In this document: piece after piece, positions 1-64,000 of the stretch
Numbering within the stretch: position 1 is the first letter of the stretch
Layout of the letters: each line of letters begins with the position of its first letter
Assembly (NCBI RefSeq): GCF_988242995.1
Contig: NZ_OZ547043.1
Length of the DNA stretch: 64,000 bases
Strand: one strand, 5' to 3'
The notes under the pieces: generated by a model
Databases searched by the model: none
What the model saw: only the letters and a program-made list of their open reading frames with translations
What the model was told of the DNA's origin: nothing
Made by a program: the position numbers and the translations under genes

Positions 1-867
1 TCCTTTGCTGCCTGCGATATCAATCCCCTTGTTGCCCCCCTCAGAAGCGCCAAAGGTTTCGATCACTTTGCCCTCAGTCGGCCAGCGCCAGGTGGAGATA
101 GGCGTACTGGTTGATGTACTGCTGACAGTCGGCTCGGTTGTGCTTGCTGTTGGTACCGTTACAGGCGCTGTGACCGTGGTCGCAGTTGGCTTGTTGTTCG
201 GCAACATTTTGTTAGCACTCTGTTCACCCGAAGACTCAGAATACGTAATTGTCGGTTGCGAAGCAACAGCAACGGTGGAATTTTGTGCAGGCTTGATCAC
301 AACTCCTTGCTCTGCTGCATCGGCCTGGGTAATGGCATTTCCGCCAGTGATTGGCGTACCGGAAGCATTACCCACCTGTAAGGTCTGACCGACGTTCAGC
401 GCGTATGGTGCCTGAATATTGTTGCGCTGAGCAAGGTCACGGAAATCGTTGCCAGTAATCCAGGCGATATAGAAAAGTGTGTCGCCTTTTTTCACGGTAT
501 AGGTACTGCCGCTATAACTGCCTTTCGGAATGTTCCCATACTGACGGTTGTAGACGATGCGTCCGTTTTCCATCTGTACCGGCTGCTGAGCTACTGGCTG
601 CACCGGCTGGATTTGCGGTTGTTGAGTTGCCTGAATTTGTGGCTGCTGTACCGGCTGAATTTGCGGTTGCTGAGCTGTAGACGTCGTCCCCATTTTCGGC
701 GGCGGCGTAATCAACATACCAGAATTGGTATTTGCAGGCGCATTGCCATTAACGGAGCTGACCGGGGCCGGTGGATTTGAAGTGTCAGAACAGCCTGCCA
801 GCCATAGCGAAACCAGTGACAAAGCCGCAATGCGGCGAACGGTGAATTTTGGGCTTCCCGCGCTCAT
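1..867 (-). CDS. nlpD: Murein hydrolase activator lipoprotein NlpD, 5' part only (3' end lies beyond window start)
   Basis: Reverse-strand ATG at 867-865 reads [26 protein letters not shown] (signal peptide plus lipobox) and stays open to position 1, passing through Q/P-rich tandem repeats near 590-690. Absent from the ORF track because it runs off the window edge. Confidence 0.85.
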
Positions 868-1005
868 TTATCCCCCAGGAAAAATTGGTTAATAACCAGT
901 GACATAATTACCGTGCAAGGCACCATACTGAACACTGGAAAAGATGTTCCGATACGCTGACCTGCGGCAAAATAACCAGGAAAAATCCAGGTATTTCCTC
1001 ACGTT

Positions 1006-2367
<1,362 letters not shown>

Positions 2368-2387
<20 letters not shown>

Positions 2388-3417
2388 AATCACCTGTTGT
2401 GTTGATAAGTTCCCTGACAACGCTGGTTGCAAAACTTCCCGCCGGAAGCCAGAAACGGATTTCTACGGTGACGTCATCCCACCAGTTCCAGCTTAATTGT
2501 TGCGGATACAGCAGCATCGCTCTGCGCGCGGCTTCAACTTTTTCGCGCACCAGTAAGGCTTGTAATTCAGTTTCTGCGGCGACAGCTGCTTGTTCGAATG
2601 CCAACGCTTCACGCTGAGTTCCCCATTCGCCACTGCCCGGCAATGCGGCGGTTATCATCAGCTCTTTATCGTTGACGCGACGCTGTAATTCCGCCAGTTC
2701 TTCGGTGGTTGCGACAAACCAGCTACCACGTCCGGCTAATTGTAGCGCATCGCCGTCAACAACTTGATTAACGTCTGCTTTTTTGAGGCGCTCAGCAACA
2801 ATCTGATTAAACAACGCACTGCGGGCTGCCGACAACCAAAAACTCCGTTTATTGCGATCGCGCACCGGAGTATTGGTTTGCGCCCAGCGCAGCGCGCCCT
2901 GCAAGTTGCTACCGCCAATCCCAAAACGTTGGGCACCGAAGTAGTTCGGTACACCTTTTACGCAAATATCGATCAGACGTTGTTCAACGTCATCGCGATT
3001 GCTCACTTCGCGCAGAACCAGGGTAAAGGCGTTACCTTTCAGCGCGCCTAAACGCAGCTTGCGCTTGTGCCGCGCATACTCCAGCACCTGGCAGCCTTCC
3101 AGTTGAAAGGCGCTCAGATCGGGCATTTCCTTGCCCGGCACGCGAGCGCATAACCACTGTTCCGTAACAGCATGTTTGTCTTTTTGCCCAGCGAAGCTGA
3201 CTTCACGGGAATGAATTTTCAGGAATTTCGCCAGTGCATCCGCCACAAAACGGGTATTGCAGCCGTTTTTGAGGATTCTAACCAGAATATGCTCACCTTC
3301 ACCATCAGGCTCAAAGCCCAAATCTTCCACCACCACAAAGTCTTCCGGATTGGCTTTCAGCAGCCCGGTGCCTTGCGGTTTACCGTGGAGGTAAGTGAGA
3401 TTATCAAACTCAATCAT
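2368..3417 (-). CDS. truD: tRNA pseudouridine(13) synthase TruD
   Basis: ORF track 349 aa, recognised as TruD by sequence and by position in the surE-truD-ispF-ispD-ftsB block. Confidence 0.92.
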
Positions 3418-3893
3418 TTTGTTGCCTTAATGAGTAGCGCCACCGCTTCACAGGCAATCCCTTCCCCACGTCCGGTAAATCCAAGTTTTTCCGTAGTAGT
3501 GGCTTTCACGTTAACATCATCCATATGGCAGCCGAGATCTTCGGCAATAAACACGCGCATTTGTGGAATGTGCGGCAACATCTTCGGTGCCTGAGCGATG
3601 ATAGTGACATCGACGTTGCCCAGGGTATAACCCTTCGCCTGAATACGACGCCAGGCTTCGCGTAGCAGCTCGCGGCTGTCAGCACCTTTAAATGCCGGAT
3701 CGGTATCCGGGAACAGTTTGCCGATATCCCCCAGCGCCGCCGCGCCAAGCAATGCATCGGTCAACGCATGGAGCGCCACGTCGCCATCAGAATGCGCCAG
3801 CAATCCTTTTTCGTAAGGAATGCGTACGCCACCAATGATAATTGGGCCTTCACCGCCAAAGGCGTGTACGTCAAAACCGTGTCCAATTCGCAT
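3414..3893 (-). CDS. ispF: 2-C-methyl-D-erythritol 2,4-cyclodiphosphate synthase
   Basis: ORF track 159 aa, [12 protein letters not shown]... recognised as IspF; 4 nt overlap with truD. Confidence 0.95.
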
Positions 3894-4603
3894 TATGTAT
3901 TCTCCTGATGGATGGTTCGGGTGAGGTAAAACTCGGCCAGTGCCAAATCTTCCGGGCGCGTGACTTTAATGTTATCCGCGCGGCCTTCGACCAACTGCGG
4001 ATGAAATCCGCAATATTCCAGCGCCGAGGCTTCGTCGGTAATGGTAGCGCCTTCATTTAGAGCGCGCATCAGGCAGTCATGTAACAGCTCACGAGGGAAA
4101 AATTGCGGCGTCAGCGCGTGCCATAAGCCGTTGCGATCAACGGTATGAGCAATGGCATTTTTGCCCGGTTCGGCACGTTTCATCGTATCGCGCACTGGTG
4201 CGGCGAGGATCCCCCCCGTGCGGCTGGTTTCGCTCAACGCCAACAATCGCGCGAGGTCATCCTGATGCAGACAAGGACGAGCGGCGTCATGCACCAATAC
4301 CCACTGCGCGTCGCCAGCGGCTTTCAGACCTGCCAGCACCGAATCGGCACGCTCATCACCGCCATCTACAACGGTGATTTGCGGATGATTCGCCAGAGGA
4401 AGTTGTGCAAAACGGCTATCGCCAGGACTTATGGCAATGACGACATGTTTCACCCGGGGGTGCGCCAGCAGCGCATGCACCGAGTGTTCAAGAATGGTTT
4501 GATTACCGATTGAGAGATATTGCTTAGGACATTCCGTTTGCATTCGACGGCCAAATCCGGCCGCCGGAACCACGGCGCAAACATCCAAATGAGTGGTTGC
4601 CAT
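3893..4603 (-). CDS. ispD: 2-C-methyl-D-erythritol 4-phosphate cytidylyltransferase
   Basis: ORF track 236 aa, [11 protein letters not shown] motif; stop/start overlap with ispF. Confidence 0.95.
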
Positions 4604-4621
4604 GTTAATTCCTGGGCTGAT

Positions 4622-4933
4622 TTATCGATTGTTTTGCCCCGCAGACTGTGCGCGCTTCGACGCGTCAGGCACCAGACGATAAAAAGTTTCGCCCGGCCTG
4701 GTCATGCTGAGTTCATTACGCGCACGCTCTTCGAGCGCCTCCTGGCCGCCATTGAGATCGTCAATTTCGGCAAAAAGTTGATCGTTTCGCGCTTTAAGTT
4801 TCGCGTTTGTAGCTTGCTGTGCCGCCACATCATCATTGACGCGGGTATAGTCATGTATACCGTTCTTACCGAACCACAGCGAATACTGTAGCCAGACCAG
4901 AATAGCCAGCAACAGCAGCGTTAGTTTACCCAT
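4622..4933 (-). CDS. ftsB: Cell division protein FtsB
   Basis: ORF track 103 aa; N-terminal TM segment followed by a coiled-coil region, recognised as FtsB. Confidence 0.93.
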
Positions 4934-5126
4934 CCTGCCCCCTGAAAAACGGCATCTTCATCCCATGCATCCGAAGACGACTCTACATCCTCTGTTGGGG
5001 ATACCGCGACAACGCGGGCAAATGTACCACATTTGTCCATTGTTACGTATACCCAGGGCGTGCAGAACATAATCTCATTATTAGTTACGGTTTGAATTAT
5101 GAACAGAGGAGACAAGAAAGTACAAA

Positions 5127-5450
5127 TTAGCCCAGTAGCCACATAAACAGTGCGCCAAACATAATGCCTACTGTCATCAGGGTGAAAACAATACTGTAGC
5201 GTAGCTTTCCGTCCATCAATGAATGCAGCGCAATCCCCACCACTACCGCGACAGGCATCAGTGCCAGAAAGAAAGGCCAGGTGTAGATAAAGAAGAACAG
5301 CGTGTTAGAGCCATAAATCAACATCGGCATCGCCAGCGCAAATAACCAGGAGATAAAACCGACCACGGCACCAGGCAGTGACCATGTGGTTTCTTCATCC
5401 TCAGTAAGGCTGTCGTTATTTGTTAGTGTAATGTTATGGCTATTACGCAT
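5127..5450 (-). CDS. ygbE: Inner membrane protein YgbE (DUF3561)
   Basis: ORF track 107 aa with hydrophobic helices; position between ftsB and cysC. Confidence 0.85.
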   Translation of the reverse strand: MRNSHNITLTNNDSLTEDEETTWSLPGAVVGFISWLFALAMPMLIYGSNTLFFFIYTWPFFLALMPVAVVVGIALHSLMDGKLRYSIVFTLMTVGIMFGALFMWLLG

Positions 5451-5499
5451 ATTTGATCCTGTTACTTTGACGAACCGGGCATGGAAACCCGGTGGTGTC

Positions 5500-6105
5500 T
5501 CAGGATCTGATAATATCGTTCTGTCTCAACAGATCTAATAATTGCTGTACCAAATTTGTTACTAATTGTTCACCATTGAGATGAATTTCTGCCGATTCAG
5601 GCGCTTCGTAAACGGAATCTATTCCCGTAAAGTTGCGCAGTTCACCGGCACGCGCTTTCTTATATAAGCCTTTTGGATCGCGGGCTTCGCAAATCGCCAG
5701 CGGCGTATCGACAAACACTTCGATAAAGCGCCCTTCTCCTACGCGTTCACGAACCATCTGGCGTTCGGCGCGGTGTGGCGAGATAAATGCGGTCAGCACC
5801 ACCAGTCCGGCTTCAACCATCAAATTCGCCACTTCACCGACGCGACGGATATTCTCTTTACGATCGGCATCGCTAAAACCGAGATCGCTGCATAATCCGT
5901 GGCGAACATTGTCGCCATCCAGCAGATACGTACTGACGCCGAGTTTATGTAACGCCTCCTCCAGCGCCCCGGCGACCGTTGATTTACCGGACCCGGAGAG
6001 GCCGGTAAACCACAGCACTACACCACGATGACCGTGGTGTAGCTCGCGTTGTTGTACAGTGACTGGATGGCTATGCCAGACGACGTTTTCGTCATGCAGC
6101 GCCAT
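5500..6105 (-). CDS. cysC: Adenylyl-sulfate (APS) kinase
   Basis: ORF track 201 aa with P-loop GLSGSGKST; stop overlaps cysN. Confidence 0.95.
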
Positions 6106-7532
6106 TATTTATCCCCCAGTAAATCGCGCGCGCCCCAGTGTGGAAAGTGGCGGCGAACCAGGGCATTCAATTCCAGTTCGAATGCACTGAATTCAGATGG
6201 CGCAGTAGTTGCCTGGCTAACTGGCTCGTGCACCATACCGGCACCTACGGTCACATTACTCAGGCGATCGATAAAAATCAGCCCACCGGTAACCGGGTTT
6301 TGCTGATAACGATCTAACACCAGTGGCTCGTCAAAAGTGAGATCCACCAGGCCGATGCCGTTCAGCGGCAGGTTTTCAACTTCGCGTTGGGTAAGGTTAT
6401 TAATATCAACCTGATAACGAATGCCATCAACACGAGCACGCGTCTTCTTACCGGCAATTTTGATGTCGTAACTCTGGCCTGGGGAAAGCGGCTGTTCCGC
6501 CATCCATACCACATCCACCGACGCGCTCTGCACAGCCGGTAACGCTTCGTCTGCCGCCAGCAGCAGATCGCCACGGCTGATGTCGATCTCATCCGTCAGC
6601 ACCAGGGTGATCGCTTCTCCGGCAAAGGCTTCTTCGCGATCGCCATCAAAAGTCACGATCCGCGCGACGTTTGATTCCACACCAGAGGGCAGCACTTTTA
6701 CACGTTGCCCGACTTCCACGCGACCGGATGCCAGCGTTCCGGCGTAACCACGAAAATCGAGATTCGGGCGGTTAACATACTGCACCGGGAAGCGCATTGG
6801 CTGGGCATCCACCACTCGCTGCATCTCCACGGTTTCCAGCACTTCGAGCAATGTTGGACCGCTGTACCACGGCATACTTTCACTTTGCGAAGCCACGTTG
6901 TCACCTTCCAGTGCGGAGAGCGGCACAAAGCGGATATCCAGATTACCCGGCAGCTGCCCGGCAAAGGTCAAATAATCTTCACGAATACGGGTGAACGTCT
7001 CTTCACTGTAATCCACCAGATCCATTTTGTTGATCGCCACGACCAGATGTTTGATCCCCAACAGTGTGGAGATAAAACTGTGACGACGGGTTTGATCGAG
7101 CACGCCTTTACGGGCATCGATCAGTAAGATCGCCAGTTCACATGTCGATGCGCCAGTCGCCATATTGCGGGTGTACTGCTCGTGCCCTGGGGTGTCGGCG
7201 ATAATAAATTTACGCTTCTCGGTAGAGAAATAACGGTAAGCCACGTCAATGGTGATGCCCTGTTCGCGCTCAGCTTGCAGGCCGTCCACCAGCAGTGCCA
7301 GATCCAGTTTTTCGCCCTGGGTGCCGTGACGTTTACTGTCGTTATGCAGCGATGAGAGCTGATCTTCGTAGATTTGGCGGGTATCGTGCAGCAGGCGACC
7401 AATCAGGGTACTTTTGCCGTCATCGACGCTACCACAGGTCAGAAAACGCAGCAGGCTTTTATGTTGTTGCGCAATCATCCAGGCTTCGACGCCGCCTTCA
7501 TTGGCGATTTGTTGTGCAAGTGCGGTGTTCAT
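6105..7532 (-). CDS. cysN: Sulfate adenylyltransferase subunit 1 (GTPase)
   Basis: ORF track 475 aa with GTP-binding motifs GSVDDGKST and DTPGH. Confidence 0.95.
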
Positions 7533-7533
7533 C

Positions 7534-8442
7534 TTAAAAATACCCCTGACGTTTTTTCAGCTCCATAGACCCCGCCTGGTCGCGGTCAATCACGCGGCCC
7601 TGACGTTCACTGGTGGTGGAAACCAGCATCTCTTCGATGATTTCCGGCAGTGTTTGTGCATTTGACTCCACCGCACCGGTCAGCGGCCAGCAGCCCAGCG
7701 TACGGAAACGCACCATCCGTTTTTTAATCACTTCGCCCGGTTGCAGGTCGATACGGTTGTCATCAATCATCATCAACATACCGTCGCGTTCCAGAACCGG
7801 TCGTTCCGCAGCGAGATACAGCGGAACAATGTCGATATTTTCCAGCCAGATGTATTGCCAGATATCCTGCTCGGTCCAGTTAGAGAGCGGGAAGACGCGA
7901 ATGCTTTCGCCTTTGTTAATTTGCCCGTTGTAGTTGTGCCACAGCTCCGGGCGCTGATTTTTCGGATCCCAGCGATGGAAGCGGTCACGGAAAGAGTAGA
8001 TTCGCTCTTTAGCGCGGGATTTCTCTTCGTCGCGGCGTGCACCACCGAAGGCGGCATCAAAACCGTATTTATTCAGCGCCTGTTTCAGGCCTTCAGTTTT
8101 CATAATATCGGTATGTTTCGCGCTGCCATGAACGAATGGATTAATCCCCATCGCCACGCCTTCCGGGTTTTTATGCACCAGCAGCTCGCAGCCGTAGGCT
8201 TTAGCCGTACGATCGCGGAACTCATACATCTCGCGGAATTTCCAGCCGGTATCGACATGCAGCAACGGGAAAGGCAGCGTACCTGGATAAAACGCCTTGC
8301 GCGCCAGATGCAGCATGACGCTGGAATCTTTACCGATAGAGTAGAGCATCACCGGATTTGAGAATTCTGCCGCCACCTCGCGAATAATGTGGATGCTTTC
8401 CGCCTCCAGTTGCCGCAGGTGAGTAAGTCGTATTTGATCCAT
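7534..8442 (-). CDS. cysD: Sulfate adenylyltransferase subunit 2
   Basis: ORF track 302 aa, PAPS-reductase-like fold; directly upstream of cysN. Confidence 0.95.
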
Positions 8443-8693
8443 AACCGTTCCTTTGCAATACCGCTATTTTCTTGCCATCAGATGTTTCGACTATAGGGAG
8501 CGTAAGAGAACGAATGAAATTACCAATTAGAATGAGTAGTTCCTTAACGGAATAACGATTTGGCAAAGCTAATATCAAAAAGTGCTTAAGGCACCGGATT
8601 TCGGGCGTTTAGGAAGATTTGAAATTGTTTTAGCGCAGCGGCAGTTTCATACTATGGCGGTAAAAAAATTTGCATGGTATTTAAGGACTCACT

Positions 8694-9731
8694 ATGTTTT
8701 CCGCATTGCGCCACCGTACCGCTGCCCTGGCGCTCGGCGTATGCTTTATTCTCCCCGTACACGCCTCGTCACCTAAACCTGGCGATTTTGCTAATACTCA
8801 GGCACGACATATTGCTACTTTCTTTCCGGGACGCATGACCGGAACTCCTGCAGAAATGTTATCTGCCGATTATATTCGCCAACAGTTTCAGCAAATGGGT
8901 TATCGCAGTGATATTCGGACATTTAATAGTCGGTATATTTATACCGCCCGCGATAATCGCAAGAGCTGGCATAACGTGACGGGAAGTACGGTGATTGCCG
9001 CTCATGAAGGCAAAGCGCCGCAGCAGATCATCATTATGGCGCATCTGGATACATACGCCCCGCTGAGCGATGCTGACGCCGATGCCAATCTCGGCGGGCT
9101 GACGTTACAAGGAATGGATGATAACGCCGCAGGTTTAGGTGTCATGCTGGAACTGGCAGAACGCCTGAAAAATACGCCTACCGAGTATGGTATTCGATTT
9201 GTGGCGACCAGTGGTGAAGAGGAAGGGAAATTAGGTGCTGAGAATTTACTCAAGCGGATGAGTGACACCGAAAAGAAAAATACGCTGCTGGTGATTAATC
9301 TCGATAACTTAATTGTTGGCGATAAATTGTATTTCAACAGCGGTGTAAAAACCCCTGAAGCAGTAAGGAAATTAACGCGCGACAGGGCGCTGGCAATTGC
9401 GCGTAGTCATGGAATTGCCGCAACGACCAATCCGGGTTTGAATAAAAATTATCCGAAGGGTACTGGCTGTTGTAATGACGCCGAAGTTTTCGACAAAGCC
9501 GGTATTGCCGTACTTTCGGTAGAAGCAACAAATTGGAATCTTGGGAATAAGGATGGTTATCAGCAACGCGCAAAAACAGCTGCATTCCCTGCGGGAAATA
9601 GCTGGCATGACGTAAGACTGGATAATCAACAACATATTGATAAGGCACTTCCTGGAAGAATAGAACGTCGCTGCCGTGACGTTATGCGGATAATGCTACC
9701 TCTGGTGAAGGAGTTGGCGAAGGCGTCTTGA
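8694..9731 (+). CDS. iap: Alkaline phosphatase isozyme conversion aminopeptidase
   Basis: ORF track 345 aa with signal peptide; M28-type peptidase; classic neighbour of the CRISPR array. Confidence 0.92.
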   Translation: MFSALRHRTAALALGVCFILPVHASSPKPGDFANTQARHIATFFPGRMTGTPAEMLSADYIRQQFQQMGYRSDIRTFNSRYIYTARDNRKSWHNVTGSTVIAAHEGKAPQQIIIMAHLDTYAPLSDADADANLGGLTLQGMDDNAAGLGVMLELAERLKNTPTEYGIRFVATSGEEEGKLGAENLLKRMSDTEKKNTLLVINLDNLIVGDKLYFNSGVKTPEAVRKLTRDRALAIARSHGIAATTNPGLNKNYPKGTGCCNDAEVFDKAGIAVLSVEATNWNLGNKDGYQQRAKTAAFPAGNSWHDVRLDNQQHIDKALPGRIERRCRDVMRIMLPLVKELAKAS

Positions 9732-9751
9732 TGGGTTTGAAAATGAGAGCT

Positions 9752-11000
9752 GGGAGTTCTACCGCAGGGGCGGGGAATTCTAAGTGATATCCATCATCGC
9801 ATCCAGTGCGTCCGGTTTATCCCCGCTGACGCGGGGAACACGCTTTTCCCCACGCGTCCAGATCTTCGACTGGCGGTTTATCCCCGCTGGCGCGGGGAAC
9901 ACTCATTAAATTGTTTTTCCCGATCCCAGCTCTGCGGTTTATCCCCGCTGGCGCGGGGAACACCTGGAGCGCAGAAAGTTTGATATCGAAAATGCCGGTT
10001 TATCCCCGCTGGCGCGGGGAACACAGTTAACAACCCGCGCCGAACAAGCCCGACAACGGTTTATCCCCGCTGGCGCGGGGAACACCAGGTTCGTAAAGGT
10101 GAACACGGCACGACGGCCGGTTTATCCCCGCTGGCGCGGGGAACACGCGTCGCCATTCTATTAGCTTTTCCTCATCACCGGTTTATCCCCGCTGGCGCGG
10201 GGAACACCCGACAATCTCCGCCTCCAGTCGGTCGACCTGCGGTTTATCCCCGCTGGCGCGGGGAACACTGTGCCCGACTGCGTGCCGCGTCGAGCGCCTG
10301 CGGTTTATCCCCGCTGGCGCGGGGAACACTTCGCCGCCATCATCCTGTGGTGCCAGTTGACCGGTTTATCCCCGCTGGCGCGGGGAACACATACCGCAGC
10401 AAATTACGGTTCCAGAAACGCGCGGTTTATCCCCGCTGGCGCGGGGAACACTGACACGTTAAACGGTGCGTTGTCGTCGCTGTCGGTTTATCCCCGCTGG
10501 CGCGGGGAACACCCTGCCGCCCCCTTTAGCCCATATGGGGGCGGCGGTTTATCCCCGCTGGCGCGGGGAACACTTCAACATTACGAAACGGGATCACGCC
10601 GCTGACGGTTTATCCCCGCTGGCGCGGGGAACACCGGCTCCGCGTCGACATAAAAGTCCTCGGGATCGGTTTATCCCCGCTGGCGCGGGGAACACATATT
10701 TCGCCCCGTCACGCTGAATCAGCCAGCCGGTTTATCCCCGCTGGCGCGGGGAACACTCGCTTTTAAAGCGCCGGAGGAAAGTAAGCTCCGGTTTATCCCC
10801 GCTGGCGCGGGGAACACTAGCATAAATTACCCGATCAGATCGCGGACATCGGTTTATCCCCGCTGGCGCGGGGAACACTCGATCAAAAATTTACAACCAA
10901 AGGCTTCAACCGGTTTATCCCCGCTGGCGCGGGGAACACTCCCCGGTATCAGAAATAATTCCCTGCTCGATCGGTTTATCCCCGCTGGCGCGGGGAACAC
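9752..11000 (-). CRISPR. CRISPR array, type I-E repeats, 21 repeats and 20 spacers
   Basis: 29 bp repeat CGGTTTATCCCCGCTGGCGCGGGGAACAC with exact 61 bp period, starts at 9813, 9874, ... 10972; all spacers 32 bp. Repeat at 9813 has one mismatch (CTGACGCG). A degenerate terminal repeat sits at 9752-9780 (about 19/29 matches). Leader is on the right, so crRNA is read on the minus strand. Confidence 0.98.
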
Positions 11001-11096
11001 ACTAAGCATACATAACTGTTTTTAAACAAATTTATTCCGCATCAACAATCTACCAACTAAATTAAAACATTTCCTTATTTTTAAAGAACAGATAAC
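11001..11096 (-). promoter_or_regulatory. CRISPR leader (AT-rich) between last repeat and cas2 stop
   Basis: AT-rich 96 bp abutting the newest repeat; contains CAATCTACCAACTAA at 11046-11060, also present at the same offset in the second array's leader. Confidence 0.8.
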
Positions 11097-12306
<1,210 letters not shown>

Positions 12307-12310
<4 letters not shown>

Positions 12311-12957
12311 GCCTCTGCTCCGGGTTTGATCAGCATCAGACCACAGCCGAACGCGCGGCTTTTGCCATACCCCTGACTGAGACGTTGCAGAAATAACCCG
12401 GGATCGGTGACCGTAAGCATCCCCGTATAATCCACGCTACTGAACTGGATCAGTTGCCGGGAGTTTTCCCGCCACAGTTGCTGTTGTCGGTAGGCATCAA
12501 CCGAGGTATCCAGCAGTGTAAAACCGCTTCTCTCCCCCTGCGCTGCCAGCCAGTCCAGCGCCGCCTGTTGTTGATGCAACCAGACATCACTTCCTTCCGC
12601 CTGCCCCCTCACCTGCCGTTTCGCCTCCATCAGCAGATCGTGGCGCTTGCCCGCTTTACAGATTGTTGGATTCGCCCGCAGGTTGAAACAAAGTTGTTGT
12701 CCGGTACGCAGCTCGGGCACAAATGACCGGCATTCGATGGTGAACGTTTCACTTTCCGCCGGGCGTTCCTGCGACAGGACAAAAAAGCGAAACGCCCCCT
12801 GGAGTTCTTCCCGACGATAAAGAAATTGCCTTTCTTTGCCGCCAGGAAAAAGATCCCACAGCCACTGATGCATTACATATTCACCGCGATCCACCAAATG
12901 CAGCAACTGCGCAGGCGAAAGCTGGCCGGTATGTAAGGTTATTCTTGAGAGGTACAT
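12307..12957 (-). CDS. casE: Cas6e/CasE crRNA endoribonuclease
   Basis: ORF track 12307..13095; start moved to the internal Met (MYLSRITLHTGQ...) so it does not run through casD; 216 aa; ends GCGLMLIKP. Start is a judgement call. Confidence 0.8.
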
Positions 12958-13685
12958 GGTTCCTCCTTGCTGAGCCACGGCCCCTGATTGATGGTGCGTT
13001 CCCCAAACAGCCACTGCTGACGATTTAAAGGAACATCCCGGCGACGTAATATTTTGCTCGCGACCAGGCCGTCGTGTTCCCCTTCCCACCAGCATTCATC
13101 CTGAAGTTTCGGGAGTGAGACTTTCAGTTCGCGGAAACTATCCTGATACTGTTGGTATGCGTTACGTAAGACATCAGACGCGTTGCCTTCGAGCAGTAAC
13201 GGCGCAAGTGGTAACGCCAGCGGATGACTTTTTCGCCCCAGATAAAGCGGAAAAACCGGATGACGTAAACCGTCCTGCAACTGTTCAAGCCTGTAAGGCG
13301 CATCGGGGGTTGTTGCCACCGCCACCATCCACCAGGCATCGGTGTAGTAGTCGCGCCGGGAGATAATCGCGCTCAGAAGTTCAGGGGCGCTCAACTCTTC
13401 GCGACGGCTGAAATAACGCGCTTTACGCACCTCTTTTGGCATCTGGACCGTGTGATAATCCCGTGCCCAGCGCGGGTTACGGCTGGCGCAAACCACCAGT
13501 GAATAGTGGCGGTTAAACGCGTTTAATCGTTCGGTATCATCACGCCGAATCCCTACCCCGGCAGCCAGCAGCCCCAGCAATGCTGAGCGCGAAGGCAGTT
13601 CATGGGTATGACGCACTTCGCCGGGGGCATCGACGCCCCAGGATGCCATTGGCCCATGAAGCTGAAAAATCAAATATTGGCTCAT
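12939..13685 (-). CDS. casD: Cas5e/CasD Cascade subunit
   Basis: ORF track 248 aa (MSQYLIFQLHGPMASWG...); overlaps casE start. Confidence 0.85.
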   Translation of the reverse strand: MSQYLIFQLHGPMASWGVDAPGEVRHTHELPSRSALLGLLAAGVGIRRDDTERLNAFNRHYSLVVCASRNPRWARDYHTVQMPKEVRKARYFSRREELSAPELLSAIISRRDYYTDAWWMVAVATTPDAPYRLEQLQDGLRHPVFPLYLGRKSHPLALPLAPLLLEGNASDVLRNAYQQYQDSFRELKVSLPKLQDECWWEGEHDGLVASKILRRRDVPLNRQQWLFGERTINQGPWLSKEEPCTSQE

Positions 13686-13695
13686 TAGCCGCCCC

Positions 13696-14751
13696 TTACG
13701 CGCAGATAAAGTCCAGCACGTCCTTCATGCTTCCCTGTTTGTTCATCACGTCAAAGCTTGCGCATTCGGTCTTCTGTTCATAGACCGTATTCATATTTTC
13801 GCGAAGCGTTGTAATACGCTGCACCGCCACATCTAACTGCCGGGTGCCATTAATGGGTTCATAGAAAGCCGCCGCCAGAGAGCGTGGTTGTTCAGTGCCT
13901 TTTTCTGCCAGCGCCCAGGAGGCGTAGGCACGGCTGGCAAAGCTGTTCTGTTTGCCGGTTGGGGAGACTTTAAGTGCGGCTTCTGTAAAGGCGCGCAAGG
14001 TCTGATTAGCTAACGCTTCGTCACCGCCGAGGTTTTCGACCAGCAGATCTTTATCGATGCAGATATAGGTGTAGAACAGCGCAGAACCGAATCCGGTTTC
14101 ACCAAGATGCCCGGCACCGGCATCTTCAGAAGCCTGGCGCAAATCATCAACGGCGGTGAAAAAATCATCTTCGACAATCGTTTCACTGACACCAAATGCA
14201 TGCGCGACCTGGCAGGCGGCTTCAACATTAAATTCGGGTTTATTCGCCAGCATACGACCAAACATAGCGATATCTACCGCCATGCGATCTTTACGTAACA
14301 ACGCGAGATCTTCCTCTTTTGGCGCGCGCTTTTCTTCGGCCAGTTGATGGGCCAGCGCTTTTACGGCGTCAAATTCTGCCGGGCTGATATGGACTAGCTG
14401 TTCAGTTTCGGCGTTAGTGAGCGGATCTTTTGGTTTTTTGTCGTTTTTAGCTTTCCCAAGATAATCCGCAATTTTTGCCGCCCATTCGATGGCTTTTTTC
14501 TCTTCGATGCCTTTCTCAATCAGGATAGTTGCCGCCTCACGCGCAATACGCCCACTGCGAATACCAATATGGCCCGCCAGTGCCTGTTCAAAAAGTGCAG
14601 AAGTGCGCCACGCACGTTTCAGACTTTGTGAGGAAACGCGCAGACGCGTTGCTCCACCCAGTACCACAGTTTTTGGCGCACCGGTGTCATCACGGTTAAG
14701 GTTGGCAGCAGGGTAAGCGGTTAACAAATGAAGCTGAATAAATGTCGTCAT
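13696..14751 (-). CDS. casC: Cas7e/CasC Cascade backbone subunit
   Basis: ORF track 351 aa (MTTFIQLHLLTAYPAANLNRDDTGAPK...), recognised as Cas7e. Confidence 0.92.
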   Translation of the reverse strand: MTTFIQLHLLTAYPAANLNRDDTGAPKTVVLGGATRLRVSSQSLKRAWRTSALFEQALAGHIGIRSGRIAREAATILIEKGIEEKKAIEWAAKIADYLGKAKNDKKPKDPLTNAETEQLVHISPAEFDAVKALAHQLAEEKRAPKEEDLALLRKDRMAVDIAMFGRMLANKPEFNVEAACQVAHAFGVSETIVEDDFFTAVDDLRQASEDAGAGHLGETGFGSALFYTYICIDKDLLVENLGGDEALANQTLRAFTEAALKVSPTGKQNSFASRAYASWALAEKGTEQPRSLAAAFYEPINGTRQLDVAVQRITTLRENMNTVYEQKTECASFDVMNKQGSMKDVLDFICA

Positions 14752-14765
14752 GAGATAGTCCTTTA

Positions 14766-15302
14766 TTAATTTTGTTCGTTATCGGCGTCGCCAGCCTGGT
14801 AATATTCCAGCGCCCAGCGGATACGGATAAATTCTGTTGGCCGCTGCTGGCGGCGGTGATGATTGAGCAGGTCGTCGCTCTCCTGGCACCAGCGGAAAAT
14901 ATCGTCTGCCAAAGAGATAAGATTGACGGAACCATTTAATAATTTGACCGCGCGACGTAACTGACGCAGTAAATCATCAGGCGTTTTTACTGCCGACAGG
15001 CGAGTAAAACGCCCCTCCGACATTACCGCCGCCAGCTGCGCGGCAAAAGGCTGCCGTTCATCAATAGCTTTAACATTGGCGCTAACTGCGGCGACCAGCG
15101 CCAGTGCGGTAAAACGCCACTCTTGTGCTTCAATTTTCCACAAAGTGTGGGTCTGCATCAGCAGAGAACGAAACCCTTCTGACAGACAAACATCATTAAC
15201 CGTTGTGCTACGCCGCAGACTGGCACGATTGCCGCGTTTTTCCTGCAACTCTTCGTGCCATTTACGCAGCGTGGCTTTGTGCTCCTCTTTTACAATACTC
15301 AT
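14766..15302 (-). CDS. casB: Cse2/CasB Cascade small subunit
   Basis: ORF track 178 aa between casA and casC; exact start uncertain. Confidence 0.8.
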   Translation of the reverse strand: MSIVKEEHKATLRKWHEELQEKRGNRASLRRSTTVNDVCLSEGFRSLLMQTHTLWKIEAQEWRFTALALVAAVSANVKAIDERQPFAAQLAAVMSEGRFTRLSAVKTPDDLLRQLRRAVKLLNGSVNLISLADDIFRWCQESDDLLNHHRRQQRPTEFIRIRWALEYYQAGDADNEQN

Positions 15303-16867
15303 TCAGCAGCCTCCTGCTTTTTCTCCCTGGCGGCTTTAGCATTTTGCTTCTCCGCCGATGTTGTAAAATATTTCTTGCGCGCGGTCATGACGCGTTTCAA
15401 ATCAACGGGCTCATATGGATTGGTGAAGACACGCTCGTCAAAATCCTGACGCGCGAATAACCAAATTTCCTTTTGCCATTTGCTGAGTAATTCATCCGCA
15501 TCCTGACCTTCTTCAATGTGGCGCACTAACCTCAGGAAGCGATGCTGAGTTTTGTTCCAGAAGTCGATATCCACAAAACTGAAATCACCCCGTGCACCTT
15601 TTGGATCGGAGAACCACGCTTCTTTCAATGCACTCCGTAACAGACTCAGAATCCGTGAAGCCGTTTGCGCAGCCAGCCGCAGCTTCGGTATCTGGCCTTC
15701 TTTTTTATCGAGCAGCAGCGGAAAATGGTGTTCGTACCAACAGCGCGCTTTCATGTTGTCAAAATCATAACCAAATCCCCACAGGCCCACTTTTGCCTGC
15801 TTGAGACTGCTGGCATTAAAGAGTTTCACCACCAGCGCGGGAAGTTCCGTATTGTTTTCTGATTTACCCGTTTCGATAAGGCCTAACCAGTCGCGCCAGA
15901 TTAAACCGCCTGGTTGTGGTTTGACCGAGTAAAACTCGCCGCCCTCTTTAAGGGGTACACGGTAAGGCGTTAAGGGATGCTGCCACATGGCATAATTCGC
16001 GCCGTAATTTTTGGTCGTCATCAGGCTCAGGAGCGCGTCGTTCTGCTCGCCGCAAATATCGCAGTTGCCGACTGTCGTGGTATTAAAATCAATACGAATA
16101 CGCCGCGGCATTCCCCAGTACGCCTGGAGTTTATTAACCTGATCATCGGTTACCACCGCACCGGCCAGTTCGCTGGTACGCGTCGGGCCAAGCCAGGGGA
16201 AAACCAGATCGTCAAATTTTTTGGGTAGCGGTAAGTCGGCTTCGTCCTGCGGCATCACATTGAGCCACAGTTTGCGCCACAAGGGCGTTTGTTGATTGCC
16301 CTGATATTCCTGTAATTCAATCAGAGTGGTCATCGGCCCACCGCCGCGTAAACCGGTGCGGTAGCCTTTACCACCTGACGGCGCATTTAACTGTAGGGAG
16401 AACAGAGCTAACGCAGAACAATGTGGGCAAAGGTATTCCGTTACACCACGCTTGATAAAGTGGTCTTTATTAAACTTCGTTGTTTGAGCGCCGGGAATCT
16501 CAGGCAGTAGCGAAGCGACCTGAACTTTATCTCCTGTGAGCGCCTCGAAATCCTGCATAAATGAAGGGGAATCTGGCCCAAACTGGAAAGCGTGTTCTAA
16601 GGACAGCAATGCTTCCCGTAGCTTTTCAGATTCCAGTCCGTCTTCCCAGATATCATCCCAACGACGATGATCTTTTGGCGCAAAGCTGGTTTGTAGTAGC
16701 CCCAGCAAAAACTGCCATGCCGCTCCCTGGAGATCTGCCCGTGGCGCAGCAATATCGACAACATTTTCATCCGCCAGATCGACAGGCGCCAGTTTGCCTG
16801 TCGTTCCGTCTTTATAACGAACGGGCAACCACGGGGTTGTCAGAAGTGAAAACGAGTTCATACGCAT
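15299..16867 (-). CDS. casA: Cse1/CasA Cascade large subunit
   Basis: ORF track 522 aa; 4 nt overlap with casB. Confidence 0.9.
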   Translation of the reverse strand: MRMNSFSLLTTPWLPVRYKDGTTGKLAPVDLADENVVDIAAPRADLQGAAWQFLLGLLQTSFAPKDHRRWDDIWEDGLESEKLREALLSLEHAFQFGPDSPSFMQDFEALTGDKVQVASLLPEIPGAQTTKFNKDHFIKRGVTEYLCPHCSALALFSLQLNAPSGGKGYRTGLRGGGPMTTLIELQEYQGNQQTPLWRKLWLNVMPQDEADLPLPKKFDDLVFPWLGPTRTSELAGAVVTDDQVNKLQAYWGMPRRIRIDFNTTTVGNCDICGEQNDALLSLMTTKNYGANYAMWQHPLTPYRVPLKEGGEFYSVKPQPGGLIWRDWLGLIETGKSENNTELPALVVKLFNASSLKQAKVGLWGFGYDFDNMKARCWYEHHFPLLLDKKEGQIPKLRLAAQTASRILSLLRSALKEAWFSDPKGARGDFSFVDIDFWNKTQHRFLRLVRHIEEGQDADELLSKWQKEIWLFARQDFDERVFTNPYEPVDLKRVMTARKKYFTTSAEKQNAKAAREKKQEAAE

Positions 16868-16958
16868 CCTCTCGTAAAAAAGACCATCCTAGGTCGGTTG
16901 TCCATCATTCCATCCTTTTCGGTGTATCAACTATTCAGAGAGCCCTGTCGCAGGCATC

Positions 16959-19658
16959 TCAACCAACCTTGCCAGTCAATCCTTCCATAGCCGAATACCC
17001 GCAACTTTCGTCATCGGTAACTAAAATCACGTTTGCCATCTCCGGATCTTTCCGCTGTTCAATGCACCACTGCCTGAACGCTTCCCCTTCCAGTAAAGAA
17101 AACTCATCCCGATGTTTTTTCCACCAGCTTCGACGCACTCTGACAACGCTCATTTCCCATGCGTGAGCACCGTTGGCATAAGGCTTCACCACACTGGCAA
17201 TACAGGTAGCCAGCCACAGGGAAACAGACTCCTCCGCCAGACGTGTCGACAGCTTTTCCGGAAGGTAATCGTTGATATTGGCGGCATAGCCAGGCCTGAA
17301 GTTCAGCACAAACTTTTTAGCCATTGCGCGATCGCAGTAATATTTGCCCACTTGCTCCTGCTCGCTGCGGGCAAATCCTTCCGGCATTACCACGTCCTCA
17401 CCGTAGACTGATTCAATAAGAAGGCGGGCTGCGTGTGGCATTTGAATAGCGCCTTGCTCACGCAGTACACGCTGCGTCAGCCAGATTCGTCCATGATCGG
17501 GATAGACATATGCACTGTTACGCATGGCACTGCCGAACCATTCGTCACCTGGAGCGTCGTCCCAGACGGGGGCCAGAATCAGCAATTCAGGAGGGGAACG
17601 CTCGTCTTTTCCGTCACGCTTTAACTGACCATTAATATCGCGGATATGCCGCTGTAATCGCCCCGCTCGCTGGATCAGCAAATCAACAGGGGCCAGGTCG
17701 GAAATCATTTCGTCCATATCGCAATCAACGCTCGACTCTAAGACCTGAGTACAAATGAGGACTTTTCCGGCACGCTGTGAGCTATCTTCTTTACCGAAGC
17801 GTGCCAGCGTTTCCGTTTCAATTCGCTGGCGATCGCTAAAAGCAAAGCGGCTATGAAACAGAGAAAGGCTGGAAGCAGGAATGACGCCGCGGGCAAGCAA
17901 CTGACGATAAACCTTAATAGCGTCATCGACAGAATTCCGGATCCAGGCGATGCATTTCCCCTGACTTACTGCCGATTCGATACGCGCAATACATTCTTGT
18001 TCGCTATGAAGCCAACCCACGCTCACGCTACGCTCAACGTCTTTGCGCGTCGCTACCCGGTGTGAATGCACATCGGATTTCGTAACGTGCGTCAGCCAGG
18101 GGTAATCATCCTTTTCCAGGAACGGAGCTTCTTGCTGGCCCTCTGTACCACGCGCAAAGGCAGCAACGAGTTTGTCGCACTGCTGTTGAGATAACGTGGC
18201 AGAAAGCAAAATGACGCTGTTTCCGCCACGCGCCTGCCGCTCGATCAGCCCTTCAAGAATGCATGACATGTAAGCGTCACAGGCATGGATCTCATCAGCC
18301 AGCAGGATTTTGTTACTCAGTCCCAGAAGCCGCAGATTATTATGTTTGAACGGCATCACAGCCATCATCGCCTGATCCAGCGTGCCGACGCCAATTTCAG
18401 CCAGTAGCGCCTTCTTGTTACTGTCGGCAAACCAGGCCGCACATCCCTGACTGAACGTTTGTTCATCCGGTTCTTCTGACCCGACTAAATCACCGGACCA
18501 GAGTGATTCATTAAAGCGGTCCATTAATGTTCGGGCACTGTGTGCCAGCACCAGGCTGGGGCGGGACTCTGGCGAATAGAAAGCAAGCCAGGTTTTGACC
18601 AGTCGATCGTACATGGCATTGGCCGTTGCCATTGTTGGCAGGCCAAAAAACAAACCCTGCGCTTTACCCGCAGCCATCAACCTGTGCGCCAGGATAAGCG
18701 CCGCTTCCGTTTTACCTGCGCCAGTCACATCTTCCAGAATAAATAACTGTGGCCCTGGCTGGCTGATATCCAGATCCAGCACCTTTTGCTGTAACGGTGT
18801 CGGATTCTCAATAAAAGGAAACAGCGTATTAATTCCGGTGAAAGGCGCGACTTTTGCTTTTAGAGGAAAGACGGTTAAGGCGTTTTGAGCCTGAACTAAA
18901 GTTTTCTGCCAGTAACCTTTATTATCCATTGGGTGTGCGACGCGTGGAAAAAATCGCGTTGACGAACCCGTCCAGTCTGCGAGCACGACGGTTGCAGAGA
19001 TATACCAGGAAAGGTGTTTTATAAGTTCAATGCCCTCATCATCATCCCAGAATGCGGGGATCTCTATGAGCGGAAACAGTGGTTTGATTTCAAGAAGAAA
19101 ATCTCGCGCGGCAGCTTTGTCTTCAGGCAGAAAATTATCCAGTTCATCAATACGGTCAGGCGGGCGACCATGATGCCCGGTAGTTATGGGCATCCACATC
19201 GCTATTACACGTGTAAGTTTGCGGGGAGAGAGTGAAGAGGAAGGAAGTAACTCCTGACATTCACTTAAATAATGATGCCACAACCAGTAGCCCAGCGTTG
19301 AATGAGAGATTTTTTCGTAATTTTTTCTAGCACCTTCCGGAACCCTGAGTTTCGGGTGCAGGTAAAGTTGCTGAAATGAGCGGGCAAATTTACCAGTATC
19401 GTGCCAGCACAACAACCAGGCGAAAAATTGAGCCGCCTGTTCCTTGTCAGAAATCTCTAATTGACGAAAATAGTCAGCCAGTCCGAAGCAATTGCTTTTA
19501 ACCATTAAATAGCCCATCGCGGCTACATCCAGCGAATGCCAGCAAAGAAGGTGATAGTCGTCGCCCCCGTCTTTCTCGCCGCGTCGGGTTTTTCCCCAGA
19601 AATCAAAAAAAGTCACAATATTTTTATCCTTCAGTAAACTTAAAGGATATTTACGCAT
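16959..19658 (-). CDS. cas3: Cas3 HD-nuclease/helicase
   Basis: ORF track 899 aa with N-terminal HD region and DEAD/DEAH helicase motifs; only 91 bp upstream of casA. Confidence 0.93.
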   Translation of the reverse strand: MRKYPLSLLKDKNIVTFFDFWGKTRRGEKDGGDDYHLLCWHSLDVAAMGYLMVKSNCFGLADYFRQLEISDKEQAAQFFAWLLCWHDTGKFARSFQQLYLHPKLRVPEGARKNYEKISHSTLGYWLWHHYLSECQELLPSSSLSPRKLTRVIAMWMPITTGHHGRPPDRIDELDNFLPEDKAAARDFLLEIKPLFPLIEIPAFWDDDEGIELIKHLSWYISATVVLADWTGSSTRFFPRVAHPMDNKGYWQKTLVQAQNALTVFPLKAKVAPFTGINTLFPFIENPTPLQQKVLDLDISQPGPQLFILEDVTGAGKTEAALILAHRLMAAGKAQGLFFGLPTMATANAMYDRLVKTWLAFYSPESRPSLVLAHSARTLMDRFNESLWSGDLVGSEEPDEQTFSQGCAAWFADSNKKALLAEIGVGTLDQAMMAVMPFKHNNLRLLGLSNKILLADEIHACDAYMSCILEGLIERQARGGNSVILLSATLSQQQCDKLVAAFARGTEGQQEAPFLEKDDYPWLTHVTKSDVHSHRVATRKDVERSVSVGWLHSEQECIARIESAVSQGKCIAWIRNSVDDAIKVYRQLLARGVIPASSLSLFHSRFAFSDRQRIETETLARFGKEDSSQRAGKVLICTQVLESSVDCDMDEMISDLAPVDLLIQRAGRLQRHIRDINGQLKRDGKDERSPPELLILAPVWDDAPGDEWFGSAMRNSAYVYPDHGRIWLTQRVLREQGAIQMPHAARLLIESVYGEDVVMPEGFARSEQEQVGKYYCDRAMAKKFVLNFRPGYAANINDYLPEKLSTRLAEESVSLWLATCIASVVKPYANGAHAWEMSVVRVRRSWWKKHRDEFSLLEGEAFRQWCIEQRKDPEMANVILVTDDESCGYSAMEGLTGKVG

Positions 19659-19852
19659 ATATTAAAAATTATCTGTGATATATATCGTTCAATAAAATAT
19701 TTACATTATGAATAATCAAATAATTTTCATCAGTAATATATATGAATAATAAACATAGGCATAATATTCACATAAACAATATAAATTAAAAAAGGGTGCA
19801 GGAGACCAAACCATCACAATTCAATACGCGGGGTTTTACCCCCGCGTGGTGG

Positions 19853-20005
19853 CTACTTCTTCGATTCGTAAGCGAGAACTGCCTTAAACTCCATACCACG
19901 TTCTCTGATACTCAACTCACACAACGAGTCGCCTACCATCAGCGTGAATCCCAGTACTGTACAACACAGTACGATGATTGCCACAAGGGCATATTTTGTC
20001 AGCAT
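19853..20005 (-). CDS. Hok/Gef-family type I toxin (HokE-like), 50 aa
   Basis: Hand-translated minus-strand [53 protein letters not shown]: one TM helix then the Hok signature (SLCE...IR...AYES). GGGAGG Shine-Dalgarno 6 nt upstream. Not in the ORF track (below size cut-off); the 84 aa plus-strand ORF 19796..20050 is its antisense. Confidence 0.7.
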
Positions 20006-20270
20006 GTCTTGCCTCCCTGCAAAGAAGAGACTAACATTCGAATTGCTTAGGTTCGAACGCTGGCCTCAGGTTGATAGAAATATCGCCTGGGGCTTTTGTC
20101 CATCTGGAACCTCGCGAATGCTTAACGCCAGACAGCCTCAAGCACCCAACGCCATTCTATACTTGATAATTCTTCCAGCGGCGTTCACGTTTAAAATCAG
20201 GAATGCTGCTCGCAAAATAAAAACGCCCCCATCTTTTCAGACAGAGACGTTTATTAAGCGGTACGATATT

Positions 20271-21005
20271 TTACCCTTCGTGCAGCCCACATTCCCTTTT
20301 TAAGCCAAAGAAACGCGTTTCTTCTTCCGCCATGCCGGGTTCCCATTTACGGGTTGTATGGGTATCACCGACGGATAAATATCCTTCGTCCCATAATGGA
20401 TGATATTTCAGGCCATGTTTTTGCAGATACTGATATATCGTTCGGTTATCCCAGTCGATAATCGGCAGCACTTTAAATACGCCACGCTGAATTGCCAGCA
20501 CCGGTAAATTGGCGCGACTGCCGGATTGTTCGCGGCGCAGGCCAGCAAACCACGTTTGCGCATTCAGTTCTTTCAGCGCCCGGTTCATCGGTTCGACTTT
20601 GTTGATGTCATTGTACTTTTCAATGCCTTCAACACCCTGCTCCCACAGTTTGCCGTAGCGCGCTTCCTGCCAGGCGGCGCTTTCGGTAGCGCGGTACACT
20701 TTCAGGTTGAGCTTGAGTTTGTCCGTTAACTCGTCAATAAAGCGGTAGGTTTCCGGGAACAGATAACCCGTATCGGTCAGGATCACCGGGATATCCGGGT
20801 GAATCTGATTCACCAGATGCAGGCTCACCGCCGCCTGAATGCCGAAACTGGAAGAAAGTACATATTCACCGGGCAGATTATCCAGCGCCCAGGCAACGCG
20901 GCCTTCAGCATCCAGTTTTTCCAGTTCGGCGTTAGTTTCTGCCAGCGCCAGAATGCGATCTACCTTCGGCAGTTCGTTCAGGGCGTTTAGATCGAGTTTG
21001 GACAT
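20271..21005 (-). CDS. cysH: Phosphoadenosine phosphosulfate reductase
   Basis: ORF track 20271..21158; start trimmed to [14 protein letters not shown] (244 aa) because the upstream extension runs through the REP element and cysI stop. Confidence 0.92.
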
Positions 21006-21026
21006 AGATTCCTCACTGTTTGCCTT

Positions 21027-21063
21027 GCCTGATGCGACGCTCACGCGTCTTATCAGGCCTACA
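21027..21063. repeat. REP (repetitive extragenic palindromic) element between cysI and cysH
   Basis: GCCTGATGCGACGCTCACGCGTCTTATCAGGCCTACA, the classic REP palindrome. Confidence 0.85.
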
Positions 21064-21078
21064 AGACCGGGCTGATGG

Positions 21079-22791
21079 TTAATCCCACAAATCGCGCGCC
21101 GGATCGAGCACCGGGCGAATGATGCCCGCACGCACCGTAAAGTCGCCGAAGCCTTCACCCGCTTCGCGCTCTTTCGCCCAGCGCCCTATCAGTTCATCAA
21201 GCGACGCCAGGATTTCCGGCTCGGTGATGTTTTCTTTATACATCCGTGGGATACGTGTCCCAATGCGGTTGCCGCCAAGATGCAGGTTGTAGCGACCCGG
21301 CGCTTTACCCACCAGGCCCACTTCCGCCAGCATCGCGCGACCACAACCGTTCGGGCAGCCTGTTACACGCATCACGATATGCTCATCGCTGACACCATGT
21401 TTCGCCATTAAATTATCGATGTTGTCGATAAAAGACGGCAGGAAACGCTCGGCTTCGGCCATCGCCAGCGGGCAAGTCGGGAATGACACGCAGGCCATTG
21501 AGTTTTCACGCTGCGGCGTGACGGCATTCATTAACCCGCTCTCTTTGGCGATCTTCTCGATCTTCGCTTTCTCGCTTTCCGGCACACCGGCGATGATCAG
21601 ATTCTGGTTCGCCGTAATGCGGAAATCACCTTTGTGGATCTTCGCGATCTCCAGCAGGCCAGTTTTCAGCGGACGCCCCGGATAATCAAGGATGCGACCA
21701 TTTTCGATAAACAGCGTCAGGTGCCAGTTATCATCAATGCCCTTAACCCAACCAATACGATCGCCGCGTCCGGTAAACTCATACGGACGGATCGGTTCAA
21801 ATTTGATCCCCGCGCGACGCTCCACTTCCGCTTTAAACGTCTCAACCCCCACGCGCTCCAGCGTGTATTTGGTTTTGGCATTTTTACGATCGGTACGGTT
21901 ACCCCAGTCGCGCTGAGTCGTCACGACGGCTTCTGCCACCGCCAGCGTATGCTCCAGCGGCAGATAACCAAACTCACTCGCCGTGCGGGCGTAGGTTTTC
22001 TTGTTGCCGTGCTCGATGGAAAGCCCACCGCCCACCAGCAGGTTAAAGCCCACCAGCTTGCCGTTTTCGGCGATCGCCACGAAGTTCATGTCGTTGGCGT
22101 GCAGATCGATATCGTTCTGCGGCGGGATCACTACCGTGGTTTTGAATTTACGCGGCAAATAAGTCTGACCGAGGATCGGTTCTTCATCGGTGGTGGCGAC
22201 TTTTTCCTGATCGAGCCAGATCTCCGCATACGCGCGGGTACGCGGCAGCAGATGTTCAGATATTTTCTTCGCCCATTCATAGGATTCCGCGTGCAGCTGC
22301 GACTCGTAAGGGTTCGAGGTACAGAGTACGTTACGGTTCATGTCGTTGGCGGTAGCCAGCGCATCAAGACCGACTGAGTGCAGCATCTGGTGCACCGGTT
22401 TGACGTTCTTTTTCAGAATGCCATGGAACTGGAACGTCTGGCGGTTGGTCAGGCGAATGCTGCCATAAATGGTGTTTTCACCGGCAAATTTATCGATCGC
22501 CTGCCACTGTTTGGTGGTAATCACCCCACCCGGCAGACGACAGCGCAACAGCATTGCATGACGTGGCTCCAGCTTCTGTTCAGCACGTTCAGCGCGGATG
22601 TCGCGGTCATCCTGCTGATACATGCCGTGGAAGCGGATCAGCAGGAAGTTGTCGCCCTTAAAACCACCGGTCAGACCGTCGTTTAAATCTTCCGCAATGG
22701 TGCCGCGCAGGTAGTTGCTTTCAAGCTTCATGCGCTCGGCGTCTGTCAGTTTTCCTTCGACCACTAAAGGCCCTGGATGTTTTTCGCTCAT
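21079..22791 (-). CDS. cysI: Sulfite reductase hemoprotein beta subunit
   Basis: ORF track 570 aa with siroheme/Fe-S cysteine cluster region. Confidence 0.95.
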
Positions 22792-24590
22792 TAGTAGACA
22801 TCTCGCTGATAACGGCGCTCTACGCGCAGCTCACTTAAAAATTCATCCGCCGCTTCGGTGTCCATGCCACCAAATTCGGCAATCACTTCCAGAAGTGCCT
22901 GCTCAACGTCTTTCGCCATGCGATTAGCGTCGCCGCAGACATAAATGTGGGCACCGTCATTGATCCAGCGCCACAGCTCCGCGCCCTGTTCGCGCAGTTT
23001 GTCTTGTACATAAACTTTTTCTTTTTGGTCGCGCGACCAGGCAAGATCGATGCGGCTCAATACGCCTTCTTTCACGTAGCGCTGCCACTCCACCTGGTAG
23101 AGGAAATCTTCCGTAAAGTGTGGGTTGCCAAAGAATAGCCAGTTTTTACCCGGCGCTTCGTCGGCAGCACGCTGCTGCATAAAGGCACGGAACGGCGCGA
23201 TGCCGGTGCCAGGGCCAATCATGATCACCGGGGTTTCCGGGTTAGCGGGCAGGCGGAAGTTGTCGTTATGTTCGATAAAGACGCGGACTTCACCCTCTTC
23301 TTCCACACGATCCGCGAGGAAGCTGGAGGCACCACCGGCACGGGCGCGGCCTTCCACGTCGTAACGCACCACACCAACGGTAACGTGCACTTCGTTCTCG
23401 ACTTCCGCCTGCGAGGAGGCGATGGAATACAGGCGCGGGGTCAGCGGGCGCAACAGATTAATCAGCGCTTCGGCATCCAGTTGCGCCGGAGAGAAACGCA
23501 CCATGTCGACAATCGGCGTGGTCGCGGCGTAATGCTGTAACTTCGCTTTATCGCCCACCAGCGGCAGCAGCGTTTCGCTGCGGGTAAGCGTGGCATAGTT
23601 CTCAACAATGTTGGCGGTGTTGACGGTCAGTTCGAAGTGCCACTGTAGCGCTTCGTTCAGCGGCAGGGTTTTGCCGTCAACGGTGACAGTTTCATCGCCT
23701 TTCAGCCACAGCAGTTCGACAAGTTCTTTCACCAGTGCCGGATCGTTCTGATACCAGACGCCCAGCGCGTCACCCGGCTGGTAACGCAGGCCCGAGTCAC
23801 CTAAGTCAATTTCGATATGGCGAACGTCTTTTTCAGAGTTACGCCCGGTAATTTTCTGGTTAACAGAGAGGCTCGCCACCAGCGGCGCGTCTTTGCTGTA
23901 CGGGCTGGTGTGGATTTCATTTACCGCGCCAGTAGCGACGGATTGCGAAGGTGCCGCGACAGGCGCACGCGATTTAAGCGCATCAACCACGCGGGCGCGC
24001 CACTCGCTGGCAGCGGCCTGATATTCAACATCGGCATCGACACGGTCGAGCAGGCGTTCACCGCCCAGTTCCGCCAGCTTACTGTCAAAATCTTTCCCGG
24101 ACTGGCAGAAAAATTCATAAGAGCTATCGCCGAGGCTAAACACGGCAAACGCGGTGTTTTCCAGCTTTGGCGCTTTTTTGGAGAACAGGAACTTATGCAG
24201 CGCGACGGCTTCTTCCGGCGGTTCCCCTTCCCCTTGCGTTGACGTCACCACGATGAGCAGTTTTTCGCTGGCGATTTGTTTGAATTTATAGTCGCCCGCG
24301 TTCACCAGCTTAACGTTCAGTTTTGCCGCTAATAAATCATCGCGTAATGCTTCAGCAACCCGGCGCGCATTGCCGGTTTGCGAAGCGGAGATAATAGTTA
24401 TACCCGGCATTTCTGCGGCGGGCGCTGGCGTCGCTGCAAGCGCAGCAGGCTGCTGGTTGAGCACGCCCCAGAAATAGCCAGAAACCCAGGCAAGCTGGGT
24501 GGGAGTTAAATCGGTCGTGGCCGCCTGAAGGCGTGCCAGTTGCTCCGGGTTCAACGGAAGCAACGCGGAAGGTGGGACCTGTGTCGTCAT
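22791..24590 (-). CDS. cysJ: Sulfite reductase flavoprotein alpha subunit
   Basis: ORF track 599 aa, flavodoxin plus FAD/NADPH reductase domains. Confidence 0.95.
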
Positions 24591-24905
24591 GCGTCGTTAT
24601 GTTCCAGTAAGCAAAGCTGTTTCTGCGCCCTGTCAGCGCCCATAAAACAGAAGAGAAGGTAAGGTTAACGGGGTGAACGGTGTGGATTAAAGACGGGATA
24701 GCGATAACTAATAACCAAATCGACTAACCTGTTTTAGCAATAGTCTTTAACAACAAAATAGATTAACCAACCCAATGAAAAACAAATGAATTTAGCCAAT
24801 CATTAAGATAAATCAGCGATTTTGCGCAACAAAGTCGTTTTAGATAATGCGAAAAAACAGCCTTTCCGGTACTCTACGGCGGTTTTATCGTCCTGTAGAG
24901 AAATT

Positions 24906-25271
24906 ATGATGTCCACCACGTTATTTAAAGATTTCACCTTCGAAGCCGCTCACCGCTTACCACACGTCCCGGAAGGGCATAAATGTGGTCGCCTGCACGG
25001 ACATTCCTTTATGGTGCGACTGGAAATTACCGGGGAAGTCGATCCGCATACGGGCTGGATTATCGATTTCGCTGAACTGAAAGCGGCATTTAAACCAACC
25101 TATGATCGCCTCGATCACTATTATCTCAATGATATTCCTGGCCTGGAAAACCCGACCAGCGAGGTTTTAGCAAAATGGATTTGGGATCAGGTTAAACCGG
25201 TTGTTCCGCTGTTAAGTGCGGTTATGGTGAAAGAAACCTGCACCGCAGGTTGCATCTATCGCGGCGAATGA
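24906..25271 (+). CDS. queD: 6-carboxy-5,6,7,8-tetrahydropterin synthase
   Basis: ORF track 24822..25271; start set at [35 protein letters not shown] (121 aa); codon-by-codon check confirms stop at 25269-25271. Confidence 0.92.
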
Positions 25272-25348
25272 TAAGAGTGTGTCGGCGGTCAATTTCCCTT
25301 AAGTAACGCCATGTTAGGGTGTTGTGTTCTGGATATCTGGGGCATGAC

Positions 25349-26620
25349 ATGGAAGACGACTGCGACATTATTATTATTGGTGCGGGTATAGCAGGCACCG
25401 CTTGTGCTTTACGCTGCGCGCGGGCAGGTTTGTCCGTTCTGTTACTGGAACGCGCTGAAATCCCCGGCAGCAAAAATCTTTCCGGCGGGCGTTTATACAC
25501 CCATGCGCTCGCGGAACTCCTCCCGCAATTTCATCTGACCGCGCCTCTTGAACGACGCATCACTCACGAAAGCCTTTCTCTGCTAACGCCGGATGGCGCA
25601 ACGACGTTTTCCAGCTTACAGCCCGGCGGTGAATCCTGGAGTGTATTACGTGCACGGTTCGATCCGTGGCTGGTTGCCGAAGCCGAAAAAGAAGGTGTCG
25701 AATGCATCCCTGGTGCGACGGTGGATGCGCTGTATGAAGAAAACGGCAGGGTGTGTGGTGTCATTTGTGGTGACGATATTCTCCGCGCCCGTTATGTGGT
25801 GCTGGCAGAAGGTGCCAACAGCGTCCTGGCTGAACGTCACGGGTTAGTGACTCGTCCTGCTGGCGAAGCGATGGCGTTGGGGATCAAAGAAGTGCTGTCG
25901 CTGGAAACATCCGCTATTGAAGAACGTTTTCATCTGGAGAATAACGAAGGCGCAGCGTTGCTGTTCAGCGGCGGGATCTGTGATGACTTACCCGGCGGCG
26001 CATTTCTTTATACTAATCAACAAACGCTCTCGTTAGGGATTGTTTGCCCGCTCTCTTCCCTTACGCAAAGTCGTGTTCCGGCAAGCGAGCTGCTGGCTCG
26101 CTTTAAAACGCATCCGGCAGTGCGCCCGCTTATCAAAAACACGGAATCACTGGAGTATGGTGCGCATCTGGTGCCAGAAGGTGGCTTGCACAGTATGCCG
26201 GTGCAATACGCCGGTAACGGCTGGCTGCTGCTGGGCGATGCGTTGCGCAGTTGCGTCAATACCGGAATTTCCGTGCGCGGCATGGATATGGCGCTAACTG
26301 GCGCGCAGGCGGCGGCACAAACGCTGATAAGCGCCTGCCAGCACCGCGAGCCGCAAAATCTGTTTCCGCTTTATCATCACAACGTCGAGCGCAGCCTGCT
26401 ATGGGATGTTCTACAACGTTATCAGCATGTTCCGGCGCTTTTGCAACGCCCTGGATGGTACCGTGCGTGGCCTGCGTTAATGCAGGATATTTCCCGCGAT
26501 TTATGGGATCAGGGTGATAAACCTGTTCCACCGCTGCGCCAGTTATTCTGGCGTCATTTACGTCGTCACGGCCTGTGGCATCTGGCGGGCGATGTTATCA
26601 GGAGTCTGCGATGTCTGTAG
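25349..26620 (+). CDS. ygcN: FAD-dependent ETF-quinone oxidoreductase-like protein (FixC family)
   Basis: ORF track 25319..26620; internal start MEDDCDIIIIGAGIAGTACAL gives a Rossmann GxGxxG N-terminus (423 aa). The upstream alternative start is possible. Confidence 0.85.
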   Translation: MEDDCDIIIIGAGIAGTACALRCARAGLSVLLLERAEIPGSKNLSGGRLYTHALAELLPQFHLTAPLERRITHESLSLLTPDGATTFSSLQPGGESWSVLRARFDPWLVAEAEKEGVECIPGATVDALYEENGRVCGVICGDDILRARYVVLAEGANSVLAERHGLVTRPAGEAMALGIKEVLSLETSAIEERFHLENNEGAALLFSGGICDDLPGGAFLYTNQQTLSLGIVCPLSSLTQSRVPASELLARFKTHPAVRPLIKNTESLEYGAHLVPEGGLHSMPVQYAGNGWLLLGDALRSCVNTGISVRGMDMALTGAQAAAQTLISACQHREPQNLFPLYHHNVERSLLWDVLQRYQHVPALLQRPGWYRAWPALMQDISRDLWDQGDKPVPPLRQLFWRHLRRHGLWHLAGDVIRSLRCL

Positions 26621-26871
26621 CCCGTAATCTCTGGCGCGTTGCCGATGCGCCGCACATTGTTCCGGCTGACTCCGTTGAGCGCCAGACGGTACAACGGTTG
26701 ATTAACGCTTGTCCGGCTGGTCTTTTTTCGCTCACACCGGAAGGTGACTTACGCGTTGATTATCGCGGCTGCCTGGAGTGTGGCACCTGCCGTTTGCTGT
26801 GCGACGAATCAACACTACAACAGTGGCGCTATCCGCCTTCCGGATTCGGCATCACCTACCGTTTTGGATAA
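26611..26871 (+). CDS. ygcO: Ferredoxin-like protein (FixX family)
   Basis: ORF track 26575..26871; start set at MSVARNLW (86 aa); overlaps ygcN end. Confidence 0.85.
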   Translation: MSVARNLWRVADAPHIVPADSVERQTVQRLINACPAGLFSLTPEGDLRVDYRGCLECGTCRLLCDESTLQQWRYPPSGFGITYRFG

Positions 26872-26887
26872 ATAATAAGGATAATTT

Positions 26888-27463
26888 ATGCCCCTCTTAC
26901 ACCTGCTCCGCCAGAATCCGGTGATTGCTGCCGTTAAAGATAATGCCAGCCTGCAACTGGCAATCGACTCTGAATGCCAGTTTATTTCCGTGTTGTACGG
27001 CAATATCTGCACCATTAGTCAAATCGTTAAAAAGATTAAAAATGCCGGAAAATATGCTTTTATTCATGTTGATTTGCTGGAAGGCGCGTCAAATAAAGAA
27101 GTGGTGATTCAGTTTTTGAAACTGGTGACTGAGGCGGACGGCATTATCAGTACCAAAGCCTCAATGTTGAAAGCGGCAAGAGCGGAAGGTTTTTTCTGTA
27201 TTCATCGCCTGTTTATTGTTGATTCAATTTCGTTTCACAACATTGATAAGCAAGTTGCGCAATCGAATCCGGATTGTATTGAGATCCTGCCAGGCTGTAT
27301 GCCTAAAGTGCTGGGCTGGGTGACGGAGAAAATCCGCCAACCGCTGATTGCCGGCGGGCTGGTGTGCGATGAAGAAGATGCGCGTAATGCGATTAACGCA
27401 GGTGTCGTGGCGCTTTCCACCACAAATACCGGGGTCTGGACGCTAGCGAAAAAATTGCTTTGA
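26888..27463 (+). CDS. ygcP: GlpP-family putative transcription antiterminator
   Basis: ORF track 191 aa, recognised as the GlpP-like (glycerol-3-phosphate responsive antiterminator family) protein YgcP. Confidence 0.85.
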   Translation: MPLLHLLRQNPVIAAVKDNASLQLAIDSECQFISVLYGNICTISQIVKKIKNAGKYAFIHVDLLEGASNKEVVIQFLKLVTEADGIISTKASMLKAARAEGFFCIHRLFIVDSISFHNIDKQVAQSNPDCIEILPGCMPKVLGWVTEKIRQPLIAGGLVCDEEDARNAINAGVVALSTTNTGVWTLAKKLL

Positions 27464-27499
27464 CGGGATAATCGTAACGAATTGAATTTGTGTGATTTG

Positions 27500-27609
27500 T
27501 AGGCTGCACGCCACATCCGACATTCAGCGCCTGATGCGACGCTTGACGCGTCTTATCAGGCTTACAAGTCCCCAAGCCAGAACCGTAGGCAGGATCATCC
27601 GGCAGCACG
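27500..27609. repeat. Cluster of REP-type palindromes (BIME-like) between ygcP and ygcQ
   Basis: Central unit GCCTGATGCGACGCTTGACGCGTCTTATCAGGCTTACA (about 27529-27566) flanked by two weaker REP-like units. Confidence 0.7.
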
Positions 27610-28470
27610 TTATTGGCAATCTGCGTGAATGGTTGTCACCAGTGCCTCCAGCACCGCTTTCCAGTCATCAACCACGCCAACATCTGCCTGTGAAAATACC
27701 GCTGCACTGGCGTCATGATTAATCGCCACCACAAACTTGCTATTGCGTACGCCCGCCATTAACGCTGCTGCGCCGGAAGCGCCAACGACAATACACACCT
27801 CAGGTGCCAGCAGATGTCCAGAAATACCAATCACTTTTTCGGCATCAACGCCACCATTCATCACTCGTGCCCGACTGTAGCCCACTTCGGCTCCCAGCTT
27901 TTCTGCCAGCATAGCGATTTCCTGGTTATCTGCCTCTCCGCCCTGCCCCACCACCAGCACCCGTCTGGCCTCAGCTAATGGGTCACGGGTAACATTTTTC
28001 AGATCCTCTGTGCTAACCAGCCAGTCGGGAAGCGCGCCGGGGACAATGTTCAGTTGCTGCATACCAGAGGGCAATGTGGCGTTTTTCACTGCTCCCGCCT
28101 GGCGGGCAAGGGAAAGGCATAGCGGGCGTTTTTCTGTTTGCAGCGTCGCCGTTAGCGCATTTCCCCAGTGGGATTTGCGCACGCTTACGGTTGAAATATC
28201 TAACGAAGTCACCTGGCAGATGCTTGCACCATGTAAACGCCAGGCCAGCCGGGTCGACAGTTCATCACCAAACGTTCCCGGCGGAAAGAGAACAACGTCC
28301 GCTGGCGTTCGCTGCCACTGTTCCACCAGCGCATCCAGCACCTGTTCCGCCACTACGGGCTGAGGTTCAATCTGCCAGTGTGCCAGGGTACAACCGCTGA
28401 AATCCTGTTCTGCCAGCCAGCTCGCTATTGCGGCATTCTCCTGATTTATTGTCACAATTGCGATATTCAT
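27610..28470 (-). CDS. ygcQ: Electron transfer flavoprotein alpha-subunit-like protein (FixB family)
   Basis: ORF track 27610..28503; start set at MNIAIVTINQ (286 aa) to give the usual 4 nt overlap with ygcR. Confidence 0.85.
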   Translation of the reverse strand: MNIAIVTINQENAAIASWLAEQDFSGCTLAHWQIEPQPVVAEQVLDALVEQWQRTPADVVLFPPGTFGDELSTRLAWRLHGASICQVTSLDISTVSVRKSHWGNALTATLQTEKRPLCLSLARQAGAVKNATLPSGMQQLNIVPGALPDWLVSTEDLKNVTRDPLAEARRVLVVGQGGEADNQEIAMLAEKLGAEVGYSRARVMNGGVDAEKVIGISGHLLAPEVCIVVGASGAAALMAGVRNSKFVVAINHDASAAVFSQADVGVVDDWKAVLEALVTTIHADCQ

Positions 28471-29246
28471 GGCTGCATCCTTTGGCGTAAATAGTCCTGC
28501 CATAGCTTTTGCGCTTTTTCTGCTACCGTTTGCCCATCAATCAGCGTCGCTCCGCGTTGTTGCTCTGCTCTTGCCAGTTGCAGACACTGCATCGCTGGCG
28601 ATTCGGCAGCAACAGTTTTACGGATAATTGCTGCTTTCCCCGCCGCCATTCGCTGACGCATTCCCGGTACTGGCAAGGCCACTTCACCGCACTGACGCAC
28701 GGCAATCACCGCAGGCAAGCGAACCCGGCAACAGCGCAGCCCGTTTTCAGTACGCTGTTCGAGGGTGATAAACAGCGCGTCGAGAGTGAAACGCTCCACC
28801 TGGGTGAAGCAGGGCCAGCCCAGCATTTCCGCCAGCAAAAATGGCGTTTGCCCATTCTGCCCTTCGCTGCTTTGGCAGCCGGTAATTATCAGATCCAGCG
28901 GATTCTGACGCTGCCATTCGGCAATATGGCGAGCGACAAATTCCGGCGCAAAGCGCAGATCTGCCGCCGTCTCCAGTAATACAGCTTCCTCAAACCCAAG
29001 AGCCATGAGATAGCGCAGCCAGTGCAACGCCCGTTCATCCCCCATGCTCAACGCGGTTAAAGACATCGACGTACCGTTTTTTCTCTGCGTCAACAGCAGC
29101 GCGGCGGCAGCCTGTTCATCAGCACCGAGTAAACTTCGCAGAAGCGAAACATCCGGTCCGCTATTACCCTGAGCCGCCGCCTGCCACTCTTTTTCCGCCA
29201 GCATTCCGGCATCCGGTTCGGCTTTAAACGCTAACAGAATGTTCAT
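28467..29246 (-). CDS. ygcR: Electron transfer flavoprotein beta-subunit-like protein (FixA family)
   Basis: ORF track 28467..29252 (261 aa); start at first or third Met. Confidence 0.85.
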   Translation of the reverse strand: MNILLAFKAEPDAGMLAEKEWQAAAQGNSGPDVSLLRSLLGADEQAAAALLLTQRKNGTSMSLTALSMGDERALHWLRYLMALGFEEAVLLETAADLRFAPEFVARHIAEWQRQNPLDLIITGCQSSEGQNGQTPFLLAEMLGWPCFTQVERFTLDALFITLEQRTENGLRCCRVRLPAVIAVRQCGEVALPVPGMRQRMAAGKAAIIRKTVAAESPAMQCLQLARAEQQRGATLIDGQTVAEKAQKLWQDYLRQRMQP

Positions 29247-30561
29247 TCGCACCTCCTACATTTCCCGCCGCCACCAGCGGGAGTGCTTTGGTTTCTGGTG
29301 CCCATAGCCAGGTCACGACAAAACCAACCAACAACACTGCCGCCAGGAGCAATAAGGTGACTTGCATTCCCCACTGCGCCAGCACCCACGGCAGCAGGCC
29401 AGTACTTACCGCCGCCCCCAACCGACTCATGGCGGTGGCAAAACCGACGCCCAGCGAGCGAATGTCAGTAGGAAAACTTTCCGCAGGCAAAATGCCCACC
29501 AGATTACTGACTGCCGAAATGGTGGTGCTGAAGAGAACAAAAAGCAGCAGCGTTAATGAACTGCCGGAAGGCAAACAGGCCATCACTACCAGCGTTGCCG
29601 CCAGCAGCAAAAAACTTCCCAGCAAAAATTTGCGATGTGCCAGCAGGTGCGTCAGAACTAATCCCAGCAGCGCGCCAACAATTAACAACGCATTAAGCAT
29701 CAGGCTGGCGGTCAGCGCATCTTCCAGACCAATAGTTTGGGCAATGGTAGGCAGCCAGGTATAAATCACAAACCATGGGATTACGAGGCAGACAAAGAAG
29801 ACGCTGTTAAACGCCGTGCGCCGCCAGTAGCGCGAAGAGAACAAGGTTTTGATGTGTTTATGGGTCGCCGTTGCCACTTCATCGCCCAGTAAAACATGGG
29901 GACCAAAATAGCGATGCACGATAGCGTGAGCTTCTGCAAAACGCCCCTGGCGCAGTAGCCAGCGTGGCGATTCTGGCGTTCCCCAGCGTAATAACGTAAT
30001 CAACAACGCGGGCAGAGCTGCCGATGCCAGCAGCCAGCGCCAGGCCTCCGGGCTTTCGCTAATAAAGTGATGTCCGGCAATACTTGCCAGCACATAGCCT
30101 ACGGTCCACACCACACTGAATGCGCCCAGCAAAATACCGCGATGGCGGCGCGGGGAAAATTCAGCCAGCAAGGTGTGACCGACTGAGTAATCGCCTCCCA
30201 GACCAATGCCGATCAAAATGCGTAGTCCAATAAGATGCTCTGGCGTGGTGGCAAAAAATTGCAAGAACGAAGCGAGCGTAATCAGCAAAAAGCTGAAGGT
30301 GAAGATTTTTTGCCGACCAATATAGTCGGAGATCCACCCCAAAACCAGGCTACCGATAAACAGGCCAAGTAGCGCCGAGCCGCCAATCATTCCCGCCATA
30401 AACGGCGTCAGTTGCATGGCGGGCGTAAGCTGAATAATGGCGTAACCAATGACGCCGAGAACATAACCGTCGGTCAGGTGCGCGCCGAAAGTGAGCGCAG
30501 CAATTCGACAGTGAAAACGGTTAAGCGGTAAATCATCCATTCGCACCGGTGAAGTGTTCAT
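29224..30561 (-). CDS. ygcS: MFS transporter (sugar-porter type)
   Basis: ORF track 29224..30633; start set at MNTSPVRMDDLPLNRFH (445 aa); multiple TM helices. Confidence 0.85.
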   Translation of the reverse strand: MNTSPVRMDDLPLNRFHCRIAALTFGAHLTDGYVLGVIGYAIIQLTPAMQLTPFMAGMIGGSALLGLFIGSLVLGWISDYIGRQKIFTFSFLLITLASFLQFFATTPEHLIGLRILIGIGLGGDYSVGHTLLAEFSPRRHRGILLGAFSVVWTVGYVLASIAGHHFISESPEAWRWLLASAALPALLITLLRWGTPESPRWLLRQGRFAEAHAIVHRYFGPHVLLGDEVATATHKHIKTLFSSRYWRRTAFNSVFFVCLVIPWFVIYTWLPTIAQTIGLEDALTASLMLNALLIVGALLGLVLTHLLAHRKFLLGSFLLLAATLVVMACLPSGSSLTLLLFVLFSTTISAVSNLVGILPAESFPTDIRSLGVGFATAMSRLGAAVSTGLLPWVLAQWGMQVTLLLLAAVLLVGFVVTWLWAPETKALPLVAAGNVGGANEHSVSV

Positions 30562-30591
30562 CTTTACCCCTTCATTGTCCGGTAATAAGAA

Positions 30592-30613
30592 CGGCTTCTC
30601 GCCTGAGAAGCCG
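30592..30613 (-). terminator. Intrinsic-terminator-like hairpin between ygcU stop and ygcS start
   Basis: Perfect 9 bp stem CGGCTTCTC / GAGAAGCCG with 4 nt loop; on the minus-strand RNA it is followed by UUCUUAUU. Confidence 0.5.
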
Positions 30614-30654
30614 AAAAGGCAACGCTCCGTCATCGCGGAACGCTGCCTGACACA

Positions 30655-32109
30655 TTATTTTTCAATCGGATAGATAGTACCCGTATTCATAATGCCGTTA
30701 GGATCGAACTGCTTTTTCAGCCCTTCCAGCAACGCCCACGCGCTGCCGTGTTCCAGCTTGCTCCAGTGAACGCGATGTTTACCAATGCCGTGGTGGTGCA
30801 CCATCGAACCACCGAGGCGAATGGTTTCTTCGCAGATGATTTTGTTGAGCGGATTGTGGTACTTGTCGATTTCCTCTTCCGGCTTACAGTCAACGACGTT
30901 GTAGTCGTAGACGAAGTACATGTTGGTGCCGTTCTGGTAGCTATGAGAGGAGTGACCGCCCAGCATGGTGATGTCGTCGGCGTGCGGGAACTCGGTACGA
31001 ATACGGTTAATAACGCTTTCGTAGATTTCGTGGATGCAGCTCCAGCAGCCGGACACTTCGGTGGTAAAGCCCATGTTGCCGGTTTTGAGGATCTGCACAC
31101 GTTCAGCGGCCACTTTATCCGGCCCCCAGTTCAGGTGATTAAACCAGGTTTCGATCAGCTTGCTGTCCACTCGCTGGCATTGCGGGTAACGTGCCACGAT
31201 TTCCGCAATCCCTTCGCCTGTCGCCTTCGCAATGCGAGGGTTGCCTTCAGCCATAAAGATCAGCACACATTTACCATCGGCAAAATGGGTGAAGTGTTGG
31301 GTGCCATCTTCAGCGTCATACAAACGAGCGATCGACGGACGATACCCTTCCACCATGATTTCACGCAGGATGTTGAAGCCGGTTTTCATGTCTTCCAGGA
31401 TATAGCCGTAGAAGAGGTTGTTTTCCGGGGTGAACTTAAAGATTTTCACAGTTACTTCAGTGATATAGCACAATGCACCTTCGTTGCCGATGATGATGTG
31501 ACGAATGTCCGGGCCTGCCGCGCGGCGTGGTACGTTTTTAATGCGTGTTACGGTGCCATCAGCCAATACTGCTTCCAGACCAACGACCATATCTTCGATT
31601 GCGCCGTAGAGTGTGGAGAACTGCCCGATACTGCGGGTTGCTACCAGGCCGCCCATCTGCGCCAGCGGCTTTGACTGCGGAGAATGCCCCGTGGTGTAAC
31701 CTTTTTCACGCAACGCGTTTTCCAGCACTTCCAGCAGAACTCCGCATTGCGCCGTGGCCTGCATATTCTCAATATCAATATTAATGATTTGATTCATGGC
31801 AGAGCCGTCGAGCACCACCGAGTTTTCCACAACGGTTTCCAGCCCACCTTCGGTAGCGGAAGCACCGGTACGCGGCACACCGTTAATTTTGTGCGCATTC
31901 ATAAAATTCAGCACACGGGATACTTGTTCTGTGGAACCGAGTTTTACGACCGCTGCCGGAATCGGCAAAGTATAAATGCCATGAATATCCGGAAATTTGC
32001 GAAAACGGTCAATACTGTTCTTCTTTAATACTGTTTCATCGGTAATTACGCGATCTGCACCAACAATTTCCTTTAGCTGGTCGACAATCGCTGCGCGAGA
32101 TAAAGACAT
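30655..32109 (-). CDS. ygcU: FAD-linked oxidoreductase (alkyl-DHAP-synthase / D-lactate dehydrogenase-like)
   Basis: ORF track 484 aa with FAD-binding PCMH-type N-terminal half. Confidence 0.88.
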   Translation of the reverse strand: MSLSRAAIVDQLKEIVGADRVITDETVLKKNSIDRFRKFPDIHGIYTLPIPAAVVKLGSTEQVSRVLNFMNAHKINGVPRTGASATEGGLETVVENSVVLDGSAMNQIINIDIENMQATAQCGVLLEVLENALREKGYTTGHSPQSKPLAQMGGLVATRSIGQFSTLYGAIEDMVVGLEAVLADGTVTRIKNVPRRAAGPDIRHIIIGNEGALCYITEVTVKIFKFTPENNLFYGYILEDMKTGFNILREIMVEGYRPSIARLYDAEDGTQHFTHFADGKCVLIFMAEGNPRIAKATGEGIAEIVARYPQCQRVDSKLIETWFNHLNWGPDKVAAERVQILKTGNMGFTTEVSGCWSCIHEIYESVINRIRTEFPHADDITMLGGHSSHSYQNGTNMYFVYDYNVVDCKPEEEIDKYHNPLNKIICEETIRLGGSMVHHHGIGKHRVHWSKLEHGSAWALLEGLKKQFDPNGIMNTGTIYPIEK

Positions 32110-32178
32110 AGTAATTCCTTCCTGATAATAAAAATGGAATAATCATTAATAAGAGAAAACAGAAACCACCGTTATGGA

Positions 32179-32964
32179 TTAGCGCACTAAATAACCGCCA
32201 TCAACCACTAATAAATGTCCGTTGACATAATTCGATGCCGGACTTGCGAGGAATACGGCTGCGCCCATTAAATCCTGAGTATCGCCCCAACGGTTTGCCG
32301 GAATATGATCAAGAACGCGCTGGTTAGTTTCTGGATTACTACGGGTCGCCAGAGTGATATCGGTAGCGTAATATCCCGGAGCAATACCATTTACCTGAAT
32401 ATTATATTGACCTAGTTCATCACAATAAGCTTTGGTGAACCCGGCAAGAGCATGTTTAGTGGCAGAATATGCAGGTGACCATTGTCCACCTAAGTAAGAG
32501 AATAATGAACAGATATTAATGATTTTACCGCTTTTCTGCGGGATCATAATTTTTGCAGCTTCATAGCTTAACTCGAATGCGGCGGTCAGGTTCACATCAA
32601 TCATCGGGTCCCAGTCGGCACGACCGAAGTCCAGCACCTTATTCAGCTTACAAATACCGGCATTGTTAATCAGAATATCGACGGTACCGAAACGTTCGCA
32701 ACAGGCGGCGATTATCTTCTGCGGCGCGCCTTCTGCGGTGATATCCACCTGCATGAAGTCCACCTCAACACCCTGTTTTTCAATCATTTCCTTTGTTTCG
32801 CCGTTATCTTTAACGAAGCTTGGAATAAAGATATTTGCGCCTGCTTTGGCCAGCGCCATGGCAAATGCCTGGCCTAAACCGCTATTCCCGCCGGTAACAA
32901 TTGCGGTTTTACCTTTCAGGGAGAAAAAATCCATTGAGAACGCATTGAGAGATTCGATTGACAT
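32179..32964 (-). CDS. ygcW: Short-chain dehydrogenase/reductase
   Basis: ORF track 32179..33039; start set at MSIESLNAFSMDFFSLKGKTAIVTGGNSGLG (261 aa). The longer ORF would translate straight through an obvious terminator hairpin and A9 tract. Confidence 0.88.
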   Translation of the reverse strand: MSIESLNAFSMDFFSLKGKTAIVTGGNSGLGQAFAMALAKAGANIFIPSFVKDNGETKEMIEKQGVEVDFMQVDITAEGAPQKIIAACCERFGTVDILINNAGICKLNKVLDFGRADWDPMIDVNLTAAFELSYEAAKIMIPQKSGKIINICSLFSYLGGQWSPAYSATKHALAGFTKAYCDELGQYNIQVNGIAPGYYATDITLATRSNPETNQRVLDHIPANRWGDTQDLMGAAVFLASPASNYVNGHLLVVDGGYLVR

Positions 32965-32988
32965 AGTTAGCTCCAATTTCCGTAAGGC

Positions 32989-33036
32989 AAAAAAAAAGAA
33001 AGGTAACTTCCCCCGCGAGAGGGAAGTTACCTTTCT
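32989..33036 (-). terminator. Strong intrinsic-terminator-like hairpin plus U8 in the ygcW 5' leader
   Basis: Perfect 16 bp stem (32997-33012 pairs with 33021-33036), 8 nt loop CCGCGAGA, then on the minus-strand RNA eight U (plus A-run 32989-32996); ends 24 nt upstream of ygcW ATG. Confidence 0.7.
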
Positions 33037-33088
33037 CATTATCTCTGGTAACTGGAGATAATTTTTATCATAAGGGCATAATCGCTAA

Positions 33089-33104
33089 TGTGATCGTAAT
33101 CACA
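33089..33104. promoter_or_regulatory. Candidate CRP binding site in ygcW/yqcE divergent region
   Basis: TGTGATCGTAATCACA, a perfect TGTGA-N6-TCACA palindrome. Confidence 0.6.
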
Positions 33105-33210
33105 GTGTGATATTCGAATTGTCAAATAATTTTAAAAAGCAGAAGCGTGATTACTCTCACACAACACCACTACTTTCCATGTTATTTCTTATTGCAATTA
33201 CTAGAGACCT

Positions 33211-33258
33211 GAGAAAAGTAATCCACCTGAAAGGGCGGCTTACTTTTCTCTTTTTTTT
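33211..33258 (+). terminator. Intrinsic-terminator-like hairpin plus T8 in the yqcE 5' leader
   Basis: Perfect 11 bp stem GAGAAAAGTAA / TTACTTTTCTC with 18 nt loop, followed by TTTTTTTT (33251-33258); ends 24 nt upstream of yqcE ATG (33283). Confidence 0.65.
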
Positions 33259-33282
33259 GTCTATTACAAATGGGAATACGAT

Positions 33283-34560
33283 ATGCAACACAACTCATAT
33301 CGCCGTTGGATAACCCTCGCGATAATTAGTTTTAGCGGCGGCGTTAGTTTCGACCTGGCTTATTTACGTTATATTTATCAAATTCCCATGGCGAAATTTA
33401 TGGGATTCAGCAATACCGAGATAGGTTTAATAATGAGTACCTTTGGTATTGCGGCTATTATTCTTTATGCCCCCAGCGGCGTTATTGCCGATAAATTTTC
33501 ACACCGCAAAATGATTACTTCCGCGATGATCATTACCGGATTACTGGGTCTGTTAATGGCAACATATCCACCGCTGTGGGTAATGCTCTGTATTCAGGTC
33601 GCCTTTGCGATAACGACGATTTTAATGCTGTGGTCGGTGTCGATTAAAGCCGCCTCGTTGCTGGGCGATCATAGCGAGCAAGGGAAAATTATGGGCTGGA
33701 TGGAAGGGCTGCGCGGCGTCGGTGTAATGTCGCTGGCGGTGTTTACCATGTGGGTCTTTTCTCGCTTTGCACCGGATGACAGCGCCAGCCTGAAAACGGT
33801 CATTATTATCTATAGTGTGGTTTACATTCTGCTGGGCATTTTGTGTTGGTTTTTTGTTAGCAATAACAACAACCTGCGCAATACCAATAACGAAGAAAAA
33901 CAGTCATTCCAGCTTAGCGACATCCTGGCCGTTTTGCGCATCAGCACCACCTGGTATTGCAGCATGGTGATTTTTGGTGTCTTCACCATCTACGCCATTC
34001 TGAGTTACTCCACCAACTATCTGACCGAAATGTACGGCATGTCGCTGGTGGCGGCGAGCTACATGGGGATTGTGATCAACAAAATCTTCCGCGCACTGTG
34101 CGGACCACTTGGTGGCATTATCACCACCTACAGCAAAGTGAAATCCCCTACCCGCGTGATCCAAATCCTTTCCGTACTCGGCTTACTGGCGTTAACTGCC
34201 CTGCTCGTCACGAACTCTAACCCGCAATCGGTCGCGATGGGGATTGGCCTGATTTTACTGCTGGGATTCACCTGTTACGCCTCACGCGGGCTGTACTGGG
34301 CCTGCCCTGGCGAAGCGAGAACACCGTCTTACATTATGGGCACCACGGTAGGTATTTGTTCGGTGATTGGATTCCTGCCGGATGTCTTCGTTTACCCGAT
34401 TATCGGCTACTGGCAAGACACCCTGCCCGCTGCAGAAGCCTACCGCAATATGTGGCTGATGGGCATGGCGGCGCTTGCCATGGTGATCGTCTTTACCTTT
34501 TTGCTGTTCCAAAAAATTCGTACTGCTGATAGCGCCCCTGCTATGGCTAGCAGCAAGTAA
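33283..34560 (+). CDS. yqcE: MFS transporter
   Basis: ORF track 425 aa, 12-TM-like hydrophobic profile. Confidence 0.88.
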   Translation: MQHNSYRRWITLAIISFSGGVSFDLAYLRYIYQIPMAKFMGFSNTEIGLIMSTFGIAAIILYAPSGVIADKFSHRKMITSAMIITGLLGLLMATYPPLWVMLCIQVAFAITTILMLWSVSIKAASLLGDHSEQGKIMGWMEGLRGVGVMSLAVFTMWVFSRFAPDDSASLKTVIIIYSVVYILLGILCWFFVSNNNNLRNTNNEEKQSFQLSDILAVLRISTTWYCSMVIFGVFTIYAILSYSTNYLTEMYGMSLVAASYMGIVINKIFRALCGPLGGIITTYSKVKSPTRVIQILSVLGLLALTALLVTNSNPQSVAMGIGLILLLGFTCYASRGLYWACPGEARTPSYIMGTTVGICSVIGFLPDVFVYPIIGYWQDTLPAAEAYRNMWLMGMAALAMVIVFTFLLFQKIRTADSAPAMASSK

Positions 34561-34586
34561 GTCCAGAAAATTACAGGAGAAAAATC

Positions 34587-36065
34587 ATGTCGAAAAAATA
34601 CATCATAGGGATTGATGGTGGAAGTCAGAGCACAAAAGTGGTGATGTACGATCTGGAAGGTAATGTGGTTTGCGAAGGCAAAGGCTTATTGCAGCCGATG
34701 CACACGCCAGATGCCGATACCGCAGAACATCCTGACGACGATTTATGGGCATCATTATGCTTTGCCGGTCACGATTTGATGAGTCAGTTTGCCGGAAATA
34801 AAGAAGATATTGTCGGTATTGGTCTGGGATCCATCCGTTGCTGCCGTGCGTTATTGAAAGCCGATGGCACGCCAGCTGCGCCGTTGATTAGCTGGCAGGA
34901 TGCACGCGTTACACGCCCTTACGAACATACGAATCCTGACGTGGCATATGTCACCTCTTTTTCAGGTTATCTGACGCATCGCTTAACCGGCGAGTTTAAA
35001 GACAATATCGCCAACTATTTTGGTCAGTGGCCGGTGGATTATAAGACCTGGGCATGGAGTGAAGATGCCGCAGTCATGGAGAAGTTTAATATCCCCCGTC
35101 ATATGCTGTTTGATGTGCAAATGCCGGGCACTGTTCTTGGGCATATCACTCCTCAAGCCGCGCTGGCGACACATTTCCCGGCTGGGCTGCCGGTTGTTTG
35201 TACCACCAGTGATAAACCGGTTGAAGCACTGGGAGCTGGGTTACTGGATGATGAAACGGCGGTAATTTCTCTTGGCACTTACATCGCGCTGATGATGAAC
35301 GGCAAAGCACTGCCGAAAGATCCGCTGGCGTACTGGCCGATTATGTCTTCTATTCCGCAAACATTGCTGTATGAAGGTTACGGTATCCGCAAAGGCATGT
35401 GGACGGTGAGCTGGCTACGCGACATGCTAGGCGAGTCGTTAATTCAGGATGCCAAAGCACAGGATCTTTCACCGGAAGATTTACTCAACAAAAAAGCGTC
35501 TTGTGTGCCGCCAGGCTGTAATGGTCTGATGACGGTGCTGGACTGGCTGACCAATCCGTGGGAACCGTACAAACGCGGGATTATGATCGGCTTTGATTCC
35601 AGCATGGATTACGCATGGATATATCGTTCGATACTGGAAAGCGTGGCGCTGACGCTGAAGAACAATTTCGACAATATGTGTAATGAAATGAATCACTTTG
35701 CAAAGCATGTGATCATTACTGGCGGCGGTTCGAACAGCGATCTGTTTATGCAGATTTTTGCCGACGTGTTCAACCTTCCGGCACGCCGTAACGCCATTAA
35801 TGGTTGTGCAAGCCTGGGGGCAGCGATTAATACGGCGGTAGGTCTGGGGCTATACCCGGATTACGCAACGGCTGTCGACAAAATGGTTCGCGTGAAAGAT
35901 ATCTTTATGCCTGTTGAGAACAATGCCAAACGCTACGACGCGATGAATAAAGGCATTTTCAAGGAGTTAACCAAACATACTGATGTAATCCTGAAAAAAT
36001 CGTATGAAGTGATGCATGGGGAATTGGGGAATGCGGATTCGATCCAGAGCTGGTCGAATGCGTAA
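34587..36065 (+). CDS. ygcE: FGGY-family carbohydrate kinase
   Basis: ORF track 492 aa, N-terminal IGIDGGSQSTKVV (FGGY kinase signature). Confidence 0.88.
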   Translation: MSKKYIIGIDGGSQSTKVVMYDLEGNVVCEGKGLLQPMHTPDADTAEHPDDDLWASLCFAGHDLMSQFAGNKEDIVGIGLGSIRCCRALLKADGTPAAPLISWQDARVTRPYEHTNPDVAYVTSFSGYLTHRLTGEFKDNIANYFGQWPVDYKTWAWSEDAAVMEKFNIPRHMLFDVQMPGTVLGHITPQAALATHFPAGLPVVCTTSDKPVEALGAGLLDDETAVISLGTYIALMMNGKALPKDPLAYWPIMSSIPQTLLYEGYGIRKGMWTVSWLRDMLGESLIQDAKAQDLSPEDLLNKKASCVPPGCNGLMTVLDWLTNPWEPYKRGIMIGFDSSMDYAWIYRSILESVALTLKNNFDNMCNEMNHFAKHVIITGGGSNSDLFMQIFADVFNLPARRNAINGCASLGAAINTAVGLGLYPDYATAVDKMVRVKDIFMPVENNAKRYDAMNKGIFKELTKHTDVILKKSYEVMHGELGNADSIQSWSNA

Positions 36066-36111
36066 GTGAGGAAGACCGGGCGGGAAACTGCCCGGCCTGA
36101 ACATACCTGAA

Positions 36112-36249
36112 TGGTTATCCCCGCTGGCGCGGGGAACATAAGTTCGACAACTTAAAAAATGATAACAAGTCCGGTTTATCCCCGCTGATGCAGGGAACAT
36201 AATAAAAACTTTAACTAGTTCGGTTTATCCCTGTTTTTACAAGGAATAT
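36112..36249 (-). CRISPR. Degenerate CRISPR remnant (3 decayed repeats)
   Basis: TGGTTATCCCCGCTGGCGCGGGGAACAT, CGGTTTATCCCCGCTGATGCAGGGAACAT and CGGTTTATCCCTGTTTTTACAAGGAATAT, separated by 32 bp and 20 bp. Confidence 0.75.
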
Positions 36250-36702
36250 TAACTACACTCGATGTATTTAGAATAAAAGACAATACGAATCGCACTTTAT
36301 CAATTTTCACTTAAAGTATGAACTGGATATCTTTATTCATAAGAACTATTCATCAACAGCGTATAGAGGCGATTATGTAAAACCACTCATTAGCCTCAAA
36401 ACAAAGACAAATTTCCAGATTTATTACTTAATCAATGAATAACAAGCTTAAAAAATACACTGTTATTCTAAAGAAAAAATTAACAGGCATTAATTAATAT
36501 TAAAAAAATAATATGTTAAAATTTCTTAACGGTTTAAGGATTATACAAATAACACTTTGATTAAATTTTATTTTTTGTATCGATAATTGTGAACTTGTCA
36601 TATATGGAGAGCTATTTTGAACATGAGGTGTTACGTGGATATGTTGCTTAATACGAGTACTGCTAATATAAAAACTTGAGAAAGAGATAACGGGTTATAT
36701 GG

Positions 36703-37219
36703 TGGTTTATTCCCGCTGGTGCGGGGAACTCATCAGTGATATCCAACATTGCGGAGCTAAACGCGGTTTATCCCCGCTGGCGCGGGGAACTCAATTAGCC
36801 CGCCTCGCGCGGGTTTTTTTGTGCCGGTTTATCCCCGCTGGCGCGGGGAACTCTTTACTTATCTGCAAATATTTTTTGTCAGCTGCGGTTTATCCCCGCT
36901 GGCGCGGGGAACTCACGAACGCGGCACACCAGGGCGTCTCATCGTCCGGTTTATCCCCGCTGGCGCGGGGAACTCGAACACGACAGGAGTGATAAATGTA
37001 CGCACATCGGTTTATCCCCGCTGGCGCGGGGAACTCGGCTGATAGTGCTTCTGATTATTCGGCGCAAGCGGTTTATCCCCGCTGGCGCGGGGAACTCTAG
37101 GACCCAATATAAAACCGACTGGTTATTTTCGGTTTATCCCCGCTGGCGCGGGGAACTCTTTCAGTCTGGAACACAACGGCGTTAAATAACCGGTTTATCC
37201 CCGCTGGCGCGGGGAACTC
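36703..37219 (-). CRISPR. Orphan CRISPR array, type I-E repeats, 9 repeats and 8 spacers
   Basis: Repeat CGGTTTATCCCCGCTGGCGCGGGGAACTC, period 61 bp, starts 36703 (degenerate distal repeat, 3 mismatches), 36764 ... 37191; 32 bp spacers; leader on the right; no adjacent cas genes. Confidence 0.97.
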
Positions 37220-37300
37220 ACTAAACATAACCTATTATTAATTATTGATTTTTTAAGTCAGTCACAATCTACCAACTTAACAGAAACACACAAACAACAC
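37220..37300 (-). promoter_or_regulatory. Leader of the second CRISPR array
   Basis: AT-rich; contains CACAATCTACCAACTTA at 37264-37279, matching the first array's leader motif at the same distance from the last repeat. Confidence 0.7.
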
Positions 37301-37558
37301 ATCCATTATGTTAAAGAGCACTTAATTCATTGATTGAAAAGCCAAATATTTAAAGTAATTCTATACCGACTAAAATCCACCAAACTCCGACGTAATAATT
37401 TTCACTCCAACGAAAAATTAACGCCACAGAATTTGTAGATAATGACAATGATTAGTCCGGAATGGGCAAAATGGATGAGTTTTCAGAGGCGACAAAAAAT
37501 ATAAATGAGTGGAAGTCTTTACAGGTTCCACCCATTTATAACGCTTATAAATGTTTAA

Positions 37559-38230
37559 TCAGGCAATATTTAAATATTTATGTGTTTGCATCGACAAACG
37601 CCAGTTGCGCGCAATGCACGTATCGATACATAAACGAGTAGCATCTTCCTTTTGGCTAATCGGCTGCAGCGCAATGACTCGCGGTTTATCATCGGTCAGT
37701 GTTGCCAGTAGTTCATCCAGTGCTTCAATATCACGCACGCGTCCCACTGGATGCTTGATTTCGTTGGCTCGCTCCAGTGCCTGTGACAACACTTCATAGC
37801 CGCCGCGCATGTTCAGCTTTGGCGATACGGTAACCCAGGTATTCGGTGTGCAGCGTACTTCATGAGTACCACTGGTTTCGATCTGGCAGCTAAAACCGTT
37901 CTTTTCGAGCAGGTCAGTCAGTGGCAGCAAATCATGAATGCAAGGCTCACCACCCGTAATCACCACATGCCGCGCGGTGTATCCCTGGCGACCAATGACA
38001 GCCAGCAAGTCTTCACTGCTCGCCGCCCCCCACTTATCACTCTCTTTGGTCTTCGCCAGAATGCTGAAAAGGGAGACTTCCCGATCCTCAAGCTTTTCCC
38101 AGGTGTGTTTGGTGTCGCACCAGGCACAGCCAACCGGGCATCCCTGTAAACGAATAAAAATGGCGGGGACGCCGGTAAAGTAACCCTCACCTTGCAGGGT
38201 CTGGAACATCTCGTTAATCGGGTACTGCAT
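37559..38230 (-). CDS. queE: 7-carboxy-7-deazaguanine synthase (radical SAM)
   Basis: ORF track 223 aa with CxxxCxxC-type cluster motif (GCPVGCAWCDT). Confidence 0.93.
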   Translation of the reverse strand: MQYPINEMFQTLQGEGYFTGVPAIFIRLQGCPVGCAWCDTKHTWEKLEDREVSLFSILAKTKESDKWGAASSEDLLAVIGRQGYTARHVVITGGEPCIHDLLPLTDLLEKNGFSCQIETSGTHEVRCTPNTWVTVSPKLNMRGGYEVLSQALERANEIKHPVGRVRDIEALDELLATLTDDKPRVIALQPISQKEDATRLCIDTCIARNWRLSMQTHKYLNIA

Positions 38231-38523
38231 AGCATTCTCTGTGAAGTGGATAATTGTTAATTATTGCAGATCCTGCCGCAACAATCATGTCTTATTAACA
38301 TTCTGTTACAGGCAGGTTTAAAGAAAAATGAGAAACAGATCGTTAATAATAAAAGGGAGTAACGTATTATGTCAGAAATAAATAAAGCAAATGGATTTAA
38401 TCATGTCAAAAACATTCACCAAAATTATACTTATTTTTTCTGTGTTCGTTTTTAATTATAACGAATCTCAAATTACCGATGTCGCCGTCAATTTATTTAT
38501 CCAGCTTTAATGGGACATTTATA

Positions 38524-39396
38524 ATGCGCTATTTCATACTAATATTCACATTCGTGAGTTCCTTTGTTGCAGCCCAACCAACTATTATCCCACAATTACA
38601 GCAACAAGTTACGGATCTTACGAGTAGCTTAAACTCACAAGAAAAGAAAGAACTGACGCGGAAGTTAGAATCTATTTTCAATAATACCCAAGTACAAATT
38701 GCTGTATTAATTATTCCCACAACCAAAGACGAGACAATTGAACAATATGCTACAAGGGTTTTTAACAATTGGCGTTTAGGAGATGCCAAACGCAATGATG
38801 GGATACTGATCATTGTTGCCTGGTCGGATCGTACTGTCCGCATCCAGGTAGGTTATGGGCTGGAAGAAAAGGTAACCGATGCTCTGGCTGGAGATATCAT
38901 CCGTAGCAACATGATACCCGCATTTAAACAACAAAAATTAGCTAAGGGATTAGAGTTAGCTATAATCGCTTTGAATAACCAACTCACTTCACAACACCAA
39001 TATTCGGCTAATCCTTCAGAAAGTGAATCAGCGTCTTCCAGCGATCATTACTACTTTGCTATTTTTTGGGTATTTGCAGTGATGTTCTTCCCTTTCTGGT
39101 TTTTTCATCAAGGCAGTAATTTTTGTCGCGCATGTAAAAGCAGTGTCTGTATTTCAGCAATCTATCTTTTAGATTTATTCCTGTTCTCCGATAAAACTTT
39201 TTCCATTGCTGTATTTTTCTTCTTTTTTACTTTCACCACCATTATGGTCTTTACCTGTTTATGTGTACTTCAGAAAAAAGCATCTGGTAGAAGTTATCAT
39301 TCAGACAACAGCGGTTCCGGTGGCGGCTCAAGTGGCGGCGGATTTAGCGGCGGGGGCGGTTCTTCTGGCGGTGGCGGCGCGTCCGGTCGCTGGTAA
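38524..39396 (+). CDS. ygcG: TPM-domain protein with C-terminal TM segment and Gly/Ser-rich tail
   Basis: ORF track 38479..39396; start set at [19 protein letters not shown] (signal-like N-terminus, 290 aa); tail [27 protein letters not shown]. Confidence 0.82.
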
Positions 39397-39455
39397 CTCA
39401 ACCATAAAAAATGCCAGCCCGAAGGCTGGCATTTTTAAATCAGATAAAGTCAGAC

Positions 39456-40769
<1,314 letters not shown>

Positions 40770-40841
40770 TCACTAGTTAAACTGAAACTCCAGACAAACA
40801 ACGCGTACCCAGGGTACGCGTTGCCGTTCTAACTTTTTTAC

Positions 40842-42494
<1,653 letters not shown>

Positions 42495-42706
42495 TTAGGT
42501 TGAAAAGACGATGGAATAACCAGGACGGGAAAGCAGTATACCCGAACATGACCTGTGCCACAAACTTTCATTATCCCTCCTCTTCGCCAGCGCACTATTG
42601 AAATCAGGAGTGAGAAAATAGCCCCTTTGGGGTAAATGTTTTTGACGCAAATCAAGCGCTTGTCATTTAAAAAATGACACAAATCGCGCTTGACCACGTA
42701 ATTCCC

Positions 42707-43498
42707 TTAGAGATCAATTTCCTGCCGTTTTACCTGTTGCCAGACTTCTTCCATTGTTTCGAGGTCAACACCTGTCATTTCCAGTCCACGCGCGGCAACA
42801 ATACGCTCCACTTCGCGAAAACGACGCTCGAATTTTTCATTGGCTTTTTGCAATGCGATTTCCGCTTTTGTCCCTAAATGACGAGCCAGATTGACCGTGG
42901 CAAACAGCAGGTCGCCCATTTCCTCCTCCAGTTTAGCCTGGTCGATAACAGCCTGCCGTGCCTCGTACATCACCTCGTCGATCTCTTCGTAGACTTTATC
43001 GACTACCGGACCAAGCGTCGTCCAGTCAAAACCAACGTTGGCGCAACGTTTCTGGATTTTTTGTGCACGCATTAATGCCGGTAAACTACGAGGAATATCG
43101 TCCAGCGCCGAATGCTGCGCTTTCTGCGCGCGCTCTTCGGTTTTGATTTGCTCCCAACGGGCAAGCACTTCACTACTGTTTTCGGCAGAACTGTCAGCAA
43201 AAACATGCGGATGGCGACGTTCTAATTTATCGCTGATCGCGGCGCAAATATCATTAAAGTCAAAGCGCCCTTCTTCCTGGGCCATTTGTGCGTAAAACAC
43301 CACCTGGAACAGCAGATCGCCCAGTTCACCGCGCAGATCGTCAAAATCTTCACGGGCGATGGCGTCCAGCACCTCGTAGGTTTCTTCAAGGGTGTAAGGC
43401 GCAATGGTGGCAAATGTCTGCTCTTTATCCCACGGGCAGCCGTTTTCCGGGTCGCGCAGGCGCTGCATGATGGTGAGCAAACGGTCGATTTGATTCAT
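42707..43498 (-). CDS. mazG: Nucleoside triphosphate pyrophosphohydrolase MazG
   Basis: ORF track 263 aa, tandem MazG domains. Confidence 0.93.
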   Translation of the reverse strand: MNQIDRLLTIMQRLRDPENGCPWDKEQTFATIAPYTLEETYEVLDAIAREDFDDLRGELGDLLFQVVFYAQMAQEEGRFDFNDICAAISDKLERRHPHVFADSSAENSSEVLARWEQIKTEERAQKAQHSALDDIPRSLPALMRAQKIQKRCANVGFDWTTLGPVVDKVYEEIDEVMYEARQAVIDQAKLEEEMGDLLFATVNLARHLGTKAEIALQKANEKFERRFREVERIVAARGLEMTGVDLETMEEVWQQVKRQEIDL

Positions 43499-43593
43499 TG
43501 AATTGTCCTGAAAATTGCGGGTCTGTCAGGTGTAATACCTTCGAGTAAAAGATATCGCTGGATACGGCTGACGCCATATCCAGCTATGTAAGA

Positions 43594-45828
43594 CTAACTC
43601 CCGTGCAACCGACGCGCGTCGATAACATCCGGCACCTGGTTGAGTTTACCCAGCACGCGGCCCAGCACTTGCAGGTTGTAAATCTCAATGGTCATGTCGA
43701 TGGTCGCCAGTTGCTGTTTGGTGTCGCTACGGCTGGCAACGCCAAGCACGTTCACCTTCTCGTTGGCGAGAATGGTCGTGATATCACGTAACAACCCACT
43801 ACGATCATTAGCCACCACGCGGACCACCAGCGAATATCCGGCGGAGTAGCTCTCGCCCCATACCGCGTCAACAATGCGTTCTGGCGCATGGGAGCGCAGT
43901 TCCGCCAGTTGCTCACAGTCTGCACGATGCACTGAAATACCGCGTCCCTGGGTAATGAAGCCGACAATCTCATCTCCAGGAATCGGCTGGCAGCAGCGCG
44001 CGATGTGGTGCATCAGGTTACCGACACCTTCAACCACCACACGACCGTTATCTTTACTGCGGTTTTGCGGCGTGTAGCTTTTTTGCTGAAGTTGCTTCAG
44101 CGCGGCGGCGTCCTGCTCTTCGGCACTCGGCTTATTAAATTGCGATTGCAGGAAGTTCACCATCTGATTGAGACGGATATCCCCGCCACCAATCGCCGCC
44201 AGCAACTCGTCGACATCATTGAAGTTGTAACGCGGCAGCAGATGTTTTTCTGCTTCTTTCAGGCTGATCCCCAGATGTTCCAGCTCGTCGTCAAGGATTT
44301 GCCGCCCAGCCAGAATGTTTTTGTCACGGTCCTGTTTACGGAACCAGGCGTGAATTTTCGAACGCCCACGGCTGGTTGTGACGTAACCGAGGTTTGGGTT
44401 TAACCAGTCACGGCTGGGGTTCGGCTGTTTCTGGGTGATAATTTCAATCTGGTCGCCCATCTGCAGCTGGTAGGTGAACGGCACAATGCGCCCGCCAATT
44501 TTTGCCCCGATGCAGCGGTGTCCGACATCACTGTGGATGTGGTAAGCGAAGTCCAGCGGTGTTGATCCCGCAGGCAAATCAACGACATCACCTTTCGGCG
44601 TAAAGACGTACACCCGGTCGTCAAAGACCTGGCTACGTACTTCGTCGAGCATTTCGCCGGAATCAGCCATCTCTTCCTGCCACGCAATCAGTTTACGCAG
44701 CCAGGCAATCCGGTCTTCATGTCCCGAACGTGCGCCGCCAGCTGCCGCGCCCTCTTTATATTTCCAGTGCGCAGCAACACCCAACTCTGCATCTTCATGC
44801 ATCTGTTTAGTGCGGATTTGGATCTCAACGGTTTTGCCACCTGGTCCCAGAACCACGGTATGAATAGACTGATAACCGTTTGGTTTCGGGTTAGCGACGT
44901 AATCGTCAAACTCATCCGGCAGGTGGCGATAGTGAGTGTGCACTATCCCCAGTGCGGCATAACAATCCTGTAAACGCTCGGCGACAATACGTACCGCACG
45001 CACATCAAACAGCTCATCGAAGGCGAGGTTCTTTTTCTGCATTTTGCGCCAGATGCTGTAGATGTGTTTCGGACGACCATACACTTCAGCTTTAACGCCT
45101 TCAGCTTTCATCTCAGCGCGCAGATGGCCGACAAACTCTTCGATATAGTGTTCGCGGTCGAGACGGCGTTCATGCAGCAGTTTTGCGATGCGTTTGTATT
45201 CGGTCGGGTGGAGATAACGGAAGCAGTAATCTTCCAGCTCCCATTTCAGTTGTCCAATCCCAAGACGGTTCGCCAACGGCGCGTAGATATTGGTGCACTC
45301 TTTTGCCGCCAGTACGCGTTCATCTTCCGGCGCGTCTTTTACTTCGCGCAGATGAGCAATACGCTCTGCCAGTTTGATGACCACGCAGCGAAAATCATCG
45401 ACCATCGCCAATAACATCCGGCGAACGTTATCGACCTGTTCGGAGGAAACAGAATCGGTATGCGTCGCTTTCAGCTGGCGGATCGCCGCCATATCACGCA
45501 CGCCGTGAATAAGGTTAACGACCGACTTACCGACGCTCTCACGCAGCACATCTTCGCTGACTACGTTGGCATCCGCCAGAGGGAACAGCAGCGCCGCCCG
45601 CAGCGTGTCAATGTCCATACTTAATGTCGAGAGGATCTCCACCATCTCAACACCACGCCACAATAACAGACTGGCATCCGGATGCCCCTGCGTCTGTTGC
45701 AGACAATACGCCCAGGTTTCGGCTAAGCACTCACACGACTTCTGGCTGGTAATACCCAGACTTGCGATCCATTTTTCCGGATCAAATTCACCAGCCTTAT
45801 TGATATGTGCACTTCTTACCGCAACCAT
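43594..45828 (-). CDS. relA: GTP pyrophosphokinase ((p)ppGpp synthetase I)
   Basis: ORF track 744 aa ending ...DARRLHGS. Confidence 0.97.
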   Translation of the reverse strand: MVAVRSAHINKAGEFDPEKWIASLGITSQKSCECLAETWAYCLQQTQGHPDASLLLWRGVEMVEILSTLSMDIDTLRAALLFPLADANVVSEDVLRESVGKSVVNLIHGVRDMAAIRQLKATHTDSVSSEQVDNVRRMLLAMVDDFRCVVIKLAERIAHLREVKDAPEDERVLAAKECTNIYAPLANRLGIGQLKWELEDYCFRYLHPTEYKRIAKLLHERRLDREHYIEEFVGHLRAEMKAEGVKAEVYGRPKHIYSIWRKMQKKNLAFDELFDVRAVRIVAERLQDCYAALGIVHTHYRHLPDEFDDYVANPKPNGYQSIHTVVLGPGGKTVEIQIRTKQMHEDAELGVAAHWKYKEGAAAGGARSGHEDRIAWLRKLIAWQEEMADSGEMLDEVRSQVFDDRVYVFTPKGDVVDLPAGSTPLDFAYHIHSDVGHRCIGAKIGGRIVPFTYQLQMGDQIEIITQKQPNPSRDWLNPNLGYVTTSRGRSKIHAWFRKQDRDKNILAGRQILDDELEHLGISLKEAEKHLLPRYNFNDVDELLAAIGGGDIRLNQMVNFLQSQFNKPSAEEQDAAALKQLQQKSYTPQNRSKDNGRVVVEGVGNLMHHIARCCQPIPGDEIVGFITQGRGISVHRADCEQLAELRSHAPERIVDAVWGESYSAGYSLVVRVVANDRSGLLRDITTILANEKVNVLGVASRSDTKQQLATIDMTIEIYNLQVLGRVLGKLNQVPDVIDARRLHGS

Positions 45829-45875
45829 CGTCCTCTCCTTTAGGGACCAGACCTGCCGAAATCGGCAAATCGTAA

Positions 45876-47177
45876 CTATTTAACGCGCGAGAAAAGTACC
45901 ATCGATTCCAGATGTCCCGTGTGTGGGAACATATCCAGCATCGCCAGTCGCGCAATGGTATATCCTGCTTTTAATAACGCTTCGCTATCCCGAGCCAGCG
46001 TTGCAGGGTTACAGGATACATAAACTATACGAATAGGTTCCAGTTTTATAATTTGCTGCATAACACCTGCGGCACCTGCTCGCGCGGGGTCCAGCAACAC
46101 TTTATCGAAGCCGTTTTTCGCCCACGGCTGCTTTGTGACATCTTCTTCAAGATTTTCGTGATAAAACGTCACATTGTGTAAGTCATTAAGACGCGCATTC
46201 TGCTGGCCTTTTTCCACCAGCGCCGGAACACCTTCTACACCCACCACACTGGCAGCTTGTGTCGCCAATGGCAGTGTAAAGTTGCCCATACCGCAGAACA
46301 GATCCAGTACGCGATCTTCAGGTTGCACATCCAGCCATTCCAACGCACACGCTACCATTTTTTGGTTCACACCCGCATTGACCTGAATAAAATCGCGCGG
46401 GCTAAAAGTTAAGCGCAACCCGTTTGAGTCATACCAGGGCATCTCACCAGCGACGGTTTCGAGTATCTCACTATCGGGGGCGAGATACAGATCCAGGCCT
46501 TCAGAATGCGAAAAGCGTTCCAGTTTTTCGCGATCAGCCGAACTTAGCGGTGCGGTATGGCGCAAAATCATCAGCGTGCCGCTGGTTGCCTGTACCAGTT
46601 CAACATGACCAAGATGGCGCATAGCTTGTAAGCTGCCCAGGCATGCCCTGACTTTGGGCAGCAATGCTTCAAGTTGGGGCACTAAAATGGGGCATTGTTT
46701 AACGTCGACAATGTCACTGGAGCCCGCTTTGCGAAAGCCCATCTGAAGTTGCTGTGTTTTCGGTAAGTAGTTCAAACTTAAACGCGCGCGACGGCGATAG
46801 CCCCAGGGAACATCGGCGATCACTTCAGAGACCTCGTGTTTCATTAATCGGGCGAGTGCCGCACTTTTGCTTCGCTGCTGTAAATCCTCGCTGGCGTGTT
46901 GTTGCTGACAGCCGCCGCATACGCCAAAATGAGGGCAGCGTGGCGTTTCGCGTTCCGGGCTATCGCTTAACCGGCGCACGACTTTAGCGCGGGCGTATTG
47001 TTTTTTATCTTCAGTAACAGTAACTTCCGCGTTTTCCTGTGGCAATAATCCAGGAATAAATAACGCTTTGCCGTTATGTCGTGCCACGCCCTGACCAAAA
47101 GAGTCGAGGTCGTTGACTGAAACAGTTATGATCTGACGCGTCGTCGTGCGTCGTTTTGCAGAGTAGAATTGCGCCAT
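45876..47177 (-). CDS. rlmD: 23S rRNA (uracil1939-C5)-methyltransferase
   Basis: ORF track 433 aa with TRAM region, Fe-S cysteines and SAM-MTase domain. Confidence 0.93.
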
Positions 47178-47233
47178 TGGCGAGACTTTCTCAATTTAAC
47201 AGTGTGACCTTAATTGTCCCATAACGGAACTCC

Positions 47234-49990
47234 ATGACCAACTACAGCCTGCGCGCACGCATGATGATTCTGATCCTGGCACCGACCGTCCTTATTGGTT
47301 TATTGCTGAGTATCTTTTTCGTTGTGCATCGCTATAACGATTTGCAGCGTCAACTGGAAGATGCCGGAGCCAGCATTATTGAGCCGCTTGCAGTTTCTAC
47401 TGAATATGGCATGAGCCTGCAAAATCGCGAATCTATCGGTCAGTTAATAAGCGTACTGCATCGTCGCCATTCCGATATTGTTCGCGCGATTTCGGTTTAT
47501 GATGAAAATAACCGACTCTTTGTCACCTCCAATTTTCATCTTGATCCCTCATCAATGCAGCTCGGCAGCAACGTGCCGTTTCCTCGCCAGCTCACTGTCA
47601 CTCGTGACGGCGATATTATGATCCTCCGCACACCGATTATTTCTGAGAGTTACTCCCCCGACGAATCGCCCAGTAGCGATGCCAAAAATAGTCAAAATAT
47701 GTTGGGATATATTGCGCTTGAGCTGGATCTTAAATCGGTTCGCTTGCAGCAATATAAAGAGATCTTTATTTCCAGCGTGATGATGCTGTTTTGTATCGGT
47801 ATTGCGCTTATTTTTGGCTGGCGCTTAATGCGCGATGTAACCGGTCCGATTCGCAATATGGTGAATACCGTCGACCGCATCCGTCGCGGGCAACTCGACA
47901 GCCGGGTGGAAGGATTTATGCTCGGCGAGCTGGATATGCTGAAAAACGGTATCAACTCGATGGCAATGTCGCTGGCTGCTTATCACGAAGAGATGCAGCA
48001 CAATATCGACCAGGCGACGTCCGATCTGCGTGAAACGCTGGAGCAGATGGAAATTCAGAACGTTGAGTTGGATCTGGCGAAAAAGCGTGCCCAGGAAGCG
48101 GCGCGTATTAAATCCGAGTTTCTGGCAAATATGTCACACGAGCTGCGTACACCACTGAATGGTGTTATTGGCTTTACTCGCCTGACGCTGAAAACAGAAT
48201 TAACACCAACGCAGCGCGATCACCTGAATACGATTGAACGTTCGGCAAATAATTTGCTGGCAATTATTAATGATGTTCTCGACTTCTCGAAACTGGAAGC
48301 AGGTAAGCTGATTCTGGAAAGTATTCCATTCCCACTACGCAGCACGCTGGATGAAGTCGTTACCCTGCTGGCACATTCTTCTCACGATAAAGGGCTGGAA
48401 CTGACGCTCAATATTAAGAGCGACGTGCCCGATAACGTAATTGGCGACCCACTGCGATTACAGCAAATCATCACTAACCTGGTAGGGAATGCAATTAAAT
48501 TCACCGAGAATGGCAACATTGATATTCTGGTAGAAAAACGTGCGCTGAGTAATACCAAAGTGCAGATTGAAGTGCAGATTCGGGATACCGGCATTGGTAT
48601 TCCTGAACGCGATCAATCGCGCTTATTCCAGGCCTTCCGACAGGCTGATGCCAGTATTTCCCGCCGTCATGGTGGCACCGGGCTGGGGCTGGTGATTACA
48701 CAAAAACTGGTTAATGAAATGGGCGGCGATATTTCGTTCCATAGCCAGCCGAATCGCGGTTCAACTTTCTGGTTCCACATTAATCTCGATCTGAACCCGA
48801 ACATTATTATCGAAGGGCCATCCACCCAGTGCCTAGCCGGCAAGCGCCTGGCCTATGTCGAACCAAACTCCGCAGCAGCGCAATGCACGCTGGATATTTT
48901 AAGTGAAACGCCGCTGGAAGTGGTTTATAGCCCAACGTTCTCCGCGCTGCCTCCCGCGCATTACGACATGATGTTGTTAGGCATCGCGGTGACCTTCCGC
49001 GAGCCGCTAACAATGCAACATGAGCGATTAGCGAAAGCGGTATCGATGACCGATTTTCTGATGCTGGCACTTCCTTGCCATGCACAAGTCAATGCTGAAA
49101 AACTTAAGCAAGATGGTATCGGCGCGTGTCTGCTGAAACCATTAACACCTACGCGCCTGTTACCTGCCCTGACGGAATTTTGTCATCACAAACAAAACAC
49201 GCTTTTGCCTGTAACCGATGAAAGTAAGCTGGCAATGACAGTCATGGCGGTTGATGACAACCCCGCTAACCTGAAACTTATCGGCGCATTGCTGGAAGAT
49301 ATGGTGCAACATGTGGAACTTTGCGATAGCGGGCATCAGGCGGTTGAACGGGCGAAACAAATGCCGTTCGATTTGATCTTAATGGATATTCAAATGCCGG
49401 ACATGGACGGCATTCGGGCCTGCGAGCTCATCCACCAGCTCCCCCATCAGCAACAAACGCCAGTTATCGCGGTAACGGCGCATGCAATGGCCGGGCAAAA
49501 AGAGAAGCTGCTTGGCGCAGGGATGAGCGATTATCTGGCGAAACCGATTGAAGAAGAGCGATTGCATAATTTGTTGTTGCGCTACAAGCCTGGCAGCGGT
49601 ATTTCCTCTCGCGTCGTGACGCCCGAAGTCAACGAAATTGTGGTGAACCCGAATGCGACCCTCGACTGGCAACTGGCACTACGCCAGGCAGCAGGAAAAA
49701 CCGATTTAGCGCGCGATATGCTGCAAATGTTACTCGATTTCCTGCCTGAAGTTCGCAACAAAGTTGAGGAACAGCTGGTTGGAGAAAACCCGGAAGGCCT
49801 GGTTGATTTGATTCATAAACTGCATGGCAGTTGCGGCTATAGCGGTGTGCCGCGTATGAAGAATCTCTGCCAACTGATCGAACAACAGCTACGTAGCGGT
49901 ACTAAAGAAGAAGATTTGGAGCCGGAGCTGCTGGAACTGTTAGACGAGATGGATAATGTAGCGCGCGAAGCCAGCAAAATTCTCGGGTAA
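47234..49990 (+). CDS. barA: Hybrid sensor histidine kinase BarA
   Basis: ORF track 918 aa: two TM segments, HAMP, HisKA (H-box SHELRTPLN), HATPase, receiver and HPt domains. Confidence 0.96.
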
Positions 49991-50122
49991 CGGACGTCTT
50001 GTCGAGTCAAAATAGGTTCCGTCCAATGCCAATGCTGGGAGCAGCACAGACAGTCCCCTCGCCCCTCCGGGGAGAGGGCGAGGGGGAAAACCGGCCCCGT
50101 AAACCACTTCGTCAGTAATCTC

Positions 50123-50157
50123 AAACCGACTTCTTATGAAGCCGGTTTTGGTTTTCT
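50123..50157 (+). terminator. Possible intrinsic terminator downstream of barA
   Basis: Hairpin AAACCGAC / GCCGGTTT (one mismatch) followed by TGGTTTTCT. Confidence 0.4.
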
Positions 50158-50160
50158 GTC

Positions 50161-51501
50161 TTAACGCACCATGCACGGGCGCTTGTTATCAAACGTCCAG
50201 CCAGGAATCAGATACTGCATTCCCATCGCATCGTCTCGCGCACCAAGCCCATGTTTCTGATACAGCTCGTGGGCTTTCATCACCTGATCCATATCGATTT
50301 CTACGCCCAATCCTGGTTTTTGCGGCACCTGTACCAGCCCGCCTTTGATCTCAAACGGTTCTTTGGTCAGACGCTGATTGCCTTCCTGCCAGATCCAGTG
50401 CGTATCAATAGCAGTAATTTTACCCGGTGCAGCAGCGGCTACATGAGTAAACATCGCCAGGGAAATATCGAAGTGGTTGTTAGAGTGTGAACCCCAGGTC
50501 AGGCCAAATTCATGGCACATTTGCGCCACACGTACCGAACCTTGCATCGTCCAGAAATGCGGATCCGCCAGCGGGATATCAACGGATTGTAACGAGAGCG
50601 TATGGCCCATCTGCCGCCAGTCGGTGGCGATCATATTGGTTGCGGTCGGCAGGCCAGTCGCGCGACGGAACTCTGCCATCACTTCACGCCCGGAGAAACC
50701 TTGCTCCGCACCACACGGATCTTCTGCATAAGCCAGCGAACCTTTCAGGTATTTACCAATTTTAATCGCTTCGTTCAGCGACCAGGCACCGTTAGGATCG
50801 AGGGTAATACGCGCCTGTGGGAAGCGTTGCGCCAGTGCCACAATAGATTCTGCTTCTTCTTCCCCGGCCAGTACACCGCCCTTCAGTTTGAAATCGTTGA
50901 AGCCATATTTTTCATATGCCGCTTCCGCCAGGCGCACCACCGCATCCGGCGTCATCGCTTCTTCGTGACGCAGGCGATACCAGTCACATTTATCATCCGG
51001 CTGGCTTTGATACGGCAGCGGTGTGGCTTTGCGATTACCGACGAAGAACAGATAACCGAGCATTTCGACTTCGCTACGCTGTTGACCATCGCCCAGCAGC
51101 GATGCCACGTTAACCCCCAGATGCTGCCCCAGCAGATCCAGCATTGCCGCTTCTATCCCGGTAACCACATGAATAGTGGTCCGCAGGTCAAATGTCTGCA
51201 AACCGCGCCCGCCGGCATCACGATCGGCAAATGTATTACGCACCAGCGTCAGAACGTTTTTGTATTCACCCAGCGTTTTACCCACCACCAGCGGAATCGC
51301 ATCTTCCAGCGTTTTACGGATTTTCTCGCCGCCGGGAATTTCCCCTACCCCGGTGTGACCAGAATTATCTTTGATAATCACAATATTACGCGTGAAGAAC
51401 GGTGCGTGTGCACCACTCAGATTCATCAGCATACTGTCATGGCCCGCCACCGGGATGACCTGCATTTCAGTAACAACAGGCGTCGAAAATTGAGAACTCA
51501 T
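50161..51501 (-). CDS. gudD: Glucarate dehydratase
   Basis: ORF track 50161..51525; start set at [22 protein letters not shown] (446 aa), parallel to the gudX N-terminus. Confidence 0.9.
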
Positions 51502-51521
51502 CTTTATGTCCTTTTTCAAAA

Positions 51522-52862
51522 TCAATGACGGCCGAAAACGGGACGTTTACAGTCAAAGGTCCAGCCGGGGATCAGGTACTGCATCGGGCCCGCGTCGTTA
51601 CGCGCACCCCCAGGCAGACGTTTATAGGCCTCATGCGCCTTTTGTACCTGCTCCCAGTCCAGTCCCACGCCCAGACCGGGCGCATCAGGAACGGCAATTT
51701 TTCCGTTTTTAATCTCCAGCGGATTTTTGGTCAGGCGACAATCGCCCTCCTGCCAAATCCAGTGGGTATCGATAGCGGTAGGATTACCCGGTGCCGCCGC
51801 ACCCACATGGGTAAACATCGCCAGAGAGATATCAAAGTGGTTATTGGAATGGCAGCCCCAGGTCAGCCCCCAGTCGTCGCAAAGTTGCGCCACGCGGACT
51901 GCACCGGAAAGCGTCCAGAAGTGCGGATCGGCAAGTGGAATATCTACCGCATTGAGCATCACCGCATGGCCCATTTCGCGCCAGTTGGTGGCGATCATGT
52001 TAGTCGCGACGGGCAAGCCGGTCGCCCGTCGAAACTCCGCCATCACTTCACGTCCGGAGAACCCCTGTTCTGCTCCGCATGGATCTTCAGCATAGGTAAG
52101 AACATCATTCAGCCCTTTGCACAGAGAAATGGCTTCATCAAGCAGCCATGCACCGTTGGGATCAACGGTAATCCGCGCATCCGGGAAGCGTTTCTTCAAT
52201 GCACGAACAGTGTCGATTTCTTGCTCGCCAGGTAACACGCCGCCCTTAAGTTTGAAATCTTTAAAGCCGTAGCGATCCTGTGAGGCTTCCGCCAGACGCA
52301 CAACGGCTTCGCTGTTCATCGCTTTCTGATGGCGCAACTGATACCACTCATGGTTGCCCGGCGTATTTTCCAGATAAGGAAGATCGGTTTTGGTCCGATC
52401 ACCGATATAAAACAGATAACCGAGGACGGTAATAGCCTCGCGTTGCTTGCCTGGCCCCAACAGTTCGCAGACCGGAACATTCAGCGCCTTACCTAGCAGG
52501 TCAAGCAAGGCGGCTTCCAGCGCCGCCACGGCATTAACGCGCAATTCAAAAGTCCAGGCACCTTTGCCGAAGGTATCAAAATCGGCTGCCTGATTACCTT
52601 TATGCACCTGCTGAACCACTTTATTCAGGCGCGCAACTTCCTGGCCCAACACCATCGGAATAGCATCGACCAGTGTCTGATAAATCACCTCTCCGCCTGG
52701 CGCTTCACCAATGCCGGTATGCCCGGCGTTATCGGTGAGTACCACAATATTGCGAGTGAAATATGCGTTATGCGCCCCACCAATATTAAGCAACATGCTA
52801 TCGTGCCCGGCGACCGGAATGACTTTCATATCAGTAATAACAGGACTGGATTGTGTCGTCAT
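51522..52862 (-). CDS. gudX: Glucarate dehydratase-related protein (paralogue of GudD)
   Basis: ORF track 446 aa, collinear with GudD over its length (visible in the two translations). Confidence 0.9.
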
Positions 52863-52863
52863 C

Positions 52864-54216
52864 TTATTGCCCCGCGACAGGTTTCAGCTCGATACGCTTG
52901 ATATCGCCCACCAGCACCAGGTAGCTCAGTACCGCGATTAAGGCATGAACACCAACATAAATCAGCGCCCCATTAAAGGAGCCAGTCGTGCCAACGATAT
53001 AACCAATTGCGATTGGCGTGACGATGCCAGAAATGTTACCGAACATGTTGAACAGGCCACCGGAAAGACCGCTGATCTCTTTTGGCGCGGTATCAGCCAT
53101 TACTGCCCAACCCAGCGCCCCGATGCCCTTACCGAAGAAGGCCAGCGCCATAAAGCCGATGATCATCCACTCAACGTTGACGTAGTTGCAGAACACCATC
53201 ACCATCGACAGCAACATGCCCATTACGATCGGTGTTTTACGCGCAATGTTCAGCGATCCCGTGCGGCGCATCAGCCAGTCGGAAATAATCCCACCCAGCA
53301 CACCGCCGATAAAACCGCAAACCGCCGGAACGGAAGCCACAAAGCCCGCTTTCAGAATCGACATCCCACGCGCCTGCACCAGATAAACCGGAAACCAGGT
53401 AATGAAAAAGTAAGTCAGGGCGTTGATACAGTACTGACCGATATAAACGCCGATCATCATCCGTGACCCGAGCAGCTGTTTGATCTGCCCCCACTTCACG
53501 CTGAACGGCACTTTAACTTTGGTATTTTGCTGATCCATATTGATCAGCGCGCCACCCGCGGCGATGTACTCCAGCTCTTTCTGATTTACACCCGGATGTT
53601 GATTTGGCTCGTGGATGACTTTCAACCAGATAAAGCTGATGACAATGCCCAGACCGCCCATAAAGAAGAAGACGTGTGACCAGCCCACTTCATGCGTCAG
53701 CCAGCCCATAATCGGCGCGAAGATCACCGTTGCGAAGTATTGAGCGGAGTTAAAAATCGACACCGCCGTTCCCCTTTCCTGCGCCGGAAACCAGGCCGCA
53801 ACAATGCGACTGTTGCCGGGGAAAGATGGCGCTTCAGCAAGCCCGACCAGGAAGCGCAGCGTAAACAGGGCAACGATAATGCCGAATCCACTAAAAATAT
53901 CGACGAAGCCTTGCAGCAAGGTAAACATCGACCAGATAAAGATCGACCAGAAGTAGACGCGTTTTGAACCAAAACGATCCAGCAACCAGCCACCAGGGAT
54001 CTGCCCGATAACATAAGCCCATGAGAAAGCAGAGAACACATAGCCCATTCCCACAGGATCAAGGCCGATATCTTTGGCCATTTCCGAACCGGCGATAGAG
54101 AGCGTAGCGCGGTCGCCGTAGTTGAAGGATGTGACGATAAACAACATCACCACTATCCAGTAACGAGCATTCGTGCGTTTTTCCACACTGCTCGCAGCCT
54201 GACTTAAAGAACTCAT
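52864..54216 (-). CDS. gudP: Glucarate/galactarate MFS transporter
   Basis: ORF track 450 aa, MFS anion:cation symporter-like. Confidence 0.92.
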
Positions 54217-54670
54217 TGTTGCACTCCTGAAAATTCGCGTTAGCCACGCTCACTCTGGACTGCGACATCGCCAGGAAATCAGAGGTGACGTAGGGTGTTT
54301 TTTGCCGTTTTTATAGGTCGTTCGCCGAATACGGCGCGTGTTTATATCTGGCAATAGCAGTATAAAAAGCGCGCCATAGCGGCTCACCGTGCAACAACAC
54401 AACATTAATGCGTTCAATGAGGCCCAATTTTGGCATTAGCCCTGGACGGTGGAATCCACTTCACGGAAATGAAAACAAGAACAAGAAAGGAAGGGTTAAA
54501 ACGAAGAAATAAAGAAGAGTATGAAATGGATCGCTTGACTCCAGGCAAACGCCAGTAAAAATCCGCGCTATGAAGCAGTTTTTACTGGCATTTGCCTGAA
54601 AAGATTCGATTCAGCACCGCTAAAACGGCATTTACACCGCTAAAACGGCATTTACCGCTCGCTGAACGTA

Positions 54671-55120
54671 TCAGGACAACAGCGTGCCCCAATGTTCGAC
54701 CCACGGATTTGATTCCGTTTCCGGTTCCGGGTTCTCACTGGCGTCAATCAACAGCATTTCGCCAACCCGCTGAGCGCTCTGTTCCTGCAACAAGGCATCG
54801 AACTGTTTGCCACCATTGCAGAAATTCACATAACTACTGTCGCCGAGCGCAATCACGCCATAACGCAGATTCGGCTGGAAGCCCAGGGTATCTTTAATTC
54901 CCTGAAAGAGCGGCACAATGCTATCAGGAAGGTCGCCCTGCCCGGTCGTGGACGTAACCACCAGAACATACTTATCCTGATAGGGCAGCCAGTCGCTTAA
55001 TTCAGGATCTTCAAATACCGTTGCTTTGTGGCCCTGCGCGGTCAGAATTGCTTCCGCTTCTTCCGCCACTAACAGCGAATTTCCGTACATAGTGCCGACA
55101 AAAATACCAATTTCCGCCAT
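54671..55120 (-). CDS. yqcA: Flavodoxin-like protein
   Basis: ORF track 149 aa ([15 protein letters not shown]...). Confidence 0.88.
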
Positions 55121-55137
55121 ACCATTTTCTCCCTGGA

Positions 55138-55920
55138 TTAGGAACTTATCTCTCCATCCTGACCCGATGGCGCACTGAACTCAACCCTTTCATTTTCAGG
55201 AAGCAGACCCCGCCAGCCAAATTGTGATAACGCCTGCATCCAGGTGTCGTCCAGGCCCGCGTGAATAGTCAGCGGCTCGCCAGTAAAAGGATGCGTCAAT
55301 GACAACTGACTGGCATGCAGCATTAACCGCTGAAGGCCAAAATGTTCAGCACCGCTGCGATTCTGGCGTAAATCACCATGTTTGCTGTCGCCAATAATCG
55401 GGTGGCGCAAATGGGCAAGATGGCGACGGAGCTGGTGCTTGCGTCCGGTTTTCGGCTCCAGTTCCACCAGGCCGTAGCGCGTGGTCGGGTAACGTCCGGT
55501 CGCTACCGGCATTTCTACGGTCGCCAGACCGCGATAATGCGTCACTGCTGGCTGTGGGCCTTTATCTTCGCGGGCAAATTTATCAGCGATTTTGTCCAGT
55601 TCTTCCACCAGTGGATAATCCAGAACTGCTTCTTCCATCAACCAGCCGCGCACAATCGCATGGTAACGTTTCTGGATTTGGTGCTGTTCAAACTGTTGTG
55701 CCAGCAGCCGTCCGGCCTCGCTGGATAATCCCATCAACAACACACCAGAAGTTGGTCGGTCCAGACGATGAGCAGTAAACACATGCTGGCCTATCTGGTC
55801 ACGCACGGTTTGCATGACCACTACTTTCTCGTCGCGATCCAGCCAGCTACGGTGAACCAGCCAGCCGGAGGGTTTATTTACCGCAACCAGCCATTCATCC
55901 TGATAGAGTATTTCCAGCAT
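55138..55920 (-). CDS. truC: tRNA pseudouridine(65) synthase
   Basis: ORF track 260 aa, RluA-family motif [12 protein letters not shown]. Confidence 0.92.
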
Positions 55921-56249
55921 TAGCTCGCATCATCCGCAAAAAGAGCATCCAGTTTTTCCAGCTCAGCCAGAATAAGCGCGCGTTGCGGGTGGTCCGTCGC
56001 CAGCGCCATTTCATAATAGGGAGCAACGGCAAAAGCGCCCGGTAACGGCTGGTTGTTTTCTAACAAATCGTGCATTCGCGGGATCAGCACCCACTGCAAC
56101 CACTCCAGTGGTTCCATGGTGTCCATAAAGAACGGTTGGGTACTATTAAATTGATGCGGCTGGGGTTCATCGTTTCGCCAGTGCTGATGTTCACGCAGTA
56201 ACGCTTCAAGCGCCTGCAACTGGAAACGAACGCGGTCATGAGTGGTCAT
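55920..56249 (-). CDS. yqcC: DUF446-family protein
   Basis: ORF track 109 aa, stop/start overlap with truC. Confidence 0.85.
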   Translation of the reverse strand: MTTHDRVRFQLQALEALLREHQHWRNDEPQPHQFNSTQPFFMDTMEPLEWLQWVLIPRMHDLLENNQPLPGAFAVAPYYEMALATDHPQRALILAELEKLDALFADDAS

Positions 56250-56292
56250 AAAGCAACCTCAATAAGAAAAACTGCCGCGAAGGATAGCAGGA

Positions 56293-56660
56293 ATAAAAAA
56301 AGGGAGCACTGTATTCACAGTGCTCCCGGTTCGTTTCGCAGCATTCCAGCTACTTTTGTTGCTCCCTGCTCATCCTTGACAACTTTTCCTCTGGCCTTGC
56401 GGCCAATCGTTCATCCTGAACTATTGCTTCCTGCTCACACCACCCCGATGTGATACTTCATCCTGAAGTGTCCCTGGCCTTCCTGACCCACCGAATCATC
56501 CTGACCGGTTCTCATTCTCCATCCTGGAGGTGTCCTTTAACGCGTCCTGCGTCATCCTCTTCGCTTCATCCAGAAGCCTTTCCCTGAAACACCATCCTGG
56601 TGTGTCCTTCAGAAGTGTCATCATCCTGATGTTCACTTCGTTGTCTGACTCCCTGTCGAC
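56293..56660 (-). ncRNA. csrB: CsrB small RNA (CsrA-sequestering)
   Basis: Minus strand carries at least 8 CAGGATG-type and about 18 GGA motifs (plus-strand CATCCTG repeats), begins GTCGACAGGGAGTCAGACAACGAAG, and ends with hairpin GGGAGCACTG / CAGTGCTCCC (56302-56327) plus U7. Length about 368 nt, matching csrB. Confidence 0.9.
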
Positions 56661-56833
56661 GAAGATAGAATCGTCTTTTTCGCGAAGTCTTACAAGGCGC
56701 TTACAGACAATGCCTTAAGGAAAATTTCATATGAAAGTTAAGGATTAACAAGCAATATATTGATTTTAAATGAAAATAACGATTCTTATCTTTTTAAGTA
56801 TTCGCTTATTTCCTGGCGATCTCCTACAGAGTC

Positions 56834-56851
56834 TGTAAGAGATCTCTCACA
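56834..56851. promoter_or_regulatory. UvrY/SirA-type 18 bp palindrome upstream of csrB
   Basis: TGTAAGAGATCTCTCACA (reverse complement TGTGAGAGATCTCTTACA), about 175 bp upstream of the csrB 5' end. Confidence 0.75.
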
Positions 56852-56870
56852 ACCAGATGGGGTATTTGGA

Positions 56871-57416
56871 TTACAGAAGAGGCTTAAGTTGATTAAGGAA
56901 TTCCGCAAGATTTGAGGCTAAATGCGCCCGTTTACGTGTTCCCAGCGTCTCTTTACACACTTCACCGGAGAGATTACACACCGAGATCACCTCTAACTCT
57001 TCTTCCAGCGTCGCGATAAATAGCGTGGGCGGCAATTTTAGCCTTTTCTGAGTCACCAGATGACCAATCAGATTTTCCTGCACCCGACGGAAGTCGTCTT
57101 CACTCCAGGTTTGCAGCAATGTCAGTTTAATATCGCCAAACTGCGCGTGCATATCCCCGGCAAACTGAGTCGTATAAAAGGTATGAATTGTGGGTTGTAT
57201 CACAATATCAAAAGCGCGTTCAACCGCGTTTACATTTTGTTCCCCGGTAAACGGCTGGGGTTGCCAGTATACGGCGTCTTCGGTGGTTGAAATAATGCAC
57301 GGTGAAGGAACGCCGTACAGTTCCTCACTCAACGGCCAGCTTTTATGCTCTTCATGCCACGCATCGCAGTAGCGTGCAGTAAAATCTTTCAGGGCTTGTG
57401 CGGTCAAATCGTCCAC
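56871..57416 (-). CDS. syd: SecY-interacting protein Syd
   Basis: ORF track 181 aa. Confidence 0.92.
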
Positions 57417-57483
57417 TAATTTCTCTCTTCACTTAAACCAGATACACTTGTCGTTTAGTTTATCTGGTTTATGACGGTGAAAC

Positions 57484-58332
57484 ATGTCTTCTTATGCAAA
57501 CCATCAGGCACTTGCGGGCCTGACTCTTGGAAAATCAACCGATTACCGGGATACCTATGACGCCAGCCTACTGCAAGGCGTTCCGCGTAGTCTGAATCGC
57601 GATCCGCTGGGTCTGAAAGCGGATAACCTGCCTTTTCACGGTACGGATATCTGGACGCTATATGAACTTTCCTGGCTGAATGCGAAAGGTTTGCCGCAGG
57701 TCGCCGTCGGTCATGTTGAACTTGATTACACCAGCGCAAATCTGATTGAGTCGAAGAGTTTTAAGCTCTATCTCAACAGTTTTAACCAGACGCGTTTTAA
57801 TAACTGGGATGAGGTGCGCCAGACGCTGGAGCGCGACTTAAGCACTTGCGCTCAGGGTAAGGTTAGCGTGGCGTTATATCGTCTTGATGAACTGGAAGGC
57901 CAACCGATAGGTCATTTCAATGGCACTTGCATTGATGACCAGGATATCACTATCGATAACTATGAATTCACTACTGACTATCTGGAGAATGCCACCAGTG
58001 GAGAAAAAGTAGTAGAAGAGACGCTCGTCAGCCACCTGCTGAAATCAAATTGCCTGATCACCCATCAACCAGATTGGGGATCGATCCAAATTCAGTATCG
58101 TGGACGCCAAATTGACAGAGAAAAACTGCTGCGTTACCTGGTTTCTTTCCGTCATCACAACGAGTTCCACGAACAGTGCGTGGAACGCATCTTTAATGAC
58201 CTGTTACGCTTCTGCCAGCCAGAGAAATTGAGCGTTTACGCACGTTATACCCGTCGTGGCGGTCTGGACATTAACCCGTGGCGCAGTAATAGCGATTTTG
58301 TCCCATCGACCACAAGACTGGTTCGGCAATAA
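57484..58332 (+). CDS. queF: NADPH-dependent 7-cyano-7-deazaguanine reductase
   Basis: ORF track 282 aa. Confidence 0.93.
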
Positions 58333-58443
58333 ATTTTTTCTCAATTTTGCGTGCTGGATTCACGCAGAAGGTTGTGAAAGGTCATCAGGCAGGGCTATTG
58401 TAATCAAAGGGAATGACGATATTCGTCCCATAAGGAGTTTTTC

Positions 58444-59808
58444 TTGATTACACATATTAGCCCGCTTGGCTCCATGGATATGTTGTCGCAGCTGGAAGTG
58501 GATATGCTTAAACGCACCGCCAGCAGCGACCTCTATCAACTGTTTCGCAACTGTTCACTTGCCGTACTGAACTCCGGTAGTTTGACCGATAACAGCAAAG
58601 AATTGCTGTCTCGTTTTGAAAATTTCGATATTAACGTCCTGCGCCGTGAACGCGGCGTAAAGCTGGAACTGATTAATCCCCCGGAAGAGGCTTTTGTCGA
58701 TGGGCGAATTATTCGCGCTTTGCAGGCCAACTTGTTCGCGGTTCTGCGTGACATTCTCTTCGTTTACGGGCAAATCCATAACACCGTTCGTTTTCCCAAC
58801 CTGAATCTCGACAACTCCGTCCACATCACTAACCTGGTCTTTTCCATCTTGCGTAACGCTCGCGCGCTGCATGTTGGTGAAGCGCCAAATATGGTGGTCT
58901 GCTGGGGCGGGCACTCAATTAACGAAAACGAGTATTTGTATGCCCGTCGCGTAGGGAATCAGCTGGGCCTGCGTGAGCTGAATATCTGCACCGGCTGTGG
59001 TCCGGGAGCGATGGAAGCGCCGATGAAAGGCGCTGCGGTCGGACACGCACAGCAGCGTTACAAAGACAGTCGTTTTATTGGTATGACAGAGCCGTCGATT
59101 ATCGCCGCTGAACCGCCTAACCCGCTGGTCAACGAATTGATCATCATGCCGGATATCGAAAAACGTCTGGAAGCGTTTGTCCGTATCGCTCACGGTATCA
59201 TTATCTTCCCTGGCGGTGTGGGTACGGCAGAAGAGTTGCTGTATTTGCTGGGAATTTTAATGAACCCGGCCAACAAAGATCAGGTTTTACCATTGATCCT
59301 CACCGGCCCGAAAGAGAGCGCCGACTACTTCCGCGTACTGGACGAGTTTGTCGTGCATACGTTGGGTGAAAACGCGCGCCGCCATTACCGCATCATCATT
59401 GATGACGCCGCTGAAGTCGCTCGTCAGATGAAAAAATCGATGCCGCTGGTGAAAGAAAATCGCCGCGACACAGGCGATGCCTACAGCTTTAACTGGTCAA
59501 TGCGCATTGCGCCAGATTTGCAAATGCCGTTTGAGCCGTCTCACGAGAATATGGCTAATCTGAAGCTTTACCCGGATCAACCCGTTGAAGTGCTGGCTGC
59601 CGACCTGCGCCGTGCGTTCTCCGGTATTGTGGCGGGTAACGTAAAAGAAGTCGGTATTCGCGCCATTGAAGAGTTTGGTCCTTATAAAATCAACGGCGAT
59701 AAAGAGATTATGCGTCGTATGGATGACCTGCTACAGGGTTTTGTTGCCCAGCATCGTATGAAGTTGCCAGGCTCAGCCTACATCCCTTGCTACGAAATCT
59801 GCACGTAA
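58444..59808 (+). CDS. ppnN: Pyrimidine/purine nucleotide 5'-monophosphate nucleosidase (LOG-family)
   Basis: ORF track 454 aa ([23 protein letters not shown]...); non-ATG (TTG) start implied by the track. Confidence 0.88.
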
Positions 59809-60364
59809 TCTCCCCTCCCCCGGTGACGTTTGTTGCCGGGTTTTCTCGTTTTTGGTCACTTACTCATCAACTCATTTCATTTGTTATATGAATGTTTCTT
59901 ACCACCCTCACGCAACAAATATCATCACAGTTAATATGTCATACAATTTATATTGCAACGCAAACGTTTCCCTATTTTCATAAACCACATTTTATCGCTA
60001 TGAAAAAGAAATTATCGCCATGATTAACTAAAAGTATTGATTTTTTCAGTTCAACCTACATATATTGCGCGCCCCGGAAGAAGTCAGATGTCGTTTAATG
60101 GGCAAATATTGCCCTTAAATTCTCTTTTACTTTTGATTTACAGAGTAAAGCGTTGGGATAATCTATCTTCCAAGTAGATTATTGTATTTGGGATCAAGAT
60201 CACTGATAGATACATAACTTGTGTGTATCTTTCCGCCCTCAAATTATTACGGCGGTAAATGATTAAGCCATCGCCGATAGACAGATTTCATTTTTACGGT
60301 CAGGCACCTTCCCGGGCTGAACTGGCTAAAAGCTGAATTATTTGCATTCCTCCAGGAGAAATAG

Positions 60365-61654
60365 ATGGAAACGACTCAAACCAGCACGATTGCGTCGAAA
60401 GACTCTCGTAGTGCCTGGCGCAAGACAGACACCATGTGGATGCTGGGCCTTTACGGCACGGCAATCGGCGCGGGCGTGCTGTTCCTGCCAATCAACGCCG
60501 GTGTTGGCGGTATGATCCCGCTGATCATCATGGCTATCCTTGCGTTCCCGATGACATTTTTTGCTCACCGCGGTCTGACTCGCTTCGTACTGTCTGGTAA
60601 AAACCCGGGCGAAGACATCACCGAGGTTGTAGAAGAACACTTTGGTATTGGCGCAGGTAAACTGATTACCCTGCTCTACTTCTTCGCTATCTACCCGATC
60701 CTGCTGGTTTATAGCGTGGCAATCACCAATACAGTTGAAAGCTTCATGTCTCACCAGCTGGGTATGACACCACCGCCGCGTGCGATTCTGTCGCTGATCC
60801 TGATCGTGGGTATGATGACCATCGTTCGCTTCGGTGAGCAGATGATCGTTAAAGCGATGAGTATTCTGGTATTCCCGTTTGTTGGCGTACTGATGCTGCT
60901 GGCTCTGTACCTGATCCCGCAGTGGAACGGCGCAGCACTGGAAACGCTGTCTCTGGACACTGCATCGGCAACCGGAAACGGTCTGTGGATGACCCTGTGG
61001 CTGGCAATTCCGGTAATGGTGTTCTCGTTCAACCACTCTCCGATCATCTCTTCTTTCGCTGTTGCGAAGCGTGAAGAGTACGGCGATATGGCAGAACAGA
61101 AATGCTCGAAGATCCTGGCATTCGCACACATCATGATGGTGTTGACCGTAATGTTCTTCGTATTCAGCTGCGTACTGAGCCTGACTCCAGCAGACCTGGC
61201 TGCGGCTAAAGAGCAGAACATCTCAATTCTGTCTTACCTGGCTAACCACTTTAACGCACCGGTTATCGCGTGGATGGCTCCGATTATCGCGATTATCGCT
61301 ATCACCAAATCCTTCCTCGGCCACTACCTGGGCGCACGTGAAGGCTTCAACGGTATGGTGATTAAATCTCTGCGTGGTAAAGGTAAGTCTATCGAAATCA
61401 ACAAGCTGAACCGTATCACTGCGCTGTTCATGCTGGTAACGACCTGGATTGTTGCCACCCTGAACCCGAGCATCCTGGGTATGATTGAAACCCTGGGCGG
61501 CCCAATCATCGCGATGATCCTGTTCCTGATGCCGATGTACGCAATTCAGAAAGTACCGGCAATGCGTAAGTACAGCGGTCACATCAGCAACGTATTCGTT
61601 GTCGTGATGGGTCTGATTGCAATCTCCGCAATCTTCTACTCTCTGTTCAGCTAA
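60365..61654 (+). CDS. sdaC: Serine:H+ symporter
   Basis: ORF track 429 aa, HAAAP-family transporter profile. Confidence 0.95.
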
Positions 61655-61711
61655 GTCCTTTCGCGCCGCTTTCGGGCGGCGCTTCCTCCGTTTTAACGCG
61701 ATGTATTTCCT

Positions 61712-63945
<2,234 letters not shown>

Positions 63946-64000
63946 CGGCGTGCCGGATGCAAACGATTATCAACACATTGAATTTAATGAACTTATACGC

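Follow-up and report, generated by a model that had tools for sequence, protein, structure and literature searches.

The glucarate locus of Escherichia coli holds two dehydratase-like genes side by side, and the question it raises is what the second protein, GudX, contributes beside GudD. GudD is the canonical Mg2+-dependent dehydratase of D-glucarate (and L-idarate), the enzyme class EC 4.2.1.40, and its product, 5-keto-4-deoxy-glucarate, passes to GarL, GarR, and GarK. To our knowledge, GudX has been a conserved E. coli enzyme lacking an assigned function for more than 25 years. Hubbard et al. reportedly observed in 1998 that purified GlucDRP was strongly impaired in the dehydration and epimerization of D-glucarate and L-idarate, which GlucD carried out efficiently, and the original suggestion, said to be theirs as well, was of a duplication and divergence in progress. 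The Enzyme Function Initiative is said to have deposited structures without assigning a new function. In the literature found by full-text search, no substrate or phenotype is assigned to GudX/YgcY, in agreement with an earlier note on this DNA, which had described GudX as a persistent functional gap with no settled substrate and not as a novelty. Both the glucarate locus and this gap are already known, and nothing here is categorically new. The use of glucarate and galactarate aids the growth of Salmonella and E. coli in the inflamed or antibiotic-treated gut (PMC3877842, PMC11077982).

The window, by which we mean the whole stretch of 64,000 nucleotides that was analyzed, is a piece of E. 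coli chromosome that carries relA, rlmD, and barA, followed by gudD, gudX, and gudP on the minus strand, and then yqcA, truC, and yqcC. The locus belongs to the E. coli core genome, being found in 5,425 of 5,426 complete genomes, and the region of interest is the operon gudP-gudX-gudD, through which D-glucarate is taken up and dehydrated. The earlier note saw here two collinear enolase-superfamily paralogues of 446 aa in tandem, a description confirmed by the open reading frames, the full-length BLASTP alignment, and the presence of PF13378 in both proteins. It also called gudX the second gene, which is true in plus-strand coordinates only: both genes run head-to-tail along the minus strand, and transcription passes through gudP first, then gudX, then gudD. 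The features are as follows.

50055..50085, no strand assigned: GC-rich palindromic hairpin in the gap between the convergent barA and gudD, with a stem of 10-13 bp and without a U-tract

50161..51501, minus strand: gudD, D-glucarate dehydratase, 446 aa, the canonical enzyme

51502..51521, minus strand: spacer between gudX and gudD, 20 nt, holding the gudD ribosome-binding site AAGGA; TGATTTTGAAAAAGGACATAAAGATG

51522..52862, minus strand: gudX (ygcY, GlucDRP), 446 aa, glucarate dehydratase-related protein of the enolase superfamily, GlucD subgroup

52863..52863, minus strand: gudP/gudX junction, 1 nt separating the gudP stop (TAA) from the gudX ATG; GGGGCAATAAgATGACG

52864..54216, minus strand: gudP, MFS transporter of glucarate/galactarate/glycerate, an open reading frame of 450 aa at the head of the operon

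54217..54670, minus strand: region upstream of gudP, the non-coding gap between gudP and yqcA, with the presumed (putative) CdaR-dependent promoter of the operon

The automatic call for gudD runs out to a TTG at 51525 and ends at 50161 on the minus strand; the true start is the ATG at 51501 (MSSQFSTP...), which is preceded by an AAGGA Shine-Dalgarno sequence and gives a protein of 446 aa. In a 100%-identical genome, PGAP has annotated the same two coding sequences, of 1341 nt each, under the names gudD and gudX, and it names the gudP product GudP. This transporter scores 538.6 bits against TIGR00893 (cut-off 395), which places it in the MFS anion:cation symporter family, and it also matches PF07690 (MFS_1). 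The translation of gudP and gudX is likely coupled. The hairpin between barA and gudD is present as a single copy in the window and was not called by the consensus terminator scan; its possible function would be that of a bidirectional transcription stop for the operon. A sigma-70 consensus scan of 54217..54670 returned zero minus-strand sites, and neither an Rfam scan nor a consensus promoter and terminator scan gave a convincing match within the operon. The plus-strand open reading frames antisense to gudD and gudX (308 aa and 236 aa) were treated as shadows of the coding strand and not as genes.

When aligned by BLASTP over their full length, GudD and GudX share 284 identities in 448 positions (63%), with 78% positives, 5 gap positions, and an E value of 0. 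Both match PF13378 (E 7e-48 and 7e-50), the enolase C-terminal domain, and belong to the enolase superfamily (MR/MLE-type), whose members combine a capping domain at the N-terminus with a modified TIM barrel at the C-terminus; PF02746 matches GudX. The two proteins fall on different sides of TIGR03247, the NCBIfam equivalog for "glucarate dehydratase", which has a whole-protein cut-off of 828.7 bits: GudD scores 899.1 bits, whereas GudX scores 745.1 bits, and for this reason PGAP gives GudX only the name "enolase C-terminal domain-like protein". GudD aligns over its full length with crystallized E. coli GlucD (PDB 1EC7) at 1029 bits, and the two are not identical. At residues 6 and 173, GudD carries S and K here, where K-12 GlucD presumably has T and S. 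GudX differs at six residues from the "glucarate dehydratase-related protein" of PDB 4IL0/4GYP_C (440/446 identical), and none of the six falls at a catalytic or clade-signature position. Near-identity to 4IL0, the signature residues given below, and the gudP-gudX-gudD order place GudX in the GudX/GlucDRP orthologous group. The gene names gudD and gudX proposed in the earlier note therefore stand, on the TIGR03247 scores, the matches to 1EC7 and 4IL0/4GYP_C, and the PGAP annotation.

A comparison of the active sites, which had been suggested at the same time, shows that all catalytic and ligand residues are identical in the two proteins. In the alignment, GudX agrees with GudD at N27, H32, T103, Y150, K205, K207, D235, N237, and E260, and also at E266, N289, D313, H339, N341, D366, H368, and R422, a list of GlucD catalytic and ligand residues that we take to be that of Gulick et al. 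2000 and UniProt P0AES2. All 17 positions belong to a set of 162 columns that show no variation in either clade (119 sequences). Both proteins carry the K-x-K motif, the His339-Asp313 dyad, and the Mg2+ ligands Asp235, Glu260, and Asn289, and Glu266 is likewise conserved in the two. They are thus members of the GlucD subgroup, the defining features of which (K205/K207, His339-Asp313, and the Mg2+ ligands) we presume to be those of the same two sources.

The differences between GudD and GudX are densest at residues 61-120 and 141-180, in the capping domain, where GudX, relative to GudD, has gained two residues after position 88 and lost T108-T109. The signature of the GudX clade consists, in GudX numbering, of W103, E106, N110, N293, A321, C337, and P417, all of which are present here. 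The divergence is asymmetric when measured against a baseline of 250 columns with a conservation of at least 90% among 38 stand-alone GlucDs: the GudX clade has replaced 22 of these columns, mostly by residues that are themselves fixed, while only 2 have been replaced in the clade of partnered GudDs. In GudX, the substitutions affect the loop with N27 and H32 (L28I, S29G, P34A), the loop with T103 (R94F, R99K, Q102W, D105E, H111N, T114A), residues adjoining the metal and catalytic positions (L234V, A257T, D294N, S322A, S338C), and residues adjoining R422 (G418P, L419x). Of the replaced sites, 12/21 lie five residues or fewer from a ligand residue, compared with 31% expected (p=0.013), which is a modest enrichment. 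Judged by proximity to ligand residues along the sequence, the changes appear to cluster, to a modest degree, in the loops capping the active site and at second-shell positions.

Purifying selection on gudX is as strong as that on gudD. In pairwise Nei-Gojobori comparisons against 22 species, dN/dS is 0.02-0.09 for gudX and 0.01-0.11 for gudD, and the ratio of dN in gudX to dN in gudD ranges from 0.8 to 1.7. Between the paralogues themselves, dS is 1.8 and dN is 0.29, with a nucleotide identity of 65%. Gene conversion was considered as the origin of a block of 27 identical residues and was ruled out, given that synonymous sites there have diverged as they have elsewhere. In the block of residues 259-288, protein identity is 97% and third-position identity is just 0.41, and the longest identical nucleotide run is 14; a third-position identity of 41% and so short a maximum run exclude gene conversion and indicate that selection holds the protein identity.

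How far this pair extends beyond E. coli was seen in a scan of one genome per species, which returned 80 loci and in which a protein closer to GudX than to GudD was called GudX-type. Such proteins occur in Enterobacteriaceae, Erwiniaceae, Pectobacteriaceae, Yersiniaceae, Budviciaceae, Pasteurellaceae, and Orbaceae, as well as in one betaproteobacterium, Paludibacterium, and more distant ones were found in one Halomonas genome and one proteobacterial MAG. A GudD-type gene lies immediately downstream on the same strand in 39 of the 44 GudX-type loci, with a median gap of 20 nt in these 39 (range 1-84 nt), and in 39 of 44 loci of other species gudX is directly preceded by a gudP-like gene, mostly at a distance of -4 to +13 nt. 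For instance, the gudX-gudD tandem is present in Cricetibacter, a member of the Pasteurellaceae (L033). Among complete E. coli genomes, gudX is full-length in 5,408/5,426 and gudD in 5,412/5,426.

The loci that depart from this arrangement are of several kinds. In L030, GudD is encoded about 5.5 kb upstream of the GudX-type gene; in L036, it is on the opposite strand, within about 5.5 kb; L005 is a truncated locus, and L031 is an X/D chimera. The GudX-like gene of Halomonas (L042), which is alone in its 13-kb locus, is the sole exception left unexplained. The chimera, from Pantoea stewartii, is a single gene in which the N-terminal two-thirds are GudX-type and the C-terminal third is GudD-type; its crossover is near residue 285, within the block of highest conservation, and it is followed by garL, garR, and garK. 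A different recombination is found in the E. coli isolate 38I23CPO002 (L082), where a crossover at codons 16-18 has left GudD with the N-terminus of GudX and has effectively deleted gudX. These rare natural deletions and fusions indicate that GudX is dispensable for viability, and the P. stewartii and 38I23CPO002 recombinants would be useful natural experiments.

In a neighbor-joining tree, the GudX-type clade, which covers Enterobacterales, Pasteurellaceae, Orbaceae, and a betaproteobacterium, has 84% bootstrap support, and the branching order within it is matched by that of the partnered GudDs. Stand-alone GlucDs, encoded at loci without a GudX partner in Pseudomonas, Bacillus, Paenibacillus, Bradyrhizobium, Variovorax, Acinetobacter, an actinomycete, and others, share 70-77% identity with GudD and only 63-66% with GudX. 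Rooting the tree with distant representatives was tried and dropped, as the outgroups were not monophyletic and the placement of GudX outside all GlucDs had only 18% support; the position of the GudX clade relative to the canonical GlucDs possibly reflects long-branch attraction. We therefore claim no more than that the duplication took place before Enterobacterales, Pasteurellaceae, and Orbaceae diverged, a conclusion that is robust. GudX is an old and selectively maintained paralogue, neither a recent copy nor a decaying one.

Published work on related bacteria bears on the pathway as a whole. In Salmonella, the operon is gudT-ygcY-gudD, driven by the CdaR-activated PgudTYD promoter, and the function of YgcY is not addressed in that work (PMC11077982). 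S. Paratyphi A is reported to carry gudT, ygcY, gudD, and garD only as pseudogenes (PMC11077982), so ygcY decays along with its pathway. Plasmid-borne GudD alone restored growth of Salmonella Typhi on glucarate (PMC11077982), a result that is uninformative on the need for GudX, since the strain keeps its chromosomal ygcY. In a Tn-seq study of Dickeya solani, gudX and gudD were both fitness genes on galactarate, with gudX listed without an assigned function (PMC10202176). An action of GudX on galactarate was considered on this basis and rejected, as the insertions probably have a polar effect on garL; this is the simplest account because the D. solani operon runs from gudP-gudX-gudD into garL-garR-garK on one strand, with garD located separately (PMC10202176).

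What, then, is GudX likely to do? An intact and invariant catalytic set, constraint like that on gudD, and frozen changes in the lid and second shell point to a working but specialized protein. Given the near-obligate gudP-gudX-gudD order, the tiny gaps between the genes, and PDB 4GYP, which contains both the GlucD (1EC7) and GlucDRP sequences, the best-supported model is one in which the two proteins share a role in hexarate catabolism. Our preferred reading, to which we give a probability of roughly 45%, is that GudX takes part in hexarate catabolism as a specialized partner of GudD that is itself equipped for catalysis, probably working in mixed tetramers. GudP would import the substrate, and GudX, which would be co-translated with GudD from one mRNA, would act on that substrate in the same pathway as GudD; the two proteins would probably assemble into mixed tetramers, in which the altered lid of GudX may change the binding or processing of hexarate substrates. 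GudX is unlikely to be another glucarate dehydratase that acts on its own. On our preferred reading, a GudD-GudX heteromer would be the physiological form, and GudX would be catalytically active in it. The 4GYP deposit shows that the two proteins crystallize together; this co-crystal by itself proves neither an in vivo heteromer nor a functional consequence. A narrower proposal, which we hold to be rather doubtful, is that GudX is a true catalyst only on an as yet untried substrate or only within mixed GudD/GudX tetramers. Candidate substrates include D-glucaro-1,4-lactone, D-glucaro-6,3-lactone, and a modified hexarate of the gut.

The main rival to a partner of GudD is an independent dehydratase or epimerase for another acid sugar or hexarate derivative that enters through GudP, which is a possibility of some weight, even if we consider it unlikely. 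Candidate substrates would be another hexarate stereoisomer or a glucarate lactone, with the product feeding GarL, GarR, and GarK. A complete catalytic apparatus under strong purifying selection is what one would expect of a working catalyst, and the replacement of 22 otherwise universal positions, many of them in loops bearing substrate ligands (those of the 20s and the 90s-110s and the R422 segment), would suit a new specificity, as would a score below the glucarate dehydratase equivalog cut-off; the Halomonas gene, moreover, stands alone. Nevertheless, the residues that contact the substrate directly are all unchanged, which points to a glucarate-like ligand, GudX is almost never encoded without an adjoining GudD, a pairing that such an enzyme would not require, and the literature found contains no such substrate. 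The result attributed to Hubbard et al. 1998 fits a partner role and a role on another substrate alike, without distinguishing between them.

It seems improbable to us that GudX is a non-catalytic partner of GudD, that is, a pseudoenzyme, stabilizer, or regulator that binds glucarate without turning it over. Its co-crystallization with GudD (4GYP), the obligate adjacency and co-translation of the two genes, and the low in vitro activity that Hubbard et al. reportedly saw in 1998 would all agree with such a role. However, pseudoenzymes normally lose their catalytic residues, whereas the K-x-K motif, the His-Asp dyad, and all the metal ligands of GudX are invariant in 41 species, and the stand-alone GlucDs of most phyla work without a partner of this kind. 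Finally, a redundant, low-activity duplicate of GudD, still diverging or drifting towards loss, could be read into the 63% identity, the tandem position, the equal length, and the rare natural deletions and fusions, but this reading is strongly disfavored and has very little chance of being right, contradicted as it is by a duplication older than the Enterobacterales/Pasteurellaceae/Orbaceae split, by dN/dS values for gudX as low as those for gudD, by clade-specific substitutions that are fixed and not drifting, and by a retention of 99.7% in E. coli, equal to that of gudD.

If GudX is indeed a true catalyst only on an untried substrate or only within mixed tetramers, the Enterobacterales would have in their glucarate operon the genes for an enzyme of two subunits whose active sites are hybrid, or else for a second, new reaction. 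The analysis narrows the GudX problem to an ancient, tightly constrained protein with a complete active site that is tied to GudD, and the short, defined list of its differences points to concrete mutants and assays. The findings also speak against metabolic models and annotations that dismiss GudX as a redundant duplicate.

Several known systems can be set beside this locus. The GudD/GlucD of E. coli in PDB entries 1EC7, 1EC8, 1EC9, 1ECQ, 1JCT, and 1JDF is the same enzyme as that encoded by gudD in the window. The GudX of E. coli K-12 (YgcY, GlucDRP, b2788; 4IL0 and chains C/D of 4GYP) is likewise the product of the same gene, with the same length and the same gudP and gudD flanks, and it differs from the protein in the window (window residue first) by T2A, E58D, L164V, K379Q, G402E, and C440R. 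Farther away, the "mandelate racemase/muconate lactonizing protein" of Actinobacillus succinogenes (3N6H, 3N6J, 3PFR), from the Pasteurellaceae, is a GudX-type orthologue with about 75% identity to GudX; it scores 784 bits against GudX and 626 against GudD, and it bears the GudX signature. Stand-alone GlucDs, such as that of PDB 1BQG, belong to the same subgroup as GudD and GudX. With respect to the canonical GlucD of E. coli, GudX shares the fold and all of the catalytic, metal, and ligand residues, and it is set apart by some 22 substitutions.

Genes composed of parts of gudX and of gudD were found at the following loci:

L082:2232-3569, minus strand, gudX-gudD fusion annotated as gudD, E. 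coli isolate 38I23CPO002 (NZ_CM148361.1)
L031:6001-7338, gudX/gudD chimera, the one GlucD-family gene at this locus, Pantoea stewartii subsp. stewartii CCUG 26359 (NZ_VZPF01000011.1)

The first of these is a near-precise natural deletion of gudX, in which gudD, preceded by the first ~16 codons of gudX, lies directly after gudP, and a single breakpoint fits 434 of the 462 informative sites. Full-length gudX is absent from about 10 to 18 of 5,426 E. coli genomes. The Pantoea chimera, flanked by gudP on one side and garL-garR-garK on the other, is GudX-type up to approximately residue 285 and GudD-type C-terminal to it, with a single breakpoint fitting 265 of 344 informative nucleotide sites; it looks like a natural recombination deletion inside the most conserved block common to the two paralogues. 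Several database entries that match GudX strongly are 583 to 690 aa long (P0001-P0005, P0007, and P0010), and these are probably annotation artefacts or else gudX-gudD fusions generated by read-through or frameshift.

Over positions 49900-54600 (4.7 kb), identity to the window reaches 99% or more in only 13 of the 5,425 complete genomes of E. coli and is 95-99% in most, and gudX and gudD each have a dS of 0.42 relative to L027, the representative of the species E. coli. Thus, the window belongs to a lineage that has been sequenced less often, or to an allele-divergent region. Six residues distinguish its GudX from the K-12 protein, among them G402 and C440, which in K-12 are E and R, respectively.

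Three further features were noted within and beside the gud genes of the window:

50055-50085, convergent barA/gudD gap, perfect GC-rich palindrome CCCCTCGCCCCTCCGGGGAGAGGGCGAGGGG
50602-51528, plus strand, 308-aa antisense ORF opposite gudD
51525-52235, plus strand, 236-aa antisense ORF opposite gudX

The palindrome, present as a single copy in the 64-kb window, forms a strong hairpin lacking a U-tract and was passed over by the terminator scan. A repeat element or a stop acting in both directions are possible roles for it. Both antisense ORFs are probably shadow ORFs arising from codon bias.

Outside these arrangements, one further gene stands by itself:

L042:6001-7341, GudX-like gene, Halomonas eurihalina

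Its product is 67% identical to GudX vs 61% to GudD and has most of the GudX signature residues. Neither a GudD-type nor a gudP-like gene was found in the 13-kb locus, making this the only GudX-type gene, among the GudX-type loci examined, with no partner nearby. Lucifera butyrica has two GudD-type genes in tandem (L057:4512-7326), apparently independent, and the proteobacterial MAG ZJ4.bin29 has a deeply branching tandem in which a GudX-like gene precedes a GudD-like one (L039:6001-8707). Given these two cases, tandem duplication of GlucD genes seems to have arisen, or to have been transferred, more than once.

Follow-up and report, generated by a model that had tools for sequence, protein, structure and literature searches.

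A variable 20-bp tandem repeat and a conserved, candidate terminator-derived RNA hairpin between yqcA and gudP of Escherichia coli

Introduction

Among described modes of 3′-end formation, one that closely resembles the locus considered here was reported by Dar & Sorek 2018 (PMC6061677): Rho-dependent 3′ ends lie just after stable stem-loops without a U run, and the rut site is found immediately downstream. Rho dependence has also been mapped with the inhibitor bicyclomycin, and Supplementary file 2 of Adams et al. 2021 (PMC7815308) includes a bicyclomycin-sensitive Rho region with its peak at MG1655 2,922,118 (-), a score of 3.98 and p = 9e-8. Read counts upstream/downstream of this position are 114/23 without bicyclomycin and 112/90 with it, approximately 4-fold more read-through. 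The Rho score in PMC7815308 uses 800-nt windows and neither localises termination nor shows the Rho loading site.

The same stretch of DNA has been read as a site of transcriptional control. A PSSM screen for CpxR boxes (PMC9600279, 2022, Table S4) predicts two of them upstream of gudP, GCAAAtgccaGTAAA at -365 with a score of 11.12 and TTTACtggcgTTTGC at -329 with a score of 9.68. In that study (PMC9600279), gudP fell to 0.42-fold in cpxA24 and rose to 1.91-fold when cpxA was deleted, and overexpression of NlpE gave no significant change.

We describe here the DNA between yqcA and gudP in a 64-kb stretch of E. coli sequence, the whole of which is referred to below as the window. An initial annotation of the window had drawn attention to a tandem duplication and an inverted repeat in this gap. 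Both turn out to be ordinary and of types already described, the former a VNTR and the latter a 3′ stem-loop that probably derives from a terminator.

Results

Genomic context of the yqcA-gudP gap

The window comes from Escherichia coli and carries gudP, yqcA, truC, yqcC, csrB and syd on its minus strand. gudP occupies 52864-54216 (-), and yqcA, which encodes a flavodoxin, occupies 54671-55120 (-) and is the last gene of the truC-yqcA unit. Both genes run in the same direction and are separated by 454 bp, and these coordinates agree with the yqcA stop, the gudP gene and the 454-bp gap of the initial annotation. The gap doubles as the truC-yqcA 3′ UTR and as the far upstream region of gudP, and the repeat and hairpin described below both lie in the 3′ UTR of yqcA. 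RefSeq lists zero annotated features in this intergenic region of MG1655. The region is found in 5,425 of 5,426 complete E. coli genomes, at 99% identity or more in 5,304 of them, and synteny of yqcA and gudP is widespread among YqcA-anchored loci sampled at one genome per species.

The 20-bp tandem repeat

Two exact 20-bp units lie at 54615..54654 (-), 17-56 nt past the yqcA stop codon; the unit reads CACCGCTAAAACGGCATTTA on the plus strand and UAAAUGCCGUUUUAGCGGUG as minus-strand RNA. Tandem Repeats Finder reports a period of 20, 2.0 copies and 100% matches over 54615-54655, and a repeat search returns 54615-34 and 54635-54 as 100% identical copies, so the perfect duplication first recorded at 54615-54654 is an exact pair. 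No further match to the 20-mer was found in the 64-kb window at up to 3 mismatches, and none of 100 shuffles gave 2 matches.

Among the 5,426 complete E. coli genomes, a three-unit BLAST query finds at least 2 units in 170 (approximately 3%) and at least 3 in 103, with a maximum of 6. The array stands at 1 copy in approximately 5,250 genomes, at 2 in 67 and at 3-6 in 103, where copy number is the number of BLAST places per record, checked against arrays that were read directly. The latter hold 2 copies in EcPF15 and PS_131_S11, 3 in strain 042 and in an ST69 isolate, 4 in WP7-S17-ESBL-01 and 5 in SCU-313, and the flanks around these 2-, 3-, 4- and 5-copy arrays are identical. With 2-6 copies in 170 independent complete genomes, the duplication is neither a sequencing or assembly artefact, a concern raised in the initial annotation, nor specific to one strain.

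The single-copy unit exists in two forms: the G variant, which is the unit of the window, matches at 99% or more in approximately 1,700 genomes, and a form with one mismatch, at 95-99%, is present in approximately 3,680 genomes including K-12 (CACCGCTAAAACGACATTTA, a G>A change). BLAST places for the 20-mer exceed the number of genomes by 297, which equals the sum of (n-1) across the multi-copy genomes. The arrays explain all 297 surplus places, and the 20-mer therefore exists at no other site in any E. coli genome.

EcPF15 and strain 042, which carry 2 and 3 copies, respectively, differ by 1 SNP over 3 kb, and copy number therefore outpaces point substitution. All multi-copy alleles checked have the intergenic SNP 54426=A in common, and the yqcA/truC-side haplotype of the window is that of a single-copy strain; the shared SNP and the mixed haplotype together argue for one origin followed by recombination. 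A single origin is further favoured because the junction homology is only 1 nt, and duplications that arose separately would not yield identical arrays. One ancestral duplication may thus have arisen on a G-variant allele, later changes in copy number may have come about by slippage or unequal exchange, and the array may have spread between lineages through recombination. We regard the duplication as a harmless copy-number polymorphism with no evident function.

Anatomy of the inverted repeat and its RNA hairpin

The arms of the inverted repeat, at 54542-61 and 54579-98, are complementary at 19 of 20 positions, with 1 mismatch and a 17-nt spacer, just as the initial annotation had described them, and none of 100 shuffles matched this. 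Imperfect complementarity (77%) reaches out to 35-nt arms at 54527-61 and 54579-613. In minus-strand RNA, the 5′ arm CAGGCAAAUGCCAGUAAAAA (54579..54598, -) ends in an A5 run at 54579-83 and the 3′ arm UUUUUACUGGCGUUUGCCUG (54542..54561, -) starts with a U5 tract at 54557-61. The 17-nt 'loop' between them, CUGCUUCAUAGCGCGGA (54562..54578, -), has the appearance of a decayed terminator core and contains a weak inner stem, CUGC (54575-78) with GCGG (54563-66), an 8-nt loop and a bulged A (54562). The layout of the minus strand is CAGGCAAAUGCCAGU-AAAAA-(CUGC-UUCAUAGC-GCGG)-A-UUUUU-ACUGGCGUUUGCCUG, in which the A-tract, the small stem-loop and the U-tract are enclosed by 14 more base pairs.

The hairpin is favoured on one strand. 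Minus-strand RNA forms an unbroken 24-bp stem in which the lone C/A mismatch of the plus strand turns into G.U, and the MFE z-score is -6.3 on the minus strand versus -2.6 on the plus strand. The full stem in isolation is worth -38.1 kcal/mol, as compared with -8.6 to -9.9 kcal/mol, mostly from A:U pairs, for the fold that can form by the time the U5 run is reached. The 'small structured element' proposed at the outset has thus become a very stable RNA hairpin in yqcA/gudP sense, with compensatory changes in other genera. The accompanying statement that no U-tract is present, and hence no simple terminator, has to be revised, as A5 and U5 sit within the arms and orthologues have a canonical terminator core there.

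Conservation and covariation

The hairpin belongs to a conserved module of approximately 98 nt (54517..54614, -) that consists of CTGAATCG (54607-14), the hairpin, GTCAAGCGA (54531-39) and TTTCATACTC (54517-26). It forms the core of an 85-nt part framed by CTGAATCG and GTCAAGCGA, also present in Citrobacter, Salmonella and Superficieibacter. A motif search finds the module in 21 species-level genomes, in which these flanks vary little or not at all and keep a spacing of 84-86 nt (75-76 nt in Salmonella). A covariance model detects the module in approximately 28 of 80 loci, always just downstream of yqcA, with a score of 108 bits on the minus strand versus 45 bits on the plus strand, and matches nowhere else in 485 kb of loci. 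In E. coli, 5,382 of 5,425 genomes carry the 100-nt hairpin segment once, at 99% identity or more, and a genome search for other copies of the inverted repeat and of the 20-mer, proposed along with the initial annotation, gives a median of 1 place per genome for each. A dispersed repeat (REP/BIME, ERIC or MITE) or mobile element was considered and rejected, hairpin and 20-mer being single-locus in all genomes. When the E. coli region is compared with Rfam, with E allowed up to 10, only chance-level matches (E > 1) overlap the hairpin, and at gathering thresholds Rfam has no match over the orthologous intergenic regions of four other genera, with csrB the only match overall.

In an alignment of 14 sequences from Escherichia, Citrobacter, Salmonella and Superficieibacter, 85.6% of cells pair in register, as compared with 34-51% in slid controls whose partners were moved by 1-3 columns. 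Stem pair 30-62 is seen as AU in seven, CG in three and UA in two of these 14 species, and the inner stem covaries too. G.U cells outnumber A.C cells by 33 to 15 across the 14 species and by 14 to 2 within Escherichia, in counts that are not phylogenetically independent. This excess of G.U, in agreement with the folding energies, points to yqcA/gudP-sense RNA as the strand that folds.

The pairing does not extend to all carriers of the module: the long stem is not retained in Silvania, Kosakonia and Phytobacter, and RNAalifold gives no consensus structure over all 21 module sequences. CTGAATCG, GTCAAGCGA and parts of the arms (GGC....GCC, TAAA) stay conserved in the genera without the long stem. 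Neither a terminator nor a protective hairpin explains this conservation of flanks and arm parts, which hints at sequence-specific recognition. E. albertii and other species that have lost the gud operon are also without the module; the entire segment after yqcA is deleted there, and these losses therefore give no clue to which gene owns the module.

Terminator features in E. coli and related genera

In E. coli, the U5 run (54557-61, -) follows GCGG and one bulged A, 110-114 nt past the yqcA stop. Where an intrinsic terminator, and with it two orthologues of the element, has a G+C-rich stem of at least 5 pairs with a short loop, the E. coli core has 4 bp (one of them G.U) around a loop of 8 nt, and it goes unflagged in a terminator scan. 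The Citrobacter core is CCUUUC-AUUU-GAAAGG followed by GUUUUU, which the scan flags as terminator-like on both strands, and that of Superficieibacter, CCCUU-UAAAUAU-AAGGG followed by UUUUU, is likewise flagged as terminator-like. The T-run is conserved throughout the 14-species alignment. In Citrobacter and Salmonella, there is also a second terminator-like hairpin right after the yqcA stop, a point against reading the module as a 3′-end element.

The tract downstream of the hairpin and the mapped Rho region

Immediately 3′ of the hairpin lies a pyrimidine-rich, G-poor tract (54449..54526, -), a candidate rut (Rho loading) site. It contains 19 C, 8 G and 77% pyrimidine and is internally unpaired in the MFE fold. 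Set against every 78-nt segment of the 64-kb window, its C/G ratio falls in the top 1% and its pyrimidine content in the top 0.01%. The tract is U-rich rather than C-rich, which counts against the Rho reading. The sequence past the hairpin base is GAGUCAAGCGAUCC, and the hairpin is thus a stable stem-loop without a U-rich stretch after it. The Rho region peak of PMC7815308, MG1655 2,922,118, corresponds to 54234 (-), 18 nt upstream of the gudP ATG, and it is from this published work that we take the Rho dependence of the coverage drop.

Among the curated Term-seq ends of PMC7815308, none falls at MG1655 2,922,100-2,922,599 and none is entered for yqcA, truC or gudP; as the list covers dominant ends only and the operon is weakly expressed, this absence is weak evidence. 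Yan 2018 and Ettwiller 2016 likewise gave no matches for transcript ends or starts at the locus.

The gudP promoter region

Phylogenetic footprinting of 69 aligned gudP upstream regions shows promoter blocks that are conserved in all of them, TATACT, GCACGGTGAG, GGGCTnnTGCC and CGTGAA. Downstream of the hairpin in the window are the conserved blocks TTTCATTTCCGTGAA at 54459-74, GGGCTnnTGCC at 54432-42 and AATGTTGTGTTGTTGCACGGTGAG at 54383-406, and the -10 candidate TATACT at 54359-64. The blocks persist in species without the module, which is present in only approximately 28 of 80 loci.

The initial annotation had compared the repeats to an operator array for a regulator such as CdaR, and here the evidence goes the other way. 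The module is missing in most Enterobacteriaceae that keep the gudP promoter footprint, comparison with the K-12 garP-garD control region gives no significant common motif, the module sits approximately 180-290 bp upstream of the conserved putative -10, and the copy number of the 20-mer varies freely. The comparison with K-12 garP-garD was made by common words, no CdaR motif definition having been found in the accessible literature, and gave no word of 9 nt or more in common with the gudP upstream region and a few 8-mers at chance level. A CdaR operator array thus finds no support here. The word comparison also gave rise to the idea of a GCWAWTGC motif, which was set aside because the module is dispensable in most species.

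Discussion

We explain the locus as a VNTR next to a 3′ stem-loop that descends from a decayed terminator and that, together with a rut site, forms a Rho-assisted terminator of truC-yqcA, an explanation in which we have moderate confidence. The stem-loop of the truC-yqcA transcript would descend from an intrinsic terminator whose canonical form survives in Citrobacter and Superficieibacter. In Escherichia, the GC core would have shrunk to 4 bp with an 8-nt loop, and the outer arms would have grown into the 24-bp, -38 kcal/mol stem. A weak core inside strong outer arms should mostly permit read-through of the U5 run, and most transcripts would therefore pass it and expose the pyrimidine-rich, G-poor tract. 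Rho would then end them before or at the start of gudP, so that the decayed terminator now probably works with Rho, and the stable hairpin could block 3′-to-5′ exonucleases and thereby set the mature 3′ end of yqcA mRNA. We infer both this mature 3′ end at the hairpin and the use of the tract as a rut site. In combination, the elements would shield the inducible gud operon from constitutive upstream transcription.

It could instead be that a working bidirectional intrinsic terminator stops most truC-yqcA transcripts at the U5 run, with Rho serving only as back-up. On the sense strand, past a stop codon, A5 and U5 do flank the inner stem, the orthologues in Citrobacter and Superficieibacter satisfy the scan at the equivalent position, and the T-run is conserved in the 14-species alignment. 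The E. coli core, however, is limited to 4 bp with an 8-nt loop, is separated from the U-tract by a bulged A, goes unflagged in the scan, and at the moment of termination would be part of a hairpin of approximately -9 kcal/mol, mostly A:U. Furthermore, downstream coverage, at 20% of upstream, reaches 80% once Rho is inhibited, the Term-seq list (dominant ends only) has no 3′ end at the hairpin, and conservation of the outer arms past the U-tract would be superfluous for such a terminator, which we consider unlikely to be the main activity here. A different kind of proposal places the function in the DNA, as an operator array for gudP in which the arms are inverted CpxR boxes (of the GTAAA-N5-GTAAA type), or sites for CdaR or CRP, and the 20-mers add half-sites (GTAAATGCC). 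Its strongest form concerns CpxR: the two boxes predicted in PMC9600279 are exactly the hairpin arms (GCAAAtgccaGTAAA at 54579..54598, TTTACtggcgTTTGC at 54542..54561), GYAAA-N5-GTAAA occurs at just these two sites in the 64-kb window against an expectation of 0.31, and the gudP level shifts in cpxA24 and in the cpxA deletion (PMC9600279). Each arm complements the other, however, and the two 'boxes' therefore count as one event; the first half-site varies in orthologues (GCAAA, GCATA, GCAGA, GCAAT, GCGTT) and the second is only partly conserved. Within PMC9600279 itself, gudP lies outside the set of promoters used for EMSA, the PSSM screen gave more than 10,000 hits, and the changes seen by qRT-PCR are slight and disagree between the two activating conditions, with no significant change upon NlpE overexpression. 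In favour of an operator more generally, the primary sequence of arm parts and flanks is conserved where pairing is not, and, in our own reading, AGCGA-N6-TCACA adjoining the hairpin is CRP-like in most genera. Compensatory substitutions and the surplus of G.U pairs, on the other hand, point to pairing in RNA, the module lies approximately 180-240 bp upstream of the conserved -10 and is missing from approximately two thirds of the species that have the gudP promoter blocks, the VNTR is free to vary in copy number, and for CdaR there is no motif of 9 nt or more in common with K-12 garP-garD, the 8-mers being at chance. We thus find an operator array improbable, and direct control of gudP by CpxR possible but unlikely.

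Beyond termination, the RNA might act in its own right, as a 3′-UTR-derived or independent sRNA built from the conserved CUGAAUCG..GUUAGC 5′ part and the terminator hairpin, or as an RNase III site. In 21 species, CTGAATCG hardly varies and keeps a fixed distance to the hairpin that follows it, and several genera have a separate terminator-like hairpin between yqcA and the module, which gives the latter the look of a stand-alone gene. RNase III needs a stem of roughly 20 bp, a length that the 24 bp of near-perfect dsRNA exceed. These features have to be set against the lack of an Rfam match in E. coli or four other genera, of a conserved sigma-70 promoter upstream of CTGAATCG in scans of E. 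coli, Citrobacter, Salmonella and Superficieibacter, of an RNAalifold consensus structure across the 21 sequences, and of a 3′ end or sRNA at this position in the Term-seq tables of PMC7815308; in E. coli, moreover, only 36-56 nt separate the yqcA stop from CTGAATCG. We give such an RNA element little credence. Still further from our expectations, to the point of being very improbable, is a plus-strand promoter TTGACT-16-AAAAAT (54535-54562) that would overlap a CRP-like site and drive antisense transcription into yqcA, GTCAAGCGA holding its -35 (TTGAC). It is the sole promoter-like site in 54100-54800 by promoter scan, and the complement of TTGAC is invariant in 21 species; one match against 0.6 expected is, however, not significant, the -10 is without its final T in other genera (TAAAAA or AAAAAC), the tables searched (PMC7815308) have no antisense 3′ end or transcript, and the conserved pairing and G.U bias would be left unexplained. 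The conservation of the flanks without the stem, their near-constant spacing of 84-86 nt and the second hairpin of several genera do leave room for a sequence-specific function, be it a processed sRNA, an RNase III site or the putative CRP-like AGCGA-N6-TCACA site; none of them has an Rfam family, a conserved promoter or a mapped transcript end in its favour. More broadly, the 85-nt module (CTGAATCG ... GTCAAGCGA-N6-TTCACA) of approximately 28 enterobacterial species could as a whole be an undescribed regulatory element and more than the relic of a terminator, either a 3′-UTR-derived or processed sRNA or a Cpx- or CRP-responsive upstream control site, which we think doubtful. If it were true, a control site would couple envelope or carbon status to uptake of glucarate/galactarate, and the strain-variable 20-mer array would tune it.

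The Rho-assisted terminator that we favour would give an unannotated, species-wide hairpin of E. coli a testable role in forming the truC-yqcA 3′ end and in insulating gud, with modest stakes, and would provide an example of an intrinsic terminator decaying into a Rho-assisted one inside one bacterial family. The locus also carries a caution for motif-based prediction of regulons, since a single RNA hairpin supplies, with its two arms, both of the 'CpxR boxes' published for gudP. The 20-bp VNTR, for its part, is a simple PCR-sized marker that sets apart some E. coli lineages, strain 042 and ST69 isolates among them, and that shifts faster than neighbouring SNPs build up.

Comparison with known systems

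The array resembles the intergenic VNTR loci of MLVA typing in its perfect head-to-tail copies, its conserved flanks and its range of 1-6 copies between near-identical strains; unlike them, it is confined to approximately 3% of genomes and to one allele background. A literature search found no published MLVA locus at yqcA-gudP, where one may still be catalogued under another name, and no VNTR or Rho site at gudP. When compared with a CpxR box (GTAAA-N5-GTAAA), each arm of the hairpin does read G[C/T]AAA-N5-GTAAA and is a predicted box in PMC9600279, but these boxes are predicted only, poorly conserved, far from the promoter and equally well the two halves of an RNA hairpin. With a bidirectional intrinsic terminator, the element shares the layout of A-tract, stem and U-tract and its place after a stop codon, and its Citrobacter orthologues are flagged on both strands; it differs in the 4-bp GC core, 8-nt loop and bulge of E. 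coli, and in pairing that runs 14 bp past the A/U tracts, which a terminator does not need. As to the type described by Dar & Sorek (PMC6061677), the candidate hairpin is set apart by internal A5/U5 tracts, which give it the look of a former intrinsic terminator, by the U-richness of its tract and by being without a mapped 3′ end in the PMC7815308 list. It nonetheless agrees with that type in being a stable stem-loop with no U run past its base, in the pyrimidine-rich tract with C in excess of G that comes next, and in the bicyclomycin-sensitive drop in coverage further downstream.

Conserved elements in the gudP promoter and leader

Phylogenetic footprinting of the gudP promoter region (54359-54474, minus strand) across 69 species identifies four conserved blocks on that strand, none of which is annotated: a candidate − 10 element, TATACT (54359-64), together with AATGTTGTGTTGTTGCACGGTGAG (54383-406), GGGCTnnTGCC (54432-42) and TTTCATTTCCGTGAA (54459-74). 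The four blocks are likely to be the sites at which CdaR and RNA polymerase engage the promoter. Closer to the gene, an inverted repeat in the 5′ leader, with the arms CCTCTGA...TCCAGAG (54250-54286, minus strand), lies just upstream of the Shine-Dalgarno sequence. In other genera, the equivalent repeat is ATTCTGA...TCAGAAT, and both sides have therefore changed together; the element is a conserved hairpin of the gudP leader.

A bicyclomycin-sensitive, and hence Rho-dependent, termination region has been mapped nearby, with its peak at MG1655 2,922,118 (minus strand), and was classed as 'orphan' (PMC7815308, Supplementary file 2). The peak is equivalent to window position 54234 (minus strand) and so precedes the gudP ATG by 18 nt. 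It probably ends yqcA read-through and could, in addition, reflect Rho-dependent attenuation within the gudP leader.

Haplotype structure and other features of the window

The window haplotype across 52864-55920 is a mosaic: the intergenic region is of the type found in strains with at least two copies of the 20-bp tandem repeat (042/EcPF15/ST69), while most SNPs in yqcA and truC are those of the single-copy strain S1-JOR-02-A. This split match indicates a recombination breakpoint near the 3′ end of yqcA. Elsewhere, the first 25 kb (1-25000), which carry cysJIH/cysN alongside a type I-E CRISPR-Cas locus that includes cas3 and casA, have a top match of only ~97.4% identity among 5,426 complete genomes and are thus not closely represented among them. 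The small RNA csrB (56292-56651, minus strand; full-length Rfam match, 383 bits) is already known and is unrelated to the yqcA hairpin and the 20-mer.

Comparison of the yqcA 3′ region with other systems

An additional hairpin, CCCTCCC...GGGAGGG, is present directly 3′ of yqcA in Citrobacter, Salmonella, Superficieibacter, Kosakonia and Phytobacter (~2955-2980, just after the stop codon, in the yqcA-anchored loci L009, L024 and L064 from the first three genera); in Salmonella, a T-run comes after it. This hairpin is absent from Escherichia, where the 20-mer region occupies its place. Two motifs flanking the conserved yqcA hairpin, CTGAATCG and GTCAAGCGA(c/t)C...TTTCA(c/t)ACTC (54607-54614 and 54517-54539, respectively, minus strand), are invariant or nearly so across 21 species, in most of which they are spaced 84-86 nt apart. 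The complement of the GTCAAGCGA motif contains TTGAC, and the motif itself resembles, by sequence, a CRP site (AGCGA-N6-TCACA).

Follow-up and report, generated by a model that had tools for sequence, protein, structure and literature searches.

The csrB locus of an Escherichia coli strain: a known CsrA decoy RNA, its UvrY inverted repeat and a possible promoter-side half-site

The csrB gene and its genomic context

Within the window (i.e., the whole 64,000-nucleotide stretch of contig NZ_OZ547043.1, assembly GCF_988242995.1, that was analysed here), the minus strand encodes csrB, flanked by syd upstream and yqcC downstream and accompanied, a few kilobases away, by barA (Table 1). Of these, csrB and barA, together with the UvrY site in front of csrB, belong to the textbook picture of the Csr global regulatory system; they are already known and well studied, not new, and their discovery value is small. 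The initial annotation, made from the letters of the sequence, was correct in calling them known biology rather than novel, the locus being the annotated csrB of K-12 with its published UvrY site.

A covariance scan of the 64-kb window with Rfam 15 returned two matches above the curated thresholds, namely CsrB and an unrelated sok RNA, and CsrC was not present. The CsrB match (RF00018; 56292-56651, minus strand; 382.9 bits against a gathering score of 71, E 2.2e-111) spans the model from end to end (positions 1-356 of 356), which is the outcome of the very search that had been proposed as the check on a csrB reading of this region. The boundaries of the gene were taken from its alignment to csrB of K-12 MG1655 (b4408, NC_000913.3 2924156-2924524), and they lie within 1 nt of the minus-strand RNA of about 368 nt, counted from 56293, that had been predicted beforehand. 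Both genes align base for base, with two substitutions inside the RNA: C52A (window 56609), which adjoins GGA site 3 and where the window allele is the Rfam consensus, and G340A (window 56321), in the terminator stem, which converts a G-U pair of K-12 into an A-U pair and makes the stem fully Watson-Crick. Four further SNPs with respect to K-12 are located in the upstream A+T-rich spacer (56743-56759), clustered around the IHF consensus described below; two of them fall at N positions of this consensus and a third immediately follows it, and the consensus remains intact.

The 701-bp locus is present at an identity of at least 95% in 5425 of 5426 complete E. coli genomes, and at 100% in only three chromosomes among the 5425 matching genomes. 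A single complete genome is without a match to the locus, 22 match over less than 80% of it, and in a few genomes the locus is found in two places, one of these places being a plasmid. Judging from its sequence, 56292-56660 is almost certainly the chromosomal csrB locus of an E. coli strain. Strain GN06156, which matches at 100%, shows a local collinearity with the window that breaks down in the first 47 kb: gene offsets between both amount to ~2.7 kb for the Hok/Gef gene and 60 bp for barA and, due to the offsets in those first 47 kb, the GN06156 record cannot annotate the whole window.

Regarding the immediate neighbours, the gene order queF-syd-csrB-yqcC-truC is kept across Enterobacterales loci. 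The ATG of yqcC lies 43 nt beyond the 3' end of csrB, which implies that the promoter of yqcC-truC-yqcA either overlaps csrB or needs read-through of the csrB terminator. On the other side, no terminator-like site was found between the syd stop codon (56871) and the transcription start site (TSS) of csrB (56660), so syd transcripts may read into csrB. Farther away in the window, the sok match (111.7 bits, 19990-20147) overlaps a 50-aa Hok/Gef-like ORF (19853-20005) in a chromosomal hok/sok-type toxin-antitoxin locus (19853-20147, minus strand) that adjoins cysH. Two type I-E CRISPR arrays, also on the minus strand, are situated at 9813-10998 and 36111-37217 (61-bp periodicity; 20 and 11 repeat matches, respectively), and the second one, whose terminal repeats are degenerate, is interrupted by a gap of ~500 bp (36198 to 36703); a related strain has its cas genes next to the first array, with cas1e marked there as a pseudogene.

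Table 1. Position and basis of the features at and around csrB (window coordinates)
Feature	Position	Strand	Basis or remark
csrB, ncRNA that sequesters CsrA	56292..56660	-	369 nt; Rfam match and K-12 alignment
UvrY-P site, 18-bp inverted repeat TGTGAGAGATCTCTTACA	56834..56851		Exact match to published site
Third UvrY-type half-site TGTAGGAGA (putative)	56820..56828	-	5 nt to the promoter side of the palindrome
IHF core consensus match AATCAATATATTG (WATCAANNNNTTR)	56753..56765	-	-105..-93; spacer 70% A+T
Direct TGTAAG copies (two)	56700-56705, 56689-56694	-	-45..-40, -34..-29
Weak sigma-70 core promoter (inferred)	56667..56695	-	Assigned by eye from the TSS
GGA sites 20 and 21	56363-56365, 56345-56347	-	RNA positions 296, 314
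Unstructured segment GAAACGAACC	56328..56337	-	RNA positions 324-333; identical to K-12
Intrinsic terminator	56295..56327	-	Terminator scan and inverted repeat, 100% complementary
syd (SecY-interacting protein)	56871..57416	-	NF003439 equivalog, 285.8 bits; upstream neighbour
yqcC	55920..56249	-	ORF and annotation in E. coli records; downstream neighbour
barA, tripartite sensor kinase, phosphorylates UvrY	47234..49990	+	918 aa; NCBIfam equivalog
ORF, 71 aa	56238..56453	+	ORF list
ORF, 62 aa	56530..56718	+	ORF list

CsrA-binding motifs, terminator and decay elements

The window csrB contains 22 GGA, 14 AGGA (5.0 expected), 9 GGATG (1.07 expected) and 6 CAGGATG, a motif of which 0.09 copies are expected and a maximum of 2 was reached among 2000 dinucleotide shuffles. 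In a sequence so rich in G and A, the excess of bare GGA over dinucleotide shuffles is modest (22 vs 15.3 ± 2.5, ~2.6 sd), and for this reason the extended motifs and the density along the whole window are relied on instead. In terms of density, the 22 GGA form the densest 369-nt GGA cluster in the 64-kb window, both strands considered, the minus strand having on average 5.5 GGA per 369 nt (sd 2.7). The predicted fold of csrB beats all of 100 shuffles (z = -4.3) and, in the centroid fold, 20 of the 22 GGA are unpaired (12 in hairpin loops and 8 single-stranded), one of the two paired sites being that of the terminator, site 22, located in the 5' arm of the stem. The terminator itself consists of a stem-loop (56302-56327; GGGAGCACUGU-GAAU-ACAGUGCUCCC) with an 11-bp stem, 7 GC pairs and a 4-nt loop, followed by seven U. 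Both the repeated CAGGATG/GGA motifs and the strong terminator mentioned in the initial annotation were recovered.

E. coli CsrB has been described as an RNA of 369 nt with 22 numbered sites, the last of them in the terminator (PMC5027483), and the window csrB agrees with this description in its length, in the number of sites and in the position of site 22. Its decay has been characterized as well: RNase E has a "necessary cleavage site" at A327 and A331 of CsrB (Vakulskas 2016, PMC5027483), and CsrA bound at GGA sites 20 and 21 shields CsrB from RNase E until CsrD acts (PMC5027483). By position, A327 and A331 would correspond to 56334 and 56330 of the window, respectively, and the decay elements of the window are base-for-base as in K-12. 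From its near-identity to K-12 and the published description (PMC5027483), the window csrB would be expected to bind and sequester multiple CsrA dimers.

Plus-strand reading frames and the annotation gap

The region might also be read as coding for small plus-strand proteins, with its RNA-like features being secondary, given that both plus-strand ORFs of Table 1 exist and have ATG and GTG starts. Nevertheless, neither of them has a family match in NCBIfam, the other strand fits a structured-RNA model over the full length of the model, and the curated annotation of K-12 has no CDS here. Moreover, the frames are broken in relatives (E. albertii, Citrobacter and seven further ones): in E. albertii, at 94-98% nucleotide identity, a 1-bp insertion leads to several stops in 56238-56453 and an in-frame stop interrupts 56530-56718, and stops or frameshifts are found also in Citrobacter, Klebsiella, Pluralibacter, Pectobacterium and Serratia. 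Lacking a family and with frames disrupted in this way, the coding reading was rejected, its probability being practically nil. To judge by their sequence, both ORFs are chance frames, antisense to a GGA-rich RNA gene, and the initial annotation was right in stating that the ORF track misrepresents csrB.

This has a practical side for annotation, since naive ORF callers add two spurious antisense ORFs here, and a scan should mask the RNA gene. As for existing records, E. coli RefSeq records annotated by PGAP, such as NZ_CP095529.1, have no csrB feature and leave the 620-bp gap between syd and yqcC blank, csrB being named only in the curated K-12 record. An abundant and widespread regulatory RNA is, thus, invisible in most annotations.

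Regulatory sequences upstream of csrB

The 18-bp inverted repeat TGTGAGAGATCTCTTACA is complementary in 8 of its 9 pairs and spans -191 to -174 (centre -183/-182) relative to the TSS, for which the G at 56660, the 5' end of the K-12 annotation, was taken. It is the sole match in the window, even at three mismatches (0.01 expected). The generic GacA box TGTRAGN6CTYACA, with one mismatch, likewise matches only this site in the window; nonetheless, 0.37 matches are expected, and it is the exact 18-mer that is significant, whereas the generic match is not significant alone. The same sequence, at the same position, was crosslinked to UvrY in ChIP-exo and protected in DNase I footprints (Zere 2015, PMC4682653), and the binding of UvrY in vivo depends almost wholly on its phosphorylation by BarA (PMC4682653). 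What had been reported from the letters, i.e., a near-perfect palindrome with the UvrY/SirA consensus at 56834-56851, some 175 bp upstream of csrB, holds in full, down to the exact published UvrY-P sequence and offset, the near edge being that at -174. The genes uvrY, csrA and csrD are not in the 64-kb window, and their presence is assumed from the species.

Could the palindrome be, instead of a transcription-factor site, a hairpin or terminator at the 3' end of the syd mRNA, or just a chance palindrome? It directly follows syd on the same strand, starting 19 nt past the stop codon, the terminator scan gives no other terminator-like site between syd and csrB, and the palindrome could form, as RNA, a 7-bp hairpin. 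However, it is A/T-rich and without a U tract, the terminator scan made no call there, and the exact 18-mer is hardly expected by chance in one window. The identical 18-mer also precedes CsrB-type genes in Vibrionaceae and Shewanella, with three copies in some genomes; a syd homologue is present in only 69 of the at least 120 loci with the 18-mer and, in those of Photobacterium, Enterovibrio and Shewanella that have it, syd is 2-4.6 kb from the palindrome and not adjacent. Added to these points is the published binding of UvrY-P, by both ChIP-exo and footprinting (PMC4682653). With no U tract, no terminator call and a syd gene that is often distant or absent, the role of syd terminator was rejected, and this explanation as a whole, chance included, is very improbable in comparison with that of a UvrY-P site.

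Between the UvrY-P site and the RNA, the core promoter comprises a putative -35 box TTGTAA (56690-56695), a spacer of 17 nt and a putative -10 box GATTCT (56667-56672). A consensus sigma-70 scan of 56150-56950 called no promoter, and the lack of a strong one fits dependence on an activator. Both TGTAAG copies fall within the zone of UvrY crosslinking next to the promoter (-56 to +25), where the inverted repeat is not preserved and UvrY gives no footprint in vitro (PMC4682653); since the inverted repeat is not preserved there, no function is attached to these copies. A putative IHF site has been placed between the two UvrY crosslinking zones, ihf mutants show a ~10-fold loss of CsrB, and IHF is needed for optimal UvrY binding (PMC4682653). 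The consensus match at 56753-56765 falls inside that interval and would probably be the published IHF site.

The inverted repeat in other genomes

The exact 18-mer was searched for in ~100,000 species genomes, one per species (GTDB representatives), and at least 121 copies were found at no fewer than 120 loci, distributed among Enterobacterales, Vibrionaceae, Shewanella and a few MAGs. The loci were selected by the presence of the 18-mer and many of them are orthologous, so the counts express association and not independent events: among the matches listed, 113 of 121 copies have one flank, and one only, that reaches 17 GGA or more in 700 nt, and in none of the 121 are both flanks GGA-rich. 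For the background, made up of 3954 windows drawn from these loci, the mean is 7.7 GGA and the 99th percentile 17. The eight exceptions among the matches listed include two copies that are clipped by the end of the locus and yet clearly CsrB-like, and one or two near short Rsm-like clusters; four exact copies, namely L030 (second site, 12089), L074, L076 and L085, are without a GGA-rich neighbour, and these may be non-sRNA targets or chance matches. Short Rsm-like GGA clusters are located 60-150 nt away in L031 (a Hahellaceae MAG) and L079 (a Kiloniella MAG), and L083 (Thaumasiovibrio) has two tandem CsrB genes.

At the gathering threshold, Rfam was applied to 33 of the at least 120 palindrome loci and placed CsrB beside the palindrome in 23. 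In all 23 cases the Rfam-confirmed gene lies downstream of the palindrome, with its start at 166-282 bp from the edge of the latter, and the distance is ~183 bp in Enterobacteriaceae, the same as in the window. No Rfam CsrB was obtained at this threshold in three Shewanella loci (L029, L030 and L091) and two MAGs (L090 and L103), which nonetheless have 17-42 GGA per 700 nt beside the exact palindrome, indicating that distant RNAs of the CsrB type can escape the Rfam model; the other Rfam-negative loci belong to the exceptions listed above. In other genomes, the palindrome shows a specific association with RNA genes of the Csr/Rsm type, and conservation of the exact 18-mer extends over three groups of Gammaproteobacteria.

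A third half-site

The sequence TGTAGGAGA forms, together with the right half of the repeat, a second inverted repeat, and an extra element "partially conserved" in csrB of E. coli and Salmonella has been mentioned previously (Zere 2015, PMC4682653). Its distribution was followed in the 115 loci with a GGA-rich flank, where, among the matches listed, GTRRG starts 5-6 nt past the repeat toward the promoter in 106 loci, compared with 5 loci for the far side, a pattern that holds in Enterobacterales, Vibrionaceae and Shewanella alike. With the stricter TGTRRG, again among the matches listed, the element is found in 57 of 59 loci of Enterobacterales, 21 of 47 of Vibrionaceae and 4 of 7 of Shewanella. 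The single asymmetric position of the repeat, for its part, takes both orientations with respect to the RNA (84 vs 29 among the matches listed). With a repeat that is used in either orientation and a half-site that is one-sided, polarity appears to be in the third half-site rather than in the palindrome.

Based on this pattern, the UvrY site might conceivably be a three-part element, formed by the 18-bp repeat and, 4-6 nt from it, a promoter-side half-site ((T)GTRRGAGA), although we put this forward tentatively and with more doubt than confidence. Such a half-site could direct a symmetric, distant activator site to one flank, and the recruitment of a third UvrY protomer or of a second dimer could be a possible route for it. 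A literature search retrieved no paper joining UvrY or GacA, csrB and "half-site", and the breadth and strict polarity of the half-site may be undescribed, a negative of this kind being weak evidence. If true, the three-part element would give a modest clue to the way in which a symmetric activator site, placed at a distance, gains direction.

The proximity of barA

The barA ORF matches the BarA equivalog of NCBIfam (NF008318) with 1623.9 bits, for a cut-off of 890, and the gene is named barA in syntenic E. coli records. Its end is 6.3 kb from the 3' end of csrB and 6.7 kb from its TSS, in agreement with the identity, position and separation of 6.6 kb given in the initial annotation. Is this closeness functional, e.g., because a sensor and its main target are inherited or located together? 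Seven Enterobacteriaceae loci with a long-enough flank (E. albertii, Enterobacter sp. Ag1, E. asburiae, Enterobacter sp. Cy-643, Cedecea, Kluyvera and Pluralibacter) do have a BarA orthologue (at least 67% identity) at 4-9 kb from the csrB palindrome, and Pantoea stewartii has a partial match of 48% identity 10-11 kb away. Against that idea, shared ancestry is enough to account for an order conserved among close relatives, the genes between barA and csrB (gudPXD, yqcA, truC and yqcC) are unrelated, and the kinase matches near the Vibrionaceae palindromes are 28-40% identical, which makes them paralogues. Furthermore, BarA works through a diffusible UvrY encoded elsewhere, a cis relationship being unnecessary, and for this reason the proximity is regarded as probably an inherited gene order, a functional meaning being unlikely. 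Across the loci with this neighbourhood (L010, L017, L045, L059, L082, L087, L095 and L012), the intervening genes vary.

Proposed mechanism

The mechanism that follows is known for K-12 and is carried to the window strain by identical or near-identical sequence. BarA would autophosphorylate and hand the phosphate to the response regulator UvrY, encoded outside the window, and UvrY-P would then occupy the inverted repeat centred 182-183 nt upstream of the TSS. The A+T-rich spacer would be bent by IHF, probably at the consensus match, and the bend would bring UvrY-P to the weak sigma-70 promoter, allowing transcription from 56660, with the 369-nt transcript expected to terminate at 56295-56327. 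In the resulting RNA, the 22 GGA, mostly in hairpin loops or single-stranded linkers, would bind many CsrA dimers, which would be titrated away from their mRNA targets. Turnover would begin with a cut by RNase E in the unstructured segment that immediately precedes the terminator; CsrA on GGA sites 20 and 21 would block this cleavage, and CsrD would overcome the block.

Comparison with known systems

The closest known system is csrB of K-12 MG1655, which is like that of the window in length (369 nt), neighbours (syd and yqcC), position of the inverted repeat (-183/-182), terminator and RNase E site. In Salmonella enterica, csrB is an orthologue from another genus with a diverged RNA sequence, and it has the identical 18-bp repeat, with its centre at -182/-181, as well as TGTAGGAGA and a putative IHF site (PMC4682653). 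CsrC of E. coli (RF00084) is likewise a UvrY-activated RNA decoy for CsrA but, unlike csrB, it is a shorter RNA, has a less symmetric repeat (TGTGAGACATTGCCGATA) and is IHF-independent (PMC4682653).

The same design, i.e., a GacA/UvrY box, a GGA-rich RNA and a terminator, is shared by CsrB/C/D of Vibrio, CsrB1/B2 of Shewanella and RsmY/RsmZ of Pseudomonas, whose GacA box is TGTAAGN6CTTACA (PMC3171408). Shewanella CsrB1 and CsrB2 have been published with their GacA/UvrY box (PMC3171408), and that work cites only the TGTAAGN6CTTACA box, the exact 18-mer being absent from it. The RNAs of Shewanella fall below the Rfam CsrB cut-off and those of Pseudomonas are much shorter. The exact 18-mer of E. 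coli is found in many loci of Vibrionaceae and Shewanella, whose genomes have several copies, and the distance from the box to the gene is 190-282 bp in Vibrionaceae, compared with ~183 bp in Enterobacteriaceae.
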